Source of the DNA: a virus
Lineage: Duplodnaviria; Caudoviricetes
DNA: 45,446 nucleotides
Virus record (IMG/VR): IMGVR_UViG_3300005825_000268
Span: 1 to 45,446 of that record
Strand: one strand, 5' to 3'
Of this stretch, positions 1-45,446 are shown one piece after another (within the stretch, counting starts at the first letter, position 1; each line of letters begins with the position of its first letter). The notes under the pieces are model-generated. The model was not told the origin of the DNA, did no database searches, and saw only the letters and a program-made list of their open reading frames with translations. The translations under genes and the position numbers were made by a program.

Positions 1-540
1 AAATGTAATACTTGTCGGAATAGTCGGTGCTGGTCCAAACGTAATTGTCGTTGTAATCGTCGGTGCCGGTCCAAAGTTAATCGTCGTCGGAATTGTGGGT
101 GCCGGTCCAAATGTAATACTTGTCGGAATAGTCGGTGCTGGTCCAAACGTAATTGTCGTCGGAATCGTTGGTGCCGGTCCAAATGTAATACTTGTCGGAA
201 TAGTCGGTGCTGGTCCAAACGTAATTGTCGTTGTAATCGTCGGTGCTGGTCCAAATGTAATACTCGTTGGAATAGTCGGTGCTGGTCCAAACGTAATACT
301 TGTAGGAATAGTTGGCACAGGTCCAAACGTAATACTCGTTGGAATCGTTGGCACAGGCCCGAATTCAATCAATGTCGGGAAGGTTGGCACAGGCCCGAAT
401 TCAATCAATACCGGAAAACTTGGGAACGGTCCAAATTCAATCAATATTGGAAAACTTGGGAACGGTCCAAAATCAATTTGTATTGGAAAACTTGGGAACG
501 GTCCAAATGTTATAATTTCTGGAATAACTGGAACATCCAC
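1..540. repeat. 36-bp coding tandem repeat, about 15 units visible (FGPAPTIPTSIT)
   Basis: Units start at 1, 37, 73 ... 505. Units at 1, 109 and 181 are identical (aaatgtaatacttgtcggaatagtcggtgctggtcc). No spacers between units. Confidence 0.95.
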
Positions 541-1488
541 AAATGTAATGATAGATGGTATATCAATTGGTGGATCAAAGGTTATTACAGATGGTATTTC
601 TATGTTGCCAAGTGGCCCCAAATTTATACATGGCGTCACTAAAGGTGGCGGCTGTATAGTCAAAGATGGCAACGGCAAAGTTGGTATTACTACAGGTGGA
701 ATTTCTGGAAGGTCTGGAATTTTAATTTCCAGAATATTATCTTCTTCCTGTATTTTTGGTTCTGTAGATTCGCCTCTTTCAATGGGTGTTTGAACTATTG
801 TACATTTTTCAGTTGTAACCGTAACAACAGGATCGACTTTGGCACTAGGAGCATATCTATGAGTTCCTGTGGTGCTACTTGTAGTGGAAGTGCCATCTCC
901 AAAATCTAATTTGAATCCCGTGTAAGGACCATCTATTTGAATGTCAAATGTGGCCAAAATGCCAGTAGACGGATTATCTTCATCAACAGAGAAAAAGAAT
1001 GTAACATCAGGGCAAGTGAAATCATCAAAGATTACATCTAATCCTTGTAAGTTTCTAATTCTCCAATCTAAAGTTGCTTGTTCTATGGAGAAGTTTTCTC
1101 CAACAAAATCTTGAATTTTTATAATTGCATCAACAATTTGATTGTGGTGTTCGGCAATTACAAAACCACGAACTTCAGAACCAGCTTTATTAAACTTTGT
1201 TTGTTTATTGCCTAAGTTTCTAGCACACTTTTTGAGTTTATTGACTTTTCCATAAGCGTTTTTTTCCACAGAATCATAGTAGAAAAGCTCGCCTTCTATG
1301 TTGGCGAATCCATTATCTGCCCATATTTCGTTTTTATCAGGCGCAACCGCTTTGATGGGAATCTCTTCAGCCCACGGCGAATTATCAGCGGTAGTCACTG
1401 TTTCTGATGTGTTATACACCAAAAACAGTGTATATTCACTGTCGTAGTTTTTTGGATAAATCGGTATTGGGGGAAAGTTATTCGCCAT
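1..1488 (-). CDS. Virion fibre/baseplate-appendage protein with PKD-like domain and Pro/Thr-rich 12-aa repeats (3'-truncated by window edge)
   Basis: Missing from the ORF track because it runs off the window. ATG at 1488 (MANNFPPIPIYPKNYDSEYTLFLVY), open to base 1. Contains AEHHNQIVDAIIKIQDFVG shared with the two upstream genes, LDFGDG (PKD-like) and FGPAPTIPTSIT repeats. Confidence 0.85.
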   Translation of the reverse strand, partial: MANNFPPIPIYPKNYDSEYTLFLVYNTSETVTTADNSPWAEEIPIKAVAPDKNEIWADNGFANIEGELFYYDSVEKNAYGKVNKLKKCARNLGNKQTKFNKAGSEVRGFVIAEHHNQIVDAIIKIQDFVGENFSIEQATLDWRIRNLQGLDVIFDDFTCPDVTFFFSVDEDNPSTGILATFDIQIDGPYTGFKLDFGDGTSTTSSTTGTHRYAPSAKVDPVVTVTTEKCTIVQTPIERGESTEPKIQEEDNILEIKIPDLPEIPPVVIPTLPLPSLTIQPPPLVTPCINLGPLGNIEIPSVITFDPPIDIPSIITFVDVPVIPEIITFGPFPSFPIQIDFGPFPSFPILIEFGPFPSFPVLIEFGPVPTFPTLIEFGPVPTIPTSITFGPVPTIPTSITFGPAPTIPTSITFGPAPTITTTITFGPAPTIPTSITFGPAPTIPTTITFGPAPTIPTSITFGPAPTIPTTINFGPAPTITTTITFGPAPTIPTSITF

Positions 1489-1499
1489 CTAAACCTTCA

Positions 1500-3776
1500 T
1501 TAAAAAATAGTCATATTCCATTGATCTCCTACAGGACGGGATGTCACACTTGAGAAGGTTAGGTCTGTTTCATTAAATTTGATAAATGATTTTTCACTAT
1601 AATCAAAACTCAAATATACTACTTTATCCCCATCACTTGCGGCCAATAAGGTTTGTGATCCGTTATCAAACCCAACTTGTGTATTATCCTGTAGCAATCT
1701 AAATGCCGCAGAGTTAATGCCCGGCCCGCCTGTTTCCCATACCCCACTCGTTGGGTTGTATGCAGAAATTGCTCCCGAATTGTTGAAGAAATAAACTCCG
1801 TTACTTAGTGTAACAAGTTGACCTTCAACTTTTACGGGACCGGCCATATCTGGCAGCTTTCTAATATCTATAAAAGGATTGGCCGTATTTCCACTTGTTT
1901 TGTAAAAGGTCTTAATTCTAAAGAAGTCTCCAACGCCTTGATTTCTTAAAAAATATCCTTCACTATCTTTCCATGTTGATCTATAAACACTCATTTGCCC
2001 TTGCAAAGAATCTCCATCACCATCGAATGTTACTTCATTTTGCTTTAATTCTGAGGCACCATTTTTATAATTAGCATTTGTAAATGTACTACTGGAAACA
2101 GTAAGGCTATTTAATTCCAATTCATCTTTAACTTGGTTTGTTAAAGACGAATTGGCTGCTTGTGCTGGCCCTTCACCACCTAAAATAAAGTAGACTTTCA
2201 AAAAGTCTGTCATAGCTATCCAGTTCCAAGGTCTAGCTATGGGTGTTTGAGTTGTATATGTGTCAGAAAATCCATTAAATTCCGAGATCAATACGTTTTC
2301 ATTTAAGTACGAATCTACACTTGCTCTACCGCTTGCCCAATACAAGAGTCCTACGCCGCCATTTCCTGACCCGGCTGTGCCTCTTTGAGAGAATCCAACA
2401 TTTCTATTGAATTCTCGCAATTGTTGTTCCTCGTTATTTTCGCCAATCAAGAATGATTCATCTACATTTAATGTCATTAAGTTTGTAGATTTGGTTTTGA
2501 ATGCTTCGCTAATCAAACCAAATTCTGATACACTAACTTGGTTTGATCCATTATATCTCCACAACCAAAGATTATATTTTTCTACAACATCAATTGAATC
2601 TTCATATGTTGTTATCCTATAACTTCCATATTTTGTGTCTACTCTTAAAATTAAATCATATATTCCACCAATACTATATGAAGCTCTAGCTGTAGATGAA
2701 TTGCCATGTACAAGATCATCAGCTAGTGACCAAGTATAAGCAATAATTGGGTCAATGGGGCTTAATCCTCCATCAACTTCTTCTCCTGCATATGTACGAC
2801 CTGTTTCTGGGTTTATTCCAGATGCAATTTCCATGTCTAACAGCAAAGTTGATGAAGTTCTAATTTTTGGTGGAGTTACATATGATCCATCTGTATCCCC
2901 ACCAATGGGATCGCCCGCTGTTAAAATTTGTCCTGATCTTGGAACAAAATCTATCAACGCTGGTTGAGGGGCTTCAACTCTAGCGTTAATGTATTCTGGA
3001 AATATTACTGTATCTTCGCCAAAATCGTTTCTTACAGTGAGCTTTACATCAAAATTTCCCGGCGTTGTATAAATTTTTTCTATTGTTCCGCCATCTAAGT
3101 CTTGAACAATAACATCTGATTGATTTATAGGTCCATCAGTTGTGCTAATCAAAACAATAGATGGTCCTGTGTTGTCTCCAAAATCCCAAATATAACTAAT
3201 TACTCCTGTATTTCCATCGGTTCCTAATCTGAAACTTAAATCTCTAAATTCAATTGTCAAAGGAACTAAGCCTATGCTTTTATCCGCAGCAAACCACGCT
3301 TTTGGCACAAGCACTATTTTTCTTAAATAGTTTATTCTTTCTTCTAGTGTGCCTTCAAGTGGTTTCGTTCCAACTTCGCCTTTTCTTCCTGCAAATTGCT
3401 CTATAGCAATTACTGCATCTACGAGATTGTTGTGATGCCCAGCAACTACATTTTGGGTTACATTTGTAATATCTTTTGGTTTTGGATTGTCTACAAATCC
3501 ATCTAATAATTCTAATCCATCAAATGAAACGTCTGTATGACTTCCATAGTAAAAAGATAAAGCCCTTAACTCAGCATCACTACATTGTTCTGTTAAAGTT
3601 ATAATTCCTGTTGTGGGAAATCTGCTAATTGTTTCTGTGTCACCATATACAAAAATAGACGTATCGCCCGGCAAATAATCTCTTAAAAGGCGAACCCTAA
3701 GACTATCATGAACCAAAAACATATTGTCATCGGTGTCTATTTGTGTTGGGAAATTACTTGCTACTGGTATAGTCAT
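1500..3776 (-). CDS. PKD-domain virion structural protein (fibre/receptor-binding candidate), 758 aa
   Basis: YIWDFGD...YTTPGNFDVKLTV PKD motif, shared N-terminal AGHHNNLVDAVIAIEQFAG motif, beta-rich C-terminus, lies in tail operon. Confidence 0.75.
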   Translation of the reverse strand: MTIPVASNFPTQIDTDDNMFLVHDSLRVRLLRDYLPGDTSIFVYGDTETISRFPTTGIITLTEQCSDAELRALSFYYGSHTDVSFDGLELLDGFVDNPKPKDITNVTQNVVAGHHNNLVDAVIAIEQFAGRKGEVGTKPLEGTLEERINYLRKIVLVPKAWFAADKSIGLVPLTIEFRDLSFRLGTDGNTGVISYIWDFGDNTGPSIVLISTTDGPINQSDVIVQDLDGGTIEKIYTTPGNFDVKLTVRNDFGEDTVIFPEYINARVEAPQPALIDFVPRSGQILTAGDPIGGDTDGSYVTPPKIRTSSTLLLDMEIASGINPETGRTYAGEEVDGGLSPIDPIIAYTWSLADDLVHGNSSTARASYSIGGIYDLILRVDTKYGSYRITTYEDSIDVVEKYNLWLWRYNGSNQVSVSEFGLISEAFKTKSTNLMTLNVDESFLIGENNEEQQLREFNRNVGFSQRGTAGSGNGGVGLLYWASGRASVDSYLNENVLISEFNGFSDTYTTQTPIARPWNWIAMTDFLKVYFILGGEGPAQAANSSLTNQVKDELELNSLTVSSSTFTNANYKNGASELKQNEVTFDGDGDSLQGQMSVYRSTWKDSEGYFLRNQGVGDFFRIKTFYKTSGNTANPFIDIRKLPDMAGPVKVEGQLVTLSNGVYFFNNSGAISAYNPTSGVWETGGPGINSAAFRLLQDNTQVGFDNGSQTLLAASDGDKVVYLSFDYSEKSFIKFNETDLTFSSVTSRPVGDQWNMTIF

Positions 3777-4823
3777 TTACATCACCACTATTTCGTTTTT
3801 TAAGAAAGCTCTTTTTAGATTTTGGTTTTCAAACAAAATCAATAAAGATGGAACATATGTGCCGGGTTTATCATAAATGTATTTTGTTGTGTGAATATTT
3901 GGATCAAATTGTGGATAGCTTGTTCCATCTATTACTTCTCCATCTACTGTGCCGGGTCCGTCAAAAATCCAATATCTTTGTGTAATATCACCATCAGTTT
4001 GATCTACAAATACAAATTCGGTTGGCTCAATAGCCAAAAGCTCGGCAGTTTCTTTAGAGTATCCTTGATGGGGAAGCACATAGAAAAATGGTGTTTTTGT
4101 TTCTTCACTTACAGTAATATAATTTTTTTTACTTGTTATTCCTTGTGCCCCTAAAGACGTAATGACATTTAATTGAACACTATAAATTCCTTCAGCTTGA
4201 TAGGTGTGAATAGGGCTTTTTTCAACAGAGGTTGTGCCGTCTCCAAAATCCCACAAATATCTAACTAAAGGACCAGTGCTAAAGTTTTGGAATCTAACTT
4301 GCAGTGGTGGTGGTCCTTCTAGTCGATGGGCACGAAAAATTGCTTTAGGAGCTAGAAATCTATTTTCTTGTGTTTTTAAGATTCCATTTAAAGACTCTTC
4401 GGTAGGATTTTCTTCTTCACCTAAGTTTCTTTCTATTTGAATAACAGCATCTTTGGTGGCGTTGTGATGTTCTGCCATGACAGCGTTGGCCACCCAGCTT
4501 CCAACTGGCCACGGGTTTTGTCTTGATCCAGCAAATCCACGAATTAAATTTCTGAATATATTGTTGGTTTTAGAACCATAATACACTAATTCAGCCGCAC
4601 CTTGTTTGCCTGCGGGTGGACCCACACGCAATAAGCCTTTACTTGGGAAGCCAGAATTGTCATCAACAATAATGTATTTTCCGTTATAAGATAGCGTTTG
4701 CTTTAATTGGGTTTCTGCATTATTTTTGGCCTCATATAAAGTTTCTTTATTATCTTTGGCTTCGGGATATACAGACAAATCCCCTGTGGTATATCCAATA
4801 TCTAAAGATGAGTTTCTAGCCAT
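3777..4823 (-). CDS. Tandem PKD-domain virion structural protein, 348 aa
   Basis: PPLQVRFQNFS..YLWDFGDGTTSVEKSPIHTYQAEGIYSVQL is a canonical PKD motif. A second PKD-like unit follows. Shares AEHHNATKDAVIQIE motif. Confidence 0.85.
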   Translation of the reverse strand: MARNSSLDIGYTTGDLSVYPEAKDNKETLYEAKNNAETQLKQTLSYNGKYIIVDDNSGFPSKGLLRVGPPAGKQGAAELVYYGSKTNNIFRNLIRGFAGSRQNPWPVGSWVANAVMAEHHNATKDAVIQIERNLGEEENPTEESLNGILKTQENRFLAPKAIFRAHRLEGPPPLQVRFQNFSTGPLVRYLWDFGDGTTSVEKSPIHTYQAEGIYSVQLNVITSLGAQGITSKKNYITVSEETKTPFFYVLPHQGYSKETAELLAIEPTEFVFVDQTDGDITQRYWIFDGPGTVDGEVIDGTSYPQFDPNIHTTKYIYDKPGTYVPSLLILFENQNLKRAFLKNEIVVM

Positions 4824-5505
4824 TTTGCTCCTTGTTTTTACTTTCCAGCATCAATTGAATTTTTTGATGTCGATCTTCCAAAGATTTTACTGTTTGTTCT
4901 TTTACAGGAATTCTGTCTGGAAGGGCCAAAATCGTTTCAATTAACTCTGTATCTACATTTCCTTGCGTCATCATTTTCAAATTCATTTTGTTTTGCAGCT
5001 TTTCTCCCCAATATTCGCATTGGGCGTCTATATCATCAAATGGTTTAAGCGGTTCAATTTCGACCAAACCTTTAAATGATTCAACAAAAAAATGAGATTC
5101 TTCTTCTAGTGCCTTTTTCTTTTCTTGCAATTTTTGCAAGTTTCTAAAAGCAGCTATTTTTTTTCTTCCCAATTTCCTTAATTGAATTTCCAACTCTCTT
5201 TTTGTGGCCTCTTCGTTTTCTTCGTAATTTTCGATCTTTTTGCCCAATTTATCTATCTTGATATTTATCAGTTCAAGATTATCTTTTCCTTCGTCATATT
5301 CCAGAACCAGAGCTTCTAGCGATTCAAATCTGGTTTTTATTTCTCTTAGGCATTGCCACATTTTGGCTTGTGTGGTAGGTTCTTTATTAACGATGAAATA
5401 TTTCAGTTGAAAATAACTGTGTCTTTCAATCACGTTGTTTTTTAAGAGTTCTGCCATTTGTCCAATGAGACTTGGGGCAATTTCTTTACTTTTATCTATT
5501 GACAT
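4816..5505 (-). CDS. Coiled-coil hypothetical protein (possible fibre assembly factor)
   Basis: GGAG RBS precedes ATG at 5505 (MSIDKSKE). Long heptad-rich segment. Overlaps the start of the PKD gene, suggesting coupling. Function is inferred from position only. Confidence 0.65.
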   Translation of the reverse strand: MSIDKSKEIAPSLIGQMAELLKNNVIERHSYFQLKYFIVNKEPTTQAKMWQCLREIKTRFESLEALVLEYDEGKDNLELINIKIDKLGKKIENYEENEEATKRELEIQLRKLGRKKIAAFRNLQKLQEKKKALEEESHFFVESFKGLVEIEPLKPFDDIDAQCEYWGEKLQNKMNLKMMTQGNVDTELIETILALPDRIPVKEQTVKSLEDRHQKIQLMLESKNKEQNG

Positions 5506-5562
5506 AGCTGCTCCTTTATGCTTTACTAACAGAGTATTTTCTTTACAAAACGGAGTCAATTT

Positions 5563-6168
5563 ATGGGCAAGTTAGATTTAGCGTTGGGTTATTTGTCTGG
5601 CCCAATGGAATACGTTGCAGATCATGGCGTTGAATGGCGTCGTAAATTCACACGGTTAATCTACGAGGCCAATCTGGACATTGATCTTATTGACCCCACA
5701 AATAAGCCGGGTGACGATCAAAAGATTGGTGAGGATAAAGGCTACCAAACCAAATTGAAGGTAGAAAAGCGCTGGAAAGAGCTTGCTGAGTATGTTGGAG
5801 AATATCGAAGATATGATCTTCGATATGTTGACTACTGTGACTTTTTAGTTGTGGTTGTTGATCCTAGAGTTCCACAATGGGGCACCAGCAACGAAGTTTA
5901 TTTTGGTGAAATGCAACACAAGCCCACCTTTTTTGTTTGTGATGGTGGGCTTGCGAATTTGCCAAATTGGTTATTTGATTTATTGGATTTTGAGAACGAT
6001 CAACCAATTAACGTCTTTGAAAGCGTTGAAGAAGTTGTTGCTTTATTGAAAAAGCTCGATAGTGGCGAAAAACAACTATCCAAAGAGTGGGTTCTTGTTC
6101 GGAAACATATAGAACAAAACCGAAGAGATAGGTTGGCTTTGGCTAACAGAGTTTCGCACCCAAAATAG
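5563..6168 (+). CDS. Nucleoside 2-deoxyribosyltransferase-like (NDT/MilB/RCL fold) protein
   Basis: YLSGPM N-terminal strand, DLRYVDYCDFLVV and GTSNE (catalytic Glu) motifs. GGAG RBS. Confidence 0.75.
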   Translation: MGKLDLALGYLSGPMEYVADHGVEWRRKFTRLIYEANLDIDLIDPTNKPGDDQKIGEDKGYQTKLKVEKRWKELAEYVGEYRRYDLRYVDYCDFLVVVVDPRVPQWGTSNEVYFGEMQHKPTFFVCDGGLANLPNWLFDLLDFENDQPINVFESVEEVVALLKKLDSGEKQLSKEWVLVRKHIEQNRRDRLALANRVSHPK

Positions 6169-6670
6169 CCTTGAATTTATATCCTTTTTCTGTGGCGTCT
6201 AAAGCCCACATAAGTTTACAAATTTCAAAAGGGCCAATTTCGGCCATATTACCGACTTCTTTGAAGCAATTTTTGTGGATCAAAAGTCCATTGATTGTTG
6301 CTTCAACGAAGTCGTATTTTTTTTCTACAATTGGGAAAAGAATATCTTTTTCGCTTTCGATAAACATTGAAAATTTATGATCTAATTTATGTCTAACAAA
6401 AGTTCCAGCAATTACAAAGAAATTCCAATCAGCGGGCGCACGCTTCATTCCTGCATTCATTAAAGATGTGTAGGTTTGTTGCCCTTTATATGTTGGACAC
6501 AATAAATTCATTTCTTTTAAAGATTCAGCTTTTACCGATTTTTCTGTAATGGATACTATCGGCACATCAAACTTACTTTTTATCGAATTGATTGTGCTTT
6601 TTAATAGAGATGGATTTGACTCTGGATTGAGAATTATAAATCCAAAATTGAGGTTTTTGGCCGTGTACAA
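6143..6670 (-). CDS. Degenerate GT-A/GT2-like protein
   Basis: II...LLKSTINSI, MNAGMKRAPADWNFF and GLLIHKNCFKEVG resemble GT2 motifs. No DxD. TTG start. Confidence 0.5.
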   Translation of the reverse strand: MYTAKNLNFGFIILNPESNPSLLKSTINSIKSKFDVPIVSITEKSVKAESLKEMNLLCPTYKGQQTYTSLMNAGMKRAPADWNFFVIAGTFVRHKLDHKFSMFIESEKDILFPIVEKKYDFVEATINGLLIHKNCFKEVGNMAEIGPFEICKLMWALDATEKGYKFKAILGAKLC

Positions 6671-6681
6671 ATTTTTCTCGC

Positions 6682-7533
6682 TTATGAGAGAGCTATATCA
6701 AAATCTATTCTGATTATATCATCAGAAGTTATTGCAGCGTATAACTCGAATGTTCCTGCTGTGTGGTCAGGCGTGAAACTGTTTAAGGACCAATCTTCGG
6801 TCATTACGTCGCCGGGCACATATACTTGATTATCTGTTGTTAATTTGACCCCATTGATGTATACCCTTAAACTACCTTCAACATAAGGGGTATTAACAGA
6901 GGTTACTTTGAAACTAATATAATCAGTTGTAATAGGCTCTAAATCATAGTAGTGTCTATGAGCAAAATCAATTGGGATTGTCAATACAGGTTTAAGAGTC
7001 ACCGCTGTAGAGGGCAATACAGGGGCTGTAACGTCCCAAGAGATGCCTTCTGAGGCAGCTAGGGTAATTGGACCCTGTTCAATAACTAACGTATTTGAGG
7101 GCGTTTCTACTTCAAATGTGATGTTGGTAGCTTCATCGGCAATTAAAGTTAATTTTGCCCGCTCTGCATCGAGCATTCGCACAAAAGGAACAGGATTTAC
7201 TACGTCTGGATAACCTAAAGTATCATTGTAATAATCAAGTTCAGATGTATCGACTGTTTTGCTTCCATCGCTATGTTCGGCAATGTTGTGTACGGCTTCA
7301 TCTATAGCTGAAGACTTCAAGGAACCATCTTGGTTTATAGATTGATTTAGACGATTATCTAAAGTTCCCTGATTGCCAGAAGAGTCCCTTAATATCTTAG
7401 CATGATTTTCCAGTTCCCCATTTATTAGTTCATCACGCAATGCCAACACATCAATGGGAATATTGTCATATTCCCAATGATATGGGTGTAATGGATCATA
7501 TTTTGGAACAGGAAGTTTTGTTAGATCAGGCAT
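6682..7533 (-). CDS. Virion structural/tail protein, 283 aa
   Basis: Acidic and beta-rich, with C-terminal GSLRVYINGVKL...DDIIRIDF typical of phage tail-associated domains. Lies in tail operon. Confidence 0.6.
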   Translation of the reverse strand: MPDLTKLPVPKYDPLHPYHWEYDNIPIDVLALRDELINGELENHAKILRDSSGNQGTLDNRLNQSINQDGSLKSSAIDEAVHNIAEHSDGSKTVDTSELDYYNDTLGYPDVVNPVPFVRMLDAERAKLTLIADEATNITFEVETPSNTLVIEQGPITLAASEGISWDVTAPVLPSTAVTLKPVLTIPIDFAHRHYYDLEPITTDYISFKVTSVNTPYVEGSLRVYINGVKLTTDNQVYVPGDVMTEDWSLNSFTPDHTAGTFELYAAITSDDIIRIDFDIALS

Positions 7534-7727
7534 TAACCCTCTTTTTGGCCGTAATTGGTTTTGCGATCTTGATCTTTAACTACAGAACGACGCTTTCTAG
7601 TGTCGCCAGAATAAGTCGCTTTATTTGTTTTGCTGAAACGTGGGTTGCCTCCAACGTATCCAGATTTCCCATGATTTTGATCGTTGGTGTGCTTGTCACG
7701 CCACTCGTTGAATGATATTAGTGCCAT
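7533..7727 (-). CDS. Small basic protein with capsid-targeting-like N-terminus
   Basis: MALISFNEWRDK start, Lys/Arg-rich. Stop overlaps next ATG. AT-rich late-promoter-like motif just upstream. Confidence 0.6.
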   Translation of the reverse strand: MALISFNEWRDKHTNDQNHGKSGYVGGNPRFSKTNKATYSGDTRKRRSVVKDQDRKTNYGQKEG

Positions 7728-7750
7728 AATGATTTATATACGGCCACTGA

Positions 7751-8026
7751 TTACAAATCTAATTCCCAACCTTTTTCTACTTCGGGAGCATCATATGGAC
7801 CCAAATCCAAAGAGTTGTATGTTTCTGTATTCCAAGGTGGCAATTCAGTTGTTAATGGCGGCAAAGCAAAATCGCTTATAATCACTTGTTCCGAACAAAT
7901 TGTGTCACTTAAACTTAGCTTTATTTGTTCGCCAAGATAATTTTCAAAATTCCAAACAGAAACATATATTGTCTTGAAATGTTCTGTTTCTTCTCGTCTC
8001 TTTTTTCGATCTAGCCAGTAATTCAT
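7751..8026 (-). CDS. Hypothetical protein, 91 aa
   Basis: ATGA overlap with the SET gene; fills the gap in the operon. Confidence 0.6.
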   Translation of the reverse strand: MNYWLDRKKRREETEHFKTIYVSVWNFENYLGEQIKLSLSDTICSEQVIISDFALPPLTTELPPWNTETYNSLDLGPYDAPEVEKGWELDL

Positions 8027-8559
8027 CTAATTAAGTCTCCTAAATTATAAAGGTCATGTTCAAGGAATGTTTCCCAATCCTTTTTAGATAGAGAAACATT
8101 TTCGTGAGTTTTATTTACCCATTTTAAAACTTTCTCCCAGCCTTCGCCGTAGTGTCCTAAAATTTCTTGATCTTTTGCAACGTCTTTTGTAAACCAATAA
8201 ACAGCCTTGTCCGCATGAAGACTTTTTTTAACGTATTCATCTCCAAGGTATCTTATTTCTACATTTTGCTTTTTTCTATCTTCTGTATGATTAACAATGC
8301 CTGCATAGCCGAGCGGGACAATCAAAAATGGCCCTATATCTATCAAATCGCCATTTCTTTTCACATCGGCAGCGAACTTGTATGCGTTCGCATAATACGA
8401 ACACTCATCGGCAACAGAATCTCTTGGAACTAAAACGCCTGTAATTTCTAACCAAGTATTTTTCTTAATTGGTTGTTTTGCGTAAAGTCCCTTGCCTGCT
8501 CTGTTTACGCTTGATTCTTTAATGTAAAAACGATCATCTGTCTCTTCAAAGATCAGCAT
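8023..8559 (-). CDS. SET-domain protein (putative protein-lysine methyltransferase)
   Basis: GKGLYAKQPIKK (motif I), GIVNH (RFINH-equivalent), DVAKDQEILGHYG (EL..DY-equivalent with Tyr). Confidence 0.88.
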   Translation of the reverse strand: MLIFEETDDRFYIKESSVNRAGKGLYAKQPIKKNTWLEITGVLVPRDSVADECSYYANAYKFAADVKRNGDLIDIGPFLIVPLGYAGIVNHTEDRKKQNVEIRYLGDEYVKKSLHADKAVYWFTKDVAKDQEILGHYGEGWEKVLKWVNKTHENVSLSKKDWETFLEHDLYNLGDLIR

Positions 8560-8825
8560 TCTACATATCCTTTTTCTATGGATTCGTTTATTTCGTCTAA
8601 AGACATAGTTTTTCCAATGAAATCACTAAAGCATTCGCAAAAATGACCTAACACAGAAAGCGTAACACTTTCTGTTAATTCATTGTGTTCTGCAATTACT
8701 TTTCTAGCCTGATCTAATGAAGCTGGGTCCATTCCCCAATCAAATATTTCTCCATCGACAACAAGTACGTTAATTGTCTTGTTAAACTCTTCACTATGGC
8801 CAGATACAATTTCAATTTTTTTCAT
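8553..8825 (-). CDS. Hypothetical protein
   Basis: ATG at 8825 (MKKIEIV) forms an ATGA overlap with the upstream stop; its 3' end overlaps the SET gene start. Confidence 0.65.
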   Translation of the reverse strand: MKKIEIVSGHSEEFNKTINVLVVDGEIFDWGMDPASLDQARKVIAEHNELTESVTLSVLGHFCECFSDFIGKTMSLDEINESIEKGYVEC

Positions 8826-9295
8826 ACGAATGAAATTCTCCAATTCCAAGTTATTTGCATTTGATCTGTTTTGTTTAAGTCTAGGAAAGTGGCCATGCTA
8901 TAAAGATCGCCATTTGCCATTTGTAATGCCATTTCATTTAAAGCATAACCATTGGCATCATTGAATCCTAAAACAGCAGTAAAAACAACTTGACTAGGAA
9001 TATTGGGGTCAACTTGAGAAATTACAGACTTACTTGCACGAGTAATGCCAAACAAGCCGTTTCTAGTTGTGTCCACATACTTAACCGAGCCACCAGCCGT
9101 TCCACCATCTCCAAATAACATTCGATTTACATAAAATTGATATGTATCTCCTAGATCATTGGCTAAGCTCTTGGCTAACGCTTCTCGACCTTTACGGAGA
9201 ATGGTATTTTTAAATTCTATGTTTTCTTTTTTTCCATCCTTGTATTCAATATTGACGGTTACATATCCATGTACTCCCATTTCTTCTTTAATCAT
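8822..9295 (-). CDS. Baseplate/tail-collar fibre attachment protein
   Basis: NTILRKGREALA..FGDGG..LNEMAL..LNKT..ITWNWRI resembles the tail-collar fibre N-terminal domain. Follows the wedge genes. Confidence 0.65.
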   Translation of the reverse strand: MIKEEMGVHGYVTVNIEYKDGKKENIEFKNTILRKGREALAKSLANDLGDTYQFYVNRMLFGDGGTAGGSVKYVDTTRNGLFGITRASKSVISQVDPNIPSQVVFTAVLGFNDANGYALNEMALQMANGDLYSMATFLDLNKTDQMQITWNWRISFV

Positions 9296-12200
9296 ATTTC
9301 TCCTTGTTCGGTGGAGCCGTTTAAGTATTCAATATTAAAGGAAACACCTTCATTTTGTTGAACATAGTTCACCATATTATCATCTTCACCGGCTGAAAGT
9401 GCCATAAATGGAGCGGCAGGCGGTGCATCTGTTACATTGGTAATGATTTCGCTGCCTCTACGATCAATTATTTTAAATGTATGTTCAGGCAAATCAAACT
9501 GTTGACCCGGAATTGTTACATCTTCAGTTTTTTCGTATTGGTAAATTTTATAACTCAATGAAGTTCCGCCACCTTGATACGTTTTCCAATAATGATCTGG
9601 TCCTTCTAAAGTTATAATAGTGCCATCTATTTCAGCAATGTAATAAACTTCACCATTTATTTCAACTAAATAGTTTTCTTTAAAAGTGTTGTCTTCTAAA
9701 GGAGTGGCAACTATAGAATTTCCACCGTTAGAAACAGGTAATCCCGTTTCGTGATTGGTTGGAGAAGTGTCCAATTTAAGCCCATTATGGCTCAAATAGC
9801 CCACTTGATTCTCTGTAATTCTTTGATAAAGCGTTAATGTGATGGGTCCAATGTCGCCCCCTGCATATCCGCTAATGTAAAATTCATCATCTGTATCAGG
9901 AACTAGCCCAATTACTTTATATTGAGTGCCACTTATTACCTGATAATATTCAATTTCCTGCAAATTAAAAGCATCTTGTATTGAAGATGCTGTTGCAACA
10001 GTTCTTGCTCTGGCTGTTACTTTCAAAAACCCAACATTGCTAGTTCCTTTAATAACATCAAGTTCATCTAATAATGTATAGGTCATTCCTGTAACATTGG
10101 ATGTTGGCAATGTATGGGAAGGATCATCTAAGATTATTATTCCATTTGGCAAAATATCTTTTATTTCATAAGGAGTAACAGAATATGCAAGAATTTCAAC
10201 TTTCCAAGGAGCAGATGCGGTTCCTTGTGCAACATCCCATTGGGTTTTTATGCTTAATAACTGGTAGTCTAATTCCGCATCGGTTAATTCCAACAGGTTA
10301 TCTTGATACACATATACATTAGGAAATGGTGTATCAAGTTCTACGGGATTTGAAATCCTAAAATTAAAGGCTCTATCGCTTAGTACCTGACCATCGAAAG
10401 ATGAATTTGTTTCTGTTATTGGTTCAGCAACATTATCATCATTTACGCCCACAATGCTTCCTTGCGATACTTGTGCAGTATTTTTATTGGCATTGTCAAT
10501 TCTATAATTTCCAATAAGTGAAGATGATAGAATTTCTAGTATAGCACTACCATCTGTTGCCATTCCCAATTTTTCAAAATCTATATCACCACAGAAAATA
10601 ACTATTTTGTCGTTATAAGCCAAGCCTGTACTCGAAACAACAAGATTACTGGTTGCAAGTTGATTTCTTAACACAGCATTGGTTGTATAACCTTTTTTCA
10701 TTGCTCTATTGAACCACATCTGGCCAGACCCGGCTATTACATCTTCTACTACAGAGTATCTAATAAAACCTTCAATTACTTCTTCGGGTTGTTCCATGAA
10801 TTCGTGAAAGCCACCATAAATGTTAAGGTTTTGCAAAACCGCATGGAATGGCATAGATTCTTTTAATATCTGAAGTGTTTCAAATATTCTATCATTGGTT
10901 AATTCTTCGATTTCTACATCTAGGTTATATTTGCTGCTAATACAAGCAAAACATGGGTCAATAAAGTTTTTGTCAATATCACATGGGTCTTTAGAATTTC
11001 TAATGCTACCATTATATTCATCCATGTTGTAAATGTTTTCAGAATAAGGAAATTCTGTTCTTACTTTTCCAAAGATAATATCATCGTGATAAGGATGTTT
11101 GTTTGGAATGATTATATCAAACAATGGATCATCTTCGGCTATTAACCTTACATTCATGTTCTTTAAAGGATAATCTTGATCTCTTTCGTCTCTTTGGTCG
11201 GCAAGGGGCAAAGAACGAACATAATTTTCTATTGTTTGAGTTGATGGATTTGGAATTTCACTATACTTATACAGAACTTTGATTATATCGCCTTCAACTA
11301 AATCAATTTGATTGCTAGAAAGACTACTGCCCTCCCAAGTCATAGTTGTAACACCATCCAAATCAACGAATGATACATAATCAGGCGATAATTCTACATA
11401 AACATCTTCATCCACTGCCCTTATCCACAATTCAAAATTATCTAAATCAAGGTCTAAAGCCAACTTTTGTAAATCCCAACTTTCACTTGTTCCGTCGAAA
11501 GTGAATATTTCTTGCCATGTATATCCAGAAGTTACTTGCCATAAACTGGTGTATTTTATCAGCTTTATTCCACCTTGATCTAAGGCTTCTGAAACGCCAC
11601 CCTTTGTGCCTTTTCTTTTGAAAAGAGGCACAGCCCTTTTAATTTGTTTTCGCCATCTTGTTGGATCGTATGATTTTAATTTTAAATCAAATGTATTTGA
11701 AAGATAAGGCAGAAGAGATTCGTCTAATACATTTGCGTCATATAAATCAATAATTTGATTTGCCAAATCTTCCAAAACTAAAAATCCATCACTTATTGAT
11801 TTATTTAATTTATCAATAACATCGGGGGTTCTGTCTCCATCACACAATCTCATCTTGAAAACTTCAGGAGTATATCTTTCCAATAAGGTTTGATATTTTT
11901 CTGGTGGTGTTCTATGAGTCGGAATGGTTGTTGTTAATTTTGTTGACCCTCTAAGATAAAATTTAAAGTGTTGAGAATATGATTCGCCCGCAGGTAGTGG
12001 TGTCCAAGTCCAACAAATGAAATAATCACCCTCCCGCATTCCTACAGGTTGCCAAGTGTATTTGAAATTACCAATTAAAGTATTTCCATCATCATCTTCA
12101 GTTACATGCTCTAAAAATGAATTATCAACATCTGATGAAAGCCATGCGGGATATTCTTTATTTCCAACAACATGAACTGGTTTTGATTCATTGAAATAAA

Positions 12201-12507
12201 ATGGAGTAGTTGTTTTAGATGCTTCGACATCTAGTTTTGCTCTTTGAGCAGCAAGAATATTTTCTTCAGTTGGACTAGCACACGCTAAAGCCTCTGCTTC
12301 CATTGCTGCTTTAACTTTTTCATCAACAAAAAATTCATTTTGATATTGTTGAAGATTGTTGCTAGAGAAGTCTCTTTCGACGTAATAGATCACCAGACGA
12401 TCTATTTTATAAGGATCGCTTAAACACCCATTTGCATCTAGGGTCGTTAATTCAAAAATTATATCATCTATTGTAGATGGGCTTTCTGTTACTTTTAGTA
12501 CAGCCAT
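9292..12507 (-). CDS. Large baseplate wedge protein (P2 gpI / T4 gp7-like domain)
   Basis: LLPYLSNTFDLKL..WRKQIKRAVPLFKRKGTKGG is the Tail_P2_I-type motif. Directly follows the gp6/J-like gene. Start placed at MAVLKV (12507), after the upstream stop. Confidence 0.8.
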   Translation of the reverse strand: MAVLKVTESPSTIDDIIFELTTLDANGCLSDPYKIDRLVIYYVERDFSSNNLQQYQNEFFVDEKVKAAMEAEALACASPTEENILAAQRAKLDVEASKTTTPFYFNESKPVHVVGNKEYPAWLSSDVDNSFLEHVTEDDDGNTLIGNFKYTWQPVGMREGDYFICWTWTPLPAGESYSQHFKFYLRGSTKLTTTIPTHRTPPEKYQTLLERYTPEVFKMRLCDGDRTPDVIDKLNKSISDGFLVLEDLANQIIDLYDANVLDESLLPYLSNTFDLKLKSYDPTRWRKQIKRAVPLFKRKGTKGGVSEALDQGGIKLIKYTSLWQVTSGYTWQEIFTFDGTSESWDLQKLALDLDLDNFELWIRAVDEDVYVELSPDYVSFVDLDGVTTMTWEGSSLSSNQIDLVEGDIIKVLYKYSEIPNPSTQTIENYVRSLPLADQRDERDQDYPLKNMNVRLIAEDDPLFDIIIPNKHPYHDDIIFGKVRTEFPYSENIYNMDEYNGSIRNSKDPCDIDKNFIDPCFACISSKYNLDVEIEELTNDRIFETLQILKESMPFHAVLQNLNIYGGFHEFMEQPEEVIEGFIRYSVVEDVIAGSGQMWFNRAMKKGYTTNAVLRNQLATSNLVVSSTGLAYNDKIVIFCGDIDFEKLGMATDGSAILEILSSSLIGNYRIDNANKNTAQVSQGSIVGVNDDNVAEPITETNSSFDGQVLSDRAFNFRISNPVELDTPFPNVYVYQDNLLELTDAELDYQLLSIKTQWDVAQGTASAPWKVEILAYSVTPYEIKDILPNGIIILDDPSHTLPTSNVTGMTYTLLDELDVIKGTSNVGFLKVTARARTVATASSIQDAFNLQEIEYYQVISGTQYKVIGLVPDTDDEFYISGYAGGDIGPITLTLYQRITENQVGYLSHNGLKLDTSPTNHETGLPVSNGGNSIVATPLEDNTFKENYLVEINGEVYYIAEIDGTIITLEGPDHYWKTYQGGGTSLSYKIYQYEKTEDVTIPGQQFDLPEHTFKIIDRRGSEIITNVTDAPPAAPFMALSAGEDDNMVNYVQQNEGVSFNIEYLNGSTEQGEI

Positions 12508-12514
12508 TTTTCCC

Positions 12515-14071
12515 TTATTCGTAAACAAAGTTTATTTCTGTAACATCTGGTCTAATTATTTCATAATATTTAACTGTTACAGCACTTCCGCCATTATTGT
12601 CATCATCAGTCACAAAATTGATATTGAACTCTTTAATTTCTTTTAAATCAGAGAGAGTCTTTACTATTTCGCTATCTTTAAGTGTTTGTCCATATTCCCA
12701 ATTAGGCAAAGCAAAAAAATCTGTTAACCTTCTTTCTATTTTTATTCTTAATTCTTCTTCAAATTTTCTATAAAATCGGTCGATGATAACATCAATTTGT
12801 GTATCTACGAGAATAATCACCCCATTTCTAATACACACATGATCTGTTATCATTTTTCTTTCATCAATATATTCTTCAAGTTGTACTTTTAGTTGATCTC
12901 CTGCTTCTTCTAATCCATCTTGATCTTTTCTTGCAAGAACATAAAGATCAACAATATTTGCAGCACAACCATAGTTTCTTAAAACTGCAAGAGATTTGCC
13001 AATTTGTCCCTGATAAGGAGTCGAAAATTGATCTGTTAAAGTTTTATAATCTAATCCTGTTACGGCTCTATTTTGAGAACGAATCCACGAGGGCAATTTT
13101 CTTCGTATATCTTCAATTGTGTCTCCATCATATCCAAATTGTGCTTTAGTATAATTACTAAAGAAAACAGGCACTGAATAATCTAATCCGGGGACTGTTA
13201 CAATTGTTTCTGTTTGGACTGAATTGCTGACTAAATTACCTTTGCTTCCGCCGCCTGTTCTATATTTAATTCTAATTTTTGATCCCAAAGATGGTATCAA
13301 TCCTGCTCTATTGTTTCCAAACACCAAAAAAGCAGTGTAATCGGAATCATATTCTACTCTGTATTCTCTTCTTGGTTGTGAGTCTGTGAAATATTCAACT
13401 TGCTCCCAACGAACACCGTCTACATCTACTCTAACAGAATCATAAACTACTGGAAAATATTTTAAAGAAACGGCTAGTCCTACTTCTCCTGTTCCATCGG
13501 CCTCTTGTATTCTTGATCTTCCTTCTAAACCAATAACACTAGCATTTACCACAGAATTGGCCGGGATAATGATGTTATCATCAAGAAGGGGATTATTATT
13601 CGCATCAGCGGCAAATAATTCCATATCAATTCTTTCGCCTCCACCATTTGCCTCAATAATAAATGGAGTTGTAACTACAACATCAGTTAATATTGGGTTG
13701 TTAAGCGATGCGGTCCACATAGATTTTGCTGCTATGGGAGGTTGAGGGTTGAAACTTACCAATTTTGCCAAACGAAACGCATTGTCTATTTCGGTAACTG
13801 TATCTATGAATATTTCATTTGCGATCTGATCCATTTTAAAAGACAGAGTATCTGCAATAAACGCCCAATTTTCAATGAGCATCATTGCTAAAGACGATTC
13901 CACAAAATCGCCAAATTCTTTTTCATATCTTTGTCTTGTAAACTCAATCAATCTGGCTTTCATAGACCAGAAATCTTGGTTTGTATAGTTCAAATTGAAA
14001 ATATTTGGTTTTTTTATGATTTCGGATTTAGCATAAGGTTGAATATCAAATGGGCATCCACTACTAGCCAT
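12515..14071 (-). CDS. Baseplate wedge subunit (T4 gp6 / baseplate J-like)
   Basis: YTNQDFWSMK, DFVESS, FGNNRAGLIP, YRTGGGSKGN and QNRAVTGLDY motifs. Confidence 0.92.
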   Translation of the reverse strand: MASSGCPFDIQPYAKSEIIKKPNIFNLNYTNQDFWSMKARLIEFTRQRYEKEFGDFVESSLAMMLIENWAFIADTLSFKMDQIANEIFIDTVTEIDNAFRLAKLVSFNPQPPIAAKSMWTASLNNPILTDVVVTTPFIIEANGGGERIDMELFAADANNNPLLDDNIIIPANSVVNASVIGLEGRSRIQEADGTGEVGLAVSLKYFPVVYDSVRVDVDGVRWEQVEYFTDSQPRREYRVEYDSDYTAFLVFGNNRAGLIPSLGSKIRIKYRTGGGSKGNLVSNSVQTETIVTVPGLDYSVPVFFSNYTKAQFGYDGDTIEDIRRKLPSWIRSQNRAVTGLDYKTLTDQFSTPYQGQIGKSLAVLRNYGCAANIVDLYVLARKDQDGLEEAGDQLKVQLEEYIDERKMITDHVCIRNGVIILVDTQIDVIIDRFYRKFEEELRIKIERRLTDFFALPNWEYGQTLKDSEIVKTLSDLKEIKEFNINFVTDDDNNGGSAVTVKYYEIIRPDVTEINFVYE

Positions 14072-14081
14072 ATTTCCTCCA

Positions 14082-14501
14082 TTAAGATACTGGTACTTCT
14101 AATTTTAGTTCAAACACTTCGTCTATTTTTGCTCTATCAATAAATAAAACTCGAATCAAAAGTACGGCATCTGACTCCGTGCCATCGTCATCTATGTTTC
14201 TACTATTCTTATCTAGTCCATTATTTACTTGTATTTGAGTAATTGCCACTCTAGGCTCCCAAAGTTTAAGTGAGCGAGCAATCATGTTTTTTGTTTGTAA
14301 AATCAATTTTGGATCATTTGGATCAAACATCAATTTTCTCAGGGGCGTACCATATGTCGGTAACATTACCCTTTCGCCCGGATTTGTTAAAAGCAACACC
14401 AACATATCTGCTTTTACTTGGTTAATTCCGTCTTGGATATAGAAAAATCCTTTTGGATTTTTTGTTATTGGATAGGGTATACCCGGATATTTAATTGCCA
14501 T
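14082..14501 (-). CDS. Baseplate wedge / sheath initiator (GPW/gp25 family)
   Basis: LLLTNPGERVMLPTYGTPL..LFD..WEPRV family signature. Confidence 0.95.
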   Translation of the reverse strand: MAIKYPGIPYPITKNPKGFFYIQDGINQVKADMLVLLLTNPGERVMLPTYGTPLRKLMFDPNDPKLILQTKNMIARSLKLWEPRVAITQIQVNNGLDKNSRNIDDDGTESDAVLLIRVLFIDRAKIDEVFELKLEVPVS

Positions 14502-14509
14502 AATTTTCC

Positions 14510-16711
14510 TTAACAGCTAGGACACTTCTTGCCAGCAATTACAATAGGCAAGTTCAAACATGGATCATTTTGTGAATAACTTCCAATAACCTTGCTGCTT
14601 AGTCTTACCACACCGTTACATGGATCATATACACAAACTGGTCCCACGCAAGGATATGGTCCACCACATTCACACCCATCAGGTGGCGGCGAACATTCTT
14701 TACCGGCTAATAACAAGATTACATTGGGGTTATAGAACAAATGTAATTGATCGCTTACATTTATGTAAACATCTTTTGTATAAACAAAATTAACCTTACT
14801 AACCAATTCTATTAGATTTGAAGGATTCTTTTCAAAATCCCCAACTACCGTTAAGTGATTGTCATAAGTTGTAACCACATAATTGCCACCAACTCTAAGA
14901 AATACCAAACCGGGACCACTTGGAGCCTCTTGATACCTGTGAATGTGTGGTCCTCGTTCTTTATTGTCATATTGAGGACAGAAAATTTGTATGTGCTGTG
15001 TTTGAGTTTCTTCTTGAGAAGCCTCATCTTTCATCAATATTTCTAATCCATAACCAGTTCTAATTTTAACAAATGCCTTTTTAGCCTTTGGAGTTGGTGC
15101 GCCACCTTCAGTACGACAAGGAGAACATTGTTCATTTGTCCAATCAATCATTTCAAAAGAGTGATTGCTAGTGGATCGCATTGTAAATCCACGTTTCTTG
15201 CCAGCAATATTTGGTGGACAACCCGGACATTCTTTTTCGGGTTCAGTATGGTCATTCATTTCAAAGAAATTACCAGTCGCCGTTTTCAAACGAATGTAAT
15301 TTTCTTCGCCTCTTAATTGAACGCCCGATTCTCCGGGCGGACTTTCAACATCGCTGATTTCGATATAATGACCAGTTGCTGATTTCCAATACGTTCTTCC
15401 GACATAATGATTGTTACAACCAAAGTCAAAAGAAGTCATGCTTCTTTCCCATTCTGGATTGCCATTTGGTTCTTCTACAGAATCGTCCATTACAAACGTG
15501 TGGCCAGAAATAGACATGAATTGAATGCCGGTTTGCGGCAAATCGCAAGTATTATTTTGTGGTGTGCCCGGCCCTTTATATGGCCTACATTCATTTTTGT
15601 GTTTAAAATAAGGGTTAGCACCTTTTTGTTCTTTGTAATATTTTGTATTTGGATGACCAGTTGCTGGATGCCCACCAATGATTTTGCTGTTGCTCTTCTT
15701 ACCTTCGCATTCTGTGTCTTCTTTCTTTTTTCCTTCTTTTGGACTAATATCTGTTGTTTCGGATTCTTCTTGCAATAAAGCCAAAACTGCTTCATCAATT
15801 TGTTCTTGAGATTGTGAATCCGCACCAACTTGCAACCTATTTAATCCCCCTTTTGCTCGATCTGGTTCGGGGGCTTCATCTACACCTTCAACACAACTTA
15901 CATCATCATCAGGAACACCACACTCTGGATGTGACCATTGGCCCGCATAGTGCAAATGGTCATCTTTCATCATTATCCAGTTGCCACAACCAGACATGAT
16001 TTCAAATCTTTTCCAACGCCTATTACATTTTGGATCGCCATCCACCATCTTAATCATGTGTTTTTCTGGCGTTTTAAATCCATAAATGTTTGGATATGTA
16101 ATTATTTTTTGAACTTCTGGTTTGTCGGCAAAATCAAGAATAGATGTTAAATCAAATCCATTATAACTTTCTGTGTTCCAAGGCGGAAAGACTTGAGATT
16201 CATCATTAGGTCCAACCATGTAACCTTTTCTATGACCTTCAGAAACTCGATAATATTCAGGAATGTTAATTCCAAAATTATGTTGTCCTGCTGGCCCTCT
16301 ATCTCTATTCCATGTGGTGCCCATATAAAAAGCGTTTTGTCTGTTACCTGTTTCAAACACTAAACACACAGTAGAACCTGCTGGTGGCACCCAATTTAAT
16401 CCACAATCATCAAATCCACCCATAGCAGAAATAGCTCCCGCCCAAGGAAGTTTTTTAATTGGTGTTTTAGGATTGTGAAAGTGTGGAGAAAAATATCTTA
16501 TTTTGTTTTGTTTCCAAATATCAATTGTTTCAACACACAACGCTGTATACATGCCATATTGCATTTCTGATTGTTGAACAAGAGTGGAATTAGCTTGTAA
16601 TTCAGCACGCATTACTCCACGAACATCATAGGTGATATTGCCCATTTTGTTCTTGATTGATTCTAATTCTAATTTAAGCAACTTTATTTGCTCTTGAAGT
16701 TCACTTATCAT
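14510..16711 (-). CDS. Baseplate central spike (gp5/VgrG/gpV-like OB-fold protein), Cys-rich
   Basis: LPWA..WVPPAGSTVCLVFETGNRQNAFYMG OB-fold motif and repeated SGH/TGH-x-x-E-M-x-D beta-helix strands. Lies between hub and gp25. Confidence 0.85.
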   Translation of the reverse strand: MISELQEQIKLLKLELESIKNKMGNITYDVRGVMRAELQANSTLVQQSEMQYGMYTALCVETIDIWKQNKIRYFSPHFHNPKTPIKKLPWAGAISAMGGFDDCGLNWVPPAGSTVCLVFETGNRQNAFYMGTTWNRDRGPAGQHNFGINIPEYYRVSEGHRKGYMVGPNDESQVFPPWNTESYNGFDLTSILDFADKPEVQKIITYPNIYGFKTPEKHMIKMVDGDPKCNRRWKRFEIMSGCGNWIMMKDDHLHYAGQWSHPECGVPDDDVSCVEGVDEAPEPDRAKGGLNRLQVGADSQSQEQIDEAVLALLQEESETTDISPKEGKKKEDTECEGKKSNSKIIGGHPATGHPNTKYYKEQKGANPYFKHKNECRPYKGPGTPQNNTCDLPQTGIQFMSISGHTFVMDDSVEEPNGNPEWERSMTSFDFGCNNHYVGRTYWKSATGHYIEISDVESPPGESGVQLRGEENYIRLKTATGNFFEMNDHTEPEKECPGCPPNIAGKKRGFTMRSTSNHSFEMIDWTNEQCSPCRTEGGAPTPKAKKAFVKIRTGYGLEILMKDEASQEETQTQHIQIFCPQYDNKERGPHIHRYQEAPSGPGLVFLRVGGNYVVTTYDNHLTVVGDFEKNPSNLIELVSKVNFVYTKDVYINVSDQLHLFYNPNVILLLAGKECSPPPDGCECGGPYPCVGPVCVYDPCNGVVRLSSKVIGSYSQNDPCLNLPIVIAGKKCPSC

Positions 16712-16719
16712 TTCTTACC

Positions 16720-18162
16720 TTAAATATATCTTTCAAAATTACCAGAGTCATTATCGAATGTTTCGGTTCCACAACCAGCACCACCCAAAGGATCGCCTTG
16801 TTGTAGATCACTGTTTGGTACAGCCAATAAAACTTTAAGAGTAGTGGTGTATTTACCTGCTTCTATTTGATGCGATACACCTTTAATGAGCCAATTTTTG
16901 TTGCTTAAAGTTGGATTGCATCTTGGATTGGCAATCCAAGTACATTCTTGCAAATACATTGGATTCAACATCACTATTGAAACAGTAGAACCAACATATT
17001 CTAATGGATTAACATAGTTTGGATCGCCCATTATGGTAAGTTCTGCTTCTATAGCACCTTTAATTACATAAGGTTTATTTGATTCTTCTTCAGCAGCGGC
17101 AGAAGATTCTGCTAATCTTGTTGCATTTCTTCCTGTTGTGAAATCTCTAAAATTGTTGGGAACTGTTCCCATTGTGGCTGGACCACCATCTTCTTTTTCT
17201 GGGCAATTTGGATTTGCTTTTTCATCACTGGCCGCAGTGTTATCGCCACCTGTTGTTCCACCAGAACTATGTTGAATTAAAGTCCAATCGACCGTGGGAG
17301 AAAACCCAAGTACATCTGAACAATTGCCTCCATTTACAACATATGTTCCAACGCTTCTTTGACAACAATCTGGATTTTCATCACAAGTTGCATTTTTCCC
17401 TTCTGATATGACAAGATTAGTTGCAATAGGATCATAAAGCATTAAAAGACCCTTTTTGTTATTTGTCTTTTGTGTAGCAAGCCATTTTCTGGATGCCGCC
17501 AATGCATTTTGTTGATCTGTTGGCCATTTAGCTTTCGGTCCCTCTGTTCCACCTATTTCAAATTCCCATTCACTTCCTAATCCATCCCAATTAACAGTAA
17601 TTGTGGGACTATTGCGCTCAAATATAAGGTCTATTGCTTCTTTTAATGGAATTTTATTGTCATCAGAACCCGGATTTCCTTCTACTCTTCCTTCTTGTGT
17701 TCTAGCCATTAAGTCAATACATTGTAATTTGACCTTTACTGTTCCGTTGTCATAACTTGTTTGCATAGTTTTAGGAAGAAGATGAATTTCATCACTTTCT
17801 TTTTTGTATACAGTTCCATCACATTTTCTGATTATCCAACCAAATTTAAGTTCTGTTTTTTGTACATCTTCTGGCGCTTCACTAAATGTTTTGTTTAATC
17901 CTCTTACAATTCCAACAATTGCTTGTTGCCCTTCAGATACAATTTCAAATTCTGCACCAACCCCACCACCAGCAACACTTAAACCATACTGAAAACTTTT
18001 AATTACAGCTTTATTTGGGTCGCCGGGCATAGAATCATTTGAAACTGTAATTAACTCTCCATTTATTTTCAATTCTACAAATGGGGCAAATACAGCGCCA
18101 TCTAACGGTTCGTCTGGCGGAAAACAAGAATATTGACTTATACATTCATGGGTGCAAGCCAT
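16720..18162 (-). CDS. Baseplate hub (gp27/gpD-like)
   Basis: C-terminal IEAELTIMGDP..LSNKNWLIKGVSHQIEAGKYTTTLKV is typical of hub proteins. Synteny with spike. Confidence 0.8.
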   Translation of the reverse strand: MACTHECISQYSCFPPDEPLDGAVFAPFVELKINGELITVSNDSMPGDPNKAVIKSFQYGLSVAGGGVGAEFEIVSEGQQAIVGIVRGLNKTFSEAPEDVQKTELKFGWIIRKCDGTVYKKESDEIHLLPKTMQTSYDNGTVKVKLQCIDLMARTQEGRVEGNPGSDDNKIPLKEAIDLIFERNSPTITVNWDGLGSEWEFEIGGTEGPKAKWPTDQQNALAASRKWLATQKTNNKKGLLMLYDPIATNLVISEGKNATCDENPDCCQRSVGTYVVNGGNCSDVLGFSPTVDWTLIQHSSGGTTGGDNTAASDEKANPNCPEKEDGGPATMGTVPNNFRDFTTGRNATRLAESSAAAEEESNKPYVIKGAIEAELTIMGDPNYVNPLEYVGSTVSIVMLNPMYLQECTWIANPRCNPTLSNKNWLIKGVSHQIEAGKYTTTLKVLLAVPNSDLQQGDPLGGAGCGTETFDNDSGNFERYI

Positions 18163-18171
18163 TTTTACCTC

Positions 18172-18495
18172 TTAGAAAAATGCTCCGGGTATTCTAATGC
18201 TTAGCCCGGTTCTGTAATCAAATACATCTTTTATGTTGTTTGCCTCCATAAGTTTATACCAAAAATCAGGAGTACCATAGAATTCATATGATGTTAAATC
18301 TGGACGGAATTCATGTCCAGAAGTTATAATTGTAAATTTATCTCTTTTATCTTTGTTTATTGGAGTTTTTCTATACAAAGGATAAGTTAAAAGTTTTTTT
18401 TCTGTGTAATAAAGAACAGGAGAATCGTAATACCTGCTTGATATTGGAACAAATTTTCTTGATTTTATTTTTGATAATTCTATAAAATTAGCCAT
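18172..18495 (-). CDS. Baseplate wedge gp53/LysM-like (tail X) protein
   Basis: RPDLTSYEFYGTPDFWYKLMEANNIKD..G.SIRIP signature. Confidence 0.88.
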   Translation of the reverse strand: MANFIELSKIKSRKFVPISSRYYDSPVLYYTEKKLLTYPLYRKTPINKDKRDKFTIITSGHEFRPDLTSYEFYGTPDFWYKLMEANNIKDVFDYRTGLSIRIPGAFF

Positions 18496-18497
18496 TT

Positions 18498-19028
18498 TTA
18501 GCCTCCTGAAGCCACTATGTCTGCTGCGTAAGGAAGTTCTGCACTGTCATAGACAACTTCAAATGTTAAATCTACATCTAGTTTATAAGGAATATATCCT
18601 ATTTCATCCCAAGCTACATCGGTGGGGAACTTAACTGAGTATGATCTTAATATACAGCATAATTCTTTATCTTTTGCCAATAGATCACCACACTTTAGGT
18701 GACAAATAGGTGGTGGAGCATAAGGAGTTTCATCTTGTGTGGGATATACACATGCTTCTAAATTTCTTAAATCATCCATCATGTCTGCTTGATCGCCTTC
18801 TTTACAAACCATCATGTGTATGGTCCAAGAAATTGATCTATTTTCAGAATAAGAATAATTCTTAATTGGAAATGATCGACCGATAGCTGTTTCGTCGGCA
18901 TAATTTGCAGATTTACTATCAGATATGTCTGGTAAGATTTTCATGTTAATTTGAAAACCTAAATCATAACTTACAATATAACAATCATCTAATTCTTTTA
19001 ATGCTCCACTAGGTAATGTTGCTTTCAT
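18498..19028 (-). CDS. Tail tube initiator / CIS-tube-like protein
   Basis: ISDSKSANY..IGRS.P..YS.S.R and YP..PPPICHL..G motifs. Lies between tape measure and gp53-like genes. Confidence 0.75.
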   Translation of the reverse strand: MKATLPSGALKELDDCYIVSYDLGFQINMKILPDISDSKSANYADETAIGRSFPIKNYSYSENRSISWTIHMMVCKEGDQADMMDDLRNLEACVYPTQDETPYAPPPICHLKCGDLLAKDKELCCILRSYSVKFPTDVAWDEIGYIPYKLDVDLTFEVVYDSAELPYAADIVASGG

Positions 19029-19042
19029 TTTTTTCCTTTAGA

Positions 19043-22000
19043 TTAAACAATGCCTGCTCCCAAATTTAATACTTGTTTTGCACCTTGTTGAAACTGATTT
19101 CCAGTAGCCCATCTGTAGTATGTGTTTGGCTTTTGTGCAATGTTATTTGCTGAAGTGCTTCCCGCCGCAGCAGAACTTCCACCGGCTTTTGCACCTTCGC
19201 CTTTGAGTAATTTCAACATCTGCTCCAATAGAGTAACCATCTGTCTGCTTAATTCGGTTTCTTCATTTGTAGCTGCTGCAATTTCGCTTAATTCTGGCGA
19301 ATTAACTGAAGTTGCCTCTGGTTCGGTAGAAGCTGCATTTTGTCTTACTTCACTATGAATATCATTTATTGGTGTTCTTGCAGTAGCAGTTTGTGGTTGT
19401 GCTGGTCCAGCCGTTACATTGCCTGCACTACCTTGTGCCCTACGTTGATCTGTTTCTATTCTTTGGTGAGCGCTTTGAATTGCACTCATTTCTTGAGAAC
19501 GACCGGCATTACGAGCCGCAGCATTTCGATTTCTTCTTTGTGTATAAGGATTGACAGAATCGGAACCTCTTCGGCTTGCTGCCTGAGACATTCTTTGCAT
19601 TCTCTCTTCTGGCGTCATTGAGTTTCCGCCATTTGGCAATACAACTGCCGGGTTTATTCCACCACTTGCACGATCCATAGCGGGACGCACAGAACCTCTT
19701 GGCATCGCTCCTGAAAGAGCGCCTGCTCCTTGATTTTGTTGCAAAGCCTGTGATCTTGCTTGAGAAAGAGGACCAGTTGGACCCGTTGTTGTTGGACCCG
19801 TTGTTGTTGGACCCGTTGTTGTTGGACCCGTTGTTGTTGGACCCGTTGTTGTTTTTTTGTCTTTTGCTTCTTCCAAAGCCTTATCAACATTTTTAGTTTC
19901 TTTGCTTGTCACATCGGCTTTGACTATAGCATTTACTTCTAATCCATCTTTAAAAATATTCTTTAAAGTTTCAATTAACATCAAGTCTGTTACATAAAGT
20001 CCATTGCCCGGCGTAATAGCCGTAATCATGAATTGATCCATATCTTTGGACATTGAAGTTGATGCTTCTTGTTCTTTTCTAGCAGTCTTTTCGTCTTGAA
20101 CCTTTTCTGTTGGGGTTTCTGTGCTTCCGCCACTTCCAACCGCACCAGATGCTTTGCTCATGGTTCCACCGCCCATACCAATTGCTGCTAATTCAGCAAG
20201 CGGCAATGCTTTGAGTGTTTCCATATCAATATTCATTCCTTGAAGGTCTTGCATTATTTCTGCAAGCAATTCAAGTGAGGTTTTCAAACCCATCAATACA
20301 TCTGCTAAAGAATTGATTCTTGCGGCTGCTTCTGCAATTTCAGAAGATGGTGGCAAGTTATTCTTAATTGGGGTTATAATTCCTTCATTTAATACACTTG
20401 AAATTCCATCCCAATAAGAAGCAAATTTAGATGCTTGTCCGCCAATTGATGCTATTGGAGAGAACCACCACCAACCACTAACTAATGGTCCAATTGCTTC
20501 AGAAACAGCATTCATTACTTCAGTAGTTTTCCACACTGTTTTTTCTAAACCATCAAGTTGTGCTATAATTTCTGTGAACTCTTCAGAATCCGGCATCATT
20601 CTAATTGGATAAATAATTCCATTTAACAATGAATCAGCAATTCCACCAAACCAACTTGCTGCATATTCTGTAAATGTGCCCAAGAAAGGTTGTTGTAGAA
20701 TCATACCAACCAAATTCATTACTGCTCCCGAAAGATTAGAAATGAATGGCGGGATTGCTCTTAATACAGCAACTGTTACTCCCAAATTAGTTTCAGCCGA
20801 AACAATTTCTTCTTCGCTTGGCATAGATTCAATAATTGGAAGAATAATACCTTCTCTCAAGAAGCTGGTAATACTTCTAAACCATGCTTTGAACTGCTCT
20901 ACTCCTGCTGCAAGCATTCCAATTGGTGAATCGGCAATACATTCATCTGGGTTCATTGGCATAAACATCCTAGACAAATTGCGAATCATAGTAGGCAATC
21001 TCATGATAATGGCATTCATTGCTGTTAATATTCTTTGAGCCATTAAGATTGTTTTTGGTTCTGGAAGTTCTGTTAGAATTGGGTCCACAATTCCATCACG
21101 AATAAACGCAGCCACATTTCTGAACCAAACCGAGAATGTATCTTTGTACATCATGATCTTGTCCATCGGGAAGTCTTCATCCATGTATTGAGCAGAACCA
21201 CTCATTAAGCCCATTGCTGCTGCTGTGCCACGAATAATATTCGGAACAGTTCTGATGATTGCAGCCATTGCTGTCAAAATTCTTTGAGCCATTAAGATTG
21301 TTTTTGGCTCTGGTATTTCTGTTAGAATTGGGTCTATAATTCCATCTCTTAGGAATATGGCTATATCTCTAAACCAGACCTTAAATGTATCCTTGTACAT
21401 CATGATCTTGTCCATTGGGAAATCATCGTCCATATAAGCGGCAGAACCACTCATTAGACCCATTGCGTTAGCTAAGCCAATAATGATCTTAGGAACGGCA
21501 GTAATGATTCTTTGCATTGCAGAAATTATTCTGGATGCATCCATCAATCTCTTAATGTCTGGGAATTCTTTTAATACAGGCTCAACAAGTGCTACTCTCA
21601 CAAAATAAGCAACCCACTCGAACCAACCTCTGTAACGAGCAGCGATCTTTGTGTTCTCCGAACCAGAACTTACAAACTTTTCGTCAGCAAGATTGTTGAT
21701 TTCATCCATCGCTCGTCCTAGTCCGATGATGATTCTTGGTGTTGCTGTAAGAATCTTTTCTGCATACATTACAGCTTTGGCTGTAATGGCAAGTTCTTGT
21801 ACATCTCCCAATCCCTTGGCTGGTTGAATAATTGCTGTTCTTACAAAGTATGCAACCCACTCGAACCAACCTTTGTAACGAGCGGCAATTGCTGTGTTTT
21901 GTTCTTTTGTTGTTAGGAATTTACCAGCAGCCAATTCGTTTACTGCATCCATTGCAGCATTAAGGCCACGAACAATTCTTGGGAATGCATCAAGAATTTT

Positions 22001-25000
22001 AGCAGCAGCACACATTATTTTGGCTACTGTTGTTAGTTCTCTTACTTCTCCTATGCCTTTTGCTGGTTGAATAATTGCTGCTCTTACAAAATATGCAATC
22101 CACTCGAACCAACCTCGATAGCGTGCGGCAATTGCTGTGTTTTGTTCTTTTGTGGTTAAGAACTTGCCTGCGGCCAATTGATTTACTGCGTCCATTGCGT
22201 CGTTTAAGCCACGGACAATTTTTGGGAAGGCATCAAGAATCTTAGCGGCCCACATCATCTTTTTGCCAACTACTTTCAATTCTCCAACTTCACCAATGTT
22301 ACCCATTGGTTTTACAACCGCTTCTCTTACAAAGTAAGCGATCCATTCAAACCAGCCTTTATAATTTGCGGCAATCTTGGTGTTTGCCGCTCCGCTGTTT
22401 GTAAACTTATCATCTCCCAAATCCAAGATTCCATCCATTGCTTCAATCAATCCATCAATGATGGTTGGAGTTGCGTCAAGAATCTTAGCGGCCCACATCA
22501 TTCTCTTGGCTACCGCCTTCAACATGCCGACTTCACCAATGTTACCCATTGGCACTACAATTCCTTCTCTCACAAAGTAAGCAATCCACTCGAACCAACC
22601 CTTGTATCGAGCGGCAATTTCAGTGTTTAATGCAGAACTCTTTGTAAACTTGCTATTTGTGAAGTTCAATACTTCCTGCATTGCTCCGTCAAGTCCGCCA
22701 ATTATTTCTGGAACCAATTCCAGAGCTTTAGCAGCATATGTTAGGGTTTTAATTGTGCCTTTGAGGTTAATACCCATTAACGGCTTAACAGGAGTTACAA
22801 TGCCATCTTGTACAAATTTGACTATATCACCAAATGTTTTTTGAATTGCTGGGATCGCCGCTTGTATTTGTGTTGTCATCGGCTGAACAGTTTTTGTTAT
22901 AGTTTCCTTCCACCACAACATACCAGTTGTGGTTGTGGTGCTACTTCCTTGTGTCATTCCCATCATACCTTGAACGGAATATATCATATCTTCCATCAAT
23001 TCCATTGCCTGAGCCATTAGTTTCAATTTTTGTACTGATTTGGAAAGACCGCCAATATTCATTGAAGATACGGGCTTTACGATACCATCTTTGACAAAAT
23101 TGGTGATTGCCATAAAGGTTTCTTGAATTTTTGGTATGGCGGCTTGTAATGGACTTACTCTGCCGAATATATTTCCAAATATTGCAGGCATTCCAGCCCA
23201 AGGATTTACTGTCGAAGATATTTCTTGGAATGTTTCCATTATTTCTTGAACAGAACTTAGTGCCTCGCCCACTTTCTTTATTACGTTAATTGACGCTTCT
23301 GCTCTTTGTAAATCAGGGAATGCAGCCTGTACACTTCCCAATATGCCACGAATAAAACTCACAATTGACAAGAATGATTTTTCAATATCTGGCTTTGCTT
23401 CTTCTAGTTTCTCTAGTGGTGATCGAGCATCACCGAAGGCTCTGGCCCACCAACCGCCTCTTTCTGTCATTGGTGCCAATTTGTTTACCATTGCATCCAT
23501 CATTTCTGCAATAGCTGCAATAGCTTTTCCTACGCCTTCTACTATTGGCAATACTCCATTTACTGCTTGTAGATTAGGGAAGGCACTTACTACAATGCCG
23601 ATTAAGCTGTCTTTCAAGAAGTTGACCATGATTGCAAATACACGGCGGAAGTCCGGTATCATGCCTTCAATTTTGTCCATTTTAGATCGAGCGTCACCGA
23701 AGTTTCTGGCCCACCAACCGCCTCTTTCTGTCATCGGTGTGATCTTGTTAGCTAGAACATCTACTACTGTGGCAATCGCTGCTACAGCTTCGCCAATGCC
23801 TTTAGCAACTGCAATTGCCGAATTTACTTTCTTGAGATTTCTAAAAGCACCTACAACTGGTCCCACAACACCATCTTTTACAAATTTAACTATCTTTTCA
23901 AAGGTGGTTTGGAATTGTGGCATCGCTTGTTCTAGTTTCTCTGCTTTGGATTTGCCTGTTGAGAATCCAAGGAAGCTAGGACGGGTTGTTAGGTCCAAAA
24001 CGACTTTGCTGATAGAATCCATCATTGGACCTATAGCACCTATTACAGATGCAATTGCTTTGGCGACACTGGTTGCTTGACTCAATTTTTTGAGGTTTTT
24101 AAATGCAGAATTAACCGGGGCAACAACACCATCCTTCACAAAATTGATGATGGAGTTGAAGCTCTTCTGGAATTTAGGAACAGCTTTGTCTAATTTTTCT
24201 AGTGTTGTACTGCCGAAGACGTTGTACCAAGACGTAGTTGCCATTGGGACCACAACTTTTTCAATTGTTGTCATAATCTCGCCAGCAGCAACAATGGCGT
24301 CTCTTACCAATTTGGCTGTGCTAGTCGCTTGTTTTAATCTCTTACCTTCTTTGCCAAATTGACGAAGTGGCATTATGATGCCATCTCTTACAAAGTCGGT
24401 TATAACTCTAAAGCTGGCTGCAAATTCTGGGATTGCTTTTTCAATTACTTGAATTGTTGAAGAGAATCCAAAGAACGACCACCAAGACTGACTTGTTAAA
24501 GGAACAATCTTTTCATAAAGAGTTGTAAATATTTCAGATACTGCTGTAATTGCTTCGCTAATTTTCTTAACACCAACAATCATAGCATCTAGTTTTCCAA
24601 CGCCACCAGCAGCCGCAACAGCCGCTTTACCCAACATGACTATTGCCATAGTCATTTTGATAACTGCTGGCGCTAATGCTTGGAATGCTTTGGCTCCCAA
24701 GAACATTAGACCGACCATAATCCAAGCCAAAGGAGAAAATACCAATGCACCAAGTAAAGCCATAAATGCTGCACCTTCCAGTACAGATTTAGCAATATTT
24801 CCTGACGCTTCAATTAGTTTAGAAACATTGTCTGCTACGCCTGCTGCTGTTGCTGGGTCAATTCCTCCCTTCATTAACCCTTGAGCCATTCCTATTATGG
24901 CTTGAGACAATTTAATCATTGCAGGTGTGATTAAAGCAATTGCTATTGCTCCGGGTATAGCTAAAGCAGCTAACAACCAGAATGTTCCCGTTGTCATTGC

Positions 25001-28000
25001 AAGCCCCAAAAGACCAAGGGCAGCGGCTGCTCCCAAACAAGCGGCAGCTATAACACCTGCCGCTCCAATTATGCCAGCGACATTTTCAGCTATCTTCTTT
25101 GCTTCTGTTAAATCTATTCCAGATACCTTTGTCATTGCTTGGCCAAGCCACAAAATTGCTGTAGCCAAAAGCATCATTGCTGGAATTAAAATCAATAGTG
25201 CTTTAGCTCCCGCAAATATCATTGGAACAGCAGCTATGCCTGCTGGTGATGCAAGCCAGAATCCCAATTGAACCAAAGCGTATGCGGAAAGTAAGGCGGC
25301 TCCCGCAATGAATGCTGCTGCTCCTAATACACCAGCTACATTTTTGGCTATTTCTGCTGCTACGCCTAAATCAACACCTGTGATTGACATTAAGCCTTGA
25401 GCCATCTTAATTATGGCTATGCCTAACAGTAAAATGGCAGGTGTCAAAATAAGTAATGCTAAGGCACCTTTGGCCAACATATATGCAAATGCACCTAAAG
25501 CAAATTGACCCAAACCCGGAATTTCAAAACCAGTAGTAATGCTTCCTAGAGCCATCAATCCATAAGTTGCCCCTAATACACCCAAGGCTATTATTCCTGC
25601 TGAAATAAGTACAACACCAATGTCTTTTGCTACTTTTGCAGCCGTTCCAGAATCAAGACCAAATGCTCCAAGAATTTTTGAGCTTATCCACACAATTGCA
25701 CTAGCCAATAAGACAATTGCTGGTGCCAATATTAGCAATGCGATTGCTCCCTTGAGCATTGGCATTATCATTTCTTTTGGATTTTTAAAGAGAGGCGTAT
25801 CTTTGGCCTCTTCAAAAGCCTTTACTGCTTCCATAGTGCCGTAAGCAATGCCACCAGCCGCTGCTGCGATTGCTGCAACTGTTCCAGCAACTTGTGCAAT
25901 GGTACTAATATCTAATCCGAATGAATTGACGACTTTTTGCACCATCCATATTATGGCAGCACCTAAAATTACAATGGCAGGAGCAATTAAAGCTATAACC
26001 GCAGCGGTTTTAAGCACGTCTTTATAACTACTTTTTGCTCCATCTACGAACTCTTTTGTTTCCTTACTATCTAAAGCCTTATAAACAGCAATTGCACCAA
26101 TAGCGATAGCAGCACCAGCGGCTGCAATTGCACCAACTGTTGCTGCTGTTTGCATAACTGTGGCCATATCAAGACCCAAGAAGTCAAGAACTTTCTTGCT
26201 CAAGAAAATAATGGCAGTACCCAAGGCCATTACGCCAACTGCCAATATTGCAATGGCCGCAGCATTTTTAGCCATATCGCCGCCCATTGCACTCAAAAGA
26301 CCGGGTTTAGCATCGCTTTTTGTTGCCTTTGCTGCCTTCTTTGACTTCATTTCCAACTTCTGCATATTGTCCGTCTTGTGCCCCTGTCTAATTTGTTGGG
26401 TCAAGACTTTCTTTTGAGATGCATTAAGTTTTTTATCGTCTCTTATATTCTTTTCTTCTTTTCGTCTTATTGATCTTGCAACAGCAGCATCTATGCCAGC
26501 CTCTTTATCACGCTGTTGTCTAGCTTTTCCTGCTGCTTTTAATGCAGCGACTTCCTCTGGTGATTTCTTTTGTTTGCCAGCGGCAGCGCCTCCGGTTTGT
26601 TCTACTTGAGCAGCGGGAGTTGAATCACTTGCTTGTTGTTTACAAACACAGTCCAAGATAGACTTCAAAAGGGGTTCCAAGTGAGTATCATGGACATAAA
26701 TAGAACCGGGGGTAGTACCTTCACGGGCAAAATCTCCCAAATTGCCCATGACTGGACCATATAGACTGTCCCAATGGTTCGCATATTTTTCGGGATCATA
26801 GGCTCTTTTGAATTGTTCTACGATTTGTGCAATTCGATTGAAAATAGCCCAACCGCCCAATATTGCAGATACAATGATTCCCAATCCCACTAAAACTTTG
26901 CCAAAGATGGAATTAAATATTGAACTAAAACCTTGATTTGCAAAGTTTCTTAATGTGTCATTGATTTCTTTGAGAGTTTGTGCAGCAGAACTTAATGGAT
27001 CAAGTTGAGCCTTGGCAGCAGTTGATGCTTCCTGTTCTGCTTTGCCCAACTTGGCGGTTAATTCTCTGAAAGCGGCTGGGTCTTTTAATGCCTTCTCAAT
27101 TTCACTCGAATCAATTGTAAGTTCTTGTTTACCAGCTTCTTTCAAGCCAGCATTCACACTATTCATAGCATTTTGAATTGCGCCTCTGGCTACATCAGCT
27201 TCGGAAGTCCATGCTTGACCTAAAGCTGCCATGTCAGATTCAAACTCATTTCTTCTTCCTCCAAATTTTGCCAATGCCTCGCCCATACTCTTTGTGCTTT
27301 TCGCTGCTTCATCTAGTGCTGTTAAAGCACTCATAGATGCACTAAGTTTGAGTTTTCTCTGCTCTTCTAAGACAATAGCTTTTTCTTCAAGTGTTAGATT
27401 TTGTTGTAATTTTTTGTTTAAACCATTGAGTCTGTCGGCCAATGTCTTTCCAGACTCTTCCATAGACTCTATCGAACCCAATAGTTCTCCCGCTTCTACA
27501 TCAAACGCACTCTTTAATTGAATGTTTATGTTTCGTTTTGCATCATCAGATAATTGTTCAAAACTAGCTCTCAATTCTTCTGCGTTTTTGCCGGAAATTC
27601 CAAATTGATGAGCAATGCCCATCATTCCGCTTTTCATTTTGTCAATATTACTTTTACTTTTTAGTAACGTGCCATTCAACAAATCTCCATATACGCCAGC
27701 TTTATTCGCTGCAATAGCCAACAAAGAGAATGTTCCTGAACCTGCACTTAGCAATTTATTGGTGCTTGTCATAGCATCCAAAAGCACATTGCCATCAATA
27801 CCTAGTTTTTTGTAATTAGCTTGTAATTCAATTATGTGTTTGACTTGGGCCGCAGTAGCTGTGCCAGCTTTCTTTAAGTTGTCAATATAAGTTTTACTTT
27901 CATTGACAACTTCTTTAAGAGCATCGCCCGTCATGCCTGTGAATCGGGCCACATCCCTCATGCCTCGACCCATTTCTCCAATCTGGCCTTCGTTGAACTT

Positions 28001-29044
28001 CAATCCTCTTGCCCAATCAACAAAGGTATCGCCCAATGCATCGGCTTCCATTCCTAATTGTTCTTCAGTATGAAGTTGGGCGGTAGTAATAGACTTGACT
28101 TTCTTCAAATCTTTGATGCCCATTTTTACTGACTTCATATAACGGTCAATATATTGTTGACGTGTTTTGCCAGTAAGTTTGGCTGTTTTGCCAATATCTT
28201 CAAATTCTCGCATTAGAGCGGTTGTATTTTTTGTAGCACCAGCAATTTCATAAGATGCTTTTCTAGCATCTTGTACAAATTTTCTTTCTTTGTCTAAGAC
28301 ACCATCCAAAACTTGAGACATTACGTTGTAGCCAAGAATTTGATCTTCTATAACTCCAAGAATACTTTTTAGAGCAGATGTTCTTATATTTGTAATTTCA
28401 AGTTGTGATAATTGAGACTTCCTTTTTTTTGCCTCTGCTTTCACTTCATCATCGCTGCCTCCTGCACCACCGGCACCACCACCGGCACCGCTGCCACCGC
28501 CTGTACCACCTGTACCTCCACCGGCTCCACCGGCACCTTTGGCTGCTTTGGCTGCTTTGGCTGCTGCTGATTTTGGCATACCTGCTGCGATTGCCTGTAG
28601 AGAAGCAGAAATGGCTATTAAGTGTTTTTCACAGTGCGTATCGTGAACACCAATGGAATGCTTTTTCATTCCTTGTTTAGCTAAGCCTTCAAGGTTTTTC
28701 CAAACAGAAGGTTTAGGAGCGTTTTTGTCTTTCTTTGGTTTGCCTTCTTTTTCTTTGCCTTTTCCTTCTTCTCTTTGTTTTGCAACGTCTTTAAGAACAT
28801 CAACCATTTCTTTCAAATAGTCTTGTTGTTCATCCATTCCTTTCTGGAAGTCTTTTGTGTATGTTTCAAATAATTTGACCAATTTATCAGTGGCATCTTT
28901 AGAATCGTTTTTGTTAAAAGGCGTAGAGCCACCTACCGCTGCTTTCGCAGAGCTTGATATTAAACCTTTAATCTCTTGTAAGGTGAGATTTGCTGTTTTT
29001 TGGCTATCAACCAGTCTTCCTAGTTCGTCATATATTTGAGCCAT
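19043..29044 (-). CDS. Tail tape measure protein, 3333 aa
   Basis: Very long, Ala/Gly/Ile-rich helical protein with a central hydrophobic block and periodic aromatic repeats. Immediately upstream of tube initiator and baseplate genes. Confidence 0.9.
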   Translation of the reverse strand: MAQIYDELGRLVDSQKTANLTLQEIKGLISSSAKAAVGGSTPFNKNDSKDATDKLVKLFETYTKDFQKGMDEQQDYLKEMVDVLKDVAKQREEGKGKEKEGKPKKDKNAPKPSVWKNLEGLAKQGMKKHSIGVHDTHCEKHLIAISASLQAIAAGMPKSAAAKAAKAAKGAGGAGGGTGGTGGGSGAGGGAGGAGGSDDEVKAEAKKRKSQLSQLEITNIRTSALKSILGVIEDQILGYNVMSQVLDGVLDKERKFVQDARKASYEIAGATKNTTALMREFEDIGKTAKLTGKTRQQYIDRYMKSVKMGIKDLKKVKSITTAQLHTEEQLGMEADALGDTFVDWARGLKFNEGQIGEMGRGMRDVARFTGMTGDALKEVVNESKTYIDNLKKAGTATAAQVKHIIELQANYKKLGIDGNVLLDAMTSTNKLLSAGSGTFSLLAIAANKAGVYGDLLNGTLLKSKSNIDKMKSGMMGIAHQFGISGKNAEELRASFEQLSDDAKRNINIQLKSAFDVEAGELLGSIESMEESGKTLADRLNGLNKKLQQNLTLEEKAIVLEEQRKLKLSASMSALTALDEAAKSTKSMGEALAKFGGRRNEFESDMAALGQAWTSEADVARGAIQNAMNSVNAGLKEAGKQELTIDSSEIEKALKDPAAFRELTAKLGKAEQEASTAAKAQLDPLSSAAQTLKEINDTLRNFANQGFSSIFNSIFGKVLVGLGIIVSAILGGWAIFNRIAQIVEQFKRAYDPEKYANHWDSLYGPVMGNLGDFAREGTTPGSIYVHDTHLEPLLKSILDCVCKQQASDSTPAAQVEQTGGAAAGKQKKSPEEVAALKAAGKARQQRDKEAGIDAAVARSIRRKEEKNIRDDKKLNASQKKVLTQQIRQGHKTDNMQKLEMKSKKAAKATKSDAKPGLLSAMGGDMAKNAAAIAILAVGVMALGTAIIFLSKKVLDFLGLDMATVMQTAATVGAIAAAGAAIAIGAIAVYKALDSKETKEFVDGAKSSYKDVLKTAAVIALIAPAIVILGAAIIWMVQKVVNSFGLDISTIAQVAGTVAAIAAAAGGIAYGTMEAVKAFEEAKDTPLFKNPKEMIMPMLKGAIALLILAPAIVLLASAIVWISSKILGAFGLDSGTAAKVAKDIGVVLISAGIIALGVLGATYGLMALGSITTGFEIPGLGQFALGAFAYMLAKGALALLILTPAILLLGIAIIKMAQGLMSITGVDLGVAAEIAKNVAGVLGAAAFIAGAALLSAYALVQLGFWLASPAGIAAVPMIFAGAKALLILIPAMMLLATAILWLGQAMTKVSGIDLTEAKKIAENVAGIIGAAGVIAAACLGAAAALGLLGLAMTTGTFWLLAALAIPGAIAIALITPAMIKLSQAIIGMAQGLMKGGIDPATAAGVADNVSKLIEASGNIAKSVLEGAAFMALLGALVFSPLAWIMVGLMFLGAKAFQALAPAVIKMTMAIVMLGKAAVAAAGGVGKLDAMIVGVKKISEAITAVSEIFTTLYEKIVPLTSQSWWSFFGFSSTIQVIEKAIPEFAASFRVITDFVRDGIIMPLRQFGKEGKRLKQATSTAKLVRDAIVAAGEIMTTIEKVVVPMATTSWYNVFGSTTLEKLDKAVPKFQKSFNSIINFVKDGVVAPVNSAFKNLKKLSQATSVAKAIASVIGAIGPMMDSISKVVLDLTTRPSFLGFSTGKSKAEKLEQAMPQFQTTFEKIVKFVKDGVVGPVVGAFRNLKKVNSAIAVAKGIGEAVAAIATVVDVLANKITPMTERGGWWARNFGDARSKMDKIEGMIPDFRRVFAIMVNFLKDSLIGIVVSAFPNLQAVNGVLPIVEGVGKAIAAIAEMMDAMVNKLAPMTERGGWWARAFGDARSPLEKLEEAKPDIEKSFLSIVSFIRGILGSVQAAFPDLQRAEASINVIKKVGEALSSVQEIMETFQEISSTVNPWAGMPAIFGNIFGRVSPLQAAIPKIQETFMAITNFVKDGIVKPVSSMNIGGLSKSVQKLKLMAQAMELMEDMIYSVQGMMGMTQGSSTTTTTGMLWWKETITKTVQPMTTQIQAAIPAIQKTFGDIVKFVQDGIVTPVKPLMGINLKGTIKTLTYAAKALELVPEIIGGLDGAMQEVLNFTNSKFTKSSALNTEIAARYKGWFEWIAYFVREGIVVPMGNIGEVGMLKAVAKRMMWAAKILDATPTIIDGLIEAMDGILDLGDDKFTNSGAANTKIAANYKGWFEWIAYFVREAVVKPMGNIGEVGELKVVGKKMMWAAKILDAFPKIVRGLNDAMDAVNQLAAGKFLTTKEQNTAIAARYRGWFEWIAYFVRAAIIQPAKGIGEVRELTTVAKIMCAAAKILDAFPRIVRGLNAAMDAVNELAAGKFLTTKEQNTAIAARYKGWFEWVAYFVRTAIIQPAKGLGDVQELAITAKAVMYAEKILTATPRIIIGLGRAMDEINNLADEKFVSSGSENTKIAARYRGWFEWVAYFVRVALVEPVLKEFPDIKRLMDASRIISAMQRIITAVPKIIIGLANAMGLMSGSAAYMDDDFPMDKIMMYKDTFKVWFRDIAIFLRDGIIDPILTEIPEPKTILMAQRILTAMAAIIRTVPNIIRGTAAAMGLMSGSAQYMDEDFPMDKIMMYKDTFSVWFRNVAAFIRDGIVDPILTELPEPKTILMAQRILTAMNAIIMRLPTMIRNLSRMFMPMNPDECIADSPIGMLAAGVEQFKAWFRSITSFLREGIILPIIESMPSEEEIVSAETNLGVTVAVLRAIPPFISNLSGAVMNLVGMILQQPFLGTFTEYAASWFGGIADSLLNGIIYPIRMMPDSEEFTEIIAQLDGLEKTVWKTTEVMNAVSEAIGPLVSGWWWFSPIASIGGQASKFASYWDGISSVLNEGIITPIKNNLPPSSEIAEAAARINSLADVLMGLKTSLELLAEIMQDLQGMNIDMETLKALPLAELAAIGMGGGTMSKASGAVGSGGSTETPTEKVQDEKTARKEQEASTSMSKDMDQFMITAITPGNGLYVTDLMLIETLKNIFKDGLEVNAIVKADVTSKETKNVDKALEEAKDKKTTTGPTTTGPTTTGPTTTGPTTTGPTGPLSQARSQALQQNQGAGALSGAMPRGSVRPAMDRASGGINPAVVLPNGGNSMTPEERMQRMSQAASRRGSDSVNPYTQRRNRNAAARNAGRSQEMSAIQSAHQRIETDQRRAQGSAGNVTAGPAQPQTATARTPINDIHSEVRQNAASTEPEATSVNSPELSEIAAATNEETELSRQMVTLLEQMLKLLKGEGAKAGGSSAAAGSTSANNIAQKPNTYYRWATGNQFQQGAKQVLNLGAGIV
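19779..19853. repeat. Perfect 15-bp tandem repeat x5 (ggacccgttgttgtt), encoding TTTGP
   Basis: Five identical units at 19779, 19794, 19809, 19824 and 19839. Confidence 0.95.
21120..22620. repeat. 243-nt (81-aa) internal repeats of the tape measure gene
   Basis: GWFEW(I/V)AYFVR Trp codon at 22586, 22343, 22100, 21857 and 21614 (exact 243-nt spacing), followed by two 249-nt units containing DFPMDKIMMYKDTF. Confidence 0.9.
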
Positions 29045-29107
29045 TTATACCTACAAAATTACTATTACATTGATAACAGAGAATGCCTTATTGTTATTTA
29101 CACTAAT

Positions 29108-29674
29108 TTAGCTTAATCCTTGCGAATTTCCCGTATTAACACCGGGTTGTGGCGTTGCTGCGGCAGCAGGATTAGTCATGCGTTGTATTTGTTCACGAAC
29201 AGAATGGCGAATTGCTTCCACTTCTGACGGGTTCAGGGAACGAACCGAGGCGAGTACATTTAACAGGAAGGCACAATCTAGTTTTCTAATTTGCCTAATA
29301 CCACGTCTTTTATATTGGCGAAAGGCTGAAACTATATATTCATCTCCTTTAATGTTAGAGTAAGAAAAGCCAGAATTGTTGCAGTTCGGCTGTAATAATC
29401 TTTTAATATCTGGAAATGTTAGATAATGTAAATTGATCCCACGAATGTATTGCCCTGCTCTTGGTCCCGCTAAAGGATAACCAATGTCTGTTATTAGCAC
29501 CAAAGGATATGGGTCATGTCCGGGCTTATGAAAATTATAACTAAAACTTACCAAACTACCCTTATTGATGATTTGAGTCATTTTTGAGTAAATTGGCCCG
29601 TACTGATTGGCCCCAACCTTTGGGCTGTAAGGGCTTTGTCCAAATTGAGCGGGAGCAAAGAGATTTTCGTTCAT
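29108..29674 (-). CDS. DNA end protector protein (T4 gp2-like)
   Basis: F.Y..K..D.YPLVL..GINLHYL..Y..SAFRQY pattern matches the gp2 family. Start placed at MNENLF (29674). Confidence 0.75.
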   Translation of the reverse strand: MNENLFAPAQFGQSPYSPKVGANQYGPIYSKMTQIINKGSLVSFSYNFHKPGHDPYPLVLITDIGYPLAGPRAGQYIRGINLHYLTFPDIKRLLQPNCNNSGFSYSNIKGDEYIVSAFRQYKRRGIRQIRKLDCAFLLNVLASVRSLNPSEVEAIRHSVREQIQRMTNPAAAATPQPGVNTGNSQGLS

Positions 29675-29679
29675 AGAGT

Positions 29680-29686
29680 TATTTAG
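29680..29686 (-). promoter_or_regulatory. T4-late-like promoter CTAAATA
   Basis: CTAAATA lies 5 nt before ATG 29674; the same geometry occurs at 41202-41208. Confidence 0.6.
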
Positions 29687-29687
29687 A

Positions 29688-29716
29688 TTTACAGAAGGCA
29701 AAATCTGGGGTATAAT
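29688..29716 (+). promoter_or_regulatory. sigma70-like promoter TTTACA-17-TATAAT
   Basis: Exact 17-nt spacer ending in ctgggg. Intergenic at a strand switch. Confidence 0.7.
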
Positions 29717-29788
29717 CAAGTGATACTCCAAAGAGACTTACCGTATTGACCACGGAGGAACCATCCTTACCATTTGTGGAGAAATACA

Positions 29789-30109
29789 ATGTGGCTTTAT
29801 TGTCCAAAATGCAACACTCAGAAAAACGTAGAAGATTACAGTCTTTACTACGTCTGCAAATGCAAGTCATGTAATCACAAATTTCGTGGCATTCATGCAA
29901 AAATGAACAAGGTTTATCACACGATTATTCGTGTTTTAACTCCGAAGTGGGATCATCCCGGTGTGACCTGTTGCATTTATTGTGGCAACAATATTTACAA
30001 CGGGAATAATGGTGCCCCCGGTGAAGGTGGCTGGCCAAGTGTTTGTGGAAGTTGTGGTAGGGATTTACCAACAGAAGAAGCCAGACAAGACGAACCTTCG
30101 ACCCTATAA
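29789..30109 (+). CDS. Zinc-ribbon protein
   Basis: CPKC, CKSC, CIYC and CGSC pairs. GGAGA RBS before ATG 29789. Confidence 0.7.
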   Translation: MWLYCPKCNTQKNVEDYSLYYVCKCKSCNHKFRGIHAKMNKVYHTIIRVLTPKWDHPGVTCCIYCGNNIYNGNNGAPGEGGWPSVCGSCGRDLPTEEARQDEPSTL

Positions 30110-30112
30110 GGA

Positions 30113-30466
30113 ATGCCGATGAAACTATGGCTTGACGATGAACGTGACCCTCGTGATCCAGTAATCCAAGATTGGTTTGGGTCCGAAGGCGACGAAGTTT
30201 GGGTCAAAACCGCAGACACCGCCATCAATTATTTGAAGACGGGTACGGTCGAATTTGTTTCTCTCGATCATGACCTTGGCCCACCTTCGGCTGGCACAGG
30301 CATGGACGTTGCTAGATGGATTGAAGAACAAGCCTTTCACGGCAATATTTCCAGATTTTCTTGGGCCGTACACTCGAAGAATTCAGTCGGTGCCAAAAAT
30401 ATGGAACAGGCTTTGAGAAACGCCGATAGATTTTGGAGCGAAAAAGAAAACGCCACTCAGGATTGA
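30113..30466 (+). CDS. Cyclic-phosphate-processing receiver-domain (cREC-like) protein
   Basis: KLWLDDER, SLDHDLG, G.DVARWIEE and VHSKNSVG motifs typical of this phage-enriched REC clade. Confidence 0.85.
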   Translation: MPMKLWLDDERDPRDPVIQDWFGSEGDEVWVKTADTAINYLKTGTVEFVSLDHDLGPPSAGTGMDVARWIEEQAFHGNISRFSWAVHSKNSVGAKNMEQALRNADRFWSEKENATQD

Positions 30467-30477
30467 GTGGCGTTTTT
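30447..30477. terminator. Bidirectional intrinsic terminator
   Basis: aaaacgccactca-ggat-tgagtggcgtttt hairpin between convergent genes. Confidence 0.8.
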
Positions 30478-30491
30478 CATTCTATTCTTTC

Positions 30492-30620
30492 TTAAAGAAT
30501 GCATAGTCCGAAGAGTATGCAGATGATTGCTTTGATTAAAAACCAAAGCAACAGACCAATTGTGCCATATTGGGCCAATTGAAATTTCACTTTGTTTAGC
30601 CAGTTGATAAACTTTTGCAT
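30492..30620 (-). CDS. 42-aa membrane microprotein
   Basis: Below the ORF-track cutoff. MQKFINWLNKVKFQLAQYGTIGLLLWFLIKAIICILFGLCIL. Starts 1 nt after the Pmp3 stop. Confidence 0.6.
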   Translation of the reverse strand: MQKFINWLNKVKFQLAQYGTIGLLLWFLIKAIICILFGLCIL

Positions 30621-30621
30621 A

Positions 30622-30819
30622 TTAGTCTCTTTCTTTTAGAATCACATAAAATGCATGAATAAGACCGGGGAAATAACCAAATAGCGTCAAAATGATATTG
30701 AGCCAAAAGTGCATTCCTAAGCCTACTTGCAATGCGACACCCAAAGGTGGGATAAAGAAAGCGACAATCATGCGAAGCATGTCGTTGCCACTGACAGGCA
30801 TATCGTTGTTTTCGTCCAT
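30622..30819 (-). CDS. YqaE/Pmp3 (UPF0057) proteolipid membrane potential modulator
   Basis: IVAFFIPPLGV..FWLNIILTLFGYFPGLIHAFYVI family signature. AGGAG RBS. Confidence 0.92.
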   Translation of the reverse strand: MDENNDMPVSGNDMLRMIVAFFIPPLGVALQVGLGMHFWLNIILTLFGYFPGLIHAFYVILKERD

Positions 30820-30827
30820 TAGTCTCC

Positions 30828-30938
30828 TTACTTTTTACCTAGAATTTTGTCCATAAAATCTTTGATGAATTCTGGTTGTGGTAGGAAATTCCATCCTACA
30901 ATTAAACCAGCACCAAAAGCTATTGCATACCAAATCAT
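30828..30938 (-). CDS. 36-aa membrane microprotein
   Basis: Below the ORF-track cutoff. MIWYAIAFGAGLIVGWNFLPQPEFIKDFMDKILGKK with a strong AAGGAGG RBS. Confidence 0.7.
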   Translation of the reverse strand: MIWYAIAFGAGLIVGWNFLPQPEFIKDFMDKILGKK

Positions 30939-30971
30939 AAGAACCTCCTTGAAATATTGGTTACATAGTAT

Positions 30972-31892
30972 TTATTCTTCACCCTCAACTTTTTTCAATT
31001 TTGTATAATACTGAGGGTCTTCTCTTAGATGGGCAATCACGATCTTCAATAGATCGCCTTGTTTCTTTACAACATCTACATCTTTGCCCATTGCTCCATC
31101 GTGTTCTTTTTCTACGTTTAATCCCATCATTATTTGTTTGGGATCGAATGTAGAAACATTCAGGCCAGCAGACTTTGCTAATTTTTGAATATCAAAATTC
31201 ATTTGAGGAACGTATTCGCCTGTTGAACTTGCACTTGGCGTGTATGAGCCTGTGCCCGCCGTAGAGTTGCGATAACCTTCATCTTGCCCAATATAGCCCT
31301 GAATCTTTACAGGGTTCCATTTAACAAAATCTATATCGTTTAAAAGTCCATCTCTAAGAATTTGTAACTGATCTGGTGGGGCACCTTGAAGTAAATAATT
31401 CATTGTTCGGTGCCAACCTTCAAGTAACTTAAATCCCTTGTTGGTTTGAACAACCACAACAGGTTCATTTCCTTCACCACGCACGCCCATTAGTTCTTTT
31501 TGTTTGGCTGTGCGTGCCATATCGTTTCTAATTTGCTTTTCTTCACGCATACCGAAACGTCTGTCAAGCATTCTCCATTGTGTGTCTTCATCAAAATCGG
31601 CAGGAGTAACACCAACTGCTTGTCCCCACTTGCCTCGCAAAGTGGTAGGTTTTTTAGCCCAAGTAATATTTTTCAATCCAGATAATTTCATTATATCAGA
31701 AGGAGAACTTGCTGTTGGTTTAGAATTATTGGGAGAAGTTGGCCTCAAACTTTTATTGAAACTGTGTGCAATACGACTTGTATACAAGTCTTTTTGTACA
31801 TAATGAGGCATATCAGGATGTTCATTGCGAAACATTCTGTGCAAGCCCTTCAACCGTACCTCATCTAAATTTAACCATTCTTTGAAATTCAT
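30972..31892 (-). CDS. ParB/Srx-like domain plus C-terminal DUF5661-like domain protein
   Basis: EPVVVV..FKLLEGWHR (ParB/Srx DGxHR-like) and GLNVEKEH..IAHLREDPQYYTKL (DUF5661-like). N-terminus MNFKEWL. Confidence 0.7.
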   Translation of the reverse strand: MNFKEWLNLDEVRLKGLHRMFRNEHPDMPHYVQKDLYTSRIAHSFNKSLRPTSPNNSKPTASSPSDIMKLSGLKNITWAKKPTTLRGKWGQAVGVTPADFDEDTQWRMLDRRFGMREEKQIRNDMARTAKQKELMGVRGEGNEPVVVVQTNKGFKLLEGWHRTMNYLLQGAPPDQLQILRDGLLNDIDFVKWNPVKIQGYIGQDEGYRNSTAGTGSYTPSASSTGEYVPQMNFDIQKLAKSAGLNVSTFDPKQIMMGLNVEKEHDGAMGKDVDVVKKQGDLLKIVIAHLREDPQYYTKLKKVEGEE

Positions 31893-31893
31893 A

Positions 31894-32370
31894 TTACATC
31901 TTATTCAAAACTAAACTAGAATAATCAGAACCACCCGTTCTAAGCAAATAGTTATCTCCGGGTGATCCTAGTTGATTGCTCAATTCGTTTTCAGCCTCTG
32001 CACTTTTCTTGAAAAACTTTTTGATTTCTTTGGTTGTACTTTCCATAACTTTTCGAGCAGCTTGTTCCTCATTGATATTATCGCTCATAAAGTCGCTGAA
32101 CATATCTTCTAGGCTTAAAGAATAAGCAATTCCATAAGGATGAGTTTTTGGCTCTTTTTGTACACGATATGCCAACTCATTTCCTATTTCGTAGATTCGG
32201 ATTCCTTCAAAGCTCAAGTTTTCGGTGGCTTTGACAAATATGTACGGATCGTCATCTTCGAGAAAAGATTTAACATCCATTCCGTTTTTCTTTAACATTT
32301 TTTCCACCAACTTGAGATGGCGTTGTGCCTCTCGTTGGCGTCTATCTACGAATTCTAAAAATTGCTTCAT
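31894..32370 (-). CDS. Hypothetical protein (possible head/core protein)
   Basis: ATG 32370 overlaps the upstream TAA. N-terminus MKQFLEF. Confidence 0.7.
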   Translation of the reverse strand: MKQFLEFVDRRQREAQRHLKLVEKMLKKNGMDVKSFLEDDDPYIFVKATENLSFEGIRIYEIGNELAYRVQKEPKTHPYGIAYSLSLEDMFSDFMSDNINEEQAARKVMESTTKEIKKFFKKSAEAENELSNQLGSPGDNYLLRTGGSDYSSLVLNKM

Positions 32371-33689
32371 TAACAAGACCTCGTTAGAATTTCCGGTGCA
32401 TTTGGCCCACATCGCTGAAGAGTACGCAAATCACTTGGATTTCCAGTGTAAGGAGTTTCTTTCCAAACAATACCTTGAAAAGAAGTAGCCGCTTCTTTCA
32501 ATATGTTTTGTTGGGCAGTCAAAAATAGAATGCCGTCAATTCTTTCTAAGAAATCTTGCTCTTCTTTTTGAGGTTTTCCATCTTCATCTACTTCGCCAGT
32601 TTCTTTGACGAACTTAACTTTTAAGTCCACAAAAGGAATAATTGAACCATCATCATCAATCATGGCTTCAGAATTTTCTGATTGCATAGTACGAACAACC
32701 AATTTGCCGTCTGTATATGCTGCACGCAAAGAAGTAGACAAATCCCAACCTAAAGTATAAATGGTTCCATCATTGTCTGTTACATTGATAAGGAATGCTC
32801 TCTTGCGGAAGGTTTCGGCCATACTTTCCATGACGATTCTTTTGCGAAGAACTTCTTTTTCTTCTGGGGAACCTTCATCAAGTCTTTTTTGCTCAGGTTC
32901 GGTCAAATATCTTTCTGGGTCATCTTCTCGAAGACTCCATTTGCCAAGTTCAGTGCGGCCCCATTTATCATTGAAACGAGTAGAAATTCTGATCGAGTAA
33001 TCTTTTTCGTTGTAAATAACATCTTCATTGTTGGCACCACTACCAACTTGTATGCCACCCAATAGAGATGCAATAAATTTTCTGTGCAAGTCGCCCTTCA
33101 TTCCCAATAAACCTTTCAGCTTGATGAAAATGTTGTTTAATTCAGGCATTGTTTGCAAAGTGTTGGTAATGTGATTTACCAATGATACAGCGGGACTATT
33201 TTGGTCGAGTTCTTCACGAACTAATTTTCGTATTTCTTTTCCAGCCTTATCAATATTTGCATATTGTCTCAAAAACAAAACTTGCAGGTTGTCTTCTACA
33301 AATTTGCGAGGATAAGGTTCTAGGTGTAAATCTCGCACCTGAGTAATCATGTCAATTAGCTTTGTGACATCACCCTTTACAGATTCTTTGAAGAAAGAGT
33401 CCTTCCATCTCTCAAAATCCTGATCTTCCATTTCTTCTGGCATATCGGGAGCTTGTGGATCACCAGAAACATCTGGCATATTATCTTGTGCTTGCTCTTC
33501 TTCTTCAGGATTGCCACTCATTTGTTGTGGGGGTGGATTGGCCACATTTGGGTCGCCCGGTGGTGGAGCAGGCGCAGCACCCGGAGGGGCACCCATTTCC
33601 GGCATTCCGGGGGCACCTGTTGGTGGTTGACCCGAAGGCATCATTCCATCGGCTTCAATTAACCATTCTTCTATTGCGTAACCTTTCAT
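32370..33689 (-). CDS. Hypothetical protein with Pro-rich disordered N-terminus (possible prohead core protein)
   Basis: 439-aa ORF tightly packed in the operon. MKGYAIEEWLIEAD start followed by a P/G/E-rich linker. Confidence 0.7.
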   Translation of the reverse strand: MKGYAIEEWLIEADGMMPSGQPPTGAPGMPEMGAPPGAAPAPPPGDPNVANPPPQQMSGNPEEEEQAQDNMPDVSGDPQAPDMPEEMEDQDFERWKDSFFKESVKGDVTKLIDMITQVRDLHLEPYPRKFVEDNLQVLFLRQYANIDKAGKEIRKLVREELDQNSPAVSLVNHITNTLQTMPELNNIFIKLKGLLGMKGDLHRKFIASLLGGIQVGSGANNEDVIYNEKDYSIRISTRFNDKWGRTELGKWSLREDDPERYLTEPEQKRLDEGSPEEKEVLRKRIVMESMAETFRKRAFLINVTDNDGTIYTLGWDLSTSLRAAYTDGKLVVRTMQSENSEAMIDDDGSIIPFVDLKVKFVKETGEVDEDGKPQKEEQDFLERIDGILFLTAQQNILKEAATSFQGIVWKETPYTGNPSDLRTLQRCGPNAPEILTRSC

Positions 33690-33690
33690 A

Positions 33691-34200
33691 TTACCCCTTT
33701 TTCTTCTTAGCTTTATTGACTGCCTCTATTAACGCACGACGGCTATTACTTTGGCCACCTATATTTATGGTATTATTCTGAGATGCTGCTAAATATCTTG
33801 GGAATGTATCTTTTTCTTTTAATTTAACTCTTGTTTTCAAGTCAGCTATTTTTGCGGCCTTGTCTGCCAAATCGGTTTTCATTTTGACAAAGTTCACAAG
33901 TGCTTCTTTGCTGGAAGAAGTCGCATCTCCCTCGTTTATGACCATCTCGGCAATATTGTCAATAAATTCACTGACTTGCTTTCGATCTTCACGAATCATA
34001 TTCATGATTTCGTCATATGTATCAAGTAGGTCTTCATCGCCAATTAGATTTTCGGCCTCAACCATCTGAGTGGGCATACCAACATTCATTTTGGGAATCA
34101 AATCGTTAAATTCGTCTTCCGGCATAATTTCTGCAACTTGTTCGGGATTTTCTTCCAAAACAGGTTTTTCTATTTCCAGATTTTTGATCTCTTTTTCCAT
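33691..34200 (-). CDS. Putative terminase small subunit (T4 gp16-like)
   Basis: Acidic N-terminus, two long helices, and QNNTINIG..SRRALIE tail resembling the NNNxFVGSTxxL pattern of gp16-like proteins. Similarity is weak. Confidence 0.4.
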   Translation of the reverse strand: MEKEIKNLEIEKPVLEENPEQVAEIMPEDEFNDLIPKMNVGMPTQMVEAENLIGDEDLLDTYDEIMNMIREDRKQVSEFIDNIAEMVINEGDATSSSKEALVNFVKMKTDLADKAAKIADLKTRVKLKEKDTFPRYLAASQNNTINIGGQSNSRRALIEAVNKAKKKKG

Positions 34201-34207
34201 AATGTAA

Positions 34208-34214
34208 TATATAG
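34208..34214 (-). promoter_or_regulatory. Late-like promoter variant CTATATA
   Basis: 7 nt before ATG 34200 at the head of a minus-strand operon. The same heptamer occurs at 40035-40041. Confidence 0.4.
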
Positions 34215-34243
34215 ACTTAGGAACATCAGAAATGGGATTGTAA

Positions 34244-34732
34244 ATGCCAGCACCTAAACAACCAAAACCTGAATCAGAAGTCTTAATGGACCACTACAAT
34301 AATGTAAACGAGTCTATTAAGTCTGTATTTGATCTTTCGTCCAGAATTGACGAGAGGGTTAAAATGCTGGTTGAAAGACAAAGCAGCCACGAAGAACAAC
34401 TTGATAAAGCAATAGACAACCAACAACAAATAATTCAAAGAATTACTGTTTTGGAATCAAAGGATGTTGTGCATATAGCAACAGCCAACAAAGACAATAT
34501 TTCAGACATCAATAAACGAGTTGCTATTATGGAAAGTTCTGGATCAAAACAAGATATAGAAGACCTAAAACAAAAAATTCATTTGCTGGACTTGAGGGTA
34601 GAATCCATAAATATGAGAACTGCCAATCAAGAAGGTCGATGGGCTAAACTTTTCGACTTGGTATTTAAACTAACTATTATGTTAATAGGTGGTTATCTTC
34701 TATTCAAATTTGGATGGCAAGCTCCACCGTAA
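34244..34732 (+). CDS. Coiled-coil protein with C-terminal transmembrane helix
   Basis: Heptad repeats followed by LVFKLTIMLIGGYLLFKFGW. Architecture resembles XhlA/holin-like proteins. Confidence 0.7.
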   Translation: MPAPKQPKPESEVLMDHYNNVNESIKSVFDLSSRIDERVKMLVERQSSHEEQLDKAIDNQQQIIQRITVLESKDVVHIATANKDNISDINKRVAIMESSGSKQDIEDLKQKIHLLDLRVESINMRTANQEGRWAKLFDLVFKLTIMLIGGYLLFKFGWQAPP

Positions 34733-34749
34733 AAAACCCTTGTTGGAGT

Positions 34750-34756
34750 CTAAATA
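34750..34756 (+). promoter_or_regulatory. T4-late-like promoter CTAAATA
   Basis: Intergenic, 30 nt upstream of the nucleotidyltransferase gene. Confidence 0.55.
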
Positions 34757-34786
34757 ATAGCAAACAACCATGATGGGAAGGTATAA

Positions 34787-36298
34787 ATGAAAGGTCATAT
34801 GAAAGGTTTATTTTCAAGATATTGCAATCTTCGTGAAGAGACTGGCACCAAGCCGTCAGGCCAAAGTGTAACTTCACGAATTAAACTACAAAAACAAGAA
34901 GGATCGAAGGAATTTGGTCCCTTCACTGTAAACAAGACAACCCATCCTAATCTTAGATTGCTTATCAAAGCGTTCACAGATAGCGATAAGGTTGGCGTGG
35001 GATACACAACCATCGAAAAGAACAAAGGTGAGGTAGAACCTCAACTCAAAAAGAAAGTTCTTTATTTGGTTGGTGGAGCCGTTCGTGACCACTTAAAAGG
35101 CAAAACCCCTCGCAATTATGACTTGGTTACAGACGCTACGCCTAGTGAAATGAGAATGATTCTAGGTAACGAAGAAAATGGTTTTGTAGAAACAAAACCA
35201 AGAGAAGGCGATTATGCCAGCGATGAAAGATATGCCAAATTACCTTCACCGGGCACTAAAAACAAAATGTTTTATGCTTCTCGTTGGGATAAACAAGGCA
35301 AAGAACTCGAAGTAACCGTTGAAATTAACGGAGAGAAATTTGAGTTAGCAACCATGTCTAAATCAGCAAAAAGTCGTCGTGTTACACCAGAAAAAGGCGA
35401 ACCAGCTTCCTCAGTCGAAGAAGATTCGGCAAATCGTGATTTTACCATTAACTCTTTGTATATTCCTCTAACCACAGCCGATGGCGATAATACAGAACTT
35501 ATTGATCCTCATGGCGGTGCCCATCACTTGAAGAGTGGCGAAGTTGTTTCTGTAGGCGATGGATTAGAAGACAGACTTTCTGAAGACCCATCCACAGCTT
35601 TAAGATATACCAAAATGGTTTCAAAGTTCGGCAACCCCGACAAAATTCCCGATAAAGACAAAGAAGCAATTACTAGACACAAAGATATGGCTGATGTCCC
35701 TTCAGATCATATTCATAAGGAATTTTTAGGCGGTCTTGAAAATCCAGATGGCGATCCACGCAAATATCTCAAAATGTTCAAAAGTCTTGGACTTCTTGGA
35801 AAGGTCTATCCCGGCTCTGATGATTTCGATGACGAAGATATGCCAGAAGGCTTGAGAGGCGACCGTTGGATGGCATCTGCTTGGGTCATGAAAGATAAAG
35901 ATGGCGATGAAATCAAAAAACTACTTGCTGATAATGGTTGGTCTAAACAAGAAGCTAATGATATTGCACATTTGGTGAAAATGTATCAATGGGGAACAAA
36001 GAACAAGTTCGATCCAGATATGTTTTATGATATGAAAAAGAATCCAAGTGGATTAACAAAAAGTAAAATTCGTGAATTTATGCAAATGGCAAAAGCACAT
36101 GGCCCCGAAGTCGATGCTTATCTAAATCACGACGATAGTGACATTACCCCCTATGTGGGTGGCGAAGGTTCTGGTCGTAAGGTTAATCCAGAATTTTCCA
36201 AGATTTTGGGTCGGACACCACAAGGCGGCGAATTTGAATCTCTAAAGAAGTTCCTTTCTACCAAGAGATTTAAGGATTCTGTTGGCAAAAAAGGATAA
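34787..36298 (+). CDS. Class II tRNA nucleotidyltransferase / poly(A) polymerase homologue with degenerate active site
   Basis: LYLVGGAVRDHL, EDSANRDFTINSL, LIDPHGG and SEDP motifs identify the family. Key residues are substituted (see findings). Confidence 0.9.
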   Translation: MKGHMKGLFSRYCNLREETGTKPSGQSVTSRIKLQKQEGSKEFGPFTVNKTTHPNLRLLIKAFTDSDKVGVGYTTIEKNKGEVEPQLKKKVLYLVGGAVRDHLKGKTPRNYDLVTDATPSEMRMILGNEENGFVETKPREGDYASDERYAKLPSPGTKNKMFYASRWDKQGKELEVTVEINGEKFELATMSKSAKSRRVTPEKGEPASSVEEDSANRDFTINSLYIPLTTADGDNTELIDPHGGAHHLKSGEVVSVGDGLEDRLSEDPSTALRYTKMVSKFGNPDKIPDKDKEAITRHKDMADVPSDHIHKEFLGGLENPDGDPRKYLKMFKSLGLLGKVYPGSDDFDDEDMPEGLRGDRWMASAWVMKDKDGDEIKKLLADNGWSKQEANDIAHLVKMYQWGTKNKFDPDMFYDMKKNPSGLTKSKIREFMQMAKAHGPEVDAYLNHDDSDITPYVGGEGSGRKVNPEFSKILGRTPQGGEFESLKKFLSTKRFKDSVGKKG

Positions 36299-36300
36299 TT

Positions 36301-36852
36301 ATGGAAAAGTTTATTTCATTTGAAGAGTGGCTTCAATCTCGTGATGAATTAGATGAAGCAATGACCCCAACCGCACGAAAATGGCTTGGTGCTGCCACGT
36401 TGGGTGCTGCCTCTTTGGGTGGATATTTTGGCATGGGTAGCGGGGATAATCCTGCTCCAAGTGTTTCTCATACTCCTGCTGCCCATGTACAACAAATGCC
36501 AGCACAACCACCAAGTACAGGTGGCGGATTTAAAGATTTTATGACCCAATCAGTCGATCCTGTAGAACCTCCTGCAATTCCTTCTAGTTATAAACGTGAA
36601 ACAGAACGTAAAAGATGGGATGCAAGTGAACAATTAAAGCTATTGCAAGCACTTCATGATGCTGGTATAACCGTTCGAGGCGGCTTGAGAACATCTGGTG
36701 TTCCACATGGCACTACAATTGATGTAAATGGTGATGATATTCCCGATAATCCTCAAGAAAATTACTTCAATACAGGTGACCGCACTTATTATGGAAAAAG
36801 CGGTAAAGCTCAATGGACTTGGGATGGTCGAAATATTCATCAGGCTAAATGA
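36301..36852 (+). CDS. Hypothetical protein with capsid-targeting-like N-terminus and hydrophobic helix
   Basis: MEKFISFEEWLQSRDELDE followed by WLGAATLGAASLGGYFG. Confidence 0.7.
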   Translation: MEKFISFEEWLQSRDELDEAMTPTARKWLGAATLGAASLGGYFGMGSGDNPAPSVSHTPAAHVQQMPAQPPSTGGGFKDFMTQSVDPVEPPAIPSSYKRETERKRWDASEQLKLLQALHDAGITVRGGLRTSGVPHGTTIDVNGDDIPDNPQENYFNTGDRTYYGKSGKAQWTWDGRNIHQAK

Positions 36853-37424
36853 AATTCGTATCACTCGGTAGCTTTTGTTCAGTTCGAGGAAATATTGACC
36901 TCTATTCAAACCAAGACAAATCCGAAACTTTATTTTTTGATTGGTTGTGGGGTCGATACGAAGGACTAATCTTTTTTATCGAATCAAAAGAATTTGAAGA
37001 ATTTGAATTAACAAAAGATAATCTTCAAATAGTAGGTTCAAACCCACCATATTGCAGTGTTTATTTGAAAGACCTGTATTCTATTCATGATTTGCCACTT
37101 GAATATACCGATCAAGATATACACAATTTTTTGTCCAAATACCGTAGAAGATACAATAGGACCAAAAAACTGCTCAAGTCAGAACCGTTGCATTTTATTT
37201 ATCGTGAAATGAAGACCATTAGTGAAGAACAAAAATTCCACTTGTTTGAACTTCTAAAAATGGAAAACTCAAAACACAAACTTTCGGTTATTGGTACAAC
37301 TGATGGTCCTAATAGAATTAACATAAATAAATTCAAAACACAATTTGAAGGCCAACCATCTTGGAAAGAAGAGCAAATCGACTGGCATACCATCTTTCTA
37401 CATCTCAGGTCCATCAGGCTGTGA
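36849..37424 (+). CDS. DUF1796-like putative papain-like cysteine peptidase
   Basis: FVSLGSFC, FFDWL, HD and KYRRRYNR motifs. ATGA overlap with the upstream gene. Confidence 0.75.
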   Translation: MKFVSLGSFCSVRGNIDLYSNQDKSETLFFDWLWGRYEGLIFFIESKEFEEFELTKDNLQIVGSNPPYCSVYLKDLYSIHDLPLEYTDQDIHNFLSKYRRRYNRTKKLLKSEPLHFIYREMKTISEEQKFHLFELLKMENSKHKLSVIGTTDGPNRININKFKTQFEGQPSWKEEQIDWHTIFLHLRSIRL

Positions 37425-37453
37425 TTTACAAAGATGAATTTCTGTGGCATAAT
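37425..37453 (+). promoter_or_regulatory. sigma70-like promoter TTTACA-17-CATAAT
   Basis: 17-nt spacer ending in ttctgtgg; same family as 29688, 41212 and 43369. Confidence 0.65.
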
Positions 37454-37518
37454 CATGTGATACTACACAGACAATTACCGTATTGCTCAAGAACAGAGCA
37501 ATTTTGATGGAGTTTCCG

Positions 37519-38103
37519 ATGTTTACCCCTGAATCTAACCCTAAGCGGCGTAACCGTTTAGTGATCTATGACTTCGATGGAACCATCTTTCGTTCCCCTG
37601 ACCGGGAAGAAGGTTCGATGGCTTTCTACGAAGCAACTGGCAATCGGTGGCCACATCAAGGTTGGTGGGGTCGTATTGAAACTCTTACGCCACCAGTCAT
37701 TCCTGATCCCATTCCAGAAGAAATGTGGATTCAGGAAACCTTGGATTTTCACCAAAAAGACATCGAAGACGAAAATTCGTTTGTCGTGTTGATGACGGGT
37801 CGCCCATATAAGGTTCGTCGTCGGGTTCGAGAAATTCTCGATTCCAAGAATATTCTCTTCCATAGGGAGTATTATCGGGGTATGCCCGGTCAGAAGGGTC
37901 GGGATACGTTTGATATTAAAGTCAATATCATGGAAGAAGACCTTTTCCACGATGCCCTAAATATACTGGAAATTCATGAAGATCGACAAGAGCATTTGAG
38001 TGCTTTTATGACCAAGGCAAAAAGATGGAAGTCCTTGATGTCAAAGCACTTAGAGAAGATTATTATTCGTGATGTGCCTAATAATGTATATTATGAGTTT
38101 TAA
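37519..38103 (+). CDS. HAD phosphatase, Swiss-Army-Knife RNA-repair type (HAD_SAK)
   Basis: YDFDGTIFRSP, GWW, LMTGR, K and EDRxxH motifs. GGAG RBS before ATG 37519. Confidence 0.85.
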   Translation: MFTPESNPKRRNRLVIYDFDGTIFRSPDREEGSMAFYEATGNRWPHQGWWGRIETLTPPVIPDPIPEEMWIQETLDFHQKDIEDENSFVVLMTGRPYKVRRRVREILDSKNILFHREYYRGMPGQKGRDTFDIKVNIMEEDLFHDALNILEIHEDRQEHLSAFMTKAKRWKSLMSKHLEKIIIRDVPNNVYYEF

Positions 38104-38134
38104 TCCAAGATTTTCGTAGACCATCCCTGAATAG

Positions 38135-38171
38135 ATACCCACAGAGTAATTCCTCTGTGGGTATTTTTTTT
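38135..38171 (+). terminator. Intrinsic terminator
   Basis: atacccacagag / ctctgtgggtat 12-bp stem followed by a T run. Confidence 0.8.
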
Positions 38172-38182
38172 GGGAGGCCCGA

Positions 38183-38554
38183 ATGAAGTTTAGTTCTTAC
38201 AGGATGCTTGTGTCTATATTAAAAAAGAAATGTCCTCCTGCCTATCCGGTAACGGTACGGAGAACAAAAATCACTAGCAAGCTAGATGGCGACTGTTCAC
38301 TTCATAAGAAAAGATTTTATATCAGAATAAGTAAAGAGTTATGCGAGTCATCTGCCATAGACACATTATTACATGAATGGGCACATGCTATTGCGTGGAA
38401 CCACTTGCACGATTCAATGGATTGGAGTCAATTTGAAGAGCGGGCACATGATGCTTCTTGGGGTGTTGCCTATAGCGAAGTATATCGGGTCTACGAACAA
38501 AATTTCTTAGAATCTAGCAATCAAAATAAATGCGGTAAATTCCGCCACAAATAA
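38183..38554 (+). CDS. Small zincin-like metallopeptidase (HExxH)
   Basis: TLLHEWAHA and downstream HDASWG. GGAGG RBS. Confidence 0.75.
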   Translation: MKFSSYRMLVSILKKKCPPAYPVTVRRTKITSKLDGDCSLHKKRFYIRISKELCESSAIDTLLHEWAHAIAWNHLHDSMDWSQFEERAHDASWGVAYSEVYRVYEQNFLESSNQNKCGKFRHK

Positions 38555-38577
38555 CTCCTTTGATAAAGGAGGTTTAT

Positions 38578-39441
38578 ATGGATTATTTCGTCAGTTTAGA
38601 ACAGACCCCTTTCAGTCAGTGGCAGCTTGAATTGTTGATTGAAAGTTTCAAAAAACATAATTTACAGGACAGCCTCGTGGTTAGCATTGCTAAATCCGAA
38701 GGTGATCCTGTAAATCCAGAATTCATTTACAATACTTTTAATCACAAAAGAATCATAGGACATCAAAATGTTGGTAAGTCCAGAGGCTTTGAAAGACTAA
38801 ATGTTTTTTATGGAATAAGTTGGGCCTTAAAGGAAGGATTGCTTAAAGAACCCTTTTTTGTAATGCCATTAGATTCCGTTCTTTATTCACAGCCAACCGA
38901 TCATCCTGATTATCCAGCCATCTCTTATCAAATTGATCCATTTTTTACTCCCGAATTAGTTGTAGAAAATACAGGTAAGTTGTTTGATAAAAAAGATTTA
39001 GAAGAAAATTGGCCATCTATTGGCGATACAATGTTCTTCAATAAATTCCCAGAAATCTTTTTCGATCAAGTAATTGAGTTGACTGAAAAGTTAGTATTTA
39101 GACAACTAAAAGAAAGTGGCAAGTTTTGGAATCTAACAGATCGCTTAGCGTTGAATTTAAAAGTTCAGGAATATGTTGGCAAAGTTCCAATTTTAGGAGC
39201 TTACGATTATGAATCAGATATGTTAAGTAACTTTCCTAAAAACTTTATTCATTATGATAAAGGATTTATGCCAATTTTTCACAAAGAAATGTTTTCTTAT
39301 ACACCACCAGATTATATTTCTTTGGGTAATCCTTTTAGAGTCTTGAGTGAAAATTACCCAAGCGGAGCATTTCACTATATGTCAAACTTGGCTAAGAGTT
39401 ATTTAGAAAAACAAAGAAGACTAAAGGAGAGTTACAAATAA
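38578..39441 (+). CDS. GT-A-fold glycosyltransferase-like protein (HPAT/SRGT-like N-terminus)
   Basis: FSQWQLELLIESFKK resembles the YxxWQxxxxxxSF start of hydroxyproline arabinosyl-/serine galactosyl-transferases. FIHY near the C-terminus. AAGGAGG RBS. Confidence 0.45.
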   Translation: MDYFVSLEQTPFSQWQLELLIESFKKHNLQDSLVVSIAKSEGDPVNPEFIYNTFNHKRIIGHQNVGKSRGFERLNVFYGISWALKEGLLKEPFFVMPLDSVLYSQPTDHPDYPAISYQIDPFFTPELVVENTGKLFDKKDLEENWPSIGDTMFFNKFPEIFFDQVIELTEKLVFRQLKESGKFWNLTDRLALNLKVQEYVGKVPILGAYDYESDMLSNFPKNFIHYDKGFMPIFHKEMFSYTPPDYISLGNPFRVLSENYPSGAFHYMSNLAKSYLEKQRRLKESYK

Positions 39442-39993
39442 TGGTTTTTTGACCTCAACAATAATGTCGTCTGTTAATTTGTGTTTGAATTCTCTTAAAT
39501 CTATAACTTCAATCATTCCGCTTTTTGTAATTTTTTGTATTCCCTCAACCAAAGCCTTTTTGTTCAATACATCTTCAATTACATAAGTGCCACCAGACTT
39601 TAATCTTTTATAGAAAATTTCAAATGCCAAAAGTTGATGAGGATGAATGTGTGATGCGTCGTCGATAATGATGTCGAATTTTTGATCGCCCAATTGTTCA
39701 TCTACTAATTTTTTTGTGTTTTTTGTATAAAGTTCAATTTCAAAAAGTTTTACTCTTCTGGTTTCTTCTTGTTGGGTTTTATACTTGTTTTGATTTAAAT
39801 TTTTATCAATGCCGAAAATTTGAGCTTGTTTTAAAACATTGGTAAATGCCAAGATGCATCCACCGTGCTGAACACCTAATTCCAATAAATCAATTTTTTT
39901 GTCTAAAAATGGTTCAAAAAGTTGATCGTAGTACCGTACTCCATAATCGTGTGCGGTATTTTTGTCAGTAAGTTTGTATTCTGAAAATTTCAT
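39421..39993 (-). CDS. Class I SAM-dependent (sugar O-)methyltransferase
   Basis: TDK..HDY..YY, LLELGVQHG, GID, FDIIIDDASH and GGTYVIED motifs. Confidence 0.9.
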   Translation of the reverse strand: MKFSEYKLTDKNTAHDYGVRYYDQLFEPFLDKKIDLLELGVQHGGCILAFTNVLKQAQIFGIDKNLNQNKYKTQQEETRRVKLFEIELYTKNTKKLVDEQLGDQKFDIIIDDASHIHPHQLLAFEIFYKRLKSGGTYVIEDVLNKKALVEGIQKITKSGMIEVIDLREFKHKLTDDIIVEVKKPLFVTLL

Positions 39994-40058
39994 TTTACCT
40001 CTTGACAATTTGCCAAATTAAGTCTCCAATAGATTATATAGAGTAAGGGAGGAATATA

Positions 40059-40676
40059 ATGGCAAAGTATGTGGCCGCTCTATTCGCCAATAATAGAGCA
40101 GTGTCGGGCCTCAATCATGGCGATGCTTTTTCTAAGCTCTCCACAAATGAAAAAAATGGAGATATTGAAAGCGGCTTTATAGACGTTGAAACCGGCAAAT
40201 TCTTTAGCGATAACCTAAAAGTTTATCTTAAACAGGTTTATCTCTTGAGACACGGTGACGCTACTGGACAACACCATAATGACAAATTGACTGATTTGGG
40301 TGTTATTCAAAGTCACGTTCTGGCCGAAACCATCGAAGCGAAAAACATTTCTGAATTTGAATTCTTTTCAAGCCCCTACTTACGATGCAAGCAAACAGCA
40401 CAAATCATCGAAGAAAAGTCGGGGCTTAAATTTTGCGCTAAAGACTGCTTTAGAAAACAAGATGATGAAGAAAAAGAAGAACACTTTCTTGAACGTATTA
40501 TTTCTTTAATTGATTCGTTACCAGAAAAATCGGTTGTCGTTACACATACTGATATTATTTCAAATATCATATACCAAATGATGAACGAACAAGTTTGCTG
40601 CGTGCCTCACTGTAGTATTTCTTATATCAGTTCAAGAGAATTGATTATCTTGGAAAATTCGGGGCGGCGAATCTAG
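40059..40676 (+). CDS. Histidine phosphatase family protein with extra N-terminal domain
   Basis: LLRHG, LTDLG, SSPYLRCKQTA and VVVTH motifs. GGAGG RBS. Confidence 0.9.
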   Translation: MAKYVAALFANNRAVSGLNHGDAFSKLSTNEKNGDIESGFIDVETGKFFSDNLKVYLKQVYLLRHGDATGQHHNDKLTDLGVIQSHVLAETIEAKNISEFEFFSSPYLRCKQTAQIIEEKSGLKFCAKDCFRKQDDEEKEEHFLERIISLIDSLPEKSVVVTHTDIISNIIYQMMNEQVCCVPHCSISYISSRELIILENSGRRI

Positions 40677-41196
40677 GAGCTTTATTTAAATCAACTGCTG
40701 CTGCCGGTTGTTTTTGAGATAGATTTTTTTCTGACCATCTATTAAACATATCGTCATTCGCATGATAATTTGGATTTCTAAAAAACTGGAAATTCTGATT
40801 TCGAGTCATCTCGTGATTGACCTTGCTTAAAATGCCCCAGATATAGTTGTTGGGCAATTCAAAACCCATCATTTGATCCACTGTGCCCAATATATTGTTC
40901 TTTGGCAATTGTTTAAACCATCTTTTAGGGATAATGCAAACTACCACAGAGAAATCCCCGGCACGACTTAGCAAATCAACAAGATTTTGGACTTCCATTT
41001 GCTTGAAAGAGTTTATAAACTTATCCCTGTGAACGCCCTCAGATTCGTTTATATGGCCCCACGCCGTTTTATCGTCTGTTTGTCCTACAAACAGATAATG
41101 ATTTAAAACAAGCCGCTGTAGCTCGTCTATGCCACGTCCATATTCAACGGGCGAAGTCTCGGTCAGAAAAAAATCTTTAAATCCATGAAAGTTCAT
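40645..41196 (-). CDS. Hypothetical protein with capsid-targeting-like N-terminus
   Basis: MNFHGFKDFFLTE start, 5 nt after CTAAATA. Confidence 0.7.
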   Translation of the reverse strand: MNFHGFKDFFLTETSPVEYGRGIDELQRLVLNHYLFVGQTDDKTAWGHINESEGVHRDKFINSFKQMEVQNLVDLLSRAGDFSVVVCIIPKRWFKQLPKNNILGTVDQMMGFELPNNYIWGILSKVNHEMTRNQNFQFFRNPNYHANDDMFNRWSEKNLSQKQPAAAVDLNKAPRFAAPNFPR

Positions 41197-41201
41197 GTGG
41201 T

Positions 41202-41208
41202 TATTTAG
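41202..41208 (-). promoter_or_regulatory. T4-late-like promoter CTAAATA
   Basis: 5 nt before ATG 41196. Confidence 0.6.
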
Positions 41209-41211
41209 GGC

Positions 41212-41240
41212 TATACAGTTCTGTTTTCCTGTGGTACAAT
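41212..41240 (+). promoter_or_regulatory. sigma70-like promoter TATACA-17-TACAAT
   Basis: 17-nt spacer ending in ctgtgg. Upstream of the tyrS operon. Confidence 0.6.
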
Positions 41241-41270
41241 CCAGCAAATCTTTACACAAGGAGTTTTTGA

Positions 41271-41729
41271 ATGCCTTCTCCCAACTTTACTGAAAGAAAA
41301 AACCCTGCGATTCGTGATTCTGATTATGTAAAATCAGTAAGTATTTGTCTTAATCCACAAGATAACGGTGGAGAGTCGGTCACCTTGGAAGTTGATTTCT
41401 TTCATAATGGCGATCCAAAGAACTCTATTTATACAAATATTCACATTCAAAGCGGTTGTTATGGAGTGCATTCTAACCGCCAAAGTTTTTTTGGTGTGAG
41501 CATTGAAGCCTTTAGTGAATCTTTTCGACATATGACCGAAGTTGCATATCTGCTCGAAAAAGAAGGCCGACCTGATACCAAAAAGCCCGAAACCGTATCG
41601 TCCATGCAGGGACTTCATACAAAAGAGTCTCACAAGCTGGAAAAGATCAAAGAATTGATCGAGAACGCCGAAGATTACGACGTTCTATATGACATTGCAA
41701 CCATCGTTGGGGCTGATGTTGAAACATGA
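41271..41729 (+). CDS. Hypothetical protein, 152 aa
   Basis: AAGGAG RBS. ATGA overlap with tyrS. Confidence 0.7.
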   Translation: MPSPNFTERKNPAIRDSDYVKSVSICLNPQDNGGESVTLEVDFFHNGDPKNSIYTNIHIQSGCYGVHSNRQSFFGVSIEAFSESFRHMTEVAYLLEKEGRPDTKKPETVSSMQGLHTKESHKLEKIKELIENAEDYDVLYDIATIVGADVET

Positions 41730-42799
41730 ATATCTTTCCTGAAAATGCCGATATTTCACCCAGCAAACGGGTAAAATTTGGTATTGATCCCACGTTTCCC
41801 CGATTACACCTTGGACACTTTATTCCAATTCGTCTTGTCAAAAAGATGAAGGAACAAGGTCATAAGGTAACTATTGTCCTTGGAACATTTACCGCCCAAT
41901 TAGGCGACCCGTCAGGACGTGATAATACACGTCCTATTTTGTCTGAGAATGAAGTCAAGCAAAACGCCGATTCAATTCTTGAAACGGTTAAAAACTTGCT
42001 TGGCGACGATGTTGATTTCTTTCCAAATCATTGGATACACAATTCGATGACGCTCCCGAACTTCCTTCGGGATATTGTCTCTAAATTTACGCTAAGTCAT
42101 ATGATTAGCAGAAATGCATTCGCAAATAGGATTGAAAATAATCATCCTATTGCAATGCATGAATTACTTGTGCCAATGCTCCAAGGTATGGATTCGGTAC
42201 ATTTGAAAACTGAAATTGAAATTGGCGGGCAGGACCAACTTTTTAATTTTCAAATTGCTCGTAGTCTTCAAGAAAGTCACGGGCAAAAGCCGCAAACCTG
42301 CATTATGTTGCCAGTTATCAATGGCACCGATGGCAGGAAAATGAGCAAGTCGTTTGGCAATTGCATTTTCTTAGATGAAACAGCCACAGATATTTTCGGG
42401 AAAGTAATGAGCATTCCCGATTCAGTCATGGTTGAATGGTTTCCACTACTTACGGATTGTTCCGTAACTGATTTGCATCCAATGGAAGCAAAAAAGAAAT
42501 TGGCATTTGAAATTGTCAAACAAATTCAAAGTGAAGACGCAGCAAAAGATGCTCAAATCTTTTTTGAAAAAACTGTGCAACACAAAGAATTGCCTGACAA
42601 TATTCCTATCACTCATGGCGACCGGACCTTACTTAAAGTCGTTCAGGAAATGAGGAATTGCAGTATTACTGCTGCCCGAAAACTTCTGCTTGGCCGAGGC
42701 GTGAAAATTGATGGTGTTGTTTGTTTGGATGGCAACACACCTATTCTACATGGCCAGATCATTCAAGTGGGCAAAAGAGATTTTACAAAAGTTTCTTGA
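41726..42799 (+). CDS. tyrS: Tyrosyl-tRNA synthetase (bacterial TyrZ/type 2-like, compact)
   Basis: KFGIDPT..LHLGH, GDPSGR, QGMDS, GGQDQ, KMSKS and C-terminal S4-like QVGKRDF. Confidence 0.95.
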   Translation: MNIFPENADISPSKRVKFGIDPTFPRLHLGHFIPIRLVKKMKEQGHKVTIVLGTFTAQLGDPSGRDNTRPILSENEVKQNADSILETVKNLLGDDVDFFPNHWIHNSMTLPNFLRDIVSKFTLSHMISRNAFANRIENNHPIAMHELLVPMLQGMDSVHLKTEIEIGGQDQLFNFQIARSLQESHGQKPQTCIMLPVINGTDGRKMSKSFGNCIFLDETATDIFGKVMSIPDSVMVEWFPLLTDCSVTDLHPMEAKKKLAFEIVKQIQSEDAAKDAQIFFEKTVQHKELPDNIPITHGDRTLLKVVQEMRNCSITAARKLLLGRGVKIDGVVCLDGNTPILHGQIIQVGKRDFTKVS

Positions 42800-42807
42800 A
42801 GTCAGAC

Positions 42808-42836
42808 TTGCCATTTTCTTTTGATTTGTTTAGAGT
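42808..42836 (+). promoter_or_regulatory. Possible sigma70-like promoter TTGCCA-17-TAGAGT
   Basis: Intergenic with correct spacing, but lacks the ctgtgg element. Confidence 0.35.
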
Positions 42837-42880
42837 AACTTCTCGTTGCTGGAAACACCTACTTCAATCGGGAGAAGCGA

Positions 42881-43318
42881 ATGAAAACGCCTTGGATTAT
42901 TACTGCAATTGCTGTCATTGGTTGTGGCATCACTTCGTATGGTTATTATGCGAAGAATCAAGACAACCAAAAATTGGCAATCGGCAACATCATTTATGTT
43001 GCTGAAAATCGTCTTCTTAAAGAAGAAGTAAATACACTGGAAAGAAAACCCTCTTATGAGGAAGGATGCAGAGATACCATTTTGAAAATGGGTGGCCCAC
43101 AAACGCCCGGTGCTTATATGGATGGCTGGAATGCTGCCATCCTTACACTCGATACCAGAAATTATGCTGACGGTTATCATGCTGCAATCCAACAATTTGG
43201 CTATGTCAAAACCAATGGAAATCGCTGGATTGTCGATCCGCCTCTAGCCGAACCAAAATCTGAAAAGTCTGAACCCAAAGGTCAGCCTGTGAAATATCCA
43301 CCCAAAGAAGAAAAATAA
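42881..43318 (+). CDS. Membrane-anchored/exported hypothetical protein
   Basis: N-terminal hydrophobic helix, short coiled coil, three YxxG(C/W/Y) motifs, GGAG RBS. Confidence 0.7.
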   Translation: MKTPWIITAIAVIGCGITSYGYYAKNQDNQKLAIGNIIYVAENRLLKEEVNTLERKPSYEEGCRDTILKMGGPQTPGAYMDGWNAAILTLDTRNYADGYHAAIQQFGYVKTNGNRWIVDPPLAEPKSEKSEPKGQPVKYPPKEEK

Positions 43319-43332
43319 AAACAATTCAATTC

Positions 43333-43371
43333 CAAACAAGGCAGGACTAAACATCCTGCCTTGTTTGCTTT
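43333..43371 (+). terminator. Intrinsic terminator-like hairpin
   Basis: caaacaaggcagga / tcctgccttgtttg 14-bp perfect stem after the stop codon. Confidence 0.75.
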
Positions 43372-43397
43372 ACAGCCCACAAATTCTGTGGTAGAAT
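43369..43397 (+). promoter_or_regulatory. sigma70-like promoter TTTACA-17-TAGAAT
   Basis: 17-nt spacer ending in ttctgtgg. Confidence 0.7.
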
Positions 43398-43403
43398 CGA
43401 ATT

Positions 43404-43631
43404 GTGAATCAGAGTAATATGAAATACTGCACTTACGCTAGATTCAAAGGCATCATTGGATGGTTCATGGGCTGGTACTTAGTCGGGATCGCAGAACAAC
43501 CAATATTCGGCGGTTATTCTGCCGATTTCGCCAGCATGGGTTGTCACTTGATGCTAATTGAACTTGATGCGCCTTTACCATACAAGTTTTATTTTTTGCC
43601 CAAAGGGGCAAAAATCATTCAACGGAGATAG
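43404..43631 (+). CDS. Hypothetical protein, about 70-75 aa
   Basis: Fills the gap between promoter and vWA gene. Start uncertain (GTG 43404 or ATG 43419). Confidence 0.5.
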   Translation: MNQSNMKYCTYARFKGIIGWFMGWYLVGIAEQPIFGGYSADFASMGCHLMLIELDAPLPYKFYFLPKGAKIIQRR

Positions 43632-43634
43632 AAA

Positions 43635-44396
43635 ATGAACGACGAAACAAATACCACCAATGAAATGAAAATGAATTTGGGCGGTACGAAAAGTGTCGTA
43701 TTCAGTTTCGACACAACTGGTTCAATGAATCCCTGCATCCAGCAGGTCCGAAAAAATTTGCGTGATCTTGTTGAAATGATGACCGGCGATATTCCCGATC
43801 TTAAAATCGGACTTATTGCACACGGCGATTATTGTGATGGTGATAAGTGTATGACTTTTCTTGATCTTACTGATGATCTTGAGAAAATCATGAACTTTAT
43901 CAACAACACACCCAATACGGGTGGCGGTGATGCCCCTGAATGTTACGAATATGCTCTCGAAACAGCCAAGAATATGTCTTGGCCAGAAGAGGGTGGTTCG
44001 CTCGTCTTGATTGGTGACGATGAACCTCATGAGAAAAATCCCAACAATCTCGATTGGCGAAATGAAGTCAAAGAATTGCTGGCGAAAAACATCAAAGTTT
44101 TCCCCATGCAATGTCTGCATAGCCCACACCGCCCCGGACCAAACAAGTTCTGGGAGGAAATTAGTGGTCTTTCCGGCACCCCACTTCTTCTCTTGGAATC
44201 ATTTCAAGACAGTGCCAATGTATTGGAAGCCGTCGCCTATGCTTCTGCTGGTGATGAAGCATATAAGAATTACAAAATGAAATATGACGCCGAAGTAGCA
44301 GGTGGTGTGCGAACGTGTTCCACTTCTAATATGGTTGAAAATCAATCCAAATTGGAAGCCTACGCCAACAATAGAGGCGAAAAAAAGGAAGAATAA
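43635..44396 (+). CDS. von Willebrand factor A (vWA) domain protein
   Basis: FSFDTTGSM MIDAS motif, GGGDAPE and LIGDDEPH. Confidence 0.9.
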   Translation: MNDETNTTNEMKMNLGGTKSVVFSFDTTGSMNPCIQQVRKNLRDLVEMMTGDIPDLKIGLIAHGDYCDGDKCMTFLDLTDDLEKIMNFINNTPNTGGGDAPECYEYALETAKNMSWPEEGGSLVLIGDDEPHEKNPNNLDWRNEVKELLAKNIKVFPMQCLHSPHRPGPNKFWEEISGLSGTPLLLLESFQDSANVLEAVAYASAGDEAYKNYKMKYDAEVAGGVRTCSTSNMVENQSKLEAYANNRGEKKEE

Positions 44397-44397
44397 A

Positions 44398-45446
44398 ATG
44401 GACAACAAACGAATTGTTATTTACGGTGGTGGCACGGTTTCCCATGTCCGAAACCATCTGGCCCTTTGTGCCCCTGCCTATGGCGGCACAGCAAAACGTC
44501 TGGCAGAATTGGCCAAAGAAATTCTGCCCAACATGGATGTTGATCTTCGGCTGACCAAAATGGCTGGCGGTCGGCTGGAAACCAATGAAGATATTGCAAA
44601 AGATATTGACGAATTGGTTCAAGATGATACCACAAGAGTTGTCATCATGTCAGCGGCTCTGTGTGATTTCAACGGGAAAACTGGCGAAACACCCTCTGGC
44701 AAATATGCTGCAAGGTTGAAAACCCGGTATCTCCAAGACCCCATCGAACTCACAATGGCGAACAAAGTCATTCGTAAGGTTCGAGAAACCCGCAAAGATA
44801 TTTTTCTTGTTGGTTTCAAAACAACTACCGGAGCAACGCCCGACGAACAATATCTCGAAGGGTTGAATCTTTGTAAAAAGGCGTCATGCAATCTGGTGCT
44901 GGCAAATGATACAGTAACCAGATTGAATATGATCGTTACGCCCGAAGAATCTCGATATTCTCAAACAACTGATCGAGAAGCAACACTTCGAGAATTACTC
45001 AAGATGGTTTTTCATCGCACACACCTGAACTTCACCCGTTCAACAGTGGTCGATGGAAGTCCCGTGCCGTGGGACTCAGAACAAGTCCCGCCTAGCCTCC
45101 GTAAAGTGGTTGATTATTGCATTGAAAAAAATGCATATAAACCTTTCAACGGAGTGACGGCGGGACATTTTGCTTGTAAGATAAACGATACAACTTTTCT
45201 TACAAGTATTCGCAAGACCGATTTCAATGAATTGCCGAAAAATGGTCTGGTGAAAATCGTTACGGATGGACCCGATACCGTACTCGCCTATGGTGCCAAA
45301 CCATCGGTCGGCGGGCAAAGTCAACGAATTGTTTTTCATGACCATCCTGATGTTGACTGTATTGTTCACTTTCATTGCCCGCTAAGTGATACTTCAAAGG
45401 TTCCTACCGTATCTCAAAGAGAATTTGAGTGTGGTTCACATGAATG
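44398..45446 (+). CDS. CoaB-like (phosphopantothenate-cysteine ligase fold) / class II aldolase-adducin fusion protein (3'-truncated)
   Basis: Missing from the ORF track because it runs off the window. MDNKRIVIYGGGT, SAALCDF, FLVGFKT and LVLAND are CoaB-like. GHFA, FLTS, GAKPS, IVHFH and ECGSHE are class II aldolase-like. Confidence 0.8.
   Translation, partial: MDNKRIVIYGGGTVSHVRNHLALCAPAYGGTAKRLAELAKEILPNMDVDLRLTKMAGGRLETNEDIAKDIDELVQDDTTRVVIMSAALCDFNGKTGETPSGKYAARLKTRYLQDPIELTMANKVIRKVRETRKDIFLVGFKTTTGATPDEQYLEGLNLCKKASCNLVLANDTVTRLNMIVTPEESRYSQTTDREATLRELLKMVFHRTHLNFTRSTVVDGSPVPWDSEQVPPSLRKVVDYCIEKNAYKPFNGVTAGHFACKINDTTFLTSIRKTDFNELPKNGLVKIVTDGPDTVLAYGAKPSVGGQSQRIVFHDHPDVDCIVHFHCPLSDTSKVPTVSQREFECGSHE

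Follow-up and report, generated by a model that had tools for sequence, protein, structure and literature searches.

A conserved CCA-enzyme homologue of huge phages that has repeatedly lost its catalytic motif and is probably dead as an enzyme

Class II CCA enzymes (PF01743; 4X4W, 1OU5, 6Q52, 1MIV) and bacterial poly(A) polymerase (3AQM) are the closest described relatives of the phage protein reported here, which is alike in its whole fold and in the GGxVRD and RDFTIN segments. In these enzymes RRD serves ribose recognition and BxA probably positions the tRNA 3′ end (PMC2910056). In the E. coli enzyme neither D21A/D23A nor D23A complements and position 23 recovered only Asp, in 15 of 15 colonies, while the change of the EDxxR Arg to Ala relaxes specificity and activity survives (PMC6468291). 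For the template Asp and Arg of motif D in the human enzyme no substitutes were recovered (PMC11784652). The CCA enzymes of jumbo and huge phages are listed as tRNA repair or translation genes, and the parts available of the two papers concerned make no mention of an inactive form (PMC7824862, PMC7162821). A report of an inactive phage CCA homologue was not found in the literature searched, a scope that leaves out subscription journals and bioRxiv supplements. Inactive relatives are known elsewhere in the Pol-beta fold, namely the DZF proteins and MiD49/51, which are scaffolds or nucleotide binders of eukaryotes. They have kept the fold, lost the catalytic acids and shifted to a binding role, as would be the case here; they differ in belonging to an unrelated lineage, whereas the present protein has the class II CCA fold and occurs in phages with living intact orthologues.

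The window, by which we mean the whole stretch of 45,446 nucleotides that was analyzed (IMG/VR record IMGVR_UViG_3300005825_000268), is a 45-kb piece of a T4-like myovirus; it carries genes for baseplate and tail, for gp2 and for a tyrosyl-tRNA synthetase, and no tRNA gene was found in it. Relatives are found on contigs as long as 670 kb. The database gene call of the CCA-like protein begins at Met5 and gives 499 aa (Table 1). PF01743 is the sole Pfam match and PHROGs labels the protein a tRNA nucleotidyltransferase (PHROG 2244, E 1e-25), the family of the phage enzymes mentioned above. Against the class II enzymes, DxD, BxA, the first Arg of RRD, the Arg of EDxxR, the ER of motif E and the third carboxylate are lost or unconserved, and an N-terminal tag, a hairpin at residues 70–90 and an insert at residues 128–159 are added. 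A sequence-only reading of this locus had described three rewritten motifs in an otherwise intact ORF of 503 aa with no evident HD domain. Its readings of motif A (Asn110, codon AAT), motif B and motif D all hold, the ORF is stop-free and encodes the full fold, and Pfam finds no HD domain; the count of three was too low, as the losses at BxA (Ser191) and motif E (DH) and the unconserved Glu186 had been missed. Estuary metatranscriptome contigs are letter-identical to the window over 34905–35165 and 35475–35625, pieces which span the Asn110 codon and motif D, while among the matches listed none reaches the NRD codon; the identity confirms the letters, and being one of contigs only does not show transcription, strand or timing.

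Table 1. Features of the CCA-like gene and its surroundings in the window. Linkage counts refer to 42 distinct loci, the denominators being loci with enough flank.
Feature	Position	Strand	Detail
T4 gp2-like DNA end protector	29108..29731	-	PHROG 429, E 2e-5; within 6 kb in 32/40 loci
~160-aa protein, no known family	31894..32412	-	linked in 39/40 loci
439-aa protein, no known family	32370..33689	-	linked in 39/40 loci
Helical-hairpin protein, small-terminase-like (lead only)	33691..34200	-	linked in 38/40 loci
Coiled-coil protein, hydrophobic C-terminus, upstream	34244..34732	+	PHROG 937 'hemolysin', E 1.7e-9; linked in 36/40 loci
CTAAATA, conserved promoter-like word	34750..34756	+	upstream of CCA-like ORF
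Class II CCA-enzyme-fold protein with degenerate active site	34787..36298	+	503 aa; start maybe Met5 at 34799
N-terminal tag, residues 5-18 (Phe9, aromatic 12, L-R-E-E)	34799..34840	+	F9 in 116/120 and E17 in 119/120 rows (best of 315 matches)
Clade-specific beta-hairpin insertion, residues 70-90	34994..35056	+	mean conservation 0.87 vs 0.67 for whole protein
Motif A: N-Y-D instead of DxD	35114..35122	+	Asn110 = AAT at 35114, in R-N-Y-D
Third carboxylate Glu186 (unconserved in family) and BxA basic position, Ser191 instead of Arg	35342..35359	+	
Motif B: NRD instead of RRD	35432..35440	+	residues 216-218
Motif D: EDPST instead of EDxxR	35582..35596	+	residues 266-270
Motif E: DHIHKE instead of ERxxxE	35705..35722	+	DH at 307-308
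HAD phosphatase (PF10307), variable downstream neighbour	37483..38103	+	15/31 loci

The AlphaFold model, built from 117 sequences (pLDDT 90.1, pTM 0.83), contains head, neck, body and tail, together with a helix at residues 8–18. When it was compared by VIA-align with the top PDB chains and a viral library, the best match was the human CCA enzyme 4x4w (Z 26.1, rmsd 6.0, 364 residues aligned over model 31–494), followed by other class II enzymes, so that the modelling suggested earlier returned the full class II CCA-enzyme fold.

A family alignment was made from the query and 119 of the best 120 of 315 matches, the window's own record being excluded, and these homologues are 50–88% identical to the window protein. 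Among the resulting 120 rows from the best of the 315 matches DxD does not occur at all: motif A reads NYD in 96, NYN in 10, GYD in 7, DYN in 3, SYD in 2 and NHN in 1, with a gap in the remaining row. The same rows show NRD (107), GRD (8), SRD (3) or TRD (2) at motif B, never with the first Arg; the last position of motif D is Thr in 103 and Arg in none, and the third carboxylate position is occupied by E in 34, N in 30, D in 12 and other residues in 44. The BxA Arg and the ER of motif E are also lost. The effect of Asp-to-Asn at the first Asp of motif A is judged from what is generally known of Pol-beta enzymes. Nei–Gojobori dN/dS was obtained for 17 pairs, two of them saturated (window against L021 and L022) and one identical, and amounted to 0.033–0.091 in dead–dead pairs (n = 10), 0.054–0.105 in intact pairs (n = 3) and 0.057 in one mixed pair. 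The homologue alignment that the sequence-only reading had called for thus finds the altered motifs shared, DxD in none of 120 rows and dN/dS below 0.1. A sequencing error or a decaying pseudogene, for which nothing speaks beyond the motif losses themselves, is refuted by the independent contigs that match two of the three motifs, by the same state in 119 homologues and by the low dN/dS, and its probability is negligible.

Wider searches placed the protein in a phage clade whose hallmark is an extended N-terminus that includes a hairpin ahead of motif A; the clade has a support of 0.967 in a FastTree tree of 185 of 189 rows (four fragments dropped, motif columns removed). DxD is absent from 84 of the 111 clade rows and present in 27 (22 rows are fully intact), and all 74 enzymes sampled from outside the clade keep it; since rows were sampled by likeness to the query, dead forms are over-represented and these proportions are not population frequencies. 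A maximum-likelihood tree was inferred with IQ-TREE from 46 hand-chosen rows (26 dead, 14 intact, 6 outside), again without the motif columns. It needs nine state changes, at least seven of them forced by well-supported branches, and rejects a single origin of the DxD loss (p-AU 1.4e-58); the changes are read as losses because the outgroup is intact. DxD was therefore lost at least seven separate times from an active orthologue. The earlier reading had regarded canonical motifs in close homologues as a sign of decay or error. Such motifs are indeed found in more distant true orthologues (41–44% identity), but DxD is in none of the 120 closest rows, and canonical motifs at that distance indicate loss from an active ancestor and not sequencing error. 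Dead and intact forms share one gene block, which also surrounds the intact gene of the 595-kb genome LR756511.1, one of the PHROG 2244 orthologues at this same locus. The sole full-length match among 50,697 GenBank phage records is an uncultured genome.

What is new here is a single orthologue of a huge-phage clade, at a constant position next to morphogenesis genes, in which DxD was lost repeatedly from intact orthologues; it is a real and conserved variant of a known enzyme family and not an ordinary one. With DxD missing from all 120 rows, purifying selection and repeated loss, the claim of a pseudo-enzyme is well supported, and we consider it very probable, judging from the residues, that the window protein is catalytically dead as a nucleotidyltransferase. 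Databases annotate proteins of the dead form as tRNA nucleotidyltransferases, and for this reason tallies of how much tRNA repair huge phages can do take in genes whose products are probably inactive. That a core gene repeatedly loses catalysis and is never dropped points to an unrecognised non-catalytic role of a textbook enzyme fold, and matched dead and intact orthologues such as L061 and L062 are direct test material for it. The pair L061/L065 against L062 may represent an early stage of loss. Partly changed orthologues (EDQSR, or DYN with EDQGR) occur in phages L102, L103 and L105, which also carry a short nucleotidyltransferase of 237 aa with intact motifs.

It had also been proposed that the protein is an active nucleotidyltransferase with new specificity, for which Asp112, Asp116, Asp168, Glu173 and Glu175 might supply the metal ligands. 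Among the 120 rows from the best of 315 matches, Asp112 is kept in 105, Glu173 and Asp168 in 119 and the derived Glu175 in 109, and the E. coli enzyme is relaxed but not killed by loss of the EDxxR Arg (PMC6468291). Yet in 11 of the same 120 rows both motif A positions lack a carboxylate and in three the one that is kept is swapped, while Asp116, Asp168 and Glu173 are common in DxD-bearing clade members too (21, 24 and 15 of 27) and thus are not compensations. Seven or more separate losses with differing replacements have the look of a relaxation of catalysis. The proposal is poorly supported, since the metal-ligand positions drift (NYD, NYN, GYD, DYN, SYD) and the third carboxylate is free, and we regard it as improbable.

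The surfaces that hold substrates in active enzymes appear from the alignments to erode, while clade-specific elements persist. At eight cleft sites the mean number of basic residues is 2.7 in dead forms, 7.1 in clade members with DxD and 7.6 outside the clade, and the window protein has two. Net charge of neck and body is −0.9 in dead against +3.6 in DxD forms, a comparison whose p value is inflated because the rows are related; it is −9 in the window protein, and it is lower in the dead member of 7 of 9 hand-picked dead/intact pairs. Residue 175 has changed from Val to an acidic residue in 54 of 84 dead rows. The segments that the main dead clade conserves best are motif A (0.92), hairpin 70–90 (0.87), hairpin 160–175 (0.83) and loop 227–249 (0.82), against 0.67 overall. 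The loss of the basic cleft and of the tRNA-positioning motif speaks against both new chemistry and a clamp on tRNA ends.

These surfaces bear on the suggestion that the protein is a non-catalytic binder of tRNA or RNA ends, which would shield 3′ ends from host nucleases or toxins or hand tRNAs to the host CCA enzyme. The entire head–neck–body–tail fold is kept over the span aligned to 4x4w, these phages have many tRNA genes without CCA (it is encoded in 0 of 55, 2 of 58 and 1 of 10), and a phosphatase of RNA-repair type is near in about half of the loci. Against it stand the lost BxA Arg, which is said to position the tRNA 3′ end (PMC2910056), the depleted cleft, the lower charge of neck and body, the acidic residue 175 and the absence of the phosphatase within 6 kb at 16 of 31 loci. 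The earlier idea of a tRNA-end shield is weakened by the loss of cleft basics and BxA and by a less basic neck and body, and we consider binding of this kind unlikely. A nucleotide-binding pseudoenzyme, in which a half-kept pocket would hold an NTP or signalling nucleotide unturned and act as a sensor or sponge that arrives with the DNA, draws on GGxVRD, Arg217, Asp218, Asn222, Asp267 and Arg273, kept in 81–100% of 84 dead rows, and on the strongly conserved motif A segment. Several of the kept residues contact nucleotide in solved enzymes. They may equally be structural, and the base-reading Arg270, Arg216, Arg308 and Lys315 are lost, with replacements that differ between dead lineages, so this explanation is quite unlikely. 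The replacing residues are 85–90% fixed in the main dead clade, and their conservation together with that of motif A leaves a ligand-binding role open and counts against an account based on protein contacts.

The upstream word CTAAATA would be T4-late-like. Of 47 distinct orthologous upstream regions, 33 have TAAATA no more than 70 nt ahead of the start (shuffled mean 5.7, maximum 12). Window-wide the word is not enriched (19 observed against 26.2 expected), a sigma-70 scan remained at chance level, and a crude search for a late sigma factor gave no candidate. The N-terminal tag, which may resemble T4 capsid-targeting propeptides, shows its pattern in 116 of 120 family rows (query and best 119 of 315 matches), and in 94 of 111 clade rows against 15 of 74 outside. 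In T4, propeptides of 10–20 residues load the internal proteins and Alt (PMC5694885, PMC3012670). A targeting propeptide of this type is short and ends in a protease site, and a conserved N-terminal peptide with L-x-E at its end may be common to these proteins and the present one. The difference is that the present tag is known from the sequence and that its pattern also matches non-virion enzymes. Three related genomes have 30, 20 and 38 tag-like N-termini against shuffled means of 5–6 (3.5–8×), as counted with a crude ORF caller that includes false frames, and across these genomes the tag is associated with TAAATA (Fisher p 1e-8, 6e-9 and 5e-4; 0.08 in the window). For 101 genes of two genomes with tag, TAAATA or both, PHROGs names five late or structural types (portal, baseplate wedge, tail protein, a weak endolysin and a weak late activator) and about 12 non-structural enzymes, including primase, thymidylate kinase and methylases, and leaves most unnamed. 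Since the class includes non-structural enzymes, tag and word are not a clean late or virion signature. Of the earlier claims of a late-like promoter and a capsid-targeting-like N-terminus, then, the elements themselves are present, conserved and associated, and what does not follow is a clearly structural gene class. Late expression and head targeting of the protein are plausible.

We suggest that the ancestral orthologue was bifunctional, combining CCA addition with a second job borne by the clade-specific surfaces (tag, N-terminal extension and hairpin 70–90). CCA addition would have been dispensable, being covered by the host enzyme or, in some phages, by a second intact phage enzyme, and the second job indispensable, so that the cleft could erode many times with the gene retained. 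The dead protein would be made late, directed by its tag to the phage head, and act through protein contacts. Taken as a whole, this account of a late-made, head-targeted pseudoenzyme is tentative, with a chance somewhat short of even. In its broader form, that the CCA fold has a second function in huge phages as a core head-packaged and injected scaffold, sensor or sponge, working through the hairpin surface or the half-kept nucleotide pocket, it is doubtful. If it were true, each intact orthologue would do both jobs, and the active site, having died seven or more separate times, would offer a natural experiment on the second function alone.

A second, fully intact CCA gene accompanies the dead form in six records (G002, G003, G018, G023, G024 and G027), and with one short enzyme of 237 aa this makes 7 of 36 dead-form records, most of which are fragments. 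The dead form as a recent duplicate of the phage's second gene is rejected, the two being 26% identical and the second copies lying outside the clade (100/99 support). That the dead form is always backed by another phage enzyme is rejected as well, as the sole complete dead-form record has none. The four clade records rated at least 90% complete have either the dead gene alone (G008) or the intact gene alone (G029, G035 and G040). In G008 (533 kb, rated 100% complete) the dead gene stands alone beside 55 tRNA genes none of which encodes CCA, so that a second phage enzyme is dispensable and CCA addition by the host has to be assumed. The same genome would suit residual low-rate CCA or CC addition; all five motifs are damaged, single changes there fail in vivo in model enzymes (PMC6468291, PMC11784652) and 10 of 14 control bacteria have their own PF01743 gene, which makes such activity very improbable. 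One 70% match in a MAG sits in the phage gene block and probably represents a binned phage contig. The separate intact CCA enzymes of L011, L104 and L107–L110 also start with a tag-like peptide, so that some of these phages may package a CCA enzyme that is active. ARAGORN finds three CUA-anticodon tRNAs and one UCA-anticodon tRNA in G008 (L127–L153), possibly for stop-codon suppression.

The CCA-like gene belongs to a block that adjoins gp2, tape measure and baseplate genes, the gp2 and baseplate neighbours in the window being T4-like. The phosphatase is rejected as an obligate partner, with 15 of 31 loci against 36–39 of 40 for the upstream block. For the protein at 33691–34200 an atlas gives a PF11053 lead on 14–34% of cluster members, and neither Pfam, PDB-profile and fold searches nor a family search over five genomes supported a small-terminase identity. 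The neighbours of 439 and about 160 aa are likely core morphogenesis genes; the N-terminus of the larger is rich in Pro, and its C-terminal domain is strongly conserved (44–87% identity across the clade). In one relative the coiled-coil and CCA-like genes are separated by an inserted HNH-like gene (L193:1800-2966). Tag-like N-termini also occur in the window on three proteins whose function is not known, at 36301–36852(+), which starts 2 nt after the CCA-like stop, 30972–31892(−) and 40645–41259(−). The window further encodes a SET-domain protein at 8023–8559(−), a papain-like DUF1796 protein at 36849–37424(+) and, at 41726–42799(+), the tyrosyl-tRNA synthetase.
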